A stretch of 64,000 bases of DNA from a plasmid. The stretch is taken from the sequence record CP113993.1; one strand, 5' to 3'. Both the position numbers and the translations under genes were made by a program. The notes beneath the pieces are model-generated. The model saw nothing but the letters and a program-made list of their open reading frames with translations, searched no databases and was not told the origin of the DNA. Within the stretch, counting starts at the first letter, position 1; every line of letters begins with the position of its first letter. Of this stretch, positions 1 through 64,000 are shown one piece after another.

Positions 1-258
1 TATTTTTCACTATGAGTCAAATTAATTTCGCTTTATGTTGCTAAAGAGAACTCACGAAGTTCTGTATAACAACCGGGACCTGGACGGTATAAATACTGAC
101 CAATTCTGAACCAGAGGTAACATGTATCATATACAGGATTGGATAACCAAACCACCAATTGAAAAATATTAATCAGGAATATTCATTAACGAAAGTAATT
201 ATTGAATACCAATTATCCATACTCCAGTCCCGGCCGAAAGGCCGGGGAGAATGACATA

Positions 259-627
259 TCAGTCAATACGAATGGCAATAATATATAACTTCACAGCATC
301 AAATTCTTTCACGATACGCCCCTGTACACCGACCTTCTGTTGTGGCGTTACCACCCGGCCAGCCCAGACGCTGGAAGGAATGATTAGCGTCATCTCACCA
401 CTTTTATCCCGGAAACGGTAATCCTCGCCCCCCAGTGACTGCACAATATGACCGTACAGTAACACTATTTGTCCTTCATCAATGACGGATGCTTTTTGTA
501 CCTGCCTAACTGTGGTAACGTTCTGCTGACGTGGCCCGACAAAACCACCGCCAAGAGACGTTTGAGCAGTATTACAGCCAGACAGCCCTGCCAATGCCAA
601 TGCCATGCCCCGTAAAAGATTGCTCAT
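259..627 (-). CDS. YgiW/YdeI-family OB-fold stress-induced lipoprotein (BOF family). The likely real start is the ATG at 627 (MSNLLRGMALALAGLSGC...) rather than the GTG at 645.
   Basis: Lipobox LAGLSGC follows a hydrophobic N-terminus. AAGGAG sits 6 nt upstream of the ATG at 627. Size (about 122 aa) and the motif DYRFRDKSGEMTLIIP are typical of the YgiW/BOF family. Confidence 0.55.
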   Translation of the reverse strand: MSNLLRGMALALAGLSGCNTAQTSLGGGFVGPRQQNVTTVRQVQKASVIDEGQIVLLYGHIVQSLGGEDYRFRDKSGEMTLIIPSSVWAGRVVTPQQKVGVQGRIVKEFDAVKLYIIAIRID

Positions 628-1049
628 ATCATAACTCCTTTTCACCTGATATATATTTTTTCTGAAAGAACAAGGTTGCGTCTTTTTAAGTTGCTCTCTT
701 TTGTTTTCCCGACATACAGCACTTCAGCCCATACAGGGAGAGGGTTTATGCCGGGTTTTGCTCACACCACAGGTCGTCAGATATCGGTAGCAGCAAACAC
801 TCATCAGCCCGGACTCGCCAGTTTAGAAAGGTTAAATACCACGGTTGCAAATATGAGACAACGATGTTACCAGCCAATCACAAAGTCGGGAGCTTTCATT
901 TTTTTACATTCCGTATTACGGCATTAATAAATCATTTTTTAATAGCAAAATATCTGCCCACCCTTGTGATGTTTCTTGCTTACCTTATATCATTAACGGC
1001 CTGACTGTCGTCTTGCTGCAAGTGATTTCAGTTTATCTGCATGTTATTT

Positions 1050-2200
1050 TCGTTATTTACGAATATATACCCGTGATCATTGAAGATGCTTGATTTTTCG
1101 GCAACAGGAGATCATGCTGCTCACCATGAAAATATTCATCACTGACCAACAAAAAGCTGAACTTGAGCGCCTTCACGATTCCAGTCGTGACGGGCGAGTC
1201 AGGGATCGTATTAAAGCCATTCTTCTGGCCTCCGAAGGCTGGAGTTCTGCCATGATTGCTCAGGCTTTGCGCCTGCATCAGACGACCGTTGACCACCATA
1301 TCAGCGAGTTTCTGAACAAAGGGAAGCTGAAGCCCGAAAACGGCGGCTCAGACAGTAAACTCAGTGCTGAACAAACAGCCTTTTTAATCAGTCAGTTAAC
1401 CGATAATTTGTTTCACCATGCCCGCGATGTTATTGCGTTTGTTGCCCGGACATGGAACATCGTTTTCAGCGTTCCGGGCATGAACAAGTGGCTGCATCGT
1501 AACGGCTTCACTTACAAAAAGCCGTCAGGCGTCCCCCATAAGTTCAGTGAAGAGAAACAAAGACAATTTATTGAATATTATGAGGAACTGAAAGAAACCG
1601 TGGGTGATGAACCGGTTCTTTTTATTGATGGAGTCCATCCAACTCAGGCCACTAAAATCAGCTACGGCTGGATATGCAAAGGCCAGAAAAAAGCAGTAAA
1701 AACAACAGGCAGTCGTACGCGGCTGAATATCATGGGGGCGCTGAATCTGAAGACCCCGGAATACCCGCTAATCTGCGAATATAAAACGATTAATGAATAT
1801 AACGTATCCCGTTTTTTCAATGAGATACGAAAGGTTTATCCTGATTACAACCAGAAAATTCACGTTATTCTGGATGGCGCAGGTTATCACCGTTCACAGT
1901 TAGTGAAAGACTGGGCGGAGGTGGTAAATATCAGGCTACATTATCTTCCACCTTACAGTCCGAACCTGAATCCGATAGAGCGAATGTGGAAGTTAATGAA
2001 CGAACATGCGCGGAATAATCGTTACTTCAGTAGTACGAAGGAATTCAGGGACGCAATATCTGAGTTTTTTAACCAGACGCTGCCGGATATAGCAGGTTCT
2101 CTGTCATCCCGAATTAATGATCACTTTCAGGTGCTGAAATCTGCATCTTGAGGTTTATTGGGTATATATTCAATATATTACCAAAATTCAGCTAATCGGA
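1050..2200 (+). mobile_element. IS630-family insertion sequence; boundaries approximate, inverted repeats not resolved
   Basis: A single transposase ORF with an N-terminal winged-helix and a C-terminal DDE_3 domain (DGAGYH, YSPNLNPIE motifs), flanked by AT-rich sequence. Confidence 0.6.
1114..2151 (+). CDS. IS630-family DDE transposase; start chosen at the ATG at 1114, which has an AGGAG ribosome-binding site
   Basis: Translation shows HTH_Tnp_IS630 and DDE_3 hallmarks. AGGAG lies 5 nt upstream of the ATG at 1114; the ORF track begins at a TTG at 1090. Confidence 0.8.
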   Translation: MLLTMKIFITDQQKAELERLHDSSRDGRVRDRIKAILLASEGWSSAMIAQALRLHQTTVDHHISEFLNKGKLKPENGGSDSKLSAEQTAFLISQLTDNLFHHARDVIAFVARTWNIVFSVPGMNKWLHRNGFTYKKPSGVPHKFSEEKQRQFIEYYEELKETVGDEPVLFIDGVHPTQATKISYGWICKGQKKAVKTTGSRTRLNIMGALNLKTPEYPLICEYKTINEYNVSRFFNEIRKVYPDYNQKIHVILDGAGYHRSQLVKDWAEVVNIRLHYLPPYSPNLNPIERMWKLMNEHARNNRYFSSTKEFRDAISEFFNQTLPDIAGSLSSRINDHFQVLKSAS

Positions 2201-2889
2201 GATAAAAGTCCGCAGCATGATTCCTCCGCTGACTTATATACGCCAGCATTTCTAATGTAAATTGGTGTTGGTGATTCGGACACTTCTCTCCTGCTCCTGA
2301 GAAGAATGTGTGTATCACCACATAAATAGACATTGACACAGCCAGGGTCTTGATCGACCTGGCCGCGTCCCTGTCCCCTTGGTATGCAGGGCTACACGGG
2401 GTGTGTCCATACTGTGAAAGTTACGGAAGGAATACAAAGGTAGCAAGCCATGTATTAAAATCACCTATATTTCAGCATACCCTAAGGCAGAAAGTTCGGC
2501 GATAAACAATGCCAATCGCTGGCGCCAGTATGAACACAGCGGCTATGATTAACACTTTTTCCGCCCCGGATTTTAATGATGTCCCTAACGACGACTGTAC
2601 CTGCCCTATAACCAGTCAGTGTACTGAAAACTATCCAGCTAACTCCAGGGTTAATCCACAGACAATATGTTAGCTGCTTCATTAAACCGGCTATTACAAC
2701 CACTTCATAACCATGCGGTCGTCATCCCAAAACAGGCGCCAAGCACTAGCAGGAGATTAACTTGACTCATATTTTTTTCACATCCTGGATTTAATCAGGC
2801 TATCCCCCCCCCTGCTGTCAATAACGCGGATCAACTACTGGCAATCTTATTACAGTCAATGACCGGCTATTACTCAAGATCGCAGATCC

Positions 2890-3295
2890 ATTAATTGGTG
2901 CTGAACGATCTGAGCGCCAGAATGCGACGTGCTGGGCACATCTCATGTGACGCAAGGAGCGATCCTCTGGGAGCAAAAACGGGAGAAATATTGTTTGGTC
3001 GCCCCAGCGTCCTCTGGAAATTGAGTTCGTGTTGTGTCAAAATCCAACCCACGTTCAGTTGATTAATTCGCAGGCCTTATCCGGCATGTGCACCAGCCAG
3101 ATTGCGTGTCATTGTCTGGAGCGCACCTTTTGATAAGGAATATCCAAGAAGATCAGGCTGGTCACAGAATGCGTTGATGGATCCAATATTGACAACTGTG
3201 ACCGAAGGAGTTTCTGGCCCGATTTCATCAAAAGTTCTCTTATATGCCCTTGCAGAGAGCGAGACGGTAGTGAACTTGCGGTACTAAGAATAAAC
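2890..3295 (-). pseudogene. C-terminal half of an SDR (short-chain dehydrogenase/reductase) gene, degenerate with an internal stop
   Basis: Minus-strand translation gives FTTVSLSARAYKRTFDEIGPETPSVTVVNIGSINAFCDQPDLLGYSLSKGALQTMTRNLAGAHAG, a stop, then GLRINQLNVGWILTQHE. These match the SDR NISS, YxxxK and IRVNAV.PGWI motifs. There is no start codon and the frame is broken. Confidence 0.4.
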
Positions 3296-3558
3296 TGTAC
3301 CGACTCTTCCTGGGCACTGGAATGTTCAGATGTACGACAGAGCCCTGCGCCTTTTGCAATAAATAATTAAAGGACTGGAACATTGCGACCACAGTAATAG
3401 CTGCCTTTAACGAATTTTTGACGTAATTCGCGTGTGAAAGAAGGGAATCGCCCCCCCCGGAACGATCCCCTGAAGGAATGGCAATTCCGTTCACCGCCAA
3501 TATTAGCTTTTTCCGGGCTGTGATAACATCTCCGGGTCATTTTTCAGAGCCAGGGCAG

Positions 3559-4536
3559 ATGAAGAAGAAAAACAGCACACCCACTCCTCACGATGCCACG
3601 TTCAGGCAGTTCCTGACGCAACCGGATATTGCCCGGGATTTCATGGAAATCCACCTGCCCGCAGAGCTGCGGGCCATCTGCGATCTCAGCACGCTGAAAC
3701 TGGAATCAGGCTCGTTTGTTGAGGATGACCTCCGCCAGTATTTCAGCGACGTCCTCTACAGCCTGAAAACCACAGCCGGTGACGGGTATGTTCACGTACT
3801 CATAGAACACCAGTCCTCCCCGGATAAGCATATGGCTTTCCGCCTGATACGCTATGCAGTGGCCGCCATGCAGCGCCACCTGGAGGCTGGCCATAAAAAA
3901 CTGCCACTGGTGATACCGGTGCTGTTCTATACGGGTAAGCGCAGCCCGTATCCGTACTCCACCCGGTGGCTGGATGAGTTTGACGCTCCGGCGCTGGCAG
4001 GCAAACTCTACAGCAGCGCTTTCCCGCTGGTAGACGTTACGGTCATTCCGGATGATGAAATCGCTGGTCATCGCAGCATGGCCGCCCTGACTTTACTACA
4101 AAAGCATATTCACCAGCGGGACCTGGCTGAACTGGTGGACCGGCTGGCGCCCATCTTGCTGGCCGGATATCTCTCTTCATCACAGGTAATATCGCTGGTA
4201 CACTATATAGTCCAGGCAGGCGAAACAGCCGACGCCGAAGCCTTTGTACGCGAACTGGCACAGCGTGTGCCGCAACACGGAGACGCATTAATGACCATCG
4301 CACAACAGCTCGAACAGAAGGGTATTGAAAAGGGACTGCAGCAGGGCCTGCAGCAGGGACTGCAGCAGGGCCTGCAGTTAGGGGAACAACGCGGCATTGA
4401 AAAAGGACGTTCAGAAGGTGAGCGCGAAGCGACACTGAAAATAGCCCGTACCATGCTCCGGAACGGCATTGAACGCAATACCGTCATGAAAATGACCGGT
4501 CTGACTGAAGACGACCTGGCGCAGATCCGCCACTAA
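3559..4536 (+). CDS. Rpn family recombination-promoting nuclease (YhgA-like PD-(D/E)XK, transposase_31 family), full length; copy A
   Basis: Start MKKKNSTPTPHDATFRQF fits Rpn N-termini. The N-terminal nuclease domain is present (VLIEHQSSPDKHMAFRLIRY). The C-terminal region carries a QQGL repeat and the IEKG...RNTVMKMTGLTEDDLAQIRH tail typical of Rpn paralogs. Confidence 0.85.
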   Translation: MKKKNSTPTPHDATFRQFLTQPDIARDFMEIHLPAELRAICDLSTLKLESGSFVEDDLRQYFSDVLYSLKTTAGDGYVHVLIEHQSSPDKHMAFRLIRYAVAAMQRHLEAGHKKLPLVIPVLFYTGKRSPYPYSTRWLDEFDAPALAGKLYSSAFPLVDVTVIPDDEIAGHRSMAALTLLQKHIHQRDLAELVDRLAPILLAGYLSSSQVISLVHYIVQAGETADAEAFVRELAQRVPQHGDALMTIAQQLEQKGIEKGLQQGLQQGLQQGLQLGEQRGIEKGRSEGEREATLKIARTMLRNGIERNTVMKMTGLTEDDLAQIRH

Positions 4537-4817
4537 TCCCCCTGGCACTCCCTGTCCGGCCATCAGCGAATACTGGTGGGACAGGGAGGTACCAGAGTCA
4601 GGCTCTGCCAGCCACAGCGATTAAACACCTTCATCCCCCCCCCCGCTACGTTCCCCGTCAGACGTGTTGTATTCACACTGGAGCACACGCCAGTATTCAG
4701 CAATATCGTTAAGTACCCGCGCCGTCATAACGGCATCTGCCACAGCCGAATGCGCCCGTCCGCTCCAGCTCAGGTCTGCCTGGCTGACAGCACTGGCCAG
4801 CGATATCGTGCCGTAAT
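3970..4817 (+). repeat. Copy A of an inverted repeat shared with 14952..15597: the 3' part of the rpn gene plus about 280 bp of the 3' end of a convergent exonuclease gene
   Basis: Direct comparison: the reverse complement of 4537..4817 matches 14952..15230 almost base for base. Protein-level identity continues from DEFDAPALAGKLYSSAFPLV through IRH. Confidence 0.8.
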
Positions 4818-4985
4818 ATTTTCGCGGCGGGGCACGCCGCGTTAGCCTGTGGGGAGATGGCAGTTTTAGGCCGCTTGATGAAACAGGAACCCACCGTGGT
4901 GAGTCTGACTGCGGTGTGAAGGCTGTAGGTATTCCCCGTCCTTCAGGGCGGGGAGGATATCAAGAGATCTCTGCTTCATGCATTA

Positions 4986-6323
4986 TTAGGCTTTATCCTC
5001 GGGGGCATTCAGTGGATACGGGTTTTTATGAATACGGTTGTAGTTGAGGGTATAGAGCGCAGTGATGACCATCAACGTAACAAATGACCACATAACCTCT
5101 TTTGCCCCGGATCCCACGACGGCCCAGATACAGTAAACGAAGGCTATAAAGGTAATTAGCAGATACACTGGTCGTGCTTTACCGAAATGACCATGACCGA
5201 GCAGCAGCAGTGCGGCGCAGGTATAGAGATAAGGTACAAGGGTAAATATAACCGAGACGGAAGAGACCAGACCAAACTCTTTTGCCGCATTCGGCGAAAT
5301 ACTGCTGAACTGGAATATGGTCATCAGTACTCCGATGATGAGCAGCCCGGCGGCCGGCGTACCGGCTTTGTTCACGCGAGAGAAAACAGGGGGGAACAAG
5401 CCATCGTCAGCGGCCGCCTTCGCCGTTTGACCGGCAAGCAGCGTCCAGCCACCGAGCGAACCAAGGCATCCGGCAGCCGCGCAAAACGATACGATAGCCC
5501 CTGCGGTGTCCCCCAGCGCCATACGTGCCGCATCACCGAAGGGAGAGGCTGAGACGCGCAGGGCGGCGTTAGGGATCATCCCCATGATAGCGGTTGTTGA
5601 CAGCACGTAGCAGACAGCGGCAATTAACACCCCACCAATTGTTGCAATAGGCACGTTACGTTTTGGATTCTTCACGACACCTGCAGCAACCGAGGCACTT
5701 TCAACGCCAATAAAGGACCATAATGTTACGCTCAACGTACTCTGGATAGCACCGAATGTGTTTAGTCCACTGACGTTCCAGGCCGCCATATAAGTTTCAC
5801 CGCGAAACCAGAACCAGCCAAAGACGGCAATCCCGACGATGGGGATCAGTGCCAGCACGGTGGCAACAGCCTGTACGCGGGTGATCATTTTGGGCCCGAC
5901 GATGTTCAACAGAACGAAAACCCACAGTACTGCCACACAAGTGATGGTCAACACCATAGGATCGTTAAGAATGGGGAAGAAGTAACTCAGATAGCCCACA
6001 CCAATCACCACCATGGCGATATTCCCCACCCAGCAAGCGAGCCAGTACAGGACGTTGGTCTGGTAACCTAAAAATGGTCCGAAACAGCGGCGGGCATAGG
6101 CGTATGAGCCACCGGGGCTGGGATCTAAGGACGACATTTTGGCATAGACCATTGAGAGTGCCAGCGCGCCGATAATGGTGACGAGCCATCCATAGATGGC
6201 AATCCCACCAGTTGCGGCTAGGTTAGCTGGTAACAAAAAAACTCCTGACCCCATGATATTTCCGGAAACCATCAGAGTGACGGGAACCAGACCCACTTTA
6301 TGCATATCTGTGTCGGTTGACAT
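4986..6323 (-). CDS. adiC: Arginine:agmatine antiporter AdiC (APC superfamily); start at the internal ATG ([12 protein letters not shown]...)
   Basis: Near-identity over the full length to E. coli AdiC as recalled ([36 protein letters not shown]...). The ORF track gives an over-extended 496-aa frame. Confidence 0.9.
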
Positions 6324-6561
6324 ATATTTTCTCCTGAATGTCATTTCAGGGATAACAATACTGTGTGGCGCACATATTTTTAGGGACTGCGGGGAAGATA
6401 TACCTGTTGACGATATTATTATCGCTGATGCCAAAAGTCTGGTACTGCAGCCAGCTGCAGGGCAGCATGATGTCATGGAATTTGCTATCTTCTGCCCGGG
6501 GTAATGTTTTAAGACGGTCCCTTCAGGCCGTTGTCCAACATATTGATATTCAGAGAGACAT

Positions 6562-7635
6562 TCATTGTATCATCCACATCGTGAACCCGGATATCGTGGG
6601 GGATATAACGGCCGTTCTCACCACATTATCAAATGGGGGGGCCATGCCCCCTGGCTTGTCGTCATATCGGGTGTAGGTGATGAGCTTTCCCTGTACAAGG
6701 AGCTGTGTGGTTTGCCACAGCAGGATCACCATAGCGAAGTTGAAAAAAGCAAACAAAGGGAGTGCTAATATATGAAAAAAAACGGCATTACCATCATAAG
6801 CAAGATGTAACCCTGTTGCCGCCATGGCGGAGAGACCAAAAGAGAATCCCCAGAAGGACACATTAAATGGTTGTGAGAGATACCACGGCATCAGCCGTAA
6901 CAAAATAAGGAATTGCAACAGACCATAACCAAACAATACCATGACCAGGGTATCACATTCACCGCCATTGAGATTCAGCCAGGCACTGCTGCCTACCAGA
7001 GCGGGGGCCAGTTGGATGCCCAGCGAAGGGGGTAATCTGGCAGATAATGTCGTGCTGTAGCGTAAGCGCTGTAAAATTCTGGGTTCCAGACTTAACCAGG
7101 AAAGAAGTCCTGCCCCTAAAAATACCGTCCCCGCAGTATGATACCCAAAAGCCACACATGCTGTCGTTGCGATAAAATTACCTGCAACGGTAGGCAGATA
7201 TAGGACTGGTGTTACCATTTCTTCCGGGAAGGCGCCACGCCAGAATTCTGCTGACTGCCATACAGAATAAACCACCAGTGTGGTGATACCAATGCAGAAC
7301 ACGCCCGTAGCTAGCGGGCGGCTCCAGGGGATAATACCAGTGGCTATCAATAACGTTGTTGTAGGTAACAGACTCACAAAGTTGCTGTTTTCCGGATGGC
7401 GCATTTCTGCAAATACGCTACGGGGGTAGCGCAGGAAACGATATAAAAATGCCAGCGTTAGCATTCCCCATATAATCATGGCCAAGGCAACCAGTCCGTC
7501 ACCAACCCAGTGGCTTACCGGCCATATTCTGCTGGCGTAATCCCAGGTAAAACCTGTACTGATAATCCCCAGAACTATGCCGTAATAACTTACCGGAAGA
7601 TTCAGTATCAGGGCTGGTTTCTTTTCATTATACAT
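6562..7635 (-). CDS. TehA-like tellurite-resistance / C4-dicarboxylate transporter family (TDT) membrane protein
   Basis: Collinear similarity to E. coli TehA (LNLPAGYFGIVLG..., [39 protein letters not shown]). It sits in the position normally occupied by adiY. Confidence 0.75.
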
Positions 7636-7876
7636 ACTGCTCCCCTTTTAATGTCTGGCGTATCATGACATTACACTGTCAGAATTAGCCCTGAATAACC
7701 AATGTCATAGTCAGTCCCGCGAAGCGGCACCGACAGCGATAAATAATTTTACCTTCGAACAGAAAATATTTGAGAGGGTAAAATGGTTCCGTGTGGTGCC
7801 TGGCAGGAAATGAAATGCCCTTCCAGGAGGCAGGGAACGGTGAGCCCTTCACTTTCGTAACTGCTTCTGACATATA

Positions 7877-7915
7877 AAACGCGGGGGTAACCCCGGTAAC
7901 CCCGCGTAAAAAAGA
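7877..7915. terminator. Bidirectional rho-independent terminator downstream of adiA
   Basis: Stem ACGCGGGG...CCCCGCGT with T/A runs on both sides, about 40 bp past the adiA stop. Confidence 0.5.
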
Positions 7916-7953
7916 CTCTGTTTTTACTCTGTTCTGTGTCAGAGTTTAATATT

Positions 7954-10221
7954 TCAGTCCTTTATGCACATAACGTGATAAACACCATCAATAATTTCGG
8001 TACCTTCGGTTTCATGTTCGAAACCAGGGAACTCATGATCCCAGGACTGCAGAGCACGAAGATAAGCAATCTGTGGGCTGGTACTGTCACCAAAGTTTTC
8101 CCCGGAGAGCAGCATAGGAATTCCCGGCGGATACGGGATGACGGAGTTGGCGGCGATGCGTTTTTGCAGTTCTTCAATAGCGACCATTTCGACGTTATCA
8201 GACACCATAGCCTGATAGGCATCGCGTGGGGTCATCATGGCTTCCGGAAGTGAAGCATAGGCGGCATTCAGGCTGGCACCAGGGTTGTTGGTTTTCAGCC
8301 AGGCGAACATTTTGTCACCCAAATCGTGAACGCCCATGGAACCATAAATATCCGGGTACTGATTTGCCAGCTCAGGCATCACCTGCGACAACGGTGCATT
8401 GCTGTCATAATGACGCTTAAAGGAGCACAATGTATTAATCAGCGTACCCCATTTACCGCGGGTGATCCCCATTGAGAAGAGGAACATTATCTGGAAGTCG
8501 GTGGTGCGGGTCGGTACGATGCCATGACGGCCAAGCCATGCGGTAACCAGTGCGGCCGGTACGCCGCTGTCCAGCAGGTTGCCGTCATCCCCCATACCCG
8601 GAGTCAGAATGCTGACCTTAATCGGGTCGAGCATGCTCCAGTTATCTGGCAGGCCGTTAAAGCCGTGCCAGGTTTCCCCTGGTCGCATGACCCAGCAGTT
8701 TTGATCGTGGCTTAACAGTTCGGCGGGGGCATCCTCAAAAGGTATCTCTTTACCGGTTTTCGGATCAATAACCGTCTCTTTGTTCCACGGCTTAAAAAAC
8801 CAGTCATTATTATCGGTAAACTCTCGATACAGACGCGCCATGGCCTGGCGGAAATCCACCGCCTCGTCGATTACTTCCTGAGTCAGAGTTAACCCACTGG
8901 TACCGTCCATCATTGACACCGCTACATCGTTGGATGCACAGATAGCGTACAGTGGCGAGGTGGTGGCGTGCATCATGTAGGCCTGGTTGAAACGGGAGAA
9001 GTTCACCGCACTACGCCCTTCACGAACATGAATGTAGGAGGCCTGAGATAGTGCATTTAGCAGCTTATGGGTAGAGTGGGTCGCGAACACGGTTGGGCCA
9101 CTATGATCGCTCGGGTTACCGCGCATGGCATAGTGGTCGGCATAAACCGGGTTGAACCGCGCGTAGCCGTACCAGGCTTCGTCAAAATGAATGCGGTCAC
9201 TGGTCTGCTCCAATAGTGACTGGGCGTTTTTGGCGTTGTAACACACGCCGTCGTAGGTACAGTTGGTCACGACACTATAGGACGGTTTATGCGCTGCATA
9301 TTCGCGCGTGAGCGGGCTGGTGCGGATTTTTTCCTGCAACGCTTCCGGCTGCATCTCCTGTGGGTAGATAGGCCCGATAATGCCGTAACGGTTTCGACTG
9401 GGTACCATGTAGATCGGTTTAGCGCCGGTGAGGATGAGCCCCTGTTCAATGGATTTATGGCAGTTACGGTCAATCACCACGACATCATGATCGGTCATGC
9501 AGGCCTGCATAATGGTCCGGTTAGAACCGGATGTTCCGACAACAACTGACCACGAGCGGTCAGCACCAAACACCCGGGCAGCGTTTTTTTCGCTCTCACC
9601 AAAGGCACCGGTGTGGTCCAGCAGAGAACCTAATGAGGCGCGTTCAATACCCATATCGGTACGGAACAGGTTTTCGCCGTAGTAGTCGCGGTACAGCCGA
9701 CCTGCTGGCGTTTTGGTAAAGCCGACGCCCCCCTGGTGACCCGGCGCAGCCCAGGAATATTCGTGGATCTCATTGTACTTCATCAGTGCCGAAAACAGAG
9801 GCGGTAACATCTGCTGGTGGTAGCGGGCCATTGCAGCGACGGCCCGTCCGGCGATGAAATCTGCAGAGTCCTCCAGAATCCAGGCGAACTCATCAATAAG
9901 CTCCATCAGCTGCCGGTCAATCAGCGCGGTAGCTTTCTCACGTTCACCCAGTAAAAAAACCGGTACGTTTTGCTGATGTTCGTTGAGCTTATCAAGCAAC
10001 TGGCGTACGCGTTGATGCTCCTCTTTTTCGTCCATCTGATAGCTGAACATCAGACAGCCGATAGGTTCGTTAGCGGCGACGATAGCGTAACCATCGTCGA
10101 GCGACGTGGACTGCATGACCTCAACATTCTGGCGGCGTAACGCTTCTGCCAGACGTGCTACCGCCGTACCGACCCAGGTGTCCTGGTGCAGAAATTCACT
10201 TTCAACAATTAATATTTTCAT
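7954..10221 (-). CDS. adiA: Biodegradative (acid-inducible) arginine decarboxylase AdiA, 755 aa
   Basis: Full-length collinear match to E. coli AdiA as recalled (MKVLIVESEFLHQDTWVG ... GTEIIDGIYHVMCVKA), same length. Confidence 0.92.
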   Translation of the reverse strand: MKILIVESEFLHQDTWVGTAVARLAEALRRQNVEVMQSTSLDDGYAIVAANEPIGCLMFSYQMDEKEEHQRVRQLLDKLNEHQQNVPVFLLGEREKATALIDRQLMELIDEFAWILEDSADFIAGRAVAAMARYHQQMLPPLFSALMKYNEIHEYSWAAPGHQGGVGFTKTPAGRLYRDYYGENLFRTDMGIERASLGSLLDHTGAFGESEKNAARVFGADRSWSVVVGTSGSNRTIMQACMTDHDVVVIDRNCHKSIEQGLILTGAKPIYMVPSRNRYGIIGPIYPQEMQPEALQEKIRTSPLTREYAAHKPSYSVVTNCTYDGVCYNAKNAQSLLEQTSDRIHFDEAWYGYARFNPVYADHYAMRGNPSDHSGPTVFATHSTHKLLNALSQASYIHVREGRSAVNFSRFNQAYMMHATTSPLYAICASNDVAVSMMDGTSGLTLTQEVIDEAVDFRQAMARLYREFTDNNDWFFKPWNKETVIDPKTGKEIPFEDAPAELLSHDQNCWVMRPGETWHGFNGLPDNWSMLDPIKVSILTPGMGDDGNLLDSGVPAALVTAWLGRHGIVPTRTTDFQIMFLFSMGITRGKWGTLINTLCSFKRHYDSNAPLSQVMPELANQYPDIYGSMGVHDLGDKMFAWLKTNNPGASLNAAYASLPEAMMTPRDAYQAMVSDNVEMVAIEELQKRIAANSVIPYPPGIPMLLSGENFGDSTSPQIAYLRALQSWDHEFPGFEHETEGTEIIDGVYHVMCIKD

Positions 10222-10622
10222 ACACTTTACTTCCTTTATTGTGTTGTGAACATGATAATGAGTAATAAGTTGCGTATTGTACGGAGTAAATAAATCTCTG
10301 GAAGTTATCGACAGGCGGGTTATTATTATGGCTGATTCTGATATTTGTTGTTAAAAGGTCCTGCGATTTTCCATAAATACAGACCAGAGCTTACCTTACT
10401 TTAAAGACTGTGAATGTTTATATGAAAGGCCGTATGAGTGATACTGGTAAAATATGAAGAAAGATGCGCGATTGACGAAATTAAGTTGCCCTGAAAATTA
10501 TCATGCGTACACTCCACCACCGTTGATGACACTAATAGTTTAATTCTCAGGTGAGTACCAGAATGCGTTAAAGACCTTCCAAAGGCGTTTGCCTTGTCAA
10601 AATCACCTCCAGTCACATTTAT

Positions 10623-10699
10623 CCGCCACTAGCTCAGCAGGACAGAGCAAATAACCCCGAGGTTGTAGGTGCGAGGTTCGAGGCCTCGGTGGCGGACCA
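10623..10699 (+). tRNA. 77-nt tRNA-like element with a degenerate anticodon arm, loop CCCCGAG (possible CCG anticodon, Arg-like D-arm). Possible pseudo-tRNA or island attachment relic.
   Basis: Folded by eye: perfect 7-bp acceptor stem (CCGCCAC/GTGGCGG), D-arm GCTC-AGCAGGACA-GAGC, T-arm CGAGG-TTCGAGG-CCTCG, discriminator A plus CCA. The anticodon stem does not pair canonically. Confidence 0.4.
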
Positions 10700-18409: not shown

Positions 18410-19690
18410 TCAATCAATTGCGCTTGTCATCAGTTCTCTTGCCGAATACAGCCGGATATAAGCAACCCACGCCGCCAGCAACGTGAATGCCCCGGCAAAC
18501 AGGAAGCAGGTCGCATAGCCAAAATGTTGAGCAACAACGCCACCGATAACGCCTGCCAGAATGGCGATTGCCGCGTCAGTACATTGAAAGAGGGTGAAGT
18601 CGACACCGGCCTGCAAAGGCGATGAAAGCGACATCAGCGTGGCGTAAAGACAGACCAGCGCGCAGGCCAGCGAAATGGACTGGACAATGACCAGACACTG
18701 GAGAATCGGCAGCAACAGATGACCCGGCACCATCATGAGCGTCATCACCACCGCCAGCAGCGCGATCCCCTGGACGCCATAAGTCATCAACAGCGCTCTG
18801 CCGGGTGAGGTGTATTTCATCAGCAATCCACCGGCCAGCGTTCCTGCTATGCCCGCTGCAATATTGCCGCCGCTAAACAGCGCGCCCAACGCGGACATGC
18901 TTAACCCATGATCCAACAACAGCGGTGCCAGAAGAGGCAGCACAAACCGCATGCCTGAATTCAGCATCAATACCAGCAGTAAGCCCAGGCGCGCCTGTTT
19001 CCTCCGTAGCGCATAACCTAACGCCGGAATATGCGGGATAGTCTCTGTTCGCGTCGGCTCCGTAATGCGCCACAGCGGGAGTGACAGCGCCATAATCAGC
19101 ACCGCCATCATCAGCATGGCGACAGGCCAGCCGGATGCTGCCGACAGCATCAGGAACACCCCGCCGCCGCACATCATGCCCAGATAGCTGCCGCCGACCT
19201 GCACGCTGTTTCCCCAGCCGTAACCCGCACGGGTCAGTTGATCGACGCAAAAGCCGTCGCTGGCGATATCAATGGTGGAGGCGACCGTACCTGCCACCAT
19301 AAACAGAACAAATAACGCGACGATTTGCGTATCGGGAAATCCCCCTTCTCGCCCGAACCAGCCAATCGCTGCGGCAATCGTCAGGATCGCCGCTAGCGCG
19401 ACCTGACCACGCAGGATTAACATGCGGGAACGGCGTTCCGGGCTACCGGGCGGAAGCCGCCAGCGTTCGATCCACGGCGCCCAAATAAACTTCAGCGCCC
19501 AGGGTAGCATAAACAGGGTTGTCGCACCGGCAAGCGCCAGCGAACCGCCAGCAGCGCGCACCAGCGCGGGTAAGGACTGCATAGACAGCGCCGATACCAG
19601 ACTCTGCGTCACATAGACGCCGGCAATAGCAAAAATCACCCGCCCGGTCGTCAACGTCAGCGGTTTCACATTCGACTGAACATCACTCAT
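18410..19690 (-). CDS. ybtX: YbtX (Irp8), MFS-type inner-membrane protein of the yersiniabactin operon
   Basis: Start MSDVQSNVKPL overlaps the ybtQ stop (ATGA). It has 12 predicted TM segments and the conserved HPI gene order. Confidence 0.88.
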   Translation of the reverse strand: MSDVQSNVKPLTLTTGRVIFAIAGVYVTQSLVSALSMQSLPALVRAAGGSLALAGATTLFMLPWALKFIWAPWIERWRLPPGSPERRSRMLILRGQVALAAILTIAAAIGWFGREGGFPDTQIVALFVLFMVAGTVASTIDIASDGFCVDQLTRAGYGWGNSVQVGGSYLGMMCGGGVFLMLSAASGWPVAMLMMAVLIMALSLPLWRITEPTRTETIPHIPALGYALRRKQARLGLLLVLMLNSGMRFVLPLLAPLLLDHGLSMSALGALFSGGNIAAGIAGTLAGGLLMKYTSPGRALLMTYGVQGIALLAVVMTLMMVPGHLLLPILQCLVIVQSISLACALVCLYATLMSLSSPLQAGVDFTLFQCTDAAIAILAGVIGGVVAQHFGYATCFLFAGAFTLLAAWVAYIRLYSARELMTSAID

Positions 19691-21485
19691 GCACCCACTC
19701 TCCAGATGCGGAAACCCCTTCGTCGCGCCACGCGCGCGCGGCCATTTGCGCCTGCCACAGCGCCTGATAACGTCCATGACGGGAGAGCAATTGCGCATGA
19801 GTACCCTGCTCAACCACCTGTCCCTCTTCCATCACCAGAATGTTTCCGGCCCCGGCGATGGTGGATAAACGGTGGGCGATGATAATCACCGTCCGGTTGT
19901 GAACTAGGTTATCGATCGCTTTTTGCACCGCCAGCTCGCTTTCAATATCCAGCGCGGCGGTCGGTTCATCAAGAATGACGACCGGCGCGTTTTTCAATAA
20001 CGCTCTGGCAATGGAAATCCGCTGGCGCTCGCCGCCCGATAGCTGGCCACCCATCTCCCCCAATGGCGTCAGCCAGCCCTGCGGAAGACGGGAAATAAAC
20101 TCAAGGCACTGTGCCGCGCGGGCGGCCTCTTCCACCGCCTGTCGCGTCGCCTGTGGGCGCGCGATACGGATATTCGCCAGCAGCGTGTCATCAAACAGCC
20201 AGACATCCTGGAAAACAACAGAAATCAGGCTATTGAGCTGTTCCGGCGTCAGGCGGCGAATATCGACGCCGCCAATAGAAATCTGCCCTTGCTGCGGATC
20301 GGCATAGCGCATTAACAGTTTAGTGACCGTGGTTTTGCCTGCGCCGGAGGCACCCACCAGCGCGCTCATACTGGCTGCCGGGAACGTCAAAGAAACATTA
20401 TTAAGCGCGTGACCGTCGCCTTCTTCGTAGCAATAGCTGACGTTGTCAAAGCGGATATCGTAACGTTCCGGCATCTCGTTTTGCGCTGCGACGGGAAGCG
20501 GTGCTATCGCCATAAACTGCTCAATTCGTTGCAGGGCGCTGGCGATCAGTTCCACAACCGAGGTGTAGCTGATAAACATCGCCATCGGCTCTGCGAAGCG
20601 CATAATCATCGCAACGGCAGCAATCAGAAAGGCGAGATTCAGATTGCCCGTCACCACCCAGACGATCCCGGATAACACCACCACCTGTAGGCCCAACTCC
20701 ACGACGCTGGCGATCAGCATCGTCGCGCCAGCGCCCTGACGGTGAGTGCGGGTCTGCAAGTTTTCCAGCGCATTGAAATGCGCCAACAGCGCCCGGCTTT
20801 TATCGGCATCGCTGCCGCAGGTGCGCAATACCATCATCCCCTGAGCAAATTCAACGATATCGCCACTCAGTCGCTGGTGCGCTTCCCCCAGCGTCTGCAT
20901 TTGTCGCCGCATCGCCGGGCGGCGCCAGTAATAAAACGGCACCAGCAGAGGGAAGATCAGCAACATCACCAGCCCCAGCCGCCAGTCTATCCACCATGTC
21001 GCCAGCGACGCCGTCAGCGGCGTGATAATGGTGAGCAGCAAAATATTGGCTATAGCAATAACATAATTGAGGTTTTCATCCACGCTGCCCAGCAGCAAGG
21101 CATTCATCTCGCCCGCCCTGCCGCGCTGGAGCTTCTCCAGCGGCACGCGGCGTAATTGCTCGCCAAGTCGCAGGCGCAACTCATGGGTGGCCTGCGCCAG
21201 ATGACCACGGTATTCAAAGCCCAGGCCATACCAGCGTAGCGCCAGCGTCACAATAGTGGCAACGCTGAAGGCCACAGCCCAGTTAAGGAGTTGCGGCGCG
21301 TCTCCCCGTAACAGCGCATCAATGATCGGATAAAGACAGGCAAAGGCAACCCCCTGCATGAATGCCGCCAGCAACAGCGCCAGCATACTGCGCCTCAGCA
21401 TCCTGGCCTGACTGCCAACGCTGGAGATAAGCTGGCGCCAGATGACGCGCCAGGCCAGGTTATCCGCAGGATTATTGTCTTTCAT
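19683..21485 (-). CDS. ybtQ: YbtQ, ABC transporter (permease-ATPase fusion) for ferric-yersiniabactin import
   Basis: Near-identical to Yersinia YbtQ as recalled (MKDNNPADNLAWRVIWRQL...). Walker A GASGAGKTT and signature LSGGERQR are present. Confidence 0.92.
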   Translation of the reverse strand: MKDNNPADNLAWRVIWRQLISSVGSQARMLRRSMLALLLAAFMQGVAFACLYPIIDALLRGDAPQLLNWAVAFSVATIVTLALRWYGLGFEYRGHLAQATHELRLRLGEQLRRVPLEKLQRGRAGEMNALLLGSVDENLNYVIAIANILLLTIITPLTASLATWWIDWRLGLVMLLIFPLLVPFYYWRRPAMRRQMQTLGEAHQRLSGDIVEFAQGMMVLRTCGSDADKSRALLAHFNALENLQTRTHRQGAGATMLIASVVELGLQVVVLSGIVWVVTGNLNLAFLIAAVAMIMRFAEPMAMFISYTSVVELIASALQRIEQFMAIAPLPVAAQNEMPERYDIRFDNVSYCYEEGDGHALNNVSLTFPAASMSALVGASGAGKTTVTKLLMRYADPQQGQISIGGVDIRRLTPEQLNSLISVVFQDVWLFDDTLLANIRIARPQATRQAVEEAARAAQCLEFISRLPQGWLTPLGEMGGQLSGGERQRISIARALLKNAPVVILDEPTAALDIESELAVQKAIDNLVHNRTVIIIAHRLSTIAGAGNILVMEEGQVVEQGTHAQLLSRHGRYQALWQAQMAARAWRDEGVSASGEWVHE

Positions 21486-23274
21486 TTTCCACCACCTCTT
21501 CCTGTGTTCCACCCGGCACCCAATGCTGCGCCTGCTGATAGTGTTGCCAGAGCCGTTGATACAGGCCGCCCTGCGCCAACAGTTGCGTATGGTTCCCCAT
21601 TTCCCTGAGCTGTCCGTCGGAAAACAGCAATATCACATCGGCCTGAGTCACCATTGAAAGACGATGCGCGACCATGATGACCGTCCGGCCGCGCATGGCC
21701 GCCGCGAGCGCCTTGATAAGCGCCGCTTCGTTTTCCGGGTCAGCAAACGCCGTCGCCTCATCGAGCACCAGGATGGGGCGATCCTGCAAAATCGCCCGGG
21801 CAATAGTGATGCGCTGCCGCTGGCCGCCGGAGAGAAATACCCCGCGTTCCCCGACTCTCGTGTTGTAACCTTCTGGCAACACGCTAATAAAATCATGGGC
21901 CTGCGCCACTCTGGCCGCCGCTATTACCGCCTCCAGCGGCGTATCCGGCGCGCCCAGACGAATGTTATTGGCTATCGTGTCGGCAAAAAGGAAGTTGTCC
22001 TGAAACACAAACGAGAGTTGCTTCATCAGGGTGTCCGTCTGCATATCGCGCAGATCCACGCCGCCAATACGGATATGGCCTTTGTCTGGATCGGCGTAAC
22101 GCAGCAGCAAGCGCGCCACGGTGCTTTTTCCGGCGCCGCTTGGCCCGACCAGCGCCACAATTTGCCCGGCAGGCACATGAAAGCTTACCTCCTGCAACGC
22201 GGCGCCAGTACGCGCTTGCGGATAATGAAAGCTCACCTGCTCAAAGGTAATGCTCGCCTCTTTCGGCTGCTGGTCGGACAGCGGCAGCGATAACTCCGGC
22301 ATCGCGAGTACCTGATAAATACGCTGAATGCTTAAACGCGTTTGCGCGACCAGGTTATTGAGCATCATCATTGGCATCACGGCTTCGGCCATCCCGCTGC
22401 CCAACAGTAAAACGGCCACCCACGCAGTAAAATCGAGACTGCCATAGTGCAACAGGCCGTACCCCGACCAGATCAGGACAACCAGGGTCGGGAGAGGATT
22501 CAGAATCGAGAAGGAAAAACGCGCTGAAAAACCGGCTTTGTGATACCAGGTTTTGAGCACATCGCCCCACTCTTCAAGGGCGCGTTGATAGCGCAAAAAA
22601 CTGGTGCTGCCGCTATCAAACGTTCTCACCACGGGCATGGCCTGCACGAACTCAATAACCGCCGCACTGACCTGCTCGCGCGCCTTATGATAACGCTGAG
22701 CCATATCTTCCGAACGCTGGCGGGCGAGCACGAGAACAACCGAGCCAAACGCCAGTACCCCCAGCGTCGCGATTGCCAGCCGCCAGTCCAGCCAGAACAA
22801 GATAACGATTGTCGCCAGCGGCATGATGATCGCGCGGGCATAGAGCGGCGTGCTGTCGGCCACAAAGATATGCAGTGACTTCACGTCATCCAGCATCACT
22901 TTCGCCACTGACCCGCTCCCCATTTGCTGTAACACGCCAGGCGGAAGCTGCAATGCTTTACGGGCTAACCTGCTGCGCAGAATATTCTCCAGATGAAAAG
23001 CCGCGTAATGAGAGGTGTTGAACGCCTGCAAGCGCAGAACAAAAGTTAAGACCACGCAGCCGATCACGCCGCCCAGCGGCCAGGCCGGAATAGCGTCAGG
23101 CGTCGCGCGAAGGTCGCGCAGGCTCCACGCCAGAAAAAGGAGCGCTCCCAGGCTGGTTAATGCCGCCAGCCCCGCCAGCGCCATAGCTAAAATAACCTTC
23201 CGGCGAACCGGTGTAATCACCTGCCAGAGAGGAAATCGGGACAGCGATTCAGTATTGGATGATTGAGATGACAT
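21472..23274 (-). CDS. ybtP: YbtP, ABC transporter (permease-ATPase fusion) for ferric-yersiniabactin import
   Basis: 600 aa; Walker A GPSGAGKST and signature LSGGQRQR. HPI order ybtP-ybtQ-ybtX-ybtS. Confidence 0.92.
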   Translation of the reverse strand: MSSQSSNTESLSRFPLWQVITPVRRKVILAMALAGLAALTSLGALLFLAWSLRDLRATPDAIPAWPLGGVIGCVVLTFVLRLQAFNTSHYAAFHLENILRSRLARKALQLPPGVLQQMGSGSVAKVMLDDVKSLHIFVADSTPLYARAIIMPLATIVILFWLDWRLAIATLGVLAFGSVVLVLARQRSEDMAQRYHKAREQVSAAVIEFVQAMPVVRTFDSGSTSFLRYQRALEEWGDVLKTWYHKAGFSARFSFSILNPLPTLVVLIWSGYGLLHYGSLDFTAWVAVLLLGSGMAEAVMPMMMLNNLVAQTRLSIQRIYQVLAMPELSLPLSDQQPKEASITFEQVSFHYPQARTGAALQEVSFHVPAGQIVALVGPSGAGKSTVARLLLRYADPDKGHIRIGGVDLRDMQTDTLMKQLSFVFQDNFLFADTIANNIRLGAPDTPLEAVIAAARVAQAHDFISVLPEGYNTRVGERGVFLSGGQRQRITIARAILQDRPILVLDEATAFADPENEAALIKALAAAMRGRTVIMVAHRLSMVTQADVILLFSDGQLREMGNHTQLLAQGGLYQRLWQHYQQAQHWVPGGTQEEVVENERQ

Positions 23275-23350
23275 GGGAGTGACTGAATTTCCTGATGAAT
23301 TTTTACGGACGCCAAAAACGACAATTCAGGGTGGCGTTCTGAGAATTAAT

Positions 23351-23374
23351 GTGAATAATAAGCATTATCAATAA
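23351..23374. promoter_or_regulatory. Fur-box-like sequence in the ybtP promoter region
   Basis: GTGAATAATAAGCATTATCAATAA resembles GATAATGATAATCATTATC. Confidence 0.45.
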
Positions 23375-23434
23375 CTCTTCTACCCCATTCGGTTCTATTT
23401 ATACCCTAAATAGTTCGAGTTGCAGGAAGGCGGC

Positions 23435-23600
23435 AAGCGAGGGAAGCCCCAGGAGCTTACAGAAGTAAGTGACTGGAGTGAGTGACAAATCTGTCTGGAA
23501 CAGATTTGAACGCCGCTTGCGGCGGCCCGTAAGGGCGAGGCCCAGGGATGGGCCGAGTAACCCGTAGCCAACGCACATGCAACTTGAAATATGACGGGTA
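23435..23600. repeat. ERIC (enterobacterial repetitive intergenic consensus / IRU) element in the ybtP-ybtA intergenic region
   Basis: Contains CCCCAGGAGCTTACAGAAGTAAGTGACTGGAGTGAG and ...GCAACTTGAAATATGACGGGTAT, matching the ERIC1R and ERIC2 primer-site regions, with an internal insert. Confidence 0.6.
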
Positions 23601-23641
23601 TATGCCCGCATTGGTCTAAGCCACAGGGAGATAACCAGGTC

Positions 23642-24601
23642 ATGACGGAGTCACCGCAAACGCAATCTGAAATCTCTATTCACCAGTTGGTGATCGGGAA
23701 ACCTGCAAACGATGGCAATATTCCTGCTCAGTGTGAACTGCTGCGCTGTTCGTTGCAGGAAGGTATGGATATTTTGCTCTGGAGGGGCCATTTTGCGCGG
23801 CCTGAGACGTTGCAGCTACACGACGATCTGGGCAGGATTAACTTCTCATGCATCCTGGAAGGCACATCACGCTTTGCAATTCAGGGACTCAGGCGCCACA
23901 CCGACTGGGAGCTTGCGCGCAATCGCCATTACATTACCCATACACCAGACTGCCGCGGCAGCGCCTCCTATTGTGGCCGATTCGAGAGCATTACCCTTTC
24001 CTTCAGCCCTGAAACCCTCGCGCTGTGGGTGCCGGATATTAACGCGGTCATTAAGAACAAGATCGACTCCCAATGCTGTTGCCAGCAGCAGCGTTGTAAT
24101 GCTGAAACCCACTTAACGGCTCAGACTTTACGTCACGCGCTGATGCGCATGCACGGCGGCTTCAGCCATGAACAAAAGCCGTCGACGCTATGGTTGCAGG
24201 GGCAAAGTCTGGTCATGCTCAGTCTGGTGCTGGATGAACATCGCGAAGACGCCAGTTGTCTCTCCTGCCACTTCAACCCGATGGAACGCCAGAAACTGCT
24301 GCGGGCGAAGGATCTGCTGCTGGCTGATCTGACGCAAGCGCCGGGCGTCGCGGAACTGGCCAGAGAGTCCGGTCTGAGCGTTCTCAAAATTAAGCGAGGC
24401 TTCCGCGTTCTGTTCAACAACAGCGTCTATGGCCTGTTTCAGGCTGAACGAATGCAGGAAGCCAGAAGACGCCTGGCCAACGGCAATACCTCCGTCATGA
24501 CGGTGGCAGCCGATCTGGGCTATGCCAACGCCAGCCATTTCTCTACCGCCTTCCAGAAACAGTTTGGCGTAACCCCTTCGACCTTTAAACGCGTGATGTA
24601 A
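23642..24601 (+). CDS. ybtA: YbtA, AraC-family transcriptional activator of the yersiniabactin regulon
   Basis: Start MTESPQTQSEISIHQLVIG matches YbtA. The C-terminus carries an AraC HTH (ANASHFSTAFQKQFGVTPSTFKR). Confidence 0.9.
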   Translation: MTESPQTQSEISIHQLVIGKPANDGNIPAQCELLRCSLQEGMDILLWRGHFARPETLQLHDDLGRINFSCILEGTSRFAIQGLRRHTDWELARNRHYITHTPDCRGSASYCGRFESITLSFSPETLALWVPDINAVIKNKIDSQCCCQQQRCNAETHLTAQTLRHALMRMHGGFSHEQKPSTLWLQGQSLVMLSLVLDEHREDASCLSCHFNPMERQKLLRAKDLLLADLTQAPGVAELARESGLSVLKIKRGFRVLFNNSVYGLFQAERMQEARRRLANGNTSVMTVAADLGYANASHFSTAFQKQFGVTPSTFKRVM

Positions 24602-24633
24602 CCGGGGTCGCGCCCCCATAAACGCCTCCCTGA

Positions 24634-24670
24634 CAGAGGCCCGGATACCCCATCCGGGCCTCTGTTCTTT
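24634..24670 (+). terminator. Rho-independent terminator after ybtA
   Basis: CAGAGGCCCGGAT-ACCCC-ATCCGGGCCTCTG followed by TTCTTT. Confidence 0.6.
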
Positions 24671-24684
24671 CCGCCTGTTACCAA

Positions 24685-24750
24685 CCCGAAACGGGCATAA
24701 ATAAACCCGTTTCGGGTAGCATACAATTGTTAATAATTATTATTCTCATA
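24685..24750 (+). promoter_or_regulatory. irp2 promoter: a YbtA-box-like inverted repeat (CCCGAAACGGG-N10-CCCGTTTCGGG) plus a Fur-box-like AT-rich palindrome
   Basis: The inverted repeat at 24685..24716 recurs upstream of fyuA at 43973..44006. Next to it is TTGTTAATAATTATTATTCTCA. Confidence 0.5.
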
Positions 24751-24791
24751 TGAGCAATGCTTTTCGGTAAGACGTGCCATCAGGAGGAAGA

Positions 24792-27700
24792 ATGATTTCT
24801 GGCGCACCATCTCAGGATTCGCTGTTACCGGACAACCGCCACGCGGCTGATTACCAACAATTACGCGAGCGGCTTATACAGGAACTGAATTTAACGCCGC
24901 AGCAGTTACATGAAGAGAGCAATCTGATCCAGGCCGGCCTGGATTCCATAAGGTTGATGAGATGGTTACACTGGTTTCGTAAAAATGGCTACCGCCTTAC
25001 CCTTCGCGAGCTGTATGCCGCCCCCACGCTGGCGGCATGGAACCAGTTAATACTCAGCCGGTCGCCGGAGAACGCGGAAGAAGAAACGCCGCCCGACGAA
25101 TCATCCTGGCCGAACATGACCGAAAGTACCCCCTTCCCATTGACGCCGGTACAGCACGCCTACCTGACGGGCCGCATGCCGGGGCAGACGCTTGGCGGCG
25201 TGGGTTGCCACCTGTATCAGGAGTTTGAAGGCCATTGTCTGACAGCGTCGCAACTGGAGCAGGCCATTACGGCCTTGCTGCAACGCCACCCAATGCTGCA
25301 TATCGCCTTTCGCCCCGACGGGCAGCAGATCTGGCTACCGCAACCTTACTGGAACGGCGTCACCGTTCATGATTTACGCCATAACGACGCTGAAAGCCGC
25401 CAGCCCTATCTGGAAGCACTGCGCCAGCGCCTGAGCCACCGTCTTTTACGCGTGGAGATCGGTGAAACGTTTGATTTTCAGCTGACGCTCTTGCCGGACA
25501 ATCGCCACCGCCTCCATGTCAATATTGACCTGCTGATTATGGATGCCTCCAGCTTTACGCTTTTCTTCGATGAGCTTAACGCCCTGCTGGCCGGAGAATC
25601 GCTGTCGGCTATAGACACCCGCTATGATTTCCGTTCGTATTTGCTGCACCAGCAGAAGATCAATCAACCACTGAGAGACAACGCACGCGCTTACTGGCTG
25701 GCGAAAGCATCGACGCTTCCCCCCGCACCCGTCTTGCCGCTGACCTGCGAACCCGCCACACTGCGCGAAGTCCGTAATACCCGGCGCCGCATGATTGTCC
25801 CGGCAACACGCTGGCACGCCTTTAGCAACCGGGCCGGCGAGTATGGCGTGACGCCGACAATGGCGCTGGCGACCTGTTTTTCTGCCGTGCTGGCTCGCTG
25901 GGGCGGCCTGACGCGTCTGCTGCTTAACATCACCTTATTCGACCGCCAGCCGCTGCACCCGTCGGTTGGCGCGATGCTTGCCGATTTCACCAATATTCTT
26001 CTGCTGGATACCGCCTGCGATGGCGATACCGTCAGCAACCTGGCGCGTAAAAACCAGCTCACGTTTACGGAGGACTGGGAGCATCGCCACTGGTCCGGCG
26101 TCGAATTACTCCGTGAACTCAAACGCCAGCAGCGCTACCCCCACGGTGCCCCGGTGGTATTTACCAGCAATCTGGGACGTTCCCTCTACAGCAGCCGCGC
26201 AGAATCGCCGTTGGGCGAGCCGGAATGGGGCATCTCGCAAACGCCGCAGGTCTGGATAGATCATCTGGCGTTCGAGCATCACGGCGAGGTCTGGCTGCAA
26301 TGGGACAGCAACGACGCGCTGTTCCCTCCGGCGTTAGTCGAAACGTTGTTCGACGCCTACTGCCAGTTGATTAACCAACTCTGCGATGACGAAAGCGCCT
26401 GGCAAAAGCCGTTTGCAGATATGATGCCCGCCCGCCAGCGCGCAATACGCGAACGGGTCAACGCCACCGGTGCCCCCATTCCCGAAGGCTTGCTGCATGA
26501 AGGCATTTTCCGTATCGCTCTGCAACAGCCGCAGGCGCTGGCGGTAACGGACATGCGTTATCAGTGGAATTATTATGAGCTGACAGACTATGCCCGCCGT
26601 TGCGCGGGCAGGTTAATCGAGTGCGGGGTTCAGCCCGGCGATAATGTGGCTATCACGATGTCGAAAGGCGCAGGACAACTTGTTGCGGTTCTGGCCGTCC
26701 TGCTGGCCGGGGCGGTTTACGTTCCGGTTTCGCTGGACCAGCCTGCCGCACGGCGCGAGAAAATCTACGCTGACGCCAGCGTCCGGCTGGTACTCATTTG
26801 CCAGCACGACGCCAGCGCCTGGTCAGACGATATTCCCGTCCTTGCCTGGCAGCAGGCCATTGAGGCGGAGCCGATCGCCAACCCGGTGGTACGCGCCCCC
26901 ACGCAACCGGCCTACATTATCTACACCTCCGGCTCTACCGGCACGCCGAAAGGGGTGGTCATTTCTCACCGGGGAGCGCTCAACACCTGTTGCGATATCA
27001 ATACCCGCTATCAGGTTGGCCCCGGTGACAGGGTGCTGGCCCTCTCCGCCCTGCATTTTGATTTATCGGTTTACGACATTTTTGGCGTACTGCGCGCGGG
27101 CGGCGTGCTGGTGATGGTGATGGAAAATCAACGGCGCGATCCTCATGCATGGTGTGAGCTGATCCAGCGCCATCAGGTCACGCTCTGGAACAGCGTCCCG
27201 GCGCTGTTCGATATGCTGCTGACCTGGTGTGAAGGTTTCGCCGACGCCACGCCGGAAAACCTGCGTGCAGTGATGCTTTCCGGCGACTGGATCGGGCTTG
27301 ACCTCCCCGCCCGTTATCGGGCCTTCCGGCCACAAGGACAATTTATCGCGATGGGCGGCGCCACCGAGGCGTCTATCTGGTCTAACGCCTGTGAAATTCA
27401 CGACGTCCCCGCCCACTGGCGTTCCATCCCTTACGGTTTCCCGCTAACCAACCAACGCTACCGGGTGGTGGATGAATGGGGCCGGGACTGCCCTGACTGG
27501 GTACCGGGCGAATTATGGATTGGCGGCATCGGGGTCGCGGAAGGCTATTTCAACGATCCCCTGCGCAGCGAGCAGCAATTTTTGACGCACCCGGACGAGC
27601 GCTGGTATCGCACCGGCGATCTCGGCTGCTACTGGCCAGACGGCACAATAGAGTTCCTCGGTCGTCGCGACAAGCAGGTCAAAGTCGGAGGATATCGCAT

Positions 27701-30700
27701 CGAGCTGGGCGAAATCGAAAGCGCACTCAGCCAGTTGGCGGGGGTGAAACAAGCAACCGTTCTGGCGATCGGCGAAAAAGAAAAAACGCTGGCGGCATAC
27801 GTGGTTCCTCAGGGCGAGGCTTTTTGCGTTACCGATCATCGGGACCCGGCACTGCCGCAGGCGTGGCACACGCTTGCGGGAACGTTGCCCTGTTGTGCTA
27901 TCTCGCCAGAGATCTCCGCAGAACAGGTAGCCGATTTCCTTCAGCATCGCCTGTTAAAACTGAAGCCGGGTCACACCGCTGGCGCCGATCCTCTCCCCCT
28001 GATGAACTCACTCGCTATCCAGCCGCGCTGGCAGGCCGTGGTGGAACGCTGGTTAGCATTTCTGGTGACGCAACGGCGACTGAAGCCCGCTGCTGAAGGT
28101 TATCAGGTCTGCGCTGGTGAAGAACGCAAGGATGAGCACCCGAATTTCAGCGGACATGATTTAACGTTATCGCAAATTCTTCGCGGCACCCGCGACGAAC
28201 TGTCGTTACTGAACGACGCGCAGTGGTCGCCGGAAAGCCTGGCCTTCAACCATCCGGCCAGCGCCCCATATATTCAGGAACTGGCGACAATTTGCCAACA
28301 GCTTGCACAGAGCTTACAGCGCCCGGTACGCCTGCTTGAGGTGGGAACCCGCACCGGCCGCGCCGCAGAATCGCTGTTAGTACAGCTCAACGCCGGACAG
28401 GTTGAGTATGTCGGGCTTGAGCAGAGCCAGGAGATGCTCCTGAGCGCCCGGCAGAGGCTCGTCCCCCGGCTTGGTGCCCGTCTGTCCCCCTGGAATGCAG
28501 ACACGCTGGCGGTGCACGCTCACTCGGCGGACATTATCTGGCTCAATAACGCCCTGCATCGTCTGCTGCCGGAAGATCCCGGGCTCCTTGCGACATTACA
28601 ACAGCTTGCCGTTCCCGGCGCGCTGCTCTACGTGATGGAGTTTCGCCAGTTAACGCCGTCCGCCTTGCTCAGCACGCTCCTGTTAACCGATGGACAGCCG
28701 GAGGCCCTGCTGCATAACAGCGCCGACTGGGCGGCGTTATTTAGCGCAGCCGCCTTCAACTGTCAGCATGGCGATGAGGTCGCGGGGTTACAACGCTTCC
28801 TCGTACAATGTCCCGATAGCCAGGTGCGCCGCGATCCCCGTCAACTTCAGGCCGCCCTCGCCGGACGCCTGCCGGGGTGGATGGTGCCGCAACGGATCGT
28901 CTTCCTCGACGCCTTACCGCTGACGGCTAACGGGAAGATTGACTATCAGGCGCTGAAGCGTCGTCATACTCCTGAAGCGGAAAACCAGGCCGAAGCGGAT
29001 TTACCCCAGGGCGACACTGAAAAACAGGTTGCCGCCCTCTGGCAGCAACTCTTATCGACTGGCAATGTCACCAGAGAAACCGACTTCTTCCAGCAAGGCG
29101 GCGATAGCCTGCTGGCGACCCGTCTGACCGGACAACTTCATCAGGCAGGTTATGAAGCGCAATTAAGCGACCTGTTTAATCATCCCCGGCTGGCGGATTT
29201 TGCCGCCACGCTGCGTAAAATCGACGTCCCGGTCGAACAACCATTCGTCCACTCTCCTGAAGATCGCTACCAGCCCTTTGCGCTTACCGACGTGCAGCAG
29301 GCTTACCTGGTGGGGTGTCAGCCGGGCTTTGCCCTGGGCGGCGTCGGCTCACATTTCTTTGTTGAATTTGAAATTGCCGATCTGGACCTCACCCGGCTGG
29401 AGACGGTCTGGAACCGATTAATCGCCCGCCACGATATGCTCCGCGCCGTCGTGCGTGATGGACAGCAACAGGTGCTAGAACAGACGCCCCACTGGGTGAT
29501 ACCCGCACACACCCTCCATACGCCTGAAGAGGCGTTGCGGGCGCGCGAAAAACTGGCACATCAGGTACTCAACCCCGAAGTGTGGCCGGTATTCGATCTC
29601 CAGGTCGGATACGTGAACGGGATGCCCGCCCGCCTGTGGCTGTGTCTGGATAACCTGTTGCTTGACGGTCTGAGCATGCAGATCCTGCTGGCGGAGCTGG
29701 AGCACGGCTACCGCTACCCGCAGCAGTTGCCTCCGCCGCTGCCCGTCACCTTCAGGGATTATCTGCAACAACCCTCGCTACAGTCGCCCAATCCAGATTC
29801 TCTGGCATGGTGGCAGGCACAGCTTGATGATATTCCTCCGGCGCCTGCGTTGCCGCTGCGCTGCTTGCCTCAGGAGGTTGAAACACCGCGCTTCACCCGC
29901 CTGAACGGCGCGCTGGACAGCACGCGCTGGCATCGTCTGAAAAAACGGGCGGCTGACGCCCATCTCACCCCGTCGGCCGTACTGTTGTCGGTGTGGTCAA
30001 CGGTTCTCTCTGCATGGAGTGCACAGCCTGAGTTCACGCTTAACCTTACGCTTTTCGACAGGCGGCCGCTGCACCCGCAAATCAACCAGATTCTGGGCGA
30101 TTTCACCTCGCTGATGCTGCTGAGCTGGCATCCCGGCGAAAGCTGGCTGCACAGCGCGCAGTCACTACAGCAGCGGCTGAGCCAGAACCTCAACCACCGC
30201 GATGTGTCGGCCATCCGCGTGATGCGTCAACTGGCGCAACGGCAAAACGTGCCCGCCATTCCGATGCCCGTCGTCTTTACCAGCGCGCTGGGCTTTGAGC
30301 AGGATAACTTCCTCGCCCGGCGTAATCTGCTCAAACCGGTCTGGGGCATCTCCCAGACGCCGCAGGTCTGGCTCGATCACCAGGTTTATGAATCCGAAGG
30401 CGAACTGCGCTTTAACTGGGATTTTGTCGCCGCGCTGTTTCCTGCCGGGCAGGTGGAGCGCCAGTTTGAACAGTATTGCGCATTGCTAAACCGAATGGCC
30501 GAGGATGAAAGCGGCTGGCAACTGCCGCTCGCCGCGCTGGTGCCTCCCGTTAAATTCGCAGGGCAATGCGCAGAGCGCTCACCGCGCGTATGCCCTGAGC
30601 ACTCTCAGCCACACATTGCGGCGGACGAGAGCACCGTCAGCCTGATTTGCGACGCCTTCCGCGAGGTGGTTGGCGAGTCTGTCACGCCCGCAGAAAACTT

Positions 30701-30899
30701 CTTTGAGGCGGGCGCAACGTCACTGAATCTGGTGCAACTGCACATTTTGTTACAACGTCACGAATTTTCCACCCTGACGTTGCTTGACCTCTTCACCCAT
30801 CCTTCTCCTGCCGCCCTGGCCGATTATCTGGCCGGCGTCGTCACGGTGGAGAAAACAAAACATCCTCGCCCTGTTCGCCGTCGTCAGCGGCGGATATAG
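24792..30899 (+). CDS. irp2: HMWP2 (Irp2) nonribosomal peptide synthetase: ArCP - Cy - A(Cys) - PCP - Cy - PCP
   Basis: Start [23 protein letters not shown] matches HMWP2. Condensation/cyclisation DxxxxD motifs, the adenylation core ([12 protein letters not shown]) and carrier-protein motifs (GGDSL) are present. AGGAGG ribosome-binding site. Confidence 0.95.
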
Positions 30900-30986
30900 C
30901 GCGAAGCAAACTGATTTTCCCCAAAACGCCATCGCGAACGCATGGCGTGCCATTGACTTTGTGAATTTTAGGAAACGGGACCGATT

Positions 30987-33900
30987 ATGGATAACTTGCG
31001 CTTCTCTTCTGCGCCGACAGCAGATTCCATTGATGCATCGATCGCTCAACACTACCCGGACTGCGAACCTGTCGCGGTTATCGGCTACGCCTGCCATTTT
31101 CCTGAATCGCCGGATGGCGAAACGTTCTGGCAAAACCTGCTGGAAGGTCGTGAATGCAGCCGACGCTTTACGCGCGAAGAGCTTCTGGCCGTCGGTCTGG
31201 ATGCCGCCATCATTGACGATCCTCATTATGTCAATATCGGTACGGTGTTAGACAACGCCGACTGCTTCGACGCCACCCTGTTTGGCTATTCGCGACAGGA
31301 AGCGGAGTCGATGGACCCGCAGCAGCGCCTGTTTTTGCAGGCGGTCTGGCATGCGCTGGAACATGCCGGTTATGCCCCCGGTGCCGTCCCCCATAAGACC
31401 GGTGTTTTCGCCTCTTCCCGGATGAGTACCTACCCCGGTCGCGAAGCATTGAACGTAACAGAAGTCGCGCAGGTAAAGGGGCTGCAATCTCTGATGGGCA
31501 ATGATAAAGACTATATTGCCACCCGCGCCGCGTACAAACTCAACCTGCACGGCCCGGCGTTATCGGTACAGACCGCCTGCTCCAGCTCGCTGGTTGCCGT
31601 ACATCTGGCCTGTGAAAGCCTGCGCGCAGGCGAATCCGATATGGCGGTTGCCGGCGGCGTGGCGCTCTCTTTCCCCCAGCAGGCAGGCTATCGCTACCAG
31701 CCCGGAATGATTTTCTCTCCTGATGGTCACTGTCGTCCCTTTGACGCCTCGGCTGAGGGCACCTGGGCCGGTAACGGTCTCGGCTGCGTGGTGTTACGTC
31801 GCCTGAGAGACGCGCTGCTGTCAGGCGATCCGATTATCTCGGTGATCCTCTCCAGCGCGGTCAACAACGACGGCAACAGAAAGGTCGGCTATACCGCCCC
31901 TTCCGTCGCAGGGCAACAGGCGGTCATCGAAGAGGCGTTAATGCTGGCGGCCATCGACGACAGGCAGGTAGGTTACATTGAAACCCACGGTACCGGCACA
32001 CCGTTGGGCGACGCGATTGAAATTGAAGCGTTACGCAACGTCTATGCGCCTCGCCCGCAGGATGAGCGCTGTGCGCTCGGTTCCGTGAAAAGTAATATGG
32101 GGCATCTGGATACCGCGGCGGGCATTGCCGGACTGCTAAAAACCGTTCTGGCAGTCAGCCGCGGACAAATTCCACCCTTACTGAATTTTCACACCCCCAA
32201 CCCGGCGCTGAAACTTGAAGAGAGCCCCTTTACCATACCGGTGTCAGCGCAGGCGTGGCAGGACGAAATGCGTTATGCTGGCGTCTCCTCCTTTGGTATT
32301 GGCGGCACCAACTGCCATATGATCGTCGCCTCGCTGCCCGACGCGCTCAACGCGCGCCTCCCCAACACGGATGGCGGCAGAAAAAGTACCGCGTTGCTGC
32401 TCAGCGCCGCCAGCGACAGCGCGTTGCGGCGGCTGGCGACGGATTATGCCGGAGCGCTAAGGGATAATGCGGATGCCAGCTCTCTGGCCTTCACGGCCCT
32501 GCACGCGCGCCGTCTCGATCTTCCCTTCCGCCTGGCAGCGCCATTAAACCGTGAAACCGCTGCGGCGCTCAGTGCCTGGGCCGGTGAGAAATCGGGGGAG
32601 CTGGTTTACAGCGGCCACGGTGCCAGCGGCAAGCAGGTGTGGCTGTTTACCGGCCAGGGCTCGCACTGGCGCACTATGGGTCAGACAATGTACCGGCACT
32701 CAACGGCGTTTGCCGACACGCTGGATCGCTGTTTTTCCGCCTGTAGCGAAATGCTCACGCCGTCACTGCGCGAAGCGATGTTTAACCCCGATTCGGCGCA
32801 GCTGGACAATATGGCCTGGGCGCAGCCAGCGATTGTCGCGTTTGAAATCGCGATGGCGGCGCACTGGCGCGCTGAAGGACTGAAGCCAGATTTCGCCATT
32901 GGGCATTCCGTCGGTGAATTTGCCGCTGCCGTCGTCTGCGGACACTATACGATTGAACAGGTCATGCCACTGGTTTGTCGACGCGGAGCACTGATGCAGC
33001 AGTGCGCAAGCGGCGCAATGGTGGCGGTATTTGCAGACGAAGACACGCTGATGCCGCTGGCTCGTCAGTTTGAGCTGGATCTCGCCGCCAACAACGGTAC
33101 GCAACATACGGTATTTTCCGGGCCGGAAGCCCGTCTCGCGATATTTTGCGCCACGCTCTCGCAGCATGACATTGACTATCGTCGCCTGAGCGTAACCGGC
33201 GCGGCGCACTCCGCTTTACTGGAACCGATACTCGATCGGTTCCAGGCCGCCTGCGCGGGGCTGCACGCAGAGCCGGGGCAAATACCGATTATTTCCACGC
33301 TCACCGCCGACGTCATTGATGAGTCAACGCTCAACCAGGCGGATTACTGGCGCCGACACATGCGCCAGCCGGTGCGTTTTATCCAGAGTATCCAGATGGC
33401 GCATCAGCTCGGCGCCCGCGTTTTTCTGGAGATGGGACCTGATGCCCAGTTGGTTGCTTCCGGGCAGCGCGAATACCGCGATAACGCATACTGGATAGCC
33501 AGCGCCCGGCGTAACAAAGAGGCGAACGATGTCCTCAATCAGGCCCTGCTCCAGCTTTACGCTGCCGGCGTCGCCCTACCGTGGGCCAACCTACTGGCGG
33601 GCGATGGACAACGTATCGCTGCGCCATGTTATCCGTTTGATACTGAGCGTTACTGGAAAGAGCGCGTTTCCCCGGCCTGCGAGCCTGCCGATGCAGCACT
33701 GTCTGCCGGGCTGGAGGTGGCGAGTCGCGCCGCGGCAGCGCTCGACCACCCCCGTCTGGAAGCGCTTAAACAGTGCGCCACGCGACTGCACGCCATCTAC
33801 GTCGATCAACTGGTACAACGCTGTACCGGCGATGCCATTGAAAACGGTGTGGACGCCATGACCATCATGCGCCGTGGACGTCTGCTGCCCCGCTACCAGC

Positions 33901-36900
33901 AGCTACTCCAGCGCCTGCTGAATAACTGCGTGGTCGACGGCGATTACCGCTGCACCGACGGGCGATACGCTCGCGCCCGCCCCATTGAACATCAACAGCG
34001 GGAATCACTGCTGACGGAACTTGCCGGTTATTGTGAAGGTTTTCAGGCTATTCCCGACACCATCGCCCGTGCCGGCGATCGGTTATATGAAATGATGAGC
34101 GGCGCGGAAGAACCGGTGGCGATTATCTTCCCGCAAAGCGCCTCCGACGGCGTGGAGGTGTTGTATCAGGAATTCAGCTTTGGTCGCTATTTCAACCAAA
34201 TCGCCGCCGGGGTATTACGCGGCATTGTCCAGACGCGTCAGCCCCGCCAGCCATTGCGTATTCTTGAAGTTGGCGGCGGAACCGGCGGCACCACCGCGTG
34301 GCTGCTGCCGGAACTCAGCGGCGTTCCGGCGCTGGAGTACCATTTCACCGATATCTCGGCGCTGTTCACCCGCCGCGCCCAGCAGAAATTCGCCGACTAT
34401 GATTTTGTGAAGTATAGCGAGCTGGATCTCGAAAAAGAGGCGCAATCGCAGGGTTTCCTGGCACAGTCTTACGATCTCATTGTGGCGGCGAACGTGATTC
34501 ACGCCACCCGCCATATTGGCCGCACGCTCGATAATCTGCGCCCCCTGCTCAAGCCGGGCGGGCGTCTGCTGATGCGCGAAATTACCCAGCCAATGCGTCT
34601 GTTTGATTTCGTTTTCGGCCCGCTGGTTCTTCCGCTACAGGATCTCGACGCCCGCGAAGGTGAGTTATTCCTCACCACCGCTCAGTGGCAGCAACAGTGC
34701 CGCCACGCCGGATTCAGCAAAGTGGCGTGGCTACCGCAGGACGACAGCCCGACCGCCGGGATGAGCGAACATATCATTCTCGCCACGCTGCCCGGTCAGG
34801 CGGTTAGTGCCGTAACATTCACCGCACCATCAGAACCCGTGTTGGGGCAGGCGCTGACGGATAACGGTGACTATCTTGCCGACTGGTCTGATTGCGCAGG
34901 TCAGCCTGAACAGTTTAACGCCCGCTGTCAGGAGGCCTGGCGTCTGCTCTCACAGCGTCATGGCGACGCTCTGCCTGTGGAACCGCCCCTCGCCGCGGCC
35001 CCGGAGTGGCTGGGGGAGGTTCGCTTAAGCTGGCAAAACGAAGCCTTTTCCCGCGGTCAGATGCGCGTTGAAGCCCGTCATCCTGATGGTAAGTGGCTGC
35101 CGCTATCGCCCGCCGCGCCTCTTCCTGCACCGCAAACGCATTATCAATGGCGCTGGACGCCCCTCAACATCGCCAGCGCTGACCATCCGCTTACCTTCAA
35201 CTTCAGCGCCGGTATGCTTGCGCGCCGCGACGAGCTGGCGCAATACGGCATTATTCACGATCCGCACGCCTCTTCGCGACTGATGATTGTTGAGGAGAGC
35301 GAGGATACGCTGGCCTTAGCGGAGAAAGTGATAGCAGCGCTCACCGCCAGCGCAGCCGGATTGATTGTGGTCACTCGCCGCGCGTGGCGAGTCGAGGAAA
35401 ATGAAGCGCTCTCTGCGTCCCATCACGCGCTATGGGCCTTGCTTCGCGTCGCGGCCAACGAACAGCCGGAACGGTTGATTGCCGCCATCGATCTCGCCGA
35501 AAACACCCCGTGGGAAACGCTACATCAAGGGTTGAGCGCAGTCTCACTATCACAGCGCTGGCTTGCCGCGCGGGGTAACACCCTCTGGCTCCCTTCACTG
35601 GCGCCCAATACGGGATGCGCCGCCGAATTACCGGCAAACGTGTTTACCGGCGATAACCGCTGGCATCTGGTGACCGGAGCGTTTGGCGGATTAGGCCGTC
35701 TTGCCGTGAACTGGCTCAGAGAAAAAGGGGCGCGACGCATCGCCCTGCTGGCACCGCGCGTGGATGAGTCATGGCTACGCGATGTGGAGGGCGGGCAGAC
35801 GCGCGTCTGCCGTTGTGATGTGGGCGATACCGGGCAAATGACCACGGTTCTTGACGATCTGGCGGCCAACGGCGGCATTGCCGGAGCGATTCATGCCGCT
35901 GGCGTATTGGCTGACGCGCCCTTGCAGGAGCTTGATGACCACCAGCGGGCCGCCGTTTTTGCGGTAAAAGCGCAGGCGGCAAACCAACTGTTGCAAACCC
36001 TGCGCAACCACGACGGACGCTATCTTATTCTCTACTCTTCCGCTGCCGCCACCCTCGGCGCGCCGGGTCAGAGCGCCCATGCGCTGGCCTGCGGCTACCT
36101 GGACGGGCTGGCCCAGCAGTTTTCCACCCTTGATGCGCCGAAAACGCTCTCTGTCGCCTGGGGCGCATGGGGAGAAAGCGGTCGGGCGGCCACGCCGGAA
36201 ATGCTGGCGACGCTCGCCAACCGTGGTATGGGCGCGTTAAGCGATGCCGAAGGCTGCTGGCACCTGGAACAGGCGGTGATGCGCGGCACCCCGTGGCGAC
36301 TGGCGATGCGCGTTTTTACCGACAAAATGCCCCCGTTACAACAGGCTCTGTTTAACATCAGCGCCACAGAAAAAGCCGCCACGCCTGTCATTCCTCCTGC
36401 TGATGACAACGCCTTTAACGGCAGCCTGAGCGATGAAACGGCGGTGATGGCATGGCTGAAAAAGCGGATTGCGGTTCAGCTAAGGCTGAGCAATCCGGCA
36501 TCACTGCGCCCAAACCAGGATCTGTTACAACTCGGCATGGACTCGCTGCTCTTCCTTGAACTCAGTAGTGATATTCAGCACTACCTGGGCGTACGCATCA
36601 ATGCGGAACGGGCGTGGCAGGATCTGTCTCCTCATGGACTCACGCAGCTTATCTGTTCTAAGCCAGAGACGACGCCTGCCGCTTCGCAGCCGGAAGTGTT
36701 GCGGCACGACGCCGACGAGCGTTATGCGCCCTTCCCTTTGACGCCAATTCAGCACGCCTACTGGCTGGGGCGAACCCACCTCATTGGCTATGGCGGCGTC
36801 GCCTGTCACGTCCTGTTTGAGTGGGATAAACGCCACGATGAGTTTGATCTCGCTATACTGGAGAAAGCATGGAACCAGCTCATCGCTCGCCACGATATGT

Positions 36901-39900
36901 TGCGTATGGTGGTTGATGCCGACGGGCAGCAGCGAGTCCTGGCGACAACGCCTGAGTATCACATCCCTCGCGACGATCTGCGCGCGCTTTCCCCGGAAGA
37001 ACAGCGTATAGCGCTGGAAAAACGGCGGCATGAACTGAGCTATCGCGTTTTGCCTGCCGACCAGTGGCCTCTTTTTGAGCTGGTGGTCAGCAAAATCGAT
37101 GATTGCCATTACCGCCTGCACATGAACCTCGACCTTTTGCAGTTTGATGTGCAGAGTTTTAAAGTCATGATGGACGATCTGGCGCAAGTCTGGCGCGGCG
37201 AAACACTGGCGCCGCTCGATATCACCTTCCGTGATTATGTGATGGCTGAACAGGCACGCCGACAGACATCGGCATGGCACGATGCCTGGGATTACTGGCA
37301 GGAAAAACTGCCGCAACTGCCCTTAGCGCCAGAGCTGCCGGTGGTTGAAACACCCCCGGAAACGCCACACTTCACCACTTTCAAATCGACGATCGGCAAG
37401 AAAGAATGGCAGGCCGTGAAACAGCGCTGGCAGCAGCAAGGCGTCACACCGTCTGCCGCGCTGCTCACGTTGTTTGCCGCCACCCTTGAGCGCTGGAGCC
37501 GCACCACGGCATTTACGCTGAACCTGACGTTCTTCAATCGTCAGCCGATCCATCCGCAAATCAACCAGTTGATTGGTGATTTTACCTCCGTCACGCTGGT
37601 TGATTTTAACTTCTCAACGCCGGTGACGTTGCAAGAGCAGATGCAACAGACCCAACAGCGCCTCTGGCAAAACATGGCGCACAGTGAAATGAACGGTGTT
37701 GAGGTGATCCGTGAGCTGGGCCGCCTGCGCGGGTCACAACGTCAACCGCTGATGCCGGTGGTGTTTACCAGTATGCTGGGGATGACGCTGGAAGGCATGA
37801 CTATCGATCAGGCAATGAGCCATCTGTTCGGCGAACCCTGCTATGTGTTCACGCAAACGCCGCAGGTCTGGCTGGATCATCAGGTCATGGAGAGCGACGG
37901 CGAGTTGATGTTTAGCTGGTACTGCATGGACAACGTGCTGGAACCCGGCGCTGCCGAGGCAATGTTTAATGACTATTGCGCTATCCTGCAAGCCGTCATT
38001 GCCGCTCCTGAAAGCCTGAAGACTCTCGCCAGCGGCATCGCCGGGCACATTCCCCGTCGACGCTGGCCGCTGAACGCACAGACAGACTACGACCTGCGGG
38101 ATATTGAGCAGGCGACGCTCGAATACCCCGGCATCCGGCAGACCAGAGCGGAAATAGCCGAACAAGGTGCGTTGACGCTGGATATCGTGATGGTCGATGA
38201 TCCGTCGCCATCAGCGGCGACGCCCGATGAGCACGATCTCGCCCAGCTGGCGCTGGCGCTGCCGTTGCCTGCGCAGGTGCAGCTTGATGAACTGGAGGCG
38301 ACCTGGCGCTGGCTGGAGGCGCGTGCGCTACAGGGGATCGCGGCTACGCTAAATCGTCACGGCCTGTTTACCACGCCGGAGATCGCCCATCGCTTTAGCG
38401 CAATAGTACAGGCGCTGTCCGCGCAAGCATCTCACCAGCGTCTGCTGCGCCAGTGGCTACAGTGTCTGACGGAAAGAGAGTGGTTAATCCGCGAGGGTGA
38501 AAGCTGGCGCTGCCGCGTTCCGCTCAGCGAGATTCCTGAGCCTCAGGAAGCGTGCCCGCAAAGCCAATGGAGCCAGGCGCTGGCGCAGTATCTGGAAACC
38601 TGCATCGCCCGGCACGACGCCCTCTTCTCCGGGCAGTGTTCACCGCTGGAATTGCTGTTCAACGAGCAGCATCGCGTGACCGACGCGCTGTATCGCGACA
38701 ACCCCGCCAGCGCCTGTCTGAATCGCTATATCGCGCAGATTGCCGCCTTGTGCGGCGCAGAACGGATTCTGGAGGTTGGCGCCGGAACCGCAGCCACTAC
38801 CGCGCCGGTACTGCAGGCCACGCGGAACACGCGGCAGTCGTACCACTTCACGGACGTCTCCGCACAGTTCCTCAATGACGCCAGAGCCCGTTTCCATGAT
38901 GAATCGCGGGTGTCTTATGCCTTATTCGACATCAACCAGCCGCTGGATTTCACCGCCCACCCGGAGGCGGGTTACGACCTGATCGTTGCCGTCAATGTGC
39001 TCCACGACGCCAGCCATGTCGTCCAGACGTTGCGCAGATTAAAACTGTTGCTGAAAGCCGGCGGACGTTTGCTGATCGTTGAAGCGACGGAGCGAAACAG
39101 CGTATTCCAGCTGGCGAGCGTGGGCTTTATTGAGGGATTAAGCGGATACCGCGATTTCCGCCGCCGGGATGAGAAACCGATGCTCACCCGCTCCGCATGG
39201 CAGGAGGTTCTCGTTCAGGCCGGGTTTACAAACGAGCTGGCGTGGCCCACGCAGGAATCGTCGCCGCTGCGCCAGCATCTGCTGCTGGCGCGTTCGCCTG
39301 GCGTAAATCGCCCGAATAAAGAAGCCGTGAGCCGCTATTTACAGCAGCGCTTTGGCACCGGTCTGCCCGTTTTACAGATCCGGCAAAGAGAAACGTTATT
39401 TACGCCGCAGCATGCCCCGTCTGATGCGCTGATTGAGCCACCCAAACCCACGCCAGTTGCCGGGGGGAATCCGGCGCTGGAAAAACAGGTGGCTGAACTC
39501 TGGCAATCGCTGCTGTCTCGCCCCGTGGCAAGGCATCACGACTTTTTCGAACTGGGCGGCGACAGCCTGATGGCGACAAGGATGGTCGCGCAGCTAAACC
39601 GGAGAGGGATTGCCAGGGCTAACCTTCAGGATCTGTTCAGCCATTCGACGCTGAGCGACTTCTGCGCCCATCTACAGGCGGCTACGTCAGGAGAGGACAA
39701 CCCGGTTCCCCTTTGTCAGGGCGACGGCGAGGAAACCCTGTTTGTCTTCCACGCTTCGGACGGCGATATCAGCGCCTGGCTACCGCTCGCCAGCGCGCTG
39801 AACAGGCGCGTTTTCGGCCTGCAAGCAAAATCGCCGCTGCGCTTTGCCACGCTTGACCAGATGATCGATGAGTATGTCGGGTGCATCCGTCGCCAGCAGC

Positions 39901-40484
39901 CTCACGGCCCTTATGTGCTGGCGGGTTGGTCGTATGGCGCGTTTCTCGCGGCGGGTGCCGCACAGCGCCTGTACGCCAAAGGCGAGCAGGTTCGCATGGT
40001 GTTAATCGATCCCGTGTGCCGACAGGATTTCTGTTGCGACAACCGGGCGGCCCTGCTGCGCCTGTTAGCCGAAGAACAAACGCCTCTGGCGCTACCCGAA
40101 CATTTCGACCAGCAGACGCCCGACAGCCAGCTTGCTGACTTTATCGGTCTCGCTAAAACGGCCGGTATGGTGTCGCAAAACCTGACGCTGCAAGCGGCAG
40201 AAACGTGGCTCGACAACATCGCGCATCTGCTGCGTTTACTGACTGAGCATACGCCGGGCGAAAGCGTTCCGGTCCCCTGTCTCATGGTGTATGCCGCCGG
40301 GAGACCCGCGCGCTGGACGCCAGCAGAAACCGAGTGGCAGGGCTGGATAAACAACGCCGACGGCTATGTGATTGAAGCCAGCCACTGGCAAATCATGATG
40401 GAAGCTCCCCACGTTCAGGCTTGTGCGCAACACATTACGCGCTGGCTTTGCGCAACCTCAACGCAATTGGAGAACACGTTATGA
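30987..40484 (+). CDS. irp1: HMWP1 (Irp1) hybrid PKS/NRPS: KS-AT-MT-KR-ACP-Cy-MT-PCP-TE
   Basis: 3165 aa, start MDNLRFSSAPTADSID. KS active site TACSSSL, AT GHSVGE, methyltransferase VGGGTGG, thioesterase GWSYGA. Collinear with Yersinia HMWP1. Confidence 0.95.
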   Translation: MDNLRFSSAPTADSIDASIAQHYPDCEPVAVIGYACHFPESPDGETFWQNLLEGRECSRRFTREELLAVGLDAAIIDDPHYVNIGTVLDNADCFDATLFGYSRQEAESMDPQQRLFLQAVWHALEHAGYAPGAVPHKTGVFASSRMSTYPGREALNVTEVAQVKGLQSLMGNDKDYIATRAAYKLNLHGPALSVQTACSSSLVAVHLACESLRAGESDMAVAGGVALSFPQQAGYRYQPGMIFSPDGHCRPFDASAEGTWAGNGLGCVVLRRLRDALLSGDPIISVILSSAVNNDGNRKVGYTAPSVAGQQAVIEEALMLAAIDDRQVGYIETHGTGTPLGDAIEIEALRNVYAPRPQDERCALGSVKSNMGHLDTAAGIAGLLKTVLAVSRGQIPPLLNFHTPNPALKLEESPFTIPVSAQAWQDEMRYAGVSSFGIGGTNCHMIVASLPDALNARLPNTDGGRKSTALLLSAASDSALRRLATDYAGALRDNADASSLAFTALHARRLDLPFRLAAPLNRETAAALSAWAGEKSGELVYSGHGASGKQVWLFTGQGSHWRTMGQTMYRHSTAFADTLDRCFSACSEMLTPSLREAMFNPDSAQLDNMAWAQPAIVAFEIAMAAHWRAEGLKPDFAIGHSVGEFAAAVVCGHYTIEQVMPLVCRRGALMQQCASGAMVAVFADEDTLMPLARQFELDLAANNGTQHTVFSGPEARLAIFCATLSQHDIDYRRLSVTGAAHSALLEPILDRFQAACAGLHAEPGQIPIISTLTADVIDESTLNQADYWRRHMRQPVRFIQSIQMAHQLGARVFLEMGPDAQLVASGQREYRDNAYWIASARRNKEANDVLNQALLQLYAAGVALPWANLLAGDGQRIAAPCYPFDTERYWKERVSPACEPADAALSAGLEVASRAAAALDHPRLEALKQCATRLHAIYVDQLVQRCTGDAIENGVDAMTIMRRGRLLPRYQQLLQRLLNNCVVDGDYRCTDGRYARARPIEHQQRESLLTELAGYCEGFQAIPDTIARAGDRLYEMMSGAEEPVAIIFPQSASDGVEVLYQEFSFGRYFNQIAAGVLRGIVQTRQPRQPLRILEVGGGTGGTTAWLLPELSGVPALEYHFTDISALFTRRAQQKFADYDFVKYSELDLEKEAQSQGFLAQSYDLIVAANVIHATRHIGRTLDNLRPLLKPGGRLLMREITQPMRLFDFVFGPLVLPLQDLDAREGELFLTTAQWQQQCRHAGFSKVAWLPQDDSPTAGMSEHIILATLPGQAVSAVTFTAPSEPVLGQALTDNGDYLADWSDCAGQPEQFNARCQEAWRLLSQRHGDALPVEPPLAAAPEWLGEVRLSWQNEAFSRGQMRVEARHPDGKWLPLSPAAPLPAPQTHYQWRWTPLNIASADHPLTFNFSAGMLARRDELAQYGIIHDPHASSRLMIVEESEDTLALAEKVIAALTASAAGLIVVTRRAWRVEENEALSASHHALWALLRVAANEQPERLIAAIDLAENTPWETLHQGLSAVSLSQRWLAARGNTLWLPSLAPNTGCAAELPANVFTGDNRWHLVTGAFGGLGRLAVNWLREKGARRIALLAPRVDESWLRDVEGGQTRVCRCDVGDTGQMTTVLDDLAANGGIAGAIHAAGVLADAPLQELDDHQRAAVFAVKAQAANQLLQTLRNHDGRYLILYSSAAATLGAPGQSAHALACGYLDGLAQQFSTLDAPKTLSVAWGAWGESGRAATPEMLATLANRGMGALSDAEGCWHLEQAVMRGTPWRLAMRVFTDKMPPLQQALFNISATEKAATPVIPPADDNAFNGSLSDETAVMAWLKKRIAVQLRLSNPASLRPNQDLLQLGMDSLLFLELSSDIQHYLGVRINAERAWQDLSPHGLTQLICSKPETTPAASQPEVLRHDADERYAPFPLTPIQHAYWLGRTHLIGYGGVACHVLFEWDKRHDEFDLAILEKAWNQLIARHDMLRMVVDADGQQRVLATTPEYHIPRDDLRALSPEEQRIALEKRRHELSYRVLPADQWPLFELVVSKIDDCHYRLHMNLDLLQFDVQSFKVMMDDLAQVWRGETLAPLDITFRDYVMAEQARRQTSAWHDAWDYWQEKLPQLPLAPELPVVETPPETPHFTTFKSTIGKKEWQAVKQRWQQQGVTPSAALLTLFAATLERWSRTTAFTLNLTFFNRQPIHPQINQLIGDFTSVTLVDFNFSTPVTLQEQMQQTQQRLWQNMAHSEMNGVEVIRELGRLRGSQRQPLMPVVFTSMLGMTLEGMTIDQAMSHLFGEPCYVFTQTPQVWLDHQVMESDGELMFSWYCMDNVLEPGAAEAMFNDYCAILQAVIAAPESLKTLASGIAGHIPRRRWPLNAQTDYDLRDIEQATLEYPGIRQTRAEIAEQGALTLDIVMVDDPSPSAATPDEHDLAQLALALPLPAQVQLDELEATWRWLEARALQGIAATLNRHGLFTTPEIAHRFSAIVQALSAQASHQRLLRQWLQCLTEREWLIREGESWRCRVPLSEIPEPQEACPQSQWSQALAQYLETCIARHDALFSGQCSPLELLFNEQHRVTDALYRDNPASACLNRYIAQIAALCGAERILEVGAGTAATTAPVLQATRNTRQSYHFTDVSAQFLNDARARFHDESRVSYALFDINQPLDFTAHPEAGYDLIVAVNVLHDASHVVQTLRRLKLLLKAGGRLLIVEATERNSVFQLASVGFIEGLSGYRDFRRRDEKPMLTRSAWQEVLVQAGFTNELAWPTQESSPLRQHLLLARSPGVNRPNKEAVSRYLQQRFGTGLPVLQIRQRETLFTPQHAPSDALIEPPKPTPVAGGNPALEKQVAELWQSLLSRPVARHHDFFELGGDSLMATRMVAQLNRRGIARANLQDLFSHSTLSDFCAHLQAATSGEDNPVPLCQGDGEETLFVFHASDGDISAWLPLASALNRRVFGLQAKSPLRFATLDQMIDEYVGCIRRQQPHGPYVLAGWSYGAFLAAGAAQRLYAKGEQVRMVLIDPVCRQDFCCDNRAALLRLLAEEQTPLALPEHFDQQTPDSQLADFIGLAKTAGMVSQNLTLQAAETWLDNIAHLLRLLTEHTPGESVPVPCLMVYAAGRPARWTPAETEWQGWINNADGYVIEASHWQIMMEAPHVQACAQHITRWLCATSTQLENTL

Positions 40485-41581
40485 TGCCGTCCGCCTCCCC
40501 AAAACAACGCGTACTGATTGTGGGCGCCAAATTTGGCGAAATGTACCTGAATGCCTTTATGCAGCCCCCGGAGGGGCTGGAACTGGTTGGCCTGCTGGCG
40601 CAAGGAAGCGCCCGTTCAAGAGAGCTGGCCCATGCGTTTGGCATTCCGCTGTATACCTCGCCGGAACAGATAACCAGAATGCCGGATATCGCCTGTATTG
40701 TCGTGCGTTCGACCGTCGCCGGAGGAACCGGTACGCAGCTTGCCAGACACTTTCTGGCGCGCGGCGTACACGTCATTCAGGAGCATCCTCTCCACCCGGA
40801 TGACATCAGTTCCTTACAAACGCTGGCGCAGGAACAGGGCTGCTGCTACTGGGTAAACACATTTTATCCGCATACGCGCGCGGGACGCACATGGCTTCGC
40901 GATGCGCAGCAACTGCGTCGCTGCCTGGCTAAAACGCCGCCGGTAGTCCACGCCACTACCAGCCGTCAGTTGCTCTACTCCACGCTGGATTTGTTGTTGC
41001 TGGCTCTGGGCGTTGATGCCGTCGCCGTGGAGTGCGACGTGGTTGGCAGCTTTGGCGATTTTCACTGTCTGAGACTCTTCTGGCCGAAGGGAGAAGCCTG
41101 CCTGCTGCTTCAGCGCTATCTCGATCCTGACGATCCAGATATGCATAGCCTTATCATGCACCGCCTGCTGCTGGGCTGGCCGGAAGGTCATCTTTCGCTG
41201 GAGGCGAGCTACGGCCCCGTCATCTGGTCATCCAGCCTGTTTGTCGCAGACCATCAGGAGAACGCTCACAGTCTCTATCGCAGACCGGAAATCCTGCGCG
41301 ATCCGCCGGGTCTGACGCGCAGCGCGGCCCCCCTGAGCTGGCATGACTGCTGCGAAACCGTCGGGCCGGAGGGTGTCAGCTGGTTGCTACACCAGTTGCG
41401 CAGCCATCTGGCGGGCGAACATCCACCAGCGGCCTGCCAAAGCGTACATCAGATCGCGTTATCACGTTTATGGCAGCAGATTCTACGTCAGACCGGCAAT
41501 GCGGAGATCAGACGCCTGACGCCGCCGCACCACGACCGGTTAGCCGGTTTCTACAACGATGATGATAAGGAGGCGCTGTGA
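40481..41581 (+). CDS. ybtU: YbtU (Irp3) thiazolinyl-S-HMWP1 reductase
   Basis: Start MMPSASPKQRVLIVGAKFGEMYL overlaps the irp1 stop (ATGA). Conserved HPI order. Confidence 0.9.
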   Translation: MMPSASPKQRVLIVGAKFGEMYLNAFMQPPEGLELVGLLAQGSARSRELAHAFGIPLYTSPEQITRMPDIACIVVRSTVAGGTGTQLARHFLARGVHVIQEHPLHPDDISSLQTLAQEQGCCYWVNTFYPHTRAGRTWLRDAQQLRRCLAKTPPVVHATTSRQLLYSTLDLLLLALGVDAVAVECDVVGSFGDFHCLRLFWPKGEACLLLQRYLDPDDPDMHSLIMHRLLLGWPEGHLSLEASYGPVIWSSSLFVADHQENAHSLYRRPEILRDPPGLTRSAAPLSWHDCCETVGPEGVSWLLHQLRSHLAGEHPPAACQSVHQIALSRLWQQILRQTGNAEIRRLTPPHHDRLAGFYNDDDKEAL

Positions 41582-42381
41582 CGCAATCTGCAATGTGCAT
41601 CCCGCTGTGGCCCGCCCGGAACGGCAATACTGCGCATCTGGTCATGTGCCCTTTCGCTGGCGGCAGCAGTAGCGCGTTTCGCCACTGGCAAGCTGAGCAA
41701 CTGGCTGATTGCGCGCTTTCTCTGGTGATCTGGCCGGGGCGCGATCGCCTTCGCCATCTGGAACCGCTCAGAAGCATTACCCAACTGGCGGCACTGCTGA
41801 CGAACGAGCTGGAAGCATCCGTATCGCCTGACACGCCGCTTTTACTCGCCGGGCACAGCATGGGGGCGCAGGTGGCGTTTGAAACCTGCCGACTTCTGGA
41901 GCAACAGGGGCATGCGCCGCAAGGACTGATTATTTCCGGGTGCCATGCCCCGCATCTGCATTCTGAACGCCAGCTCAGCCATCGCGATGATGCCGACTTT
42001 ATCGCTGAACTGATAGACATTGGCGGATGTTCTCCTGAACTGCGGGAAAACCAGGAATTAATGTCGCTGTTTCTTCCTCTTCTGCGCGCTGATTTTGACG
42101 CCACCGAGAGCTATCACTACGACTCGCCCGACGTCTGCCCGCCGCTGCGCACGCCTGCGCTGTTATTGTGCGGTAGCCACGATCGCGAAGCCTCCTGGCA
42201 GCAGGTCGATGCCTGGCGTCAGTGGCTGAGCCACGTTACAGGCCCGGTGGTGATTGACGGCGATCATTTCTATCCCATTCAACAAGCCCGGTCCTTTTTT
42301 ACGCAGATTGTCCGCCATTTTCCCCATGCATTTTCTGCAATGACCGCTTTGCAAAAACAGCCCAGCACTTCAGAAAGGTGA
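41578..42381 (+). CDS. ybtT: YbtT (Irp4) type II thioesterase
   Basis: GHSMG serine motif, alpha/beta hydrolase. GTG start overlaps the ybtU stop. Confidence 0.88.
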   Translation: MTQSAMCIPLWPARNGNTAHLVMCPFAGGSSSAFRHWQAEQLADCALSLVIWPGRDRLRHLEPLRSITQLAALLTNELEASVSPDTPLLLAGHSMGAQVAFETCRLLEQQGHAPQGLIISGCHAPHLHSERQLSHRDDADFIAELIDIGGCSPELRENQELMSLFLPLLRADFDATESYHYDSPDVCPPLRTPALLLCGSHDREASWQQVDAWRQWLSHVTGPVVIDGDHFYPIQQARSFFTQIVRHFPHAFSAMTALQKQPSTSER

Positions 42382-42384
42382 CGC

Positions 42385-43962
42385 ATGAATTCTTCCTTTG
42401 AATCTCTGATTGAACAGTATCCCTTACCCATTGCCGAACAGTTGCGCCACTGGGCGGCCCGTTATGCCTCGCGAATTGCCGTCGTTGATGCAAAGGGGTC
42501 GTTAACCTACAGCGCGCTTGATGCACGGGTCGACGAACTTGCCGCAGGTCTGTCATCACTGGGTTTACGTTCGGGGGAGCATGTGATTGTGCAGCTTCCC
42601 AACGACAACGCGTTTGTTACCCTGCTGTTCGCCTTGTTAAGACTGGGCGTTATCCCCGTGCTGGCGATGCCCTCCCAACGGGCGCTGGATATCGACGCGC
42701 TGGTTGAGCTGGCGCAACCCGTCGCTTACGTTATTCACGGGGAAAACCACGCAGAGCTGGCCCGACAGATGGCGCACAAACACGCCTGCTTGCGTCATGT
42801 TCTGGTCGCTGGAGAGACCGTGAGCAACGATTTTACGCCGCTCTTCTCCCTTCACGGTGAGCAGCAGGCGTGGCCGCAGCCTGATGTTTCCGCCACCGCG
42901 TTGCTGCTACTTTCTGGCGGCACAACCGGCACGCCCAAACTCATCCCTCGCCGACACGCCGACTATAGCTATAACTTCAGCGCTTCTGCTGAACTGTGCG
43001 GCATCAGTCAACAGAGCGTATATCTCGCCGTCCTCCCGGTGGCGCATAACTTTCCGCTGGCCTGCCCCGGCATTCTGGGTACGCTTGCCTGCGGCGGAAA
43101 AGTGGTGCTGACCGACAGCGCCAGCTGTGATGAGGTGATGCCGTTAATCGCGCGGGAAGGAGTGACTCATGTCGCCCTGGTTCCGGCGCTGGCGCAATTA
43201 TGGGTACAGGCCAGGGAGTGGGAAGACAGCGACCTCTCGTCGCTGCGCGTCATTCAGGCAGGCGGCGCCCGGCTCGACCCGGCGCTTGCTGAGCAGGCTA
43301 TCGCCACCTTTGACTGTACCCTGCAACAGGTCTTCGGTATGGCGGAAGGCCTGCTCTGCTTTACCCGGCTGGACGATCCGCATACCACTATTCTCCACAG
43401 CCAGGGGCGCCCGTTGTCCCCTCTGGATGAAATCCGCATCGTTGATCAAAACGAGAACGACGTCGCGCCGGGCGAAACAGGGCAATTGTTAACGCGCGGC
43501 CCTTATACCATTTCAGGTTATTACCGCGCCCCTGCCCACAACGCGCAGGCCTTTACCACGCAAGGGTTTTACCGCACAGGCGACAATGTCAGGCTGGATG
43601 AGGCGGGGAACCTGCACGTTGAGGGGCGCATAAAAGAGCAGATCAACCGCGCCGGAGAAAAAATAGCCGCGGCTGAAGTGGAGTCGGCACTGATGCGTTT
43701 AGCGGAAGTGCAAGATTGCGCGGTGGTCGCCGCGCCGGACACGCTGCTTGGTGAGCGGATTTGCGCGTTTATCATCGCGCAGCAGGTGCCAACTGACTAT
43801 CAGCAGTTGCGTCAACAACTGACCCGTATGGGGCTCAGCGCGTGGAAAATTCCTGACCAAATCGAGTTTCTGGCCCACTGGCCACTCACCGCCGTCGGCA
43901 AGATAGACAAAAAACGCCTGACGGCTCTCGCCATCGACCGTTATCGCCATTCTGCCCAATAA
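42385..43962 (+). CDS. ybtE: YbtE (Irp5) salicyl-AMP ligase
   Basis: Aryl-acid adenylation enzyme motifs (LSGGTTGTPKLIPR, YRTGD); 525 aa. Confidence 0.92.
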   Translation: MNSSFESLIEQYPLPIAEQLRHWAARYASRIAVVDAKGSLTYSALDARVDELAAGLSSLGLRSGEHVIVQLPNDNAFVTLLFALLRLGVIPVLAMPSQRALDIDALVELAQPVAYVIHGENHAELARQMAHKHACLRHVLVAGETVSNDFTPLFSLHGEQQAWPQPDVSATALLLLSGGTTGTPKLIPRRHADYSYNFSASAELCGISQQSVYLAVLPVAHNFPLACPGILGTLACGGKVVLTDSASCDEVMPLIAREGVTHVALVPALAQLWVQAREWEDSDLSSLRVIQAGGARLDPALAEQAIATFDCTLQQVFGMAEGLLCFTRLDDPHTTILHSQGRPLSPLDEIRIVDQNENDVAPGETGQLLTRGPYTISGYYRAPAHNAQAFTTQGFYRTGDNVRLDEAGNLHVEGRIKEQINRAGEKIAAAEVESALMRLAEVQDCAVVAAPDTLLGERICAFIIAQQVPTDYQQLRQQLTRMGLSAWKIPDQIEFLAHWPLTAVGKIDKKRLTALAIDRYRHSAQ

Positions 43963-43972
43963 GCGCAAACCG

Positions 43973-44037
43973 ACCCGAAACAGGTTGAAATAAACCCGTT
44001 TCGGGTAGCACCACCATTAGAAATAGTTATCATTTTC
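43973..44037 (+). promoter_or_regulatory. fyuA promoter: YbtA-box-like inverted repeat plus a Fur-box-like element
   Basis: ACCCGAAACAGG-N-CCCGTTTCGGGT matches the irp2 promoter repeat. AATAGTTATCATTTTCA is Fur-like. Confidence 0.5.
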
Positions 44038-44092
44038 AATTCACCATTGTCGGTATTTTTGGCGTTTCGCCGTCTTACAGGGACTCACAACA

Positions 44093-46114
44093 ATGAAAAT
44101 GACACGGCTTTATCCTCTGGCCTTGGGGGGATTATTGCTCCCCGCCATTGCTAATGCCCAGACTTCACAGCAAGACGAAAGCACGCTGGTGGTTACCGCC
44201 AGTAAACAATCTTCCCGCTCGGCATCAGCCAACAATGTCTCGTTTACCGTTGTCAGCGCGCCGGAGTTAAGCGACGCCGGCGTTACCGCCAGCGACAAAC
44301 TCCCCAAAGTCTTGCCTGGGCTCAATATTGAAAATAGCGGCAACATGCTTTTTTCGACAATCTCGCTACGCGGCGTCTCTTCGGCGCAGGACTTCTATAA
44401 CCCCGCCGTCACCCTGTATGTCGATGGCGTCCCTCAGCTTTCTACCAACACCATCCAGGCGCTTACCGATGTGCAAAGCGTGGAGTTGCTGCGTGGCCCA
44501 CAGGGAACGTTATATGGCAAAAGCGCTCAGGGCGGGATCATCAACATCGTCACCCGGCAGCCGGACAACACGCCGCGCGGCTATATTGAAGGCGGCGTCA
44601 GCAGCCGCGACAGTTATCGAAGTAAACTCAACCTGAGCGGCCCCATTCAGGATGGCCTGCTGTACGGCAGCGTCACCCTGTTACGCCAGGTTGATGACGG
44701 CGACATGATTAACCCCGCGACAGGAAGCGATGATTTAGGCGGCACCCGCGCCAGCATAGGGAATGTGAAACTGCGTCTGGCGCCGGACGATCAGCCCTGG
44801 GAAATAGGCTTTGCCGCCTCACGCGAATGTACCCGTGCCACCCAGGACGCCTATGTGGGATGGAATGATATTAAGGGCCGTAAGCTGTCGATCAGCGATG
44901 GTTTACCAGACCCGTACATGCGGCGCTGCACTGACAGTCAGACCCTGAGTGGGAAATACACCACCGACGACTGGGTTTTCAACCTGATCAGCGCCTGGCA
45001 GCAGCAGCATTATTCGCGCACCTTCCCTTCCGGTTCGTTAATCGTCAATATGCCTCAGCGCTGGAATCAGGATGTCCAGGAGCTGCGCGCCGCAACCCTG
45101 GGCGATGCGCGTACCGTTGATATGGTGTTTGGCCTCTATCGCCAGAACACGCGCGAGCAAATGCAGGCAACTTACGACATGCCTACCATGCGTTATCTGA
45201 CCAGCGCCGGCTATACCACCGCTGAAACGCTGGCCGCATACAGTGACCTGACCTGGCATTTAACCGATCGTTTTGATATCGGCGGCGGCGTGCGCTTCTC
45301 GCATGATAAATCCAGTACACAATATCACGGCAGCATGCGCGGCAATCCGTTTGGCGACCAGGGTAAGAGCAATGACGATCAGGTGCTCGGACAGCTATCC
45401 GCAGGCTATATGCTGACCGACGACTGGAGAGTGTATACCCGTGTGGCCCAGGGATATAAACCTTCCGGGTACAACATCGTGCCTACTGCGGGTCTTGATG
45501 CCAAACCGTTCGTCGCCGAGAAATCCATCAACTATGAACTTGGCACTCGCTACGAAACCGCTGACGTCACGCTGCAAGCCGCGACGTTTTATACCCACAC
45601 CAAAGACATGCAGCTCTACTCTGGTCCGGTCGGGATGCAGACATTAAGCAATGCGGGTAAAGCCGACGCCACCGGCGTTGAGCTTGAAGCGAAATGGCGG
45701 TTTGCGCCAGGCTGGTCATGGGATATCAATGGCAACGTGATCCGTTCCGAATTCACCAATGACAGTGAGTTGTATCACGGCAACCGGGTGCCGTTCGTAC
45801 CTCGTTATGGCGCGGGAAGCAGCGTGAACGGCGTGATTGATACGCGCTATGGCGCACTGATGCCCCGACTGGCGGTTAATCTGGTCGGGCCGCATTATTT
45901 CGATGGCGACAACCAGTTACGGCAAGGCACCTATGCCACCCTGGACAGCAGCCTGGGCTGGCAGGCGACTGAACGGATGAACATTTCCGTCTATGTCGAT
46001 AACCTGTTCGACCGTCGTTACCGTACCTATGGCTACATGAACGGCAGCAGCGCCGTCGCGCAGGTCAATATGGGGCGCACCGTCGGTATCAATACGCGAA
46101 TTGATTTCTTCTGA
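44093..46114 (+). CDS. fyuA: FyuA/Psn TonB-dependent outer-membrane receptor for ferric yersiniabactin and pesticin
   Basis: 673 aa, signal peptide MKMTRLYPLALGGLLLPAIANA, TonB box, C-terminal Phe typical of beta-barrels. Confidence 0.93.
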   Translation: MKMTRLYPLALGGLLLPAIANAQTSQQDESTLVVTASKQSSRSASANNVSFTVVSAPELSDAGVTASDKLPKVLPGLNIENSGNMLFSTISLRGVSSAQDFYNPAVTLYVDGVPQLSTNTIQALTDVQSVELLRGPQGTLYGKSAQGGIINIVTRQPDNTPRGYIEGGVSSRDSYRSKLNLSGPIQDGLLYGSVTLLRQVDDGDMINPATGSDDLGGTRASIGNVKLRLAPDDQPWEIGFAASRECTRATQDAYVGWNDIKGRKLSISDGLPDPYMRRCTDSQTLSGKYTTDDWVFNLISAWQQQHYSRTFPSGSLIVNMPQRWNQDVQELRAATLGDARTVDMVFGLYRQNTREQMQATYDMPTMRYLTSAGYTTAETLAAYSDLTWHLTDRFDIGGGVRFSHDKSSTQYHGSMRGNPFGDQGKSNDDQVLGQLSAGYMLTDDWRVYTRVAQGYKPSGYNIVPTAGLDAKPFVAEKSINYELGTRYETADVTLQAATFYTHTKDMQLYSGPVGMQTLSNAGKADATGVELEAKWRFAPGWSWDINGNVIRSEFTNDSELYHGNRVPFVPRYGAGSSVNGVIDTRYGALMPRLAVNLVGPHYFDGDNQLRQGTYATLDSSLGWQATERMNISVYVDNLFDRRYRTYGYMNGSSAVAQVNMGRTVGINTRIDFF

Positions 46115-46449
46115 CTCTTTAATAAATATCCTCCGTTGATGCCTGAGAATATTTATTTCCAGACCCGGGCCCCCATAAAGGACTCTGAAGTGTCTGTTAA
46201 CCCCGTGGTGATTCACTTCTGGCTTTTCTGCCTTATATCCCCGCCCGCACTGGGCGAGGGTTTACGGCGGTTTTTGCTAAAAGCCGGTTTAGCTGGTGGC
46301 ATTCGCCAGATATCAGACCTGCTATTCAATAAATTCCGGCCTAACGTGTACCATTCCGGATATGGTTCTGGATCCCCCGTGGAAAGCTCTACGGAAGTGA
46401 GGCAGGCCACAGGTGGAAAAATTCCGTAATTTATTCACCTGTGGCCTGC

Positions 46450-47238
46450 TTAAATTGCAGGAATATAATTACTTCCCGGGAAATATTTATCCACTAACGC
46501 ATAAAGAATTGCCGTTGTTTCAGCGTCAACGACACCATCATAATTCTTTTGTCGGAAGTGAAGCTGAAATGTACGGATTAAATTCTTGTATCCGATTTCT
46601 GTTCCAGCATCTGAGATGTCGTATCCGTACGCTTTTAACTTAGCAACAATATCTGCTTTAGATGGTAAAGACTTGCTGAACTGCGTCAGATAGTGTTGCA
46701 TGATCGATTCCTCATACCATGCACCGATACCAGCGTCGTAAAGTTCTTTCCACGGGAAAGCCGCTCCAGGATCACTTTTTCTTCCCGGGGCAATATCGCT
46801 GTGTCCGACAACATTCACAGGCGTAATATCAGGATATCGTTGCAGAATATTGGCGGCCAGCTCCTTGATTGCATCAATCTGGACCGGGTTATAGGGAGGA
46901 AAGACAAACACGCCGTTGTTATCACAGGCCAGGTTAACCGTCTCAATCCCAATGGCAGTATCATTCAGGTTGCTGCGTCCGGCCCATGAACTTACTCCAG
47001 CATGCCAGGCTCGCTCATTTTCATCAACCAGGTTGAATATACGCATATCCTTAAAACCTGCATCAATATACGTTTTTTCTGATGGATCAGGAATAAGATA
47101 GTGAGCGCTTACCGAAGGCCCGGTCAAAGCGGTAATTGACGCCTTAAAATCAAGAGCAGTATAGTGCATAACAAGGAAGCGAACACGATGATTGAAACCT
47201 TTTATCGCGCGATAGCTATTATAATCAACAGTATACAT
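46450..47238 (-). CDS. N-acetylmuramoyl-L-alanine amidase (amidase_2 / AmiD-AmpD family) with a C-terminal peptidoglycan-binding domain and no signal peptide
   Basis: Zn-ligand-region motifs (FLVMHYTA...SAHYLIP...WHAG...GHSDIAP) are collinear with AmiD. The N-terminus is not hydrophobic. Strong ribosome-binding site AAGGAGG. Confidence 0.75.
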   Translation of the reverse strand: MYTVDYNSYRAIKGFNHRVRFLVMHYTALDFKASITALTGPSVSAHYLIPDPSEKTYIDAGFKDMRIFNLVDENERAWHAGVSSWAGRSNLNDTAIGIETVNLACDNNGVFVFPPYNPVQIDAIKELAANILQRYPDITPVNVVGHSDIAPGRKSDPGAAFPWKELYDAGIGAWYEESIMQHYLTQFSKSLPSKADIVAKLKAYGYDISDAGTEIGYKNLIRTFQLHFRQKNYDGVVDAETTAILYALVDKYFPGSNYIPAI

Positions 47239-47736
47239 TGAAACCTCCTTATGTTGTTAAACTATCAATACCGGGATGTATGACAACAAGATGTATACAA
47301 AGAAGAGACACGCGTAGCTCTGAAAATTTTTGTTGAAGTGATTCATAATTGTTGTTCAGGTGAAAATCACTGCGCATCTACGGTTACAGTTGACCACCCT
47401 GCCCGTTACTGTTTTACCTTAAGATTTTCATTTTCAATTATTGTAGTTTTGTGAAAATGACAGTATCAGTTCTTCAATCATGGCATACAGATCGAGTTCT
47501 TTTTCAGAATAAAAATGCCATCAGGCTATGGGAGACATTCGCCTGAGTGGGGGCAGCCTCCTGGTATTAACAGTTTCGGAAACCACGACAGCAAGGTGAA
47601 GTGACTAATAATGCTGAGCAGTCGCCCACACTGATTTCTAATTTCCGGCTCAATATGGATCTGGCCTGTCAGCTCTTTTTTCCATCAACAACGCAGGGGA
47701 TTATCGTTAACCGACATCCCCTGATAACTTTAGTTA

Positions 47737-47994
47737 TTAGAATGAAGGACCATGCCATTCCGTCATAGGTTGATTCCAGTTTGGTTTTGGAATTAATGGC
47801 TCACTGATATTGTGTGCTTTAGGGTCGAGTTTACTTGGGTCTTTACCATTATTATGACCACAGGCAGGGACGCCCAAAATAGAGTCTATTGCACATCCTG
47901 CTTTTGCTCCTAGCTCTCCACTTGTATAGCCACCATAGTCACCGAATCCCGCACCACTGACATTAATAATTTCATTTTCAGATAATGATTTCAT
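47737..47994 (-). CDS. Candidate class II microcin/bacteriocin precursor with a double-glycine leader (leader MKSLSENEIINVSGA, mature peptide about 70 aa with 2 Cys)
   Basis: The leader has hydrophobic residues at -4, -7, -12, -15, Glu at -8 and Gly-Ala at -2/-1, as in MccH47, MccM and ColV. The mature part is Gly-rich with a CAIDSILGVPAC pair. It lies in a long AT-rich tract. Confidence 0.5.
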   Translation of the reverse strand: MKSLSENEIINVSGAGFGDYGGYTSGELGAKAGCAIDSILGVPACGHNNGKDPSKLDPKAHNISEPLIPKPNWNQPMTEWHGPSF

Positions 47995-48429
47995 ATTCCA
48001 ATACCTTTAAGAGATGTTTTCGATCTTCATTGAAGTCCCGGCTAATATTAGCCTTTTTAAATGGGATGAAAAGCTTTATTTCATAAACAATAACACACTA
48101 AAAGTAAAAATATCTTCTGGAAGTAATTATATTCTTTTATATTCACTGTACTATTTTTAATATATGTTTATTTTTTAAAAGCAAAGCTCTAAACCACCAT
48201 AGTGGAATTTAACTAAGTAAATCTGGTAGTTAACCCCTGCTGGATAATTATCCTAATTGTTTATCATACCATCATTAAAGTAACTGTATTTTCTTTCATA
48301 ATATTACATAGTCTTACAATCAGTGCTAACATTGATAGAGAGGTTGTTAGCGGGTACCTCCAAATTTTTACGATACTTATTATACGACTGGTGTAAGGCT
48401 TATAACTGCGTCAGCCCTTCAATCATGGT

Positions 48430-48695
48430 GTCAGAATCAACTTTTCCCGTTCCGGAAAACCAACAGATAATCCATATATTGAGTCATTTAACGGCAGTCT
48501 GCGGGATGAATGCCTGAACCTGCACTGGTTCCTGTCGCTGAAAGATGTACAGGACAAACCCGATAAGTGGCGCAGGGAATATCATCATGAGAGGACGTAT
48601 TCATCCCTGAATAACATGACTCCGGCTGAATTCATCCAAAGTCTCCGAAACCTTTCCGGAAGTAGAAAAAGAAAAATCCTGTAAACACACAGACG
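48430..48695 (+). mobile_element. 3' fragment of an IS3-family (IS407-group-like) orfB / integrase-core gene
   Basis: Translation [54 protein letters not shown] is about 80% identical to the C-terminus of the orfB at 61368..62177. Confidence 0.6.
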
Positions 48696-48821
48696 GGCTG
48701 TTACGCGTATGGAAGCTTTTTTGTGCTGTCAATCTGGAAAGTTTGTTGCCAGTTGGTAATTTTCCTGACGCACTGAAAGTACAGTATTACATAACTGAAT
48801 GATATATCTGTTTTATTTTTC

Positions 48822-48837
48822 TGGCACAACAATTGCT
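48822..48837 (+). promoter_or_regulatory. Sigma-54 (-24/-12) promoter upstream of megL
   Basis: TGGCAC-N5-TTGCT, about 40 bp upstream of the megL ATG. A sigma-54 activator is encoded at 51516..52730. Confidence 0.55.
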
Positions 48838-48848
48838 ACGTTTCATGA

Positions 48849-50075
<1,227 letters not shown>

Positions 50076-50188
50076 CGATGTGGCGGTGAACTGCTGTTAC
50101 CGGTTCACCACATCAGGTATCCAGACTACGCCTGGCTACAGGCGTAATACATCATCGAAAAGCTTCGCTTATTTTTGCAGGGGGCTCT

Positions 50189-51487
50189 ATGCAGGACGAC
50201 ACATTACAATTAAATAACAGTAAAGCAACGACCACACCGCTTTCAACGAGATTACCGTTTACAAAATATGATTTTGGCTGGGTGCTCTTGTGTATCGGTA
50301 TGGCGATCGGCGCCGGTACCGTATTAATGCCTGTGCAAATCGGTCTCAAGGGGATCTGGGTATTTATTACCGCTTTTATCATCGCCTATCCCGCTACCTA
50401 TATTGTGCAGGATATTTATCTAAAAACGTTGTCTGAAAGCGAAACCTGTGACGATTATACAGATATTATCAGTCACTACCTGGGCAAAAACTGGGGCGTT
50501 TTCCTCGGTGTAATCTATTTTCTTATGATTATCCACGGGGTGTTTATTTACTCCCTGTCGGTTGTGTTTGATAGCGCCTCCTATATAAAAACCTTCGGCC
50601 TTACTGAGGCCGATCTTTCGCAGTCTATTATCTATAAAGTCGCGATTTTCGCCGTGCTGGTCGCGATTGCCTCCGGCGGGGAAAAGCTATTATTTAAAAT
50701 TTCAGGCCCGATGGTAGTGGTGAAAGTCGGGATCATTCTGATATTCGGTTTTGCGATGATCCCACACTGGAACCTTGATAATATTTCCGCCTTTCCCGCC
50801 GCATCGGTTTTCTTTCGCGACGTACTGCTCACTATCCCATTCTGCTTCTTTTCTGCGGTCTTCATTCAGGTGCTAAACCCAATGAACATCGCCTATCGTA
50901 AGCGCGAGCCTGACCGTGTGCTGGCCACCCGGATGGCGATTCGCACGCACCGCATTAGCTATATTACGCTGATTGCCATTATTCTCTTTTTCTCGTTCTC
51001 GTTTACCTTTTCGATTAGCCATGAAGAAGCGGTATCAGCGTTCGAGCAGAATATTTCCGCCCTTGCGCTGGCAGCTCAGGTGATTCCTGGCCAGATAATC
51101 CACATTACCTCTACCATTCTCAATATTTTTGCCGTACTTACCGCGTTCTTTGGTATTTATTTAGGATTTCACGAAGCGCTTAAAGGTATTGTACTGAATG
51201 TATTGAGTCGTATTATGGATGTCAAAAACGTCAACTCACTGCTACTGACATCTGGAATCTGTGTCTTTATCGTGGTTACTCTGGTCATTTGGGTTTCGTT
51301 TCGCGTCTCTGTGCTGGTCTTTTTCCAGTTAGGCAGTCCGCTTTATGGCATTGTCGCGTGTATTATTCCCTTTTTCCTGATTTATAAAGTAACGCAACTG
51401 GAAAAATTACGTGGCCTGAAAACCTGGTTAATACTGCTGTACGGGATTCTGCTGTGCCTCTCACCGTTATTAAAACTGATTGAATAA
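50189..51487 (+). CDS. Amino-acid permease (HAAAP / TdcC-SdaC-Mtr-like family), probably a methionine transporter partnered with megL
   Basis: 432 aa with about 11 TM helices. The N-terminal motif [14 protein letters not shown]...G.AIGAG is typical of hydroxy/aromatic amino-acid permeases. Confidence 0.7.
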
Positions 51488-51515
51488 CCACGGTGTACGC
51501 CGAAACCTATGGCTT

Positions 51516-52730
51516 TCAACACGATGTCATAATCTTATAGCGCCGTATTTTATTCAGAACAGTGGTATGTGATACACCTAGCGCTTTAGCAATACGGCGC
51601 GATGATATTTTATCCTCCACCATCTGCTTGATCATTCGCCGCTCAGCATATTGAGCCAGTTCTCTAAAAGGATACCCGGCATTGTCCTGAATAACCGGGA
51701 ATGTCTCAGCGGCTGGTATCAGCAGCCCCAACTCATCCGCCGTAATTACATCGCTTTCGGACATCAGCATAAGACGAATGATCATATTTTCCAGCTCACG
51801 GACGTTTCCCGGCCAGGAATAGTAGTACAATATCTCAAAACATATTTTATCCAAAATCAAACGTCGATTAAATTCTTTTGCATATTTTTGGATAAAATAG
51901 CGGATCAACAACGTAACATCTTGTGGTCGTTCCCGCAATGGTGGAATCATCAGAGTAAGCACATTAATACGATAATAGAGATCGGCGCGAAGCAGGCGTT
52001 GTTCAAGCAGCTCTTCCAGGCTGGCGTTTGTCGCTACAATAATCCGTGTATTAACAGGGATAATCTGCGAACCTCCAACCCGGCGAATGCCGTCATCCTG
52101 CAAGACACGTAATAACTTAGCCTGAACATTCAGTGGTATTTCGCCAAATTCATCAAGAAACAGAGTGCCGTTATCTGCCATCTCAAATAAGCCTTTTTTT
52201 CCTTTACCATCCGCGCCGCTGAATGTGCCTTTTTCATAGCCAAAGAGCTCACTCTCTATAAGCGATTCCGGTAACGCTGAACAGTTTACCGGAATAAAAG
52301 GATATAATCGTCGAGCTCCGGCATTATGGATGGCACGTGCCAACAGCTCTTTTCCTGTCCCGGTTTCGCCGCGGATTAGCACCGTATATTTACTGTCTGC
52401 AATCTTTACCGCTTTTTCTGTGAGCGATTGCATACTTCGGCTGCTGTAGACGATATCAGAAAATGAACGTGACTCCGTGAATGCCGGGGGCGACATATTA
52501 CTCATGTCTTCAGTTAGATAAAAAACATCAGAAATATCCGCATGACGATGTAATTTCAGATACACAGAAGATATATCATGTAAATGTTGACACCATGATT
52601 TAATCAAAACTCGCCCCGTCGCCACTTTCATTGAGATGATATTCATATTACATTCTGAGAATTCCTTCAGAACATCCTCAACCATTGATATTCGATCAAT
52701 TGTTTTAATATCCCAGCGTATAGTGGCCAC
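51516..52730 (-). CDS. Sigma-54-dependent transcriptional activator, TyrR-like (ACT-like N-terminal domain, AAA+ sigma-54 interaction domain, C-terminal HTH_8)
   Basis: Walker [15 protein letters not shown]-like [15 protein letters not shown], arginine finger region, C-terminal [21 protein letters not shown]. Confidence 0.8.
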
Positions 52731-53099
52731 ATCTGCTCCATTATGTTCGACAACTGTGAGATGGATAATTTTGTGACATTTACGTTACAGCATACATTAT
52801 AATCAGGATGGCCGAATATTCTGCTGCCAGCTTCACACTGTGCAATAAAAATGGAAATGTGCCAGTGAAGAACTGCATTACAGATCAAGGGGACACAATC
52901 ATACGTCTGAGCTAAAAACTCAGCCTGATCTATGGTCTGGCAGAGCCGGTATTTATATGTACGCATGTACGCGTCATATTTCACATGATAGTGAATTAAT
53001 ACCAGCCTAACACTGTCTCACCGGTCTAACCCAATGATTTCCTGAAAAATTCTGCCAATCGGCTTATTGAACGGAACAGGGTACAGTTTAACGCTGACT

Positions 53100-53760
53100 T
53101 ATTATGCCCAGTACGGTGTTTTATCCCTACATGAACACCACTTCCTATGGAGGTGGTCAGCAATAAGTTGGCTCTGCCAATAATGCTACTCATGGGAAAA
53201 TCCGAATCTGTTATCCCCATAACTGATAAGGATTTAACCATGAGTAGATTCCAGAAAGCATCTCATGTGCTCTGGTGTTGTCAATATCATATTGTATGGA
53301 CACCCAGGTACCGATTTCGCATCCTTAGGAACAATGTTGGCAAAGAGGTCTACAAGCAGATAAGGATCTCAAGTGAGCAGCCAGGGATAGAAGTGGTAGA
53401 GCTGAATGTTCAGATAGATCATGTCCATTTACTGGTAAAAGTCCCGCCACGCCTTTCTATTTCACATGTGATCGGTCATTCGAAAGGTAAAACAGCCCTT
53501 AGGCTGTTCAGCAAATTTCCCTACCTGCGGAAGAACAAGTTGTGGGGAAATCACTTTTGGGCACGGGTTACTGCGTAGATACCGTAGGTATAAATGAAGA
53601 AATGATAAGAAAGTATGTGAAGTATCAGGAAAAGCATGAAGTTGAAGATAGCCAGCTTCCACTAAAAGAGGTGTGAAGGGAAGGCTCTCAGAGTCTGGAC
53701 TTAGTACGCCCCTATGGGGCGCTATCAATGCCACCTGCTATGCAGGTGGTTTTTTACCCG
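53100..53760 (+). mobile_element. IS200/IS605-family element (IS200-like) whose tnpA carries a frameshift
   Basis: Terminal hairpins GCCCCTATGGGGCGC and CCACCTGCATAGCAGGTGG followed by TTTTTT near the right end. tnpA is at 53240..53680. Confidence 0.7.
53240..53680 (+). pseudogene. tnpA: IS200-type Y1 (HUH) transposase TnpA with a 1-nt frameshift near codon 112
   Basis: MSRFQKASHVLWCCQYHIVWTPRYRF...HVHLLVKVPP...FWAR, then a frame change into GYCVDTVGINEEMIRKYVKYQEKHEV. Confidence 0.7.
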
Positions 53761-53965
53761 TATAGATTTTAACGTCAATTTACGCACGTATCAGTATTAT
53801 AAAAGTTATAGGTAACGGCTTTTATTGCTCTGTTACGGGTCAGTTTGGATATCGAAAATTATTGTACGTCAAGGCTATTTTTTGACCTTTCGACTTTAGC
53901 TGGTCTCAGCCGACGAAACTTACCGGAAGCCGGTATCCGGTTGCTTTTCCATATATAATCGCCTG

Positions 53966-54260
53966 TCAGATAAAGACCCCTCGCAGGCTGCCCCAATCAC
54001 CCGCGCCGTGATAACCGCCATCAATAACATGCTTATCGACCTGATGGCTGCGATGTCGCATAAAGACTGGCTGAGCCGCCGCCAGCGGCAGAAACAGGGA
54101 ATTGAACGGGCCCATACGCTGGGGAAATACCGGGAAAAACAGGCCGATCATGAACGGAATCAGAAAGTCCTGTACTACCGCCAGGTAAAAAAACTAAGTA
54201 TCAGAGAAACAGCGGAAGCTACAGGTATAGCCCATCCCAGATATTCCGTATACAGTCCCT
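53966..54260 (+). pseudogene. 3' fragment of a serine recombinase (resolvase/invertase) gene: C-terminal HTH region only
   Basis: ...ITAINNMLIDLMAAMSHKDWLSRRQRQKQGIERAH...KKLSIRETAEATGIAHPRYSVY resembles resolvase C-terminal domains. There is no catalytic N-terminal domain. Confidence 0.4.
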
Positions 54261-54287
54261 TTACCGACAAGGTTATAAGGAAGCAAC

Positions 54288-55115
54288 ATGAATCAATACG
54301 CGTACAGACCCTGGTTAAGCCGCTGGAATCTGATTCCGGATGGTCCTCCCTTCATGACTCATTCCTCACAACTTATCCCGGTCAAAACAGCAACTGATGG
54401 CATTAAAGCCATGCTAAAAATTACACATGATAAGGATGAGCAAACCGGCAACGCCCTTATGGCGTGGTGGGATGGAAACGGTGCTGCGCCGGTTATTGCC
54501 CATGAAAATGAGGCAATTCTTCTGGAGAGGGCGACGGGGCTCAGGTCTCTGTCCTCTATGTCCGGGGAAGGTCAGGACATAGAGGCCTGCGGTATTCTGT
54601 GCTTTACAGCAGGCCGGTTGCATGCATTTAAGAAAAAAAGTGAACTTCAGCTTACGCCTCTCCATGTCTGGTTTGCCGCATTAAAACCAGCCGCTGATAA
54701 ATATGGCGGAATTCTTACTCATTGCTGTGAAATTTCAGAAGAATTGCTGTCCACACAACAAGATATGGTCACTCTGCATGGCGACTTACATCATGGTAAC
54801 GTTCTTGATTTTGGGGCATTAGGCTGGTTAGCCATTGATCCAAAAGGCCTGAAAGGTGAACGGGGGTTCGACTATGCCAATATTTTTACAAATCCAGATC
54901 TGAGTAATCCGGTTCCCGGAATAGCCGTTGTGCCGGAAATGTTTAAACAGCGACTTAAAATTGTGACCGAAACTGCGGGTCTGGACAGAAAGCGGCTCCT
55001 GATGTGGATCATCGCATGGTGTGGACTTTCAGCGGCATGGTCACTGGAAAGTAACGATACTGCATCTGTGGCAACGAAAATTGCAGAGCTGGCACTCTTT
55101 GAACTGCATAAGTAA
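54288..55115 (+). CDS. Aminoglycoside 6-phosphotransferase, APH(6)-I family (streptomycin kinase; related to APH(6)-Ic/Id)
   Basis: Motifs LHGDLHHGNVLDFGALGWLAIDPKGLKGERGFDYANIFTNPDL and WIIAWCGLSAAW are collinear with APH(6)-Ic of Tn5 and StrB as recalled. Confidence 0.8.
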   Translation: MNQYAYRPWLSRWNLIPDGPPFMTHSSQLIPVKTATDGIKAMLKITHDKDEQTGNALMAWWDGNGAAPVIAHENEAILLERATGLRSLSSMSGEGQDIEACGILCFTAGRLHAFKKKSELQLTPLHVWFAALKPAADKYGGILTHCCEISEELLSTQQDMVTLHGDLHHGNVLDFGALGWLAIDPKGLKGERGFDYANIFTNPDLSNPVPGIAVVPEMFKQRLKIVTETAGLDRKRLLMWIIAWCGLSAAWSLESNDTASVATKIAELALFELHK

Positions 55116-55149
55116 GCAGGAAGGTAAGGTTAAGCTTTGCGATTGAAAT

Positions 55150-58100
55150 TCAGCCTTAACGAGCCTGTCAGTAATTCTGTGTAACTGCCCACTCATTAAA
55201 GGTGATCGCTCAGGCGGTCACCGAACTCGATAATAAAACGGCTCATCGCCAGCCGCCAGTTCTGGATCGGCATACTCCATTTTTTCGACGCATCTTTGAT
55301 CGCCAGATAAATTACCTTTCGTACCGAGTCATCCGTCGGGAACACATTGCGTTTCTTAATCGCAGCCCGGATCACACTATTAAGCGATTCGATTGCGTTC
55401 CTGGTGTAGATGGCTTTGCGGATATCCGGCGGATAACTGAAGAGCGTATTGAGGTTTTCCCAGTGCGCACGCCAGCTTTTGCTGATTTGCGGGTTATGAG
55501 ACGACAATAAGTCAGTCCGCCTGGTGCTGATTATTCTGGCCGGTTTTGTAATCTGAGAGTCATGTACATGATCCAACAGGAAATGGTGTGACGCTCAATA
55601 CTTCTCAGGTCAGTTATTACATGACTCAGCGTAAAAAAGGTGTAACCCAGCATATCTCGGCCATGAAGGCCGGTATCTCTGTCCGCTCCGGTCGCCGGAT
55701 AGAAAAAGATCAATGGTCAAAAGCCGGGGTTCGTCACTGGCGGACGCGTAAAGATCCTCTTGAAGCCGTATGGGACAGCATGCTTGTTCTCCCTGCTGAA
55801 AGAGAGACCTGCGCTGATGCCAACTACCTTGCTGGAAATGCTGCAGGATAAATATCCCGGTCAGTACCCCAACAGCCTTCGCAGGACAATGCAACGGCGG
55901 GTCCGCGAATGGAAGTTGCAGTACGGTGCTGAGCAGGAGGTCATGTTCCGCCAGCGGCATCAGCCCGGGCTGCGTGGCCTGTCGGACTTTACCGAACTGA
56001 AAGGTGTAGTTGTCACCATCGCCGGTAAGTTGTTAGCGCATAAGCTGTATCACTTCCGCCTTGAGTGGAGCCACTGGAGCTGGATGCGGGTGGTGCTGGG
56101 CGGGGAAAGCTTCACTGCTTTAGCTGAAGGTCTGCAGGAAGCGCTCGGTCAGTTAGGTGGCGTACCGGCAGAGCACAAAACTGACAGCCTGCGGGCGGCA
56201 TGGAAACAACAGGGTGAAGACGGACGACGCGAACTGACAGAGCGTTATGCAGCGCTCTGCCGGCACTACGGCATGCAGGGTGTGCACAACAATGCTGGTC
56301 GGGACCACGAAAATGGTTCGGTAGAAAGCGCTCACGGCCATCTGAAAAGACGTATCCGTCAGGCGCTGATCCTACGAGGCAGTAACGACTTCAGTACGCT
56401 GGAAGAATACCAAGCCTTCATCACTCAGCAGGTTATGCGGCACAACCGCAATAATCAGGATCTGGTGAAGGAAGAACGTCCCCATCTGAAGCCGCTGCCC
56501 CCTTCGCCGCAGCGCCGACTACGACGAACTGACGGTGAGGGTCAGTAGCAGCAGTACCATCAACGTGAGGCACGTCATCTACAGCGTGCCTTCCCGGCTG
56601 GTTGGCCAGTTGCTACGGGTCCGCTTATGGGACGATCGCCTGAGTTGTTACGTGGGCAGCAATGAGGTCATGAGCTGTCCCCGGGTCAGGCCTGAAAAAG
56701 GGAAGACGCGGGCCCGACGTATCGACTTCCGGCATGTGATCGACAGTCTGGCGAAAAAGTCCGGTGCGTTCTGTCATGTAACACTGCGAAATGACATCCT
56801 GCCGGACGATGAATGGCGGAGGCTCTGGCGGTCGCCTGTGTAACCATCTGGAGCCTGATATGGCGGGCAGGCTGATGGTGCACGCCCTGAAACTGGCGGC
56901 AGGATATGACGATATCTCGGTTGTGGCAAAAGGTATGGAGCAGATGCTGAACACCCCGGGAGACGTGGATCTGCACCGGCTGATGCGCTTCCTGGGGATA
57001 AAGGAAAAGGAGTTGCCGCCGGTCAGCGTGGTACAGCACAACCTGAGCAGTTATGAGCAACTGCTGCGTGGCAAGGGAGGTCTGCAGTGAGCAATATCCA
57101 TCACCTTGAACGCAGCCTGCGTAAACTACGCCTGACACGTGTTGGTGCGGAATGGCATGCGCTGGAAAAACGGGCGCTGGCGGAAGGCTGGACCCTGTCG
57201 CGTTATCTGCTGACGTTATGCAATGAAGAGCTACTGTGGCGCGAGAGCGAAAAGCTGCGTCGCTATAAAAAGGAGGCGCGGTTGCCGGTGGCCAAAACGT
57301 TGAACGAATACGACTTCAGCCAGGTGCCGGAACTGAACGGCGCTCAGTTCCGGCAGCTCTGCGAAACGACAGACTGGGTTGATGCGGGTGAAAACGTCCT
57401 GCTGTTCGGCGCCAGCGGGCTGGGAAAAAGCCATCTGGCGGCAGCGATCGTGGATGGCGTTGTAGCCCAGGTACCGGGCCCGGTTCTACAGCGCCGGAGA
57501 GTTGCTGCAGGAGCTGCGCAAAGCCAGAGCGCAGCTGAAACTGAATGAGCTGTTACTGAAACTGGATCGCTACCGGGTGATAGTGGTGGATGACCTTGGT
57601 TATGTCAAACGCGACAACGCTGAAACGGGGGGGTTGTTCGAGTTAATCGCACATCGCTACGAACGCGGGAGCCTGGTGATCACCAGTAACCATCCGTTCA
57701 GCACGTGGGGCAGCATCTTCGTGGATGAGACGATGGCAGTGGCGGCAGCAGACCGGTTGATCCATCACGGATATATGTTCGAACTGAAGGGAGAAAGCTA
57801 CAGGAAAAAGACGGCGAAGGCAGTAACCAGCGCGGCTTAACGCCGCACTAAAGGATGCGGCCAGCATAGTGGCGCCAGTCGGCAAAACTAGTTGACGTCT
57901 AATAGCGGGTATTTGTCGTCCCACTCGCCCGCGAACGCATCCAGCGCCATCAGCGCTGCCTCTTCGGAACCGCCTTCAGTCCGCTGGTGACGGCTTTGTA
58001 GTCCTTCCAGGCCACGTATCTCAGGCTGTTACGCACCATGTGGATGATGCACAGCTGGATATGGGTCTGCGGGAAGACGCTGTTTATCGCATCCGGGAAG

Positions 58101-58860
58101 CCCTTAAGACCGTCCATGCAGGCTATCAGGATGTCCTGGAGGCCACGGTTTTTCAGCTCCGTCAGCACACTCAGCCAGAACTTTGCGCCTTCGTTTTCGG
58201 CCAGCCACATGCCCAGCAACTCTTTCTGGCCTTCGGTATTGATCCCCAGCGCCAGGAAGACGGCCTTGTTTATCACACTCCCGTTCTGACGGACCTTTAC
58301 GACGATACAGTCCATGTAAACAATGGGATACAGCGCATCCAGCTGTCGGTTTTGCCACTCAGTAACCTGTTCTTTTACCGCGTCGGTGACCTTAGATATC
58401 AGCGTGGGTGACACATCGGCGTCGTACATTTCTTTGAAGGTGGCGACGATTTCGCGGGTAGTCATGCCTTTGGCGTATAGGGATAAAATCTGGCTGTCCA
58501 TCTGCGTAATGCGCGTCTGGTGCCTCTTAATCAGCTGCGGCTCGAAGGAGTTTTCACGGTCACGCGGCGTGTTCAGTTCGATCTCGCCATCATCGCATAA
58601 CACCGTTTTTGACGAGTAGCCATTGCGGGGGTTTGAACCTGTTTTGGGCGCATTTTTCTCATGCCCGGGGTGGTCAGTTAGTTCCGCATTGAGCGCTGTT
58701 TCGACGGTTAATTTCGTCAGCATACGGGAAAACTGATTGAGGTCGGCTTCGGTTTTAAGGCCCTTAGCCAGTTCAGCCGCCAGTGCTTTGCGTTTCTTTT
58801 CATCCATAATTTGCCTGTCTCCGTTGTTGGAGTGAACATATCAAAAACAGGCAATTACAC
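55150..58860 (-). mobile_element. IS256-family element whose transposase gene is split (N-terminal part 57950..58807, C-terminal part 55196..55492) by insertion of an IS21-family element
   Basis: The N-terminal ORF ends ...KAVTSGLKAV. The C-terminal ORF resumes PQISKSWRAHWENLNTLFSYPPDIRKAIYT...GDRLSDHL, the classic IS256 transposase tail. Confidence 0.75.
55510..57945 (+). mobile_element. IS21-family element with istA (55588..56843) and istB (57087..57840), both carrying frameshifts
   Basis: IstA HTH N-terminus plus DDE core spread over three ORFs. IstB Walker A GASGLGKSH and ...VVDDLGYVKRDNAETGGLFELIAHRYERGSLVITSNHPFS are split over two ORFs. Confidence 0.75.
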
Positions 58861-59394
58861 AATTTTAATTACAGTCTCGCCTTAACGTACAATAATTTTC
58901 GATATCCAAACTGATCCTTGTTAGTCCAGTATGTTGCGGTAATTCCGCTTCACCTTGTCTGTATTCTTCAGGACTTCTGCCGGCAGTAGCGGGCGGCGGC
59001 CTCAATAATGGCAAGGGCACTATCGTTTCGCTGAGCCGGGCGGCCCATTACGGTGCTTCACGGATACCATTCCTGTCTTTACACCACTCAGCCTGATAGT
59101 CAGCAGCGAGATCTTCTTCCGGGTACCGGTGGTACCGGAAAAAGTATGCCAAAGCCTGCTTCACAGATGATTCATCCGACATCACTGCTGTCTCTTGATA
59201 ATACATGCGTACATTAAAATGGAACGGCTTCACGGTTCCGTCTCAGGATTTCTGCGTTATTCATACAGTCAGTTATGTAATATGACTCAGTCATAAAGGA
59301 CATCCTGTCACGTTTTAATGTTTATTTATTAATTTGTTTGTTATGTTTGTTAATGTATGATTTATGCCTACTTCACCATGGCAGAGGTAAATTC

Positions 59395-60510
59395 ATGCGA
59401 CCGGCAACATTCGAACCAGAGCAGATTATAGAAGCAGGACGGGCCTTACAGGCCGAAGGGAGGAATATCACCGGATTCGCGCTGCGTAACCGGATTGGGG
59501 GCGGTAATCCGACGCGTCTTCGTCAGATATGGGACGAGTACCAGGCATCACAACACGCGGCTGAGTCACTTCCTGTCACGGAGCTCCCTGCAGAAATAGC
59601 TGAAGAAGTAAAGGCCGTTTCCACCGCGCTGGCTGAACGTCTCACCCACCTTGTAACAAAACTGAATGATAAAGCTGTCCGGGCAGCAGAATATCGCGTC
59701 ACAGAAATCACCCGTACCGCCGCTGAACAGGCCGCACAGGCGGAAAAGGAATTCGCTGATGCCGCCCGTACGGTGGAGTGTCTGGAAGGAAAACTGGATG
59801 AACTTCAGGCCGGAAATGAACAGTTGACGCAGACACTCAGGGAAGAGCGGTTACTTCGCAGACAGCAGGAGGTGGAGCTGGCCCGGTTGAAAGAACGTCT
59901 TGTGGCCGCTGAACAGACAGCCCGACAAAATGAAGAACGATATCAGGAACAGAAGACAACCCTGCAGGAGGCGCTTGATACTGAGCAACAACAGCTTAAA
60001 TCCATGCGGGAAGATCTTCTGAAGCGTCTTGAGCAGGCATCGGCTGAAGCTAATGAACATGCAGAAGAACTTAAATCTGAACGTGATAAAGTGAATACCC
60101 TGCTTTCACGCCTGGAAACCCGGGAAAATGCGCTGGCCCAGGAACGACAGCATCATCAGGCCACCCGAGATACACTTCAGCAACAACTGGAACAGGTTGG
60201 CGCTGATTTACATGACCGGACCAGTGAGATCGCGATTGAGCGAGACAGGGTCAGCACCCTCACCTCCCGACTTGAGTCGCAGGAAAAAACATCTATATTG
60301 CAACAACAGAGAATGGAGCGAGAAATTGAGAAGCTGGCTGACCGGTGTACCCGGCTGGAGAAACAGCGTGATGACGCTCTGCTGGAGGTAACGAGGGAGA
60401 AAGAAGCCATTGCAGCATTGCGTGGCGAAACGGATGCTCTTCAGCGCCAGAACCAGTCGCTGATGGCCGCGCTGGCAGGCAACAAACAGACCGGTGGACA
60501 AAATGCGTGA
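59395..60510 (+). CDS. KfrA-like plasmid protein: N-terminal DNA-binding domain plus a long alpha-helical coiled-coil
   Basis: MRPATFEPEQIIEAGRALQAEGRNITGFALRNRIGGGNPTRLRQIWDEY is the KfrA N-domain signature. The rest is heptad-rich (E/Q/R/L). Confidence 0.65.
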   Translation: MRPATFEPEQIIEAGRALQAEGRNITGFALRNRIGGGNPTRLRQIWDEYQASQHAAESLPVTELPAEIAEEVKAVSTALAERLTHLVTKLNDKAVRAAEYRVTEITRTAAEQAAQAEKEFADAARTVECLEGKLDELQAGNEQLTQTLREERLLRRQQEVELARLKERLVAAEQTARQNEERYQEQKTTLQEALDTEQQQLKSMREDLLKRLEQASAEANEHAEELKSERDKVNTLLSRLETRENALAQERQHHQATRDTLQQQLEQVGADLHDRTSEIAIERDRVSTLTSRLESQEKTSILQQQRMEREIEKLADRCTRLEKQRDDALLEVTREKEAIAALRGETDALQRQNQSLMAALAGNKQTGGQNA

Positions 60511-60689
60511 TGATGATCCAGAAACATCTCGCTTCATCCTGCCAGTCCTACGGGAGTGTAAGAAATTCTGTGGTGCGACACGAGGTTGTTTCTGTGATTG
60601 TTTCAGCCAGTGTGTAGTAAGTAGTGCGAAGAAATCTGCTGTCTCACCAGCAGTTCCCTACCCGACTGAGCGTTGAGAGTAATTTCAGG

Positions 60690-61346
60690 GTGCAAAGCGT
60701 CGGGGCAACGTAGCCACGGATGATCCGTAAGGACGAGCCATGGGACTCAATCCGAAACTACCAGGCGGTGAAGGAATAAGGGATGAGGGTATGGTCAGTA
60801 TAAGCTCCCCCGGTAAGCATCGTAATGCTAAAGGAGCCAAAGCAGCTGTCAGGCTTCAGCCAAAAGGCACGCGGGCTGGTATGCCCTCTCACAGATGGGG
60901 CATCATGAGTGTTATATCGCCGGTGTTAACGGGAGGCCAGTCCCCTCAGGTCACAGGAACGGAACGTGGTAACTCCGTACAACACCACAAGGTAGTGAGT
61001 TCGTGAGGACAAACAATGGTTGTGCGGGATACTTACAAGTCGACTGGCGACAGGTTGAGGATGAGGTATCTCGCCTTCAGATGCGTATCGCTAAGGCAAC
61101 CAAAGCACAGCGCCGGAATAAAGTATGAATGCCCCAGCGGCTTCTTACCCGATCTTATCAGGCAAAACTACTTGCTGTCAGGCGCGTGCCCTCCCCCCGG
61201 AGTCGGCTGTAACGGAGTGTCTGTTGGCTACCTGTCCGGGGGATAGTAAAAATTATGCCATTCGCCGGGATTATGCTGCTTTTACAGTGCTTGCCCCCCT
61301 GGCAGTACCGCACGGGTGGAAACCGACGTTACCGGTGACCCTGGCC
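60690..61346 (+). other. Group II intron remnant: part of the ribozyme region plus the frameshifted N-terminus of the intron-encoded reverse transcriptase, truncated by the IS at 61347
   Basis: Frames give VDWRQVEDEVSRLQMRIAKATKAQRRNKV, then ...QRLLTRSYQAKLLAVRRV..., then PGVGCNGVS. These match the RT N-terminus (xDWKxVExxVxRLQxRIxKA ... KxLQRLLTxSxxAKLLAVRRVT ... PGVDG). Confidence 0.35.
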
Positions 61347-62529
61347 CAAATTCAGTACAGTGCTAAATCAGAGATCTTCGTCTTTCCGGAGACTTCGGAT
61401 AAATTCAGCCGGAGTCATGTCATTTAATGATGAATGCGTTCTCTCATGATTGTATTCCCTGCGCCAGTTGTCGAGTTTTTCCTGCGCATCTTCCAGTGAC
61501 AGGAACCAGTGAATGTTCAGGCATTCATCCCGCAGGCTGCCGTTAAATGATTCAATAAACGGGTTATCTGTCGGCTTTCCGGGGCGCGAGAAGTCCATTG
61601 TGACGCCGTGTTCATACGCCCATTTATCCAGACTTTTTGAGATAAATTCGCTGCCGTTATCCGCCTGGATTCGTACCGGCAGCCGCTTATCCAGCACCCG
61701 CAGTGCCTCCATTATTCTGACCACATCCTCGCCTTTTAACGATTTTCCGGCATGGATCGCCAGGCATTCCCGACTAAAATTATCCACTACAGTCAGCGCC
61801 CGAAAACGCCGCCCGTTAAACAGATTATCTGACACAAAATCCATACTCCAGCACTGATCGACATGCGTCAGGACCGGGCGCTGCTGACGGCGTGCTGCAC
61901 TGACATGTCTGCGGGGACGTTTTCTGCGCAGGTTCAGGCCTTCCAGGCAATAAATCCGGTGGGTTTTCTTGTGGTTAACAGGCCATCCCTCCCGGCGCAA
62001 CTGAATATGAATACGCGGGCAACCGTAGCGTATCCGGGTTTCCGCTATTTCCCGGATACGCAGGGTTATCGCCCGATCGTCACGCCGGCTCTGCCAGTGG
62101 TAAACGGTTCTGCTCTGCATCAGCAACCCGCATCCCCGCCGGACGCTGATACGATAAGCCTCCAGCAAAAATGTCACCGCCTGGCGCTTATGAGCCGGCC
62201 TCAGAACTTTTGCTTCAGTACCTCCTGCAGCATCTCCTTGTCCAGACTCAGCTCAGCGACCAGCTTCTTCAGCCGCTGATTCTCATCCTCCAGTTGCCGC
62301 AGACGCCGCAGCTCCGTCACGCCCAGCCCGGCAAATTTTTTCTTCCAGTTGTAAAATGTGGCCTCAGAAATTCCCATCTTTCTGCAGACTTCCCCGACGC
62401 GGGTGCCGGTTTCAGCCTGTTTCAGGGCAAATGCAATCTGTTCTTCGGTATAACGGGTCTTTTTCATGGCAATGCGCCTCTCTGTGAGATGGAAGAAAGA
62501 CCGGAAACTTCAGTTTAGACTGGCACTGT
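61347..62529 (-). mobile_element. IS3-family insertion sequence (IS407-group-like) with orfA 62201..62467 and orfB 61368..62177
   Basis: OrfA MKKTRYTEEQIAFALKQAETGTRVGEVCRKMGISEATFYNWKKKF with a leucine zipper. OrfB has the rve DDE core (…WSMDF…DNGSEF…). Terminal ACAGTGC...GCACTGT. Confidence 0.8.
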
Positions 62530-62559
62530 TTACAGGGGGAAGGTCACCGGACATCAGCA

Positions 62560-62810
62560 AGCGAGGGAACAGTATATTGAGAAGTTTGCTTGTTCAGTAC
62601 ACCTGACCTTTTATGCGACTGCTGGAATGTCATCCGGGACGTCAGCCTGAATGGGTTAAAAAGAAGCCTGACAACCATCATTCGAACGTTGTGGCATGCG
62701 CTCTGGCAAACAAGCGGGTACGTATGGCAACTGAGCGGGCTGATGTTGATTATATCGCTGCTTTCCAGGCTCATGGTCAATCAGAAGTTTTCTATAAATT
62801 CATTAATTGA
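62560..62810 (+). mobile_element. Possible 3' fragment of an IS110-family transposase gene
   Basis: Only a weak resemblance: ...KKKPDNHHSNVVACALANKRVRMATE resembles IS110-family C-termini (GKP.KVAL.A.MRKLL...). Confidence 0.25.
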
Positions 62811-63539
62811 TACAGGTCGCCCAAAAACATAACCCTGGAGATAATGGATACCAACGTCTTTTAAATAGTCAGCTTGCTCGAATGTCTCAACGCCTTCTGC
62901 TATAAATTTTAATTTTAATTTCCTTCCTAGGGATATTATATTACTGATAATAAATTCCGTATTTTCATCAATGCCAATCTTGTGTACAAATATCTGGTCA
63001 ATTTTAATGAAATCCACAGGGAACTGCTGCAGATATACATAAGATGAATATCCCGTTCCAAAATCGTCGAGAGATATTTTTATACCATGGGCTCGCAATC
63101 TCTTTATGTTTTCTTCTTCATTCTTACTATAGAGCACTTTTTCTCTTTCTGTAATTTCCAGAATAAGAATCATTTTCTTTTCAGGAAATCCGTTCATAAA
63201 ATTGATACATTTGCTTATAAAAGCACTATTGTTTAAAAGGCCGGGATTAATGTTAATAGCAATGTGGAATTTATAACATATTTTCTTATTAATGAATAAA
63301 GGTAACATTTTATCCATAATGTCTTCCAGTAAATCACACGTCATTCTGATAATAAGACCAGTGCACTCTGCTTCCTGAAGAAATTTTTCTGGTGTCAGAA
63401 TTTCCTTATCACTTTTCCTCCATCGCATTAATACCTCCCCACCAATAAGCCGTTCCGTTTCAGCATCAACAACAGGTTGTATATAGGGTATAAACTGTTT
63501 TTCCATTATCCCCTGCAAGATATTTACTTGAGAGTTCAT
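62781..63539 (-). CDS. EAL-domain protein (stand-alone c-di-GMP phosphodiesterase-like)
   Basis: EAL-domain motifs: QPVVD...GGEVLMRW, ININP, DDFGTGYSS, EGVET...G....QGY. Confidence 0.8.
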   Translation of the reverse strand: MNSQVNILQGIMEKQFIPYIQPVVDAETERLIGGEVLMRWRKSDKEILTPEKFLQEAECTGLIIRMTCDLLEDIMDKMLPLFINKKICYKFHIAININPGLLNNSAFISKCINFMNGFPEKKMILILEITEREKVLYSKNEEENIKRLRAHGIKISLDDFGTGYSSYVYLQQFPVDFIKIDQIFVHKIGIDENTEFIISNIISLGRKLKLKFIAEGVETFEQADYLKDVGIHYLQGYVFGRPVSINEFIENF

Positions 63540-63655
63540 AATTCAACCTTATCATTAAACATACCGTTCATTATCTGTTAAAAATGATTATAGACGCCTC
63601 CTGTACATTTAGTCCGCATACGTACAGGAGGCGACTAATTTAATGAAATCGTCAG

Positions 63656-64000
63656 TTAGAAACTGTAACGAATTCCAATATTAAAATCTTGTCCATCAAA
63701 GCCAAAACCATTAATTCTTTGATAAGACGAGAGTTCACCATACAGCGAAAGATCTGGACTTAACATTCCACTGGCTCCGATTACAGTATTAAATTTCCCA
63801 CCATTTTTCCCTGTTTTAAAACTGACCCCTTCAATTTTCACATTTTTCGAATTACTGAAATCATTAATAACATCCGCTCTGAAATACGGCTTCCAGCTTT
63901 CTGTACCAGGCACAAGATAAGACAATTTAAATCCTGCTCGTCCTATAATTGGATGTTGGTTATTGATGTCCACACTAAGATCATTATCATCAACAACCTT
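63656..64000 (-). CDS. C-terminal beta-barrel segment of an autotransporter outer-membrane protein (partial; the gene continues beyond the window)
   Basis: Alternating amphipathic beta-strands ending in ...NIGIRYSF-stop, the canonical autotransporter C-terminal motif. Confidence 0.55.
   Translation of the reverse strand, partial: KVVDDNDLSVDINNQHPIIGRAGFKLSYLVPGTESWKPYFRADVINDFSNSKNVKIEGVSFKTGKNGGKFNTVIGASGMLSPDLSLYGELSSYQRINGFGFDGQDFNIGIRYSF

Follow-up and report, generated by a model that had tools for sequence, protein, structure and literature searches.

A candidate class II microcin-type peptide gene beside fyuA in the yersiniabactin region of pESI

The genes and repeats at the locus

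The features considered here are collected in Table 1, in coordinates of the window, by which is meant the whole 64,000-nucleotide stretch of the plasmid sequence record CP113993.1 that was analysed. Beyond the end of fyuA lie an amidase gene and a gene for an 85-aa precursor peptide, both convergent with fyuA, and then a truncated reading frame from an insertion sequence.

Table 1. Features at and around the peptide gene, with the basis for each assignment or a remark.
Feature	Position	Strand	Basis or remark
fyuA, yersiniabactin receptor gene	44093..46114	+	neighbour only
Terminator-like hairpin, 29-nt arms (inverted repeat I1)	46395..46456		between convergent fyuA and amidase genes
AmpDh3-type N-acetylmuramoyl-L-alanine amidase	46450..47238	-	262 aa; PDB 4BXD match, Pfam Amidase_2
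Left arm of perfect 16-bp inverted repeat (GAATATAATTACTTCC)	46461..46476		repeat brackets amidase and peptide gene
Double-glycine-leader precursor gene	47737..47994	-	85 aa, ATG start (ORF listing); stop codon 47737-47739
C-terminal module (LIPKPNWNQPMTEWHGPSF)	47740..47796	-	alignments; common to at least 3 other double-glycine peptide types
Mature N-terminal core (GFGDYGGYTSGELGAKAGCAIDSILGVPACGHNNGK...)	47797..47949	-	Gly-rich, two Cys; composition analysis
Leader peptide, codons 1-15 (MKSLSENEIINVSGA)	47950..47994	-	sequence reading; predicted cleavage after Gly-Ala
AT-rich region (~28% GC) upstream of peptide gene	47995..48444		GC profile
Right arm of 16-bp inverted repeat	48119..48134		125 nt upstream of peptide start; TATAAT on - strand
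IS3-family integrase-core (orfB) fragment, N-terminus missing	~48445..48684	+	RefSeq annotation of identical E. coli plasmid stretch

A sequence-only reading of this DNA had placed the peptide gene in an AT-rich tract close to an IS3 orfB fragment, and both descriptions hold: the GC content is 28-44% over ~47050-48850, as against 55-60% in the ybt genes, and the fragment is present. Scoring of the - strand for sigma-70 promoters gave no consensus match in the region immediately upstream of the peptide gene (47995..48444). The perfect inverted repeat is unlikely to have arisen by chance, none of 1000 Markov resamples having given an exact one of 16 bp. PADLOC and Rfam searches of the peptide region yielded nothing meaningful; two Rfam matches, one on the hairpin and the other within the amidase gene, are noise. 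The adjacency of fyuA had also been taken to hint at a competition or virulence module, but ybt and fyuA are both missing from the homologous peptide loci described below (those of P0002, P0012 and P0081), and the peptide is therefore linked to yersiniabactin by position alone.

The amidase, described in that reading as AmiD-like, proves to be far closer to AmpDh3 (PDB 4BXD; E 9.4e-101, with residues 1-252 aligned to 1-253) than to AmiD, for which the E-value is only 9e-57 and the alignment begins at residue 12, against residue 22 of the AmiD chain. Similarity to AmpDh3 thus extends over the full length, and both domains are recognised by Pfam (Amidase_2 at 2e-26, together with a weak PG_binding_1 match). 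The gene starts at an ATG at 47238, which is the first after a stop, so that no upstream extension is possible, and which has a strong Shine-Dalgarno sequence (AAGGAGG). Like AmpDh3, the protein has no N-terminal Sec or lipoprotein signal. The absence of a signal peptide had been noted correctly, but it is not an oddity, as the AmpDh3 family is natively leaderless and cytoplasmic (PMC9998450); among relatives from many genera, 79 of 80 align from query residue 1 and the remaining one from residue 4.

Given that the amidase and peptide genes are adjacent, on the same strand and both within a significant 16-bp perfect inverted repeat, they might be thought to form a functional pair, for instance in amidase-assisted release or in a two-component attack on the cell wall, and their pairing had been remarked upon as unusual. 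Such a partnership is highly improbable. In other genera the DNA homology of the amidase cassette runs from ~46433/46465 to 47300-47459, ending at least ~290 nt before the peptide stop, and no amidase is found in the homologous peptide loci (P0002, P0012, P0081); for these two reasons the pairing is best regarded as an accident of mosaic assembly. Conversely, among 80 amidase loci the sole match to the peptide is a short and weak one in Serratia (L031; tblastn, 24 aa, 42% identity, E 0.003), while a pESI variant (L112) has an IS interrupting the amidase position and retains the peptide. The reported cytoplasmic location of the AmpDh3 family (PMC9998450) also speaks against a joint role. Judged by its sequence, the amidase is an ordinary AmpDh3 orthologue in a separate cassette outside the peptide system, and a cytoplasmic location, carried over from AmpDh3, would be expected of it. 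A pesticin-like, FyuA-targeted muramidase was also considered and rejected: the protein is a full-length AmpDh3 orthologue with neither a receptor-binding nor a translocation domain.

The peptide precursor and its relatives

Read directly, the leader of the 85-aa ORF has M at -15, L at -12, E at -8, I at -7, V at -4, G at -2 and A at -1, and so combines the hydrophobic residues at -4, -7 and -12, the acidic residue at -8 and the G-[GAS] at -2/-1 that characterise class II microcin leaders, which span 15-19 aa; the precursor reads MKSLSENEIINVSGA up to the predicted cleavage site and GFGDYGG... beyond it. The peptide also satisfies Motif 2 of PMC12219008, <M..[KEQI]x[IL]x9G[GAS]. A strict form of the leader pattern is matched in the window by just one of 1,559 candidate start sites, that of this ORF, and on the whole 323-kb pESI by 4 of 8,701, three of the four being double-glycine peptides. 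The predicted mature peptide (70 aa, 7349 Da) is acidic and hydrophilic, with a computed pI of 5.8 and GRAVY of -0.6; it contains 11 Gly, 8 Pro and 2 Cys (GCAIDSILGVPACG) and ends in ...NQPMTEWHGPSF. Its size falls within that of class II microcins (precursor below ~150 aa, mature part ~5-10 kDa). The textbook double-glycine leader and the Gly-rich mature part of about 70 aa with two cysteines therefore stand as first described.

The peptide is present in the databases (RefSeq WP_024143068.1, UniProt A0A626LZU1) under the names 'hypothetical' and 'uncharacterized'. The profile searches to which the sequence-only reading had looked for support reached no curated model: of Pfam MccV (PF17508), Bacteriocin_IIc (PF10439) and the NCBIfam microcin models, none matched the 85-aa peptide at threshold, MccV being sub-threshold (E 0.06, 14.3 bits against a cut-off of 27) and the NCBIfam profile search returning zero matches. 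Members of its family do give repeated sub-threshold matches to Pfam MccV and Bacteriocin_IIc. The novelty claimed for the sequence is thus upheld, in the sense that it is unlike any characterised microcin. AlphaFold2, run on a 7-sequence alignment, gave an unusable model (mean pLDDT 44.9).

What did not survive is the description of the peptide as an orphan, since it is part of a Salmonella family of which pESI itself normally has a second member, beyond ybtS. The closest homologue (P0002) is chromosomal, in Salmonella, and is 82% identical. Between the two genes dS is 0.96 and dN 0.10, giving a dN/dS of 0.107, which falls to 0.03 for residues 16-50 of the mature core, and DNA similarity between pESI and the P0002 locus is limited to the ORF, the flanks being unalignable. 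This substitution pattern shows that the ORF truly codes for a protein and that purifying selection on it is strong. That it might be a chance reading frame with a fortuitously leader-like N-terminus, as the failure of any curated HMM to reach threshold could be taken to suggest, is a negligible prospect, effectively refuted by a dN/dS of 0.11 at dS ~1 between unalignable flanks; several homologues, moreover, lie in exporter loci, and no other start site in the window matches the strict leader pattern.

The surroundings of these homologues are those of class II microcins, in that a C39-ABC and an HlyD-type protein are co-encoded with P0002, P0012 and P0081, a combination that is absent from the window. 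At the P0002 locus the order is P0002, a 211-aa protein, an MFP of 424 aa and a C39-ABC of 699 aa; 2 kb separate the type-B relative P0012 from an exporter of this same type, and P0081 and a 70-aa sibling (the L104 peptide), both bearing the C-terminal module, adjoin a C39-ABC of 706 aa and an MFP of 424 aa. Genes for colicin-DNase, immunity and lysis accompany family members in islands, and the UniRef name of the 99-aa sibling on pESI is 'Bacteriocin'.

In alignments the C-terminal module, KPKP[NH]WNQPMTxWHGGF, is carried by at least four different N-terminal cores within this Salmonella-restricted family, its bearers besides the 85-aa peptide being the 99-aa pESI peptide, P0007, P0081 and the 70-aa L104 peptide; the relatives end in ...WHGGF and the 85-aa peptide in ...WHGPSF. 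We infer that it is an uptake or receptor-recognition module. In two further homologues, P0080 and P0084, a Sec signal peptide replaces the double-glycine leader, and the mature part begins at the same GF... residue as is predicted for cleavage of the 85-aa peptide. Neither has a PCAT or immunity gene nearby; P0080 is common in chromosomes of Escherichia type, where it is found close to a pap operon.

Over 13,000 public sample blocks contain the exact 85-aa peptide, labelled 'hypothetical' throughout. None of the copies seen, those in 13,286 indexed sample blocks among them, has a broken ORF. A copy on an S. Macclesfield plasmid shows 0 differences at a background divergence of 0.2%; with a background so low, the identity of the peptide across ~125 plasmids and the Macclesfield plasmid is uninformative as to selection.

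Export and immunity

A search of the 64-kb window found no C39-ABC or HlyD gene, the only match being to YbtPQ. The statement that no exporter lies nearby is thus correct for the window but not for reference pESI, where the search for a C39-ABC/HlyD pair elsewhere, which had been proposed as a check, does find an intact one: a C39-ABC (700 aa, WP_023994117.1) and an HlyD adaptor (429 aa), 26.5 kb from the peptide gene and ~10.5 kb past the window end. These are annotated as HlyD and 'peptidase domain-containing ABC transporter'; Pfam C39, ABC_membrane and ABC_tran all match, and the Cys, His and Asp of the C39 domain align with those of LahT150 (PDB 6MPZ; E 6e-23), indicating an intact catalytic triad. 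The pair co-occurs with the peptide in 107 of ~129 peptide-carrying plasmids; others, such as E. coli pH222-1, have the peptide and no exporter. Beside the pESI PCAT lies a double-glycine cargo of 186 aa, and the 99-aa relative normally lies on the opposite side of the ybt genes from the 85-aa peptide. The leaders of all three pESI double-glycine cargos conform to one consensus, MKxL[ST]xx[EQ][LI]xx[VI]xG[GAS]. The cognate exporter of the peptide family (the 699-aa ABC and 424-aa MFP) is absent from pESI, and the PCAT that is present is only 33% identical to it. Of the earlier supposition that the rest of the locus was lost or moved, this much is supported: the peptide gene is detached from the exporter type of its closest homologues (P0002, P0012, P0081).

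It is conceivable, if decidedly unlikely, that the gene is a stranded relic, descended from a microcin locus that lost its exporter and any immunity gene in the mosaic assembly of the ybt region, and now silent or unexported, persisting only because pESI is young and clonal. The missing cognate exporter would fit such a history, as would the IS3 fragment directly upstream, the 28%-GC tract with no scored promoter, the plasmids that carry the peptide and no PCAT, and the fact that identity among plasmid copies is uninformative at 0.2% background. However, the ORF is intact in all copies, the 13,286 sample blocks included, the same plasmid in most cases encodes a PCAT whose catalytic triad is complete, and the three leaders share a consensus; C39 domains such as LahT150 are, in addition, promiscuous.

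The search for an immunity gene bore out the remark that none is obvious. Neither on pESI nor at the locus of the chromosomal homologue (L002) is the peptide gene flanked by a conserved small membrane ORF, for none of the type-A members did an adjacent immunity gene turn up, and the small inner-membrane immunity protein usually encoded alongside class II microcins is accordingly missing from the 85-aa peptide locus. Between the window and L002 the only conserved ORFs are the peptide itself and a short one overlapping it in another frame; the gene that follows P0002 encodes a soluble beta-solenoid protein of 211 aa. Two 29-aa hydrophobic ORFs were rejected as candidates, neither being conserved in L002: one, at 47257..47346 (-), is also broken in other genera, and the other is at 47669..47758 (-). 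The first of these sits in conserved DNA upstream of the amidase.

Absence of an immunity gene next to any type-A member raises the further question of whether the peptide is exported and processed but is not a toxin, being instead a small protein, secreted or periplasmic, that acts in signalling, protection or some other extracytoplasmic function, and for which the leader is one of two interchangeable export signals. The hydrophilic, acidic character of the mature peptide agrees with this, and P0080 and P0084, which have the same mature domain behind Sec signals and no PCAT or immunity gene nearby, fit a non-toxic periplasmic or secreted role. On the other side, the C-terminal module is shuffled among unrelated cores, a pattern typical of bacteriocin receptor-binding modules, and family members share islands with genes for colicin-DNase, immunity and lysis; to our knowledge, moreover, all characterised enterobacterial cargos of such a size are microcins. 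Overall, a non-toxic role is judged rather unlikely.

Interpretation and comparison with known systems

The 85-aa peptide is a newly recognised, unannotated class II microcin-like member, and its ORF probably encodes the true precursor of a secreted peptide of class II microcin type. Its antibacterial activity is putative, because no immunity gene was found and two homologues have a Sec signal in place of the double-glycine leader. In the mechanism envisaged, the C39 domain of a PCAT would bind the amphipathic leader via the hydrophobic residues at -4, -7 and -12 and cut after Gly-Ala, and the exporter, its adaptor and TolC would release a 70-aa peptide of ~7.35 kDa, the two cysteines of which probably form a disulfide, bringing the expected mass to 7347 Da. 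If MccV and MccL are a guide, the conserved C-terminal module, rich in Pro and Trp, would serve to recognise an outer-membrane receptor on related enterobacteria, the Gly-rich N-terminal core presumably carrying the toxic activity. On pESI, where the gene is separated from its ancestral exporter type, export would have to proceed via the plasmid's other PCAT or via a co-resident one. Points that count against the microcin reading are the lack of an immunity gene, the hydrophilic and acidic peptide, the Sec-type homologues without PCAT, the lack of a promoter consensus and of any curated model at threshold, the plasmids without an exporter, and a pESI PCAT that is 33% identical to the usual exporter and has its own cargo.

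A more far-reaching reading, which we put forward only tentatively, is that pESI, the epidemic megaplasmid of S. Infantis, has a multi-cargo microcin system, in which a single PCAT/HlyD exporter would serve three dispersed double-glycine cargos (of 85, 99 and 186 aa) and a module swapped among at least four toxin cores would target one outer-membrane receptor. The occurrence of the type-A mature domain behind Sec signals in Escherichia would then represent a toxin or secreted domain with a switched export route.

The matter is of some consequence because pESI-bearing S. Infantis is a globally expanding, multidrug-resistant pathogen of poultry and humans, the fitness advantage of which has been put down to fimbriae, to yersiniabactin and to resistance genes. 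If the pESI PCAT exports the peptide as an active microcin, it would be a plasmid-borne interbacterial weapon, directly testable with existing CvaAB secretor systems, and a multi-cargo system of active peptides could add to the competitive success of pESI clones in the poultry gut. With one module on four cores, the family provides a natural experiment through which the determinants of microcin uptake could be mapped, and the Sec-signal homologues present one mature domain with two export routes in enterobacteria. Should the peptide be inactive, the annotation is corrected all the same, and the amidase is recognised as an ordinary AmpDh3 orthologue.

In the publications on pESI that were found, no microcin genes, PCAT exporter or double-glycine peptides are described. 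Candidate class II microcins of Enterobacteriaceae have been catalogued using a signal-sequence regex, with 1,060 hits (PMC12219008, Nat Commun 2025; see also cinful, PMC9746304). The 85-aa peptide may be among these hits, because it is an Enterobacteriaceae entry in UniProt of fewer than 150 aa and fits Motif 2; its sequence strings are absent from the searchable full text and from two cinful supplementary files.

As to known systems, the amidase shares with AmpDh3 of Pseudomonas aeruginosa (PA0807; PDB 4BXD/4BXE/4BXJ) the two-domain build of Amidase_2 and peptidoglycan-binding domain, the lack of a signal peptide, and the HYTA and GHSDIAPGRKSDPG motifs, which are conserved in the alignment. 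It differs in being encoded on an enterobacterial plasmid, next to fyuA, and in a 10-aa C-terminal tail that runs into one of the 16-bp inverted-repeat arms; downstream, no partner gene resembling PA0808 was recognised.

With the class IIb siderophore-microcins (MccE492, MccH47, MccM, MccI47) the peptide has in common a double-glycine leader, predicted PCAT export and association with a siderophore locus, here ybt. However, that association is missing in the homologous loci, the Ser-rich C-terminus of class IIb is lacking, and no glycosyltransferase, esterase or MceIJ-type maturation genes lie nearby, and the annotation of reference pESI shows none of the mceCDIJ/mchCD type, whether at the locus or beyond it. 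With neither a Ser-rich tail nor maturation genes, assignment to class IIb was rejected.

Class IIa comprises unmodified, PCAT-exported peptides of Enterobacteriaceae (MccV/ColV, MccL, MccN). Outside the leader and the Gly-rich start there is no significant sequence similarity to these (Pfam MccV, E 0.06, sub-threshold), and the C-terminal module (KPKPNWNQPMTxWHGGF) is unrelated to the uptake domain of MccV and MccL. The predicted mature peptide is hydrophilic and acidic whereas those two are hydrophobic; and, unlike class IIa microcins, it has no adjacent immunity gene, and the exporter on pESI lies outside the operon. Against these differences, its 15-aa leader has the spacing of that of MccV (signal sequence MRTLTLNELDSVSGG; PMC12219008), and it shares with class IIa a plasmid-borne precursor of less than 10 kDa, a Gly-rich N-terminal part, two cysteines, an apparent division into N-terminal core and C-terminal module, and, next to its homologues, a C39-ABC with an HlyD adaptor.

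The 85-aa gene and evidence for its selection

The sequence-only reading had proposed a double-glycine-leader peptide with a 70-aa, two-cysteine mature part, and this is borne out by direct reading of the 85-aa ORF and by its composition. The precursor is MKSLSENEIINVSGA/GFGDYGGYTSGELGAKAGCAIDSILGVPACGHNNGKDPSKLDPKAHNISEPLIPKPNWNQPMTEWHGPSF (here and below, a slash marks a cleavage site), with leader positions M-15, L-12, E-8, I-7, V-4, G-2 and A-1; the mature product (7349 Da, pI 5.8) contains 11 Gly, 8 Pro and 2 Cys. A strict leader pattern picks out this ORF alone from the window's 1,559 start-site/ORF combinations, while on a complete 323-kb pESI plasmid it matches four of 8,701, three of which are double-glycine peptides; the peptide also satisfies Motif 2 of a published Enterobacteriaceae microcin screen (PMC12219008). 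The low-GC tract around the gene (28-44% GC as against 55-60%), the amidase ORF, fyuA and the IS3 orfB fragment are all present in the window as originally described.

Among 5.8 billion proteins only a handful of homologues was found, all in Salmonella, the best being P0002 (84 aa, 82% identity), whose cluster spans hundreds of contigs of the subspecies houtenae, arizonae, diarizonae and enterica. The window and the P0002 locus can be aligned across the ORF only (47749-47997, 81.9%), their flanks being unrelated, and comparison of the two coding sequences gives a dS of 0.96, a dN of 0.10 and a dN/dS of 0.107 (lowest in the mature N-terminal core, at 0.03, with 0.10 in the C-terminal half and 0.30 in the leader). 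The ORF is under strong purifying selection at the protein level, and these values exclude a chance ORF.

The segment 46115-48420 is 100% identical in about 125 Salmonella enterica plasmids, which are pESI-type IncFIB megaplasmids, mostly from poultry-associated S. Infantis, and in one E. coli plasmid, pH222-1. Public sample blocks in which the exact protein is indexed number 13,286; the gene order is always megL, peptide, amidase, fyuA, and the protein's name everywhere 'hypothetical' or 'uncharacterized' (WP_024143068.1, UniProt A0A626LZU1). Its sequence strings were not found in searchable full text or in two cinful supplementary text files, and literature searches combining pESI with 'microcin' or 'bacteriocin' returned nothing describing these genes; the supplement of a 2025 microcin catalogue (PMC12219008; 1,060 regex hits drawn from UniProt), which lay outside the search, may list the peptide, since it matches the catalogue's motif.

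Exporter, amidase and immunity

It had been remarked that no exporter lies near the peptide. This is correct within the 64-kb window, where no C39-ABC or HlyD gene was found and an ABC query matched YbtPQ only, but not for the reference pESI, where a 429-aa HlyD adaptor and a 700-aa C39-peptidase ABC exporter (PCAT) lie 26.5 kb from the peptide, about 10.5 kb past the end of the window; the pESI copy is orphaned only locally. Three domains, C39, ABC_membrane and ABC_tran, were recognised in the transporter; alignment of its N-domain with LahT150, a double-glycine protease (PDB 6MPZ, E 6e-23), shows the Cys, His and Asp positions to be conserved. The transporter is only 33% identical to the usual exporter of the peptide family, and has its own cargo, a divergently encoded 186-aa protein with leader MKKLTSMELDLIAGS/G, for which no Pfam match and nothing in the literature was found; this cargo joins a double-glycine-type leader to two internal repeats of ~60 aa each. 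The three double-glycine leaders of pESI share the consensus MKxL[ST]xx[EQ][LI]xx[VI]xG[GAS], and no further PCAT is annotated on the reference plasmid. Of the ~129 plasmids with the peptide region, 107 also have the exporter segment, which pH222-1 lacks.

The amidase had been called leaderless and AmiD-like, and its pairing with the peptide unusual; comparison corrects this picture. It matches P. aeruginosa AmpDh3 over its full length (PDB 4BXD, E 9.4e-101, residues 1-252 against 1-253), the lipoprotein AmiD being clearly more distant (E 9e-57), and is an AmpDh3 orthologue. AmpDh3 has no signal peptide and is reported to be cytoplasmic, a claimed role in type VI secretion being disputed (PMC9998450); absence of a signal is thus normal for the family. 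All but one of 80 relatives (from Salmonella diarizonae and arizonae, Enterobacter, Erwinia, Edwardsiella, Yersinia, Bartonella, Pseudomonas and Xenorhabdus) match the query from its residue 1 on, and the remaining one from residue 4. DNA homology of the amidase cassette runs from about 46433/46465 to 47300-47459, ending before the peptide, and the peptide-homologue loci contain no amidase; the pairing therefore stems from mosaic assembly. Near the amidase relatives no related peptide was found, except for one short, weak tblastn match in a Serratia locus (L031, E 0.003).

Several smaller features of this region may be recorded. Between the S. Macclesfield plasmid and the window, divergence is 0-0.5% in fyuA, the peptide gene, megL and the intergenic regions, and 4.7% in the amidase (37 of 789 nt, dN/dS 0.16), as if recombination had replaced a patch of DNA in that gene alone. 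Amidase and peptide gene are enclosed by a perfect 16-bp inverted repeat, GAATATAATTACTTCC (none arose in 1000 resamples); its left arm comes with the amidase cassette, at whose 3' end it is native, and its right arm, 125 nt before the peptide start, holds TATAAT on the strand of the peptide gene. Downstream of fyuA, an unannotated stretch of ~65 nt recurs at 83-91% identity in many region-matching plasmids of Salmonella, E. coli and other enterobacteria, and may represent a short repeat or terminator-like sequence.

The absence of an obvious immunity ORF was upheld when checked: a hydrophobicity screen near the peptide yielded two hydrophobic ORFs and no more, each of 29 aa and without a conserved counterpart in the homologous locus. 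One of them falls within DNA of the amidase cassette, and in other genera stop codons break it. This lack is the main weakness of reading the peptide as a toxin. The amidase ribosome-binding site is immediately preceded by DNA that could encode ...FVYILL[ST]Y...; loci of Salmonella, Enterobacter, Erwinia and Edwardsiella share this stretch, some of them with stop codons breaking the ORF, and it may serve AmpDh3-type genes as a leader or regulatory element.

Relatives and the shared C-terminal module

Coordinates of the features discussed, in the window and in the loci compared
Feature	Sequence	Position
Peptide gene	window (-)	47737..47994
Peptide gene	NZ_CP016407.1 (reference pESI)	97502-97759
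Amidase	window (-)	46450-47238
Amidase	L014 (S. Macclesfield plasmid NZ_CP022118.1)	20336-21124
Repeat downstream of fyuA	window	46216-46280
Conserved DNA upstream of amidase	window	47257-47300
Inverted-repeat arms	window	46461-46476, 48119-48134
HlyD adaptor and 'peptidase domain-containing ABC transporter'	NZ_CP016407.1	67618-71012
Adaptor, C39-ABC and divergent 186-aa gene	L005	16974-21012 (= reference pESI 66974-71012)
99-aa sibling WP_020833668.1, PqaA-family gene next	L006	29103-29402 (= NZ_CP016407.1 129103-129402, outside window)
IS26	window	about 17800-18216
ybtS remnant	window (-)	18195-18382
Forward match to reference	window	1-18194 (= reference 140820-159027)
Reverse match to reference	window	18195-45495 (= reference 127301-100001)
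P0002, 211-aa soluble beta-solenoid protein, 424-aa HlyD/AprE-type adaptor, 699-aa C39-peptidase ABC transporter, in this order on one strand	L002 (chromosomal Salmonella)	
Bacteriocin island	L008 (chromosomal Salmonella)	2747-15743
P0080	L098	6001-6273
P0084	L102	2430-2708

What the 85-aa ORF encodes is a real double-glycine-leader peptide, maintained by selection, from a small, modular, Salmonella-specific family defined by a profile search and by a full HMMER scan, the latter with only 12 hits among 1.84 billion representatives. Members are encoded beside PCAT exporters; pESI itself carries a PCAT, and the amidase next to the peptide gene is an unrelated enzyme of AmpDh3 type. A second member lies on the reference pESI just past the salicylate synthase gene ybtS: a 99-aa peptide, MKELTMEQLTVVNGG/SDDIAGC...FKPKPNWNQPMTMWHGGF, named 'Bacteriocin' in UniRef, which has its C-terminal module in common with the 85-aa peptide. 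Microcin-type genes therefore bracket the ybt locus in the reference. The window is rearranged relative to it at an IS26 end (18194/18195), and only the first ~188 nt of ybtS are left beside the ybt operon; in this variant yersiniabactin synthesis is probably broken, and the 99-aa sibling and pqaA are displaced or lost.

An exporter of the same 699/424-aa type lies 2 kb from shorter relatives of the sibling's type (type B; P0012 and others), whose island also holds a double-glycine peptide of 68 aa together with a colicin-DNase/immunity/lysis module. The L008 island combines C39-ABC and adaptor, 68-aa double-glycine peptide, type-B peptide, PqaA, and colicin-DNase with immunity and lysis genes, IS fragments being interspersed. 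Contig L104, of IncFII type, encodes two further double-glycine peptides whose cores are unrelated, P0081 (74 aa) and its 70-aa neighbour; both end in ...PKPHWNQPMTMWHGGF and adjoin a 706-aa C39-ABC and a 424-aa adaptor. Alignments thus place the module [FI]xPKP[NH]WNQPMTxWHGGF on at least four different cores.

The mature domain of the 85-aa peptide (type A) also occurs behind classical Sec signal peptides, in P0080 (90 aa) and P0084 (92 aa), with predicted junctions ...SGQTYA/GFSSYPGYTSGEIG... and ...SGQASA/KGFSSYSGYTSGDLG... respectively. These confirm the predicted mature N-terminus, and show that the type-A domain is able to use a second export route. P0080, annotated hypothetical, is abundant in Escherichia-type chromosomes (413 sample blocks), where it lies close to a MarR/PapX-like gene and a pap fimbrial operon. 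No PCAT was found in the locus of either protein. With this second route, the type-A domain may instead have a non-toxic secreted or periplasmic function.

By ancestry, the 85-aa peptide is very probably a processed and exported double-glycine-leader peptide. That it follows a full microcin mechanism is the somewhat favoured reading: the leader would be cleaved after Gly-Ala, the mature peptide, with one disulfide, would be exported by the pESI PCAT with TolC, and it would act against bacteria, with receptor targeting through its C-terminal module. The gene, unannotated until now, is new, while its class of peptide is already known. Known class II microcins have their toxic domain in the N-terminal part and their uptake domain in the C-terminal part (PMC12219008), and the shuffling of the C-terminal module observed here is the pattern to be expected if it served in receptor recognition, the role inferred for it.
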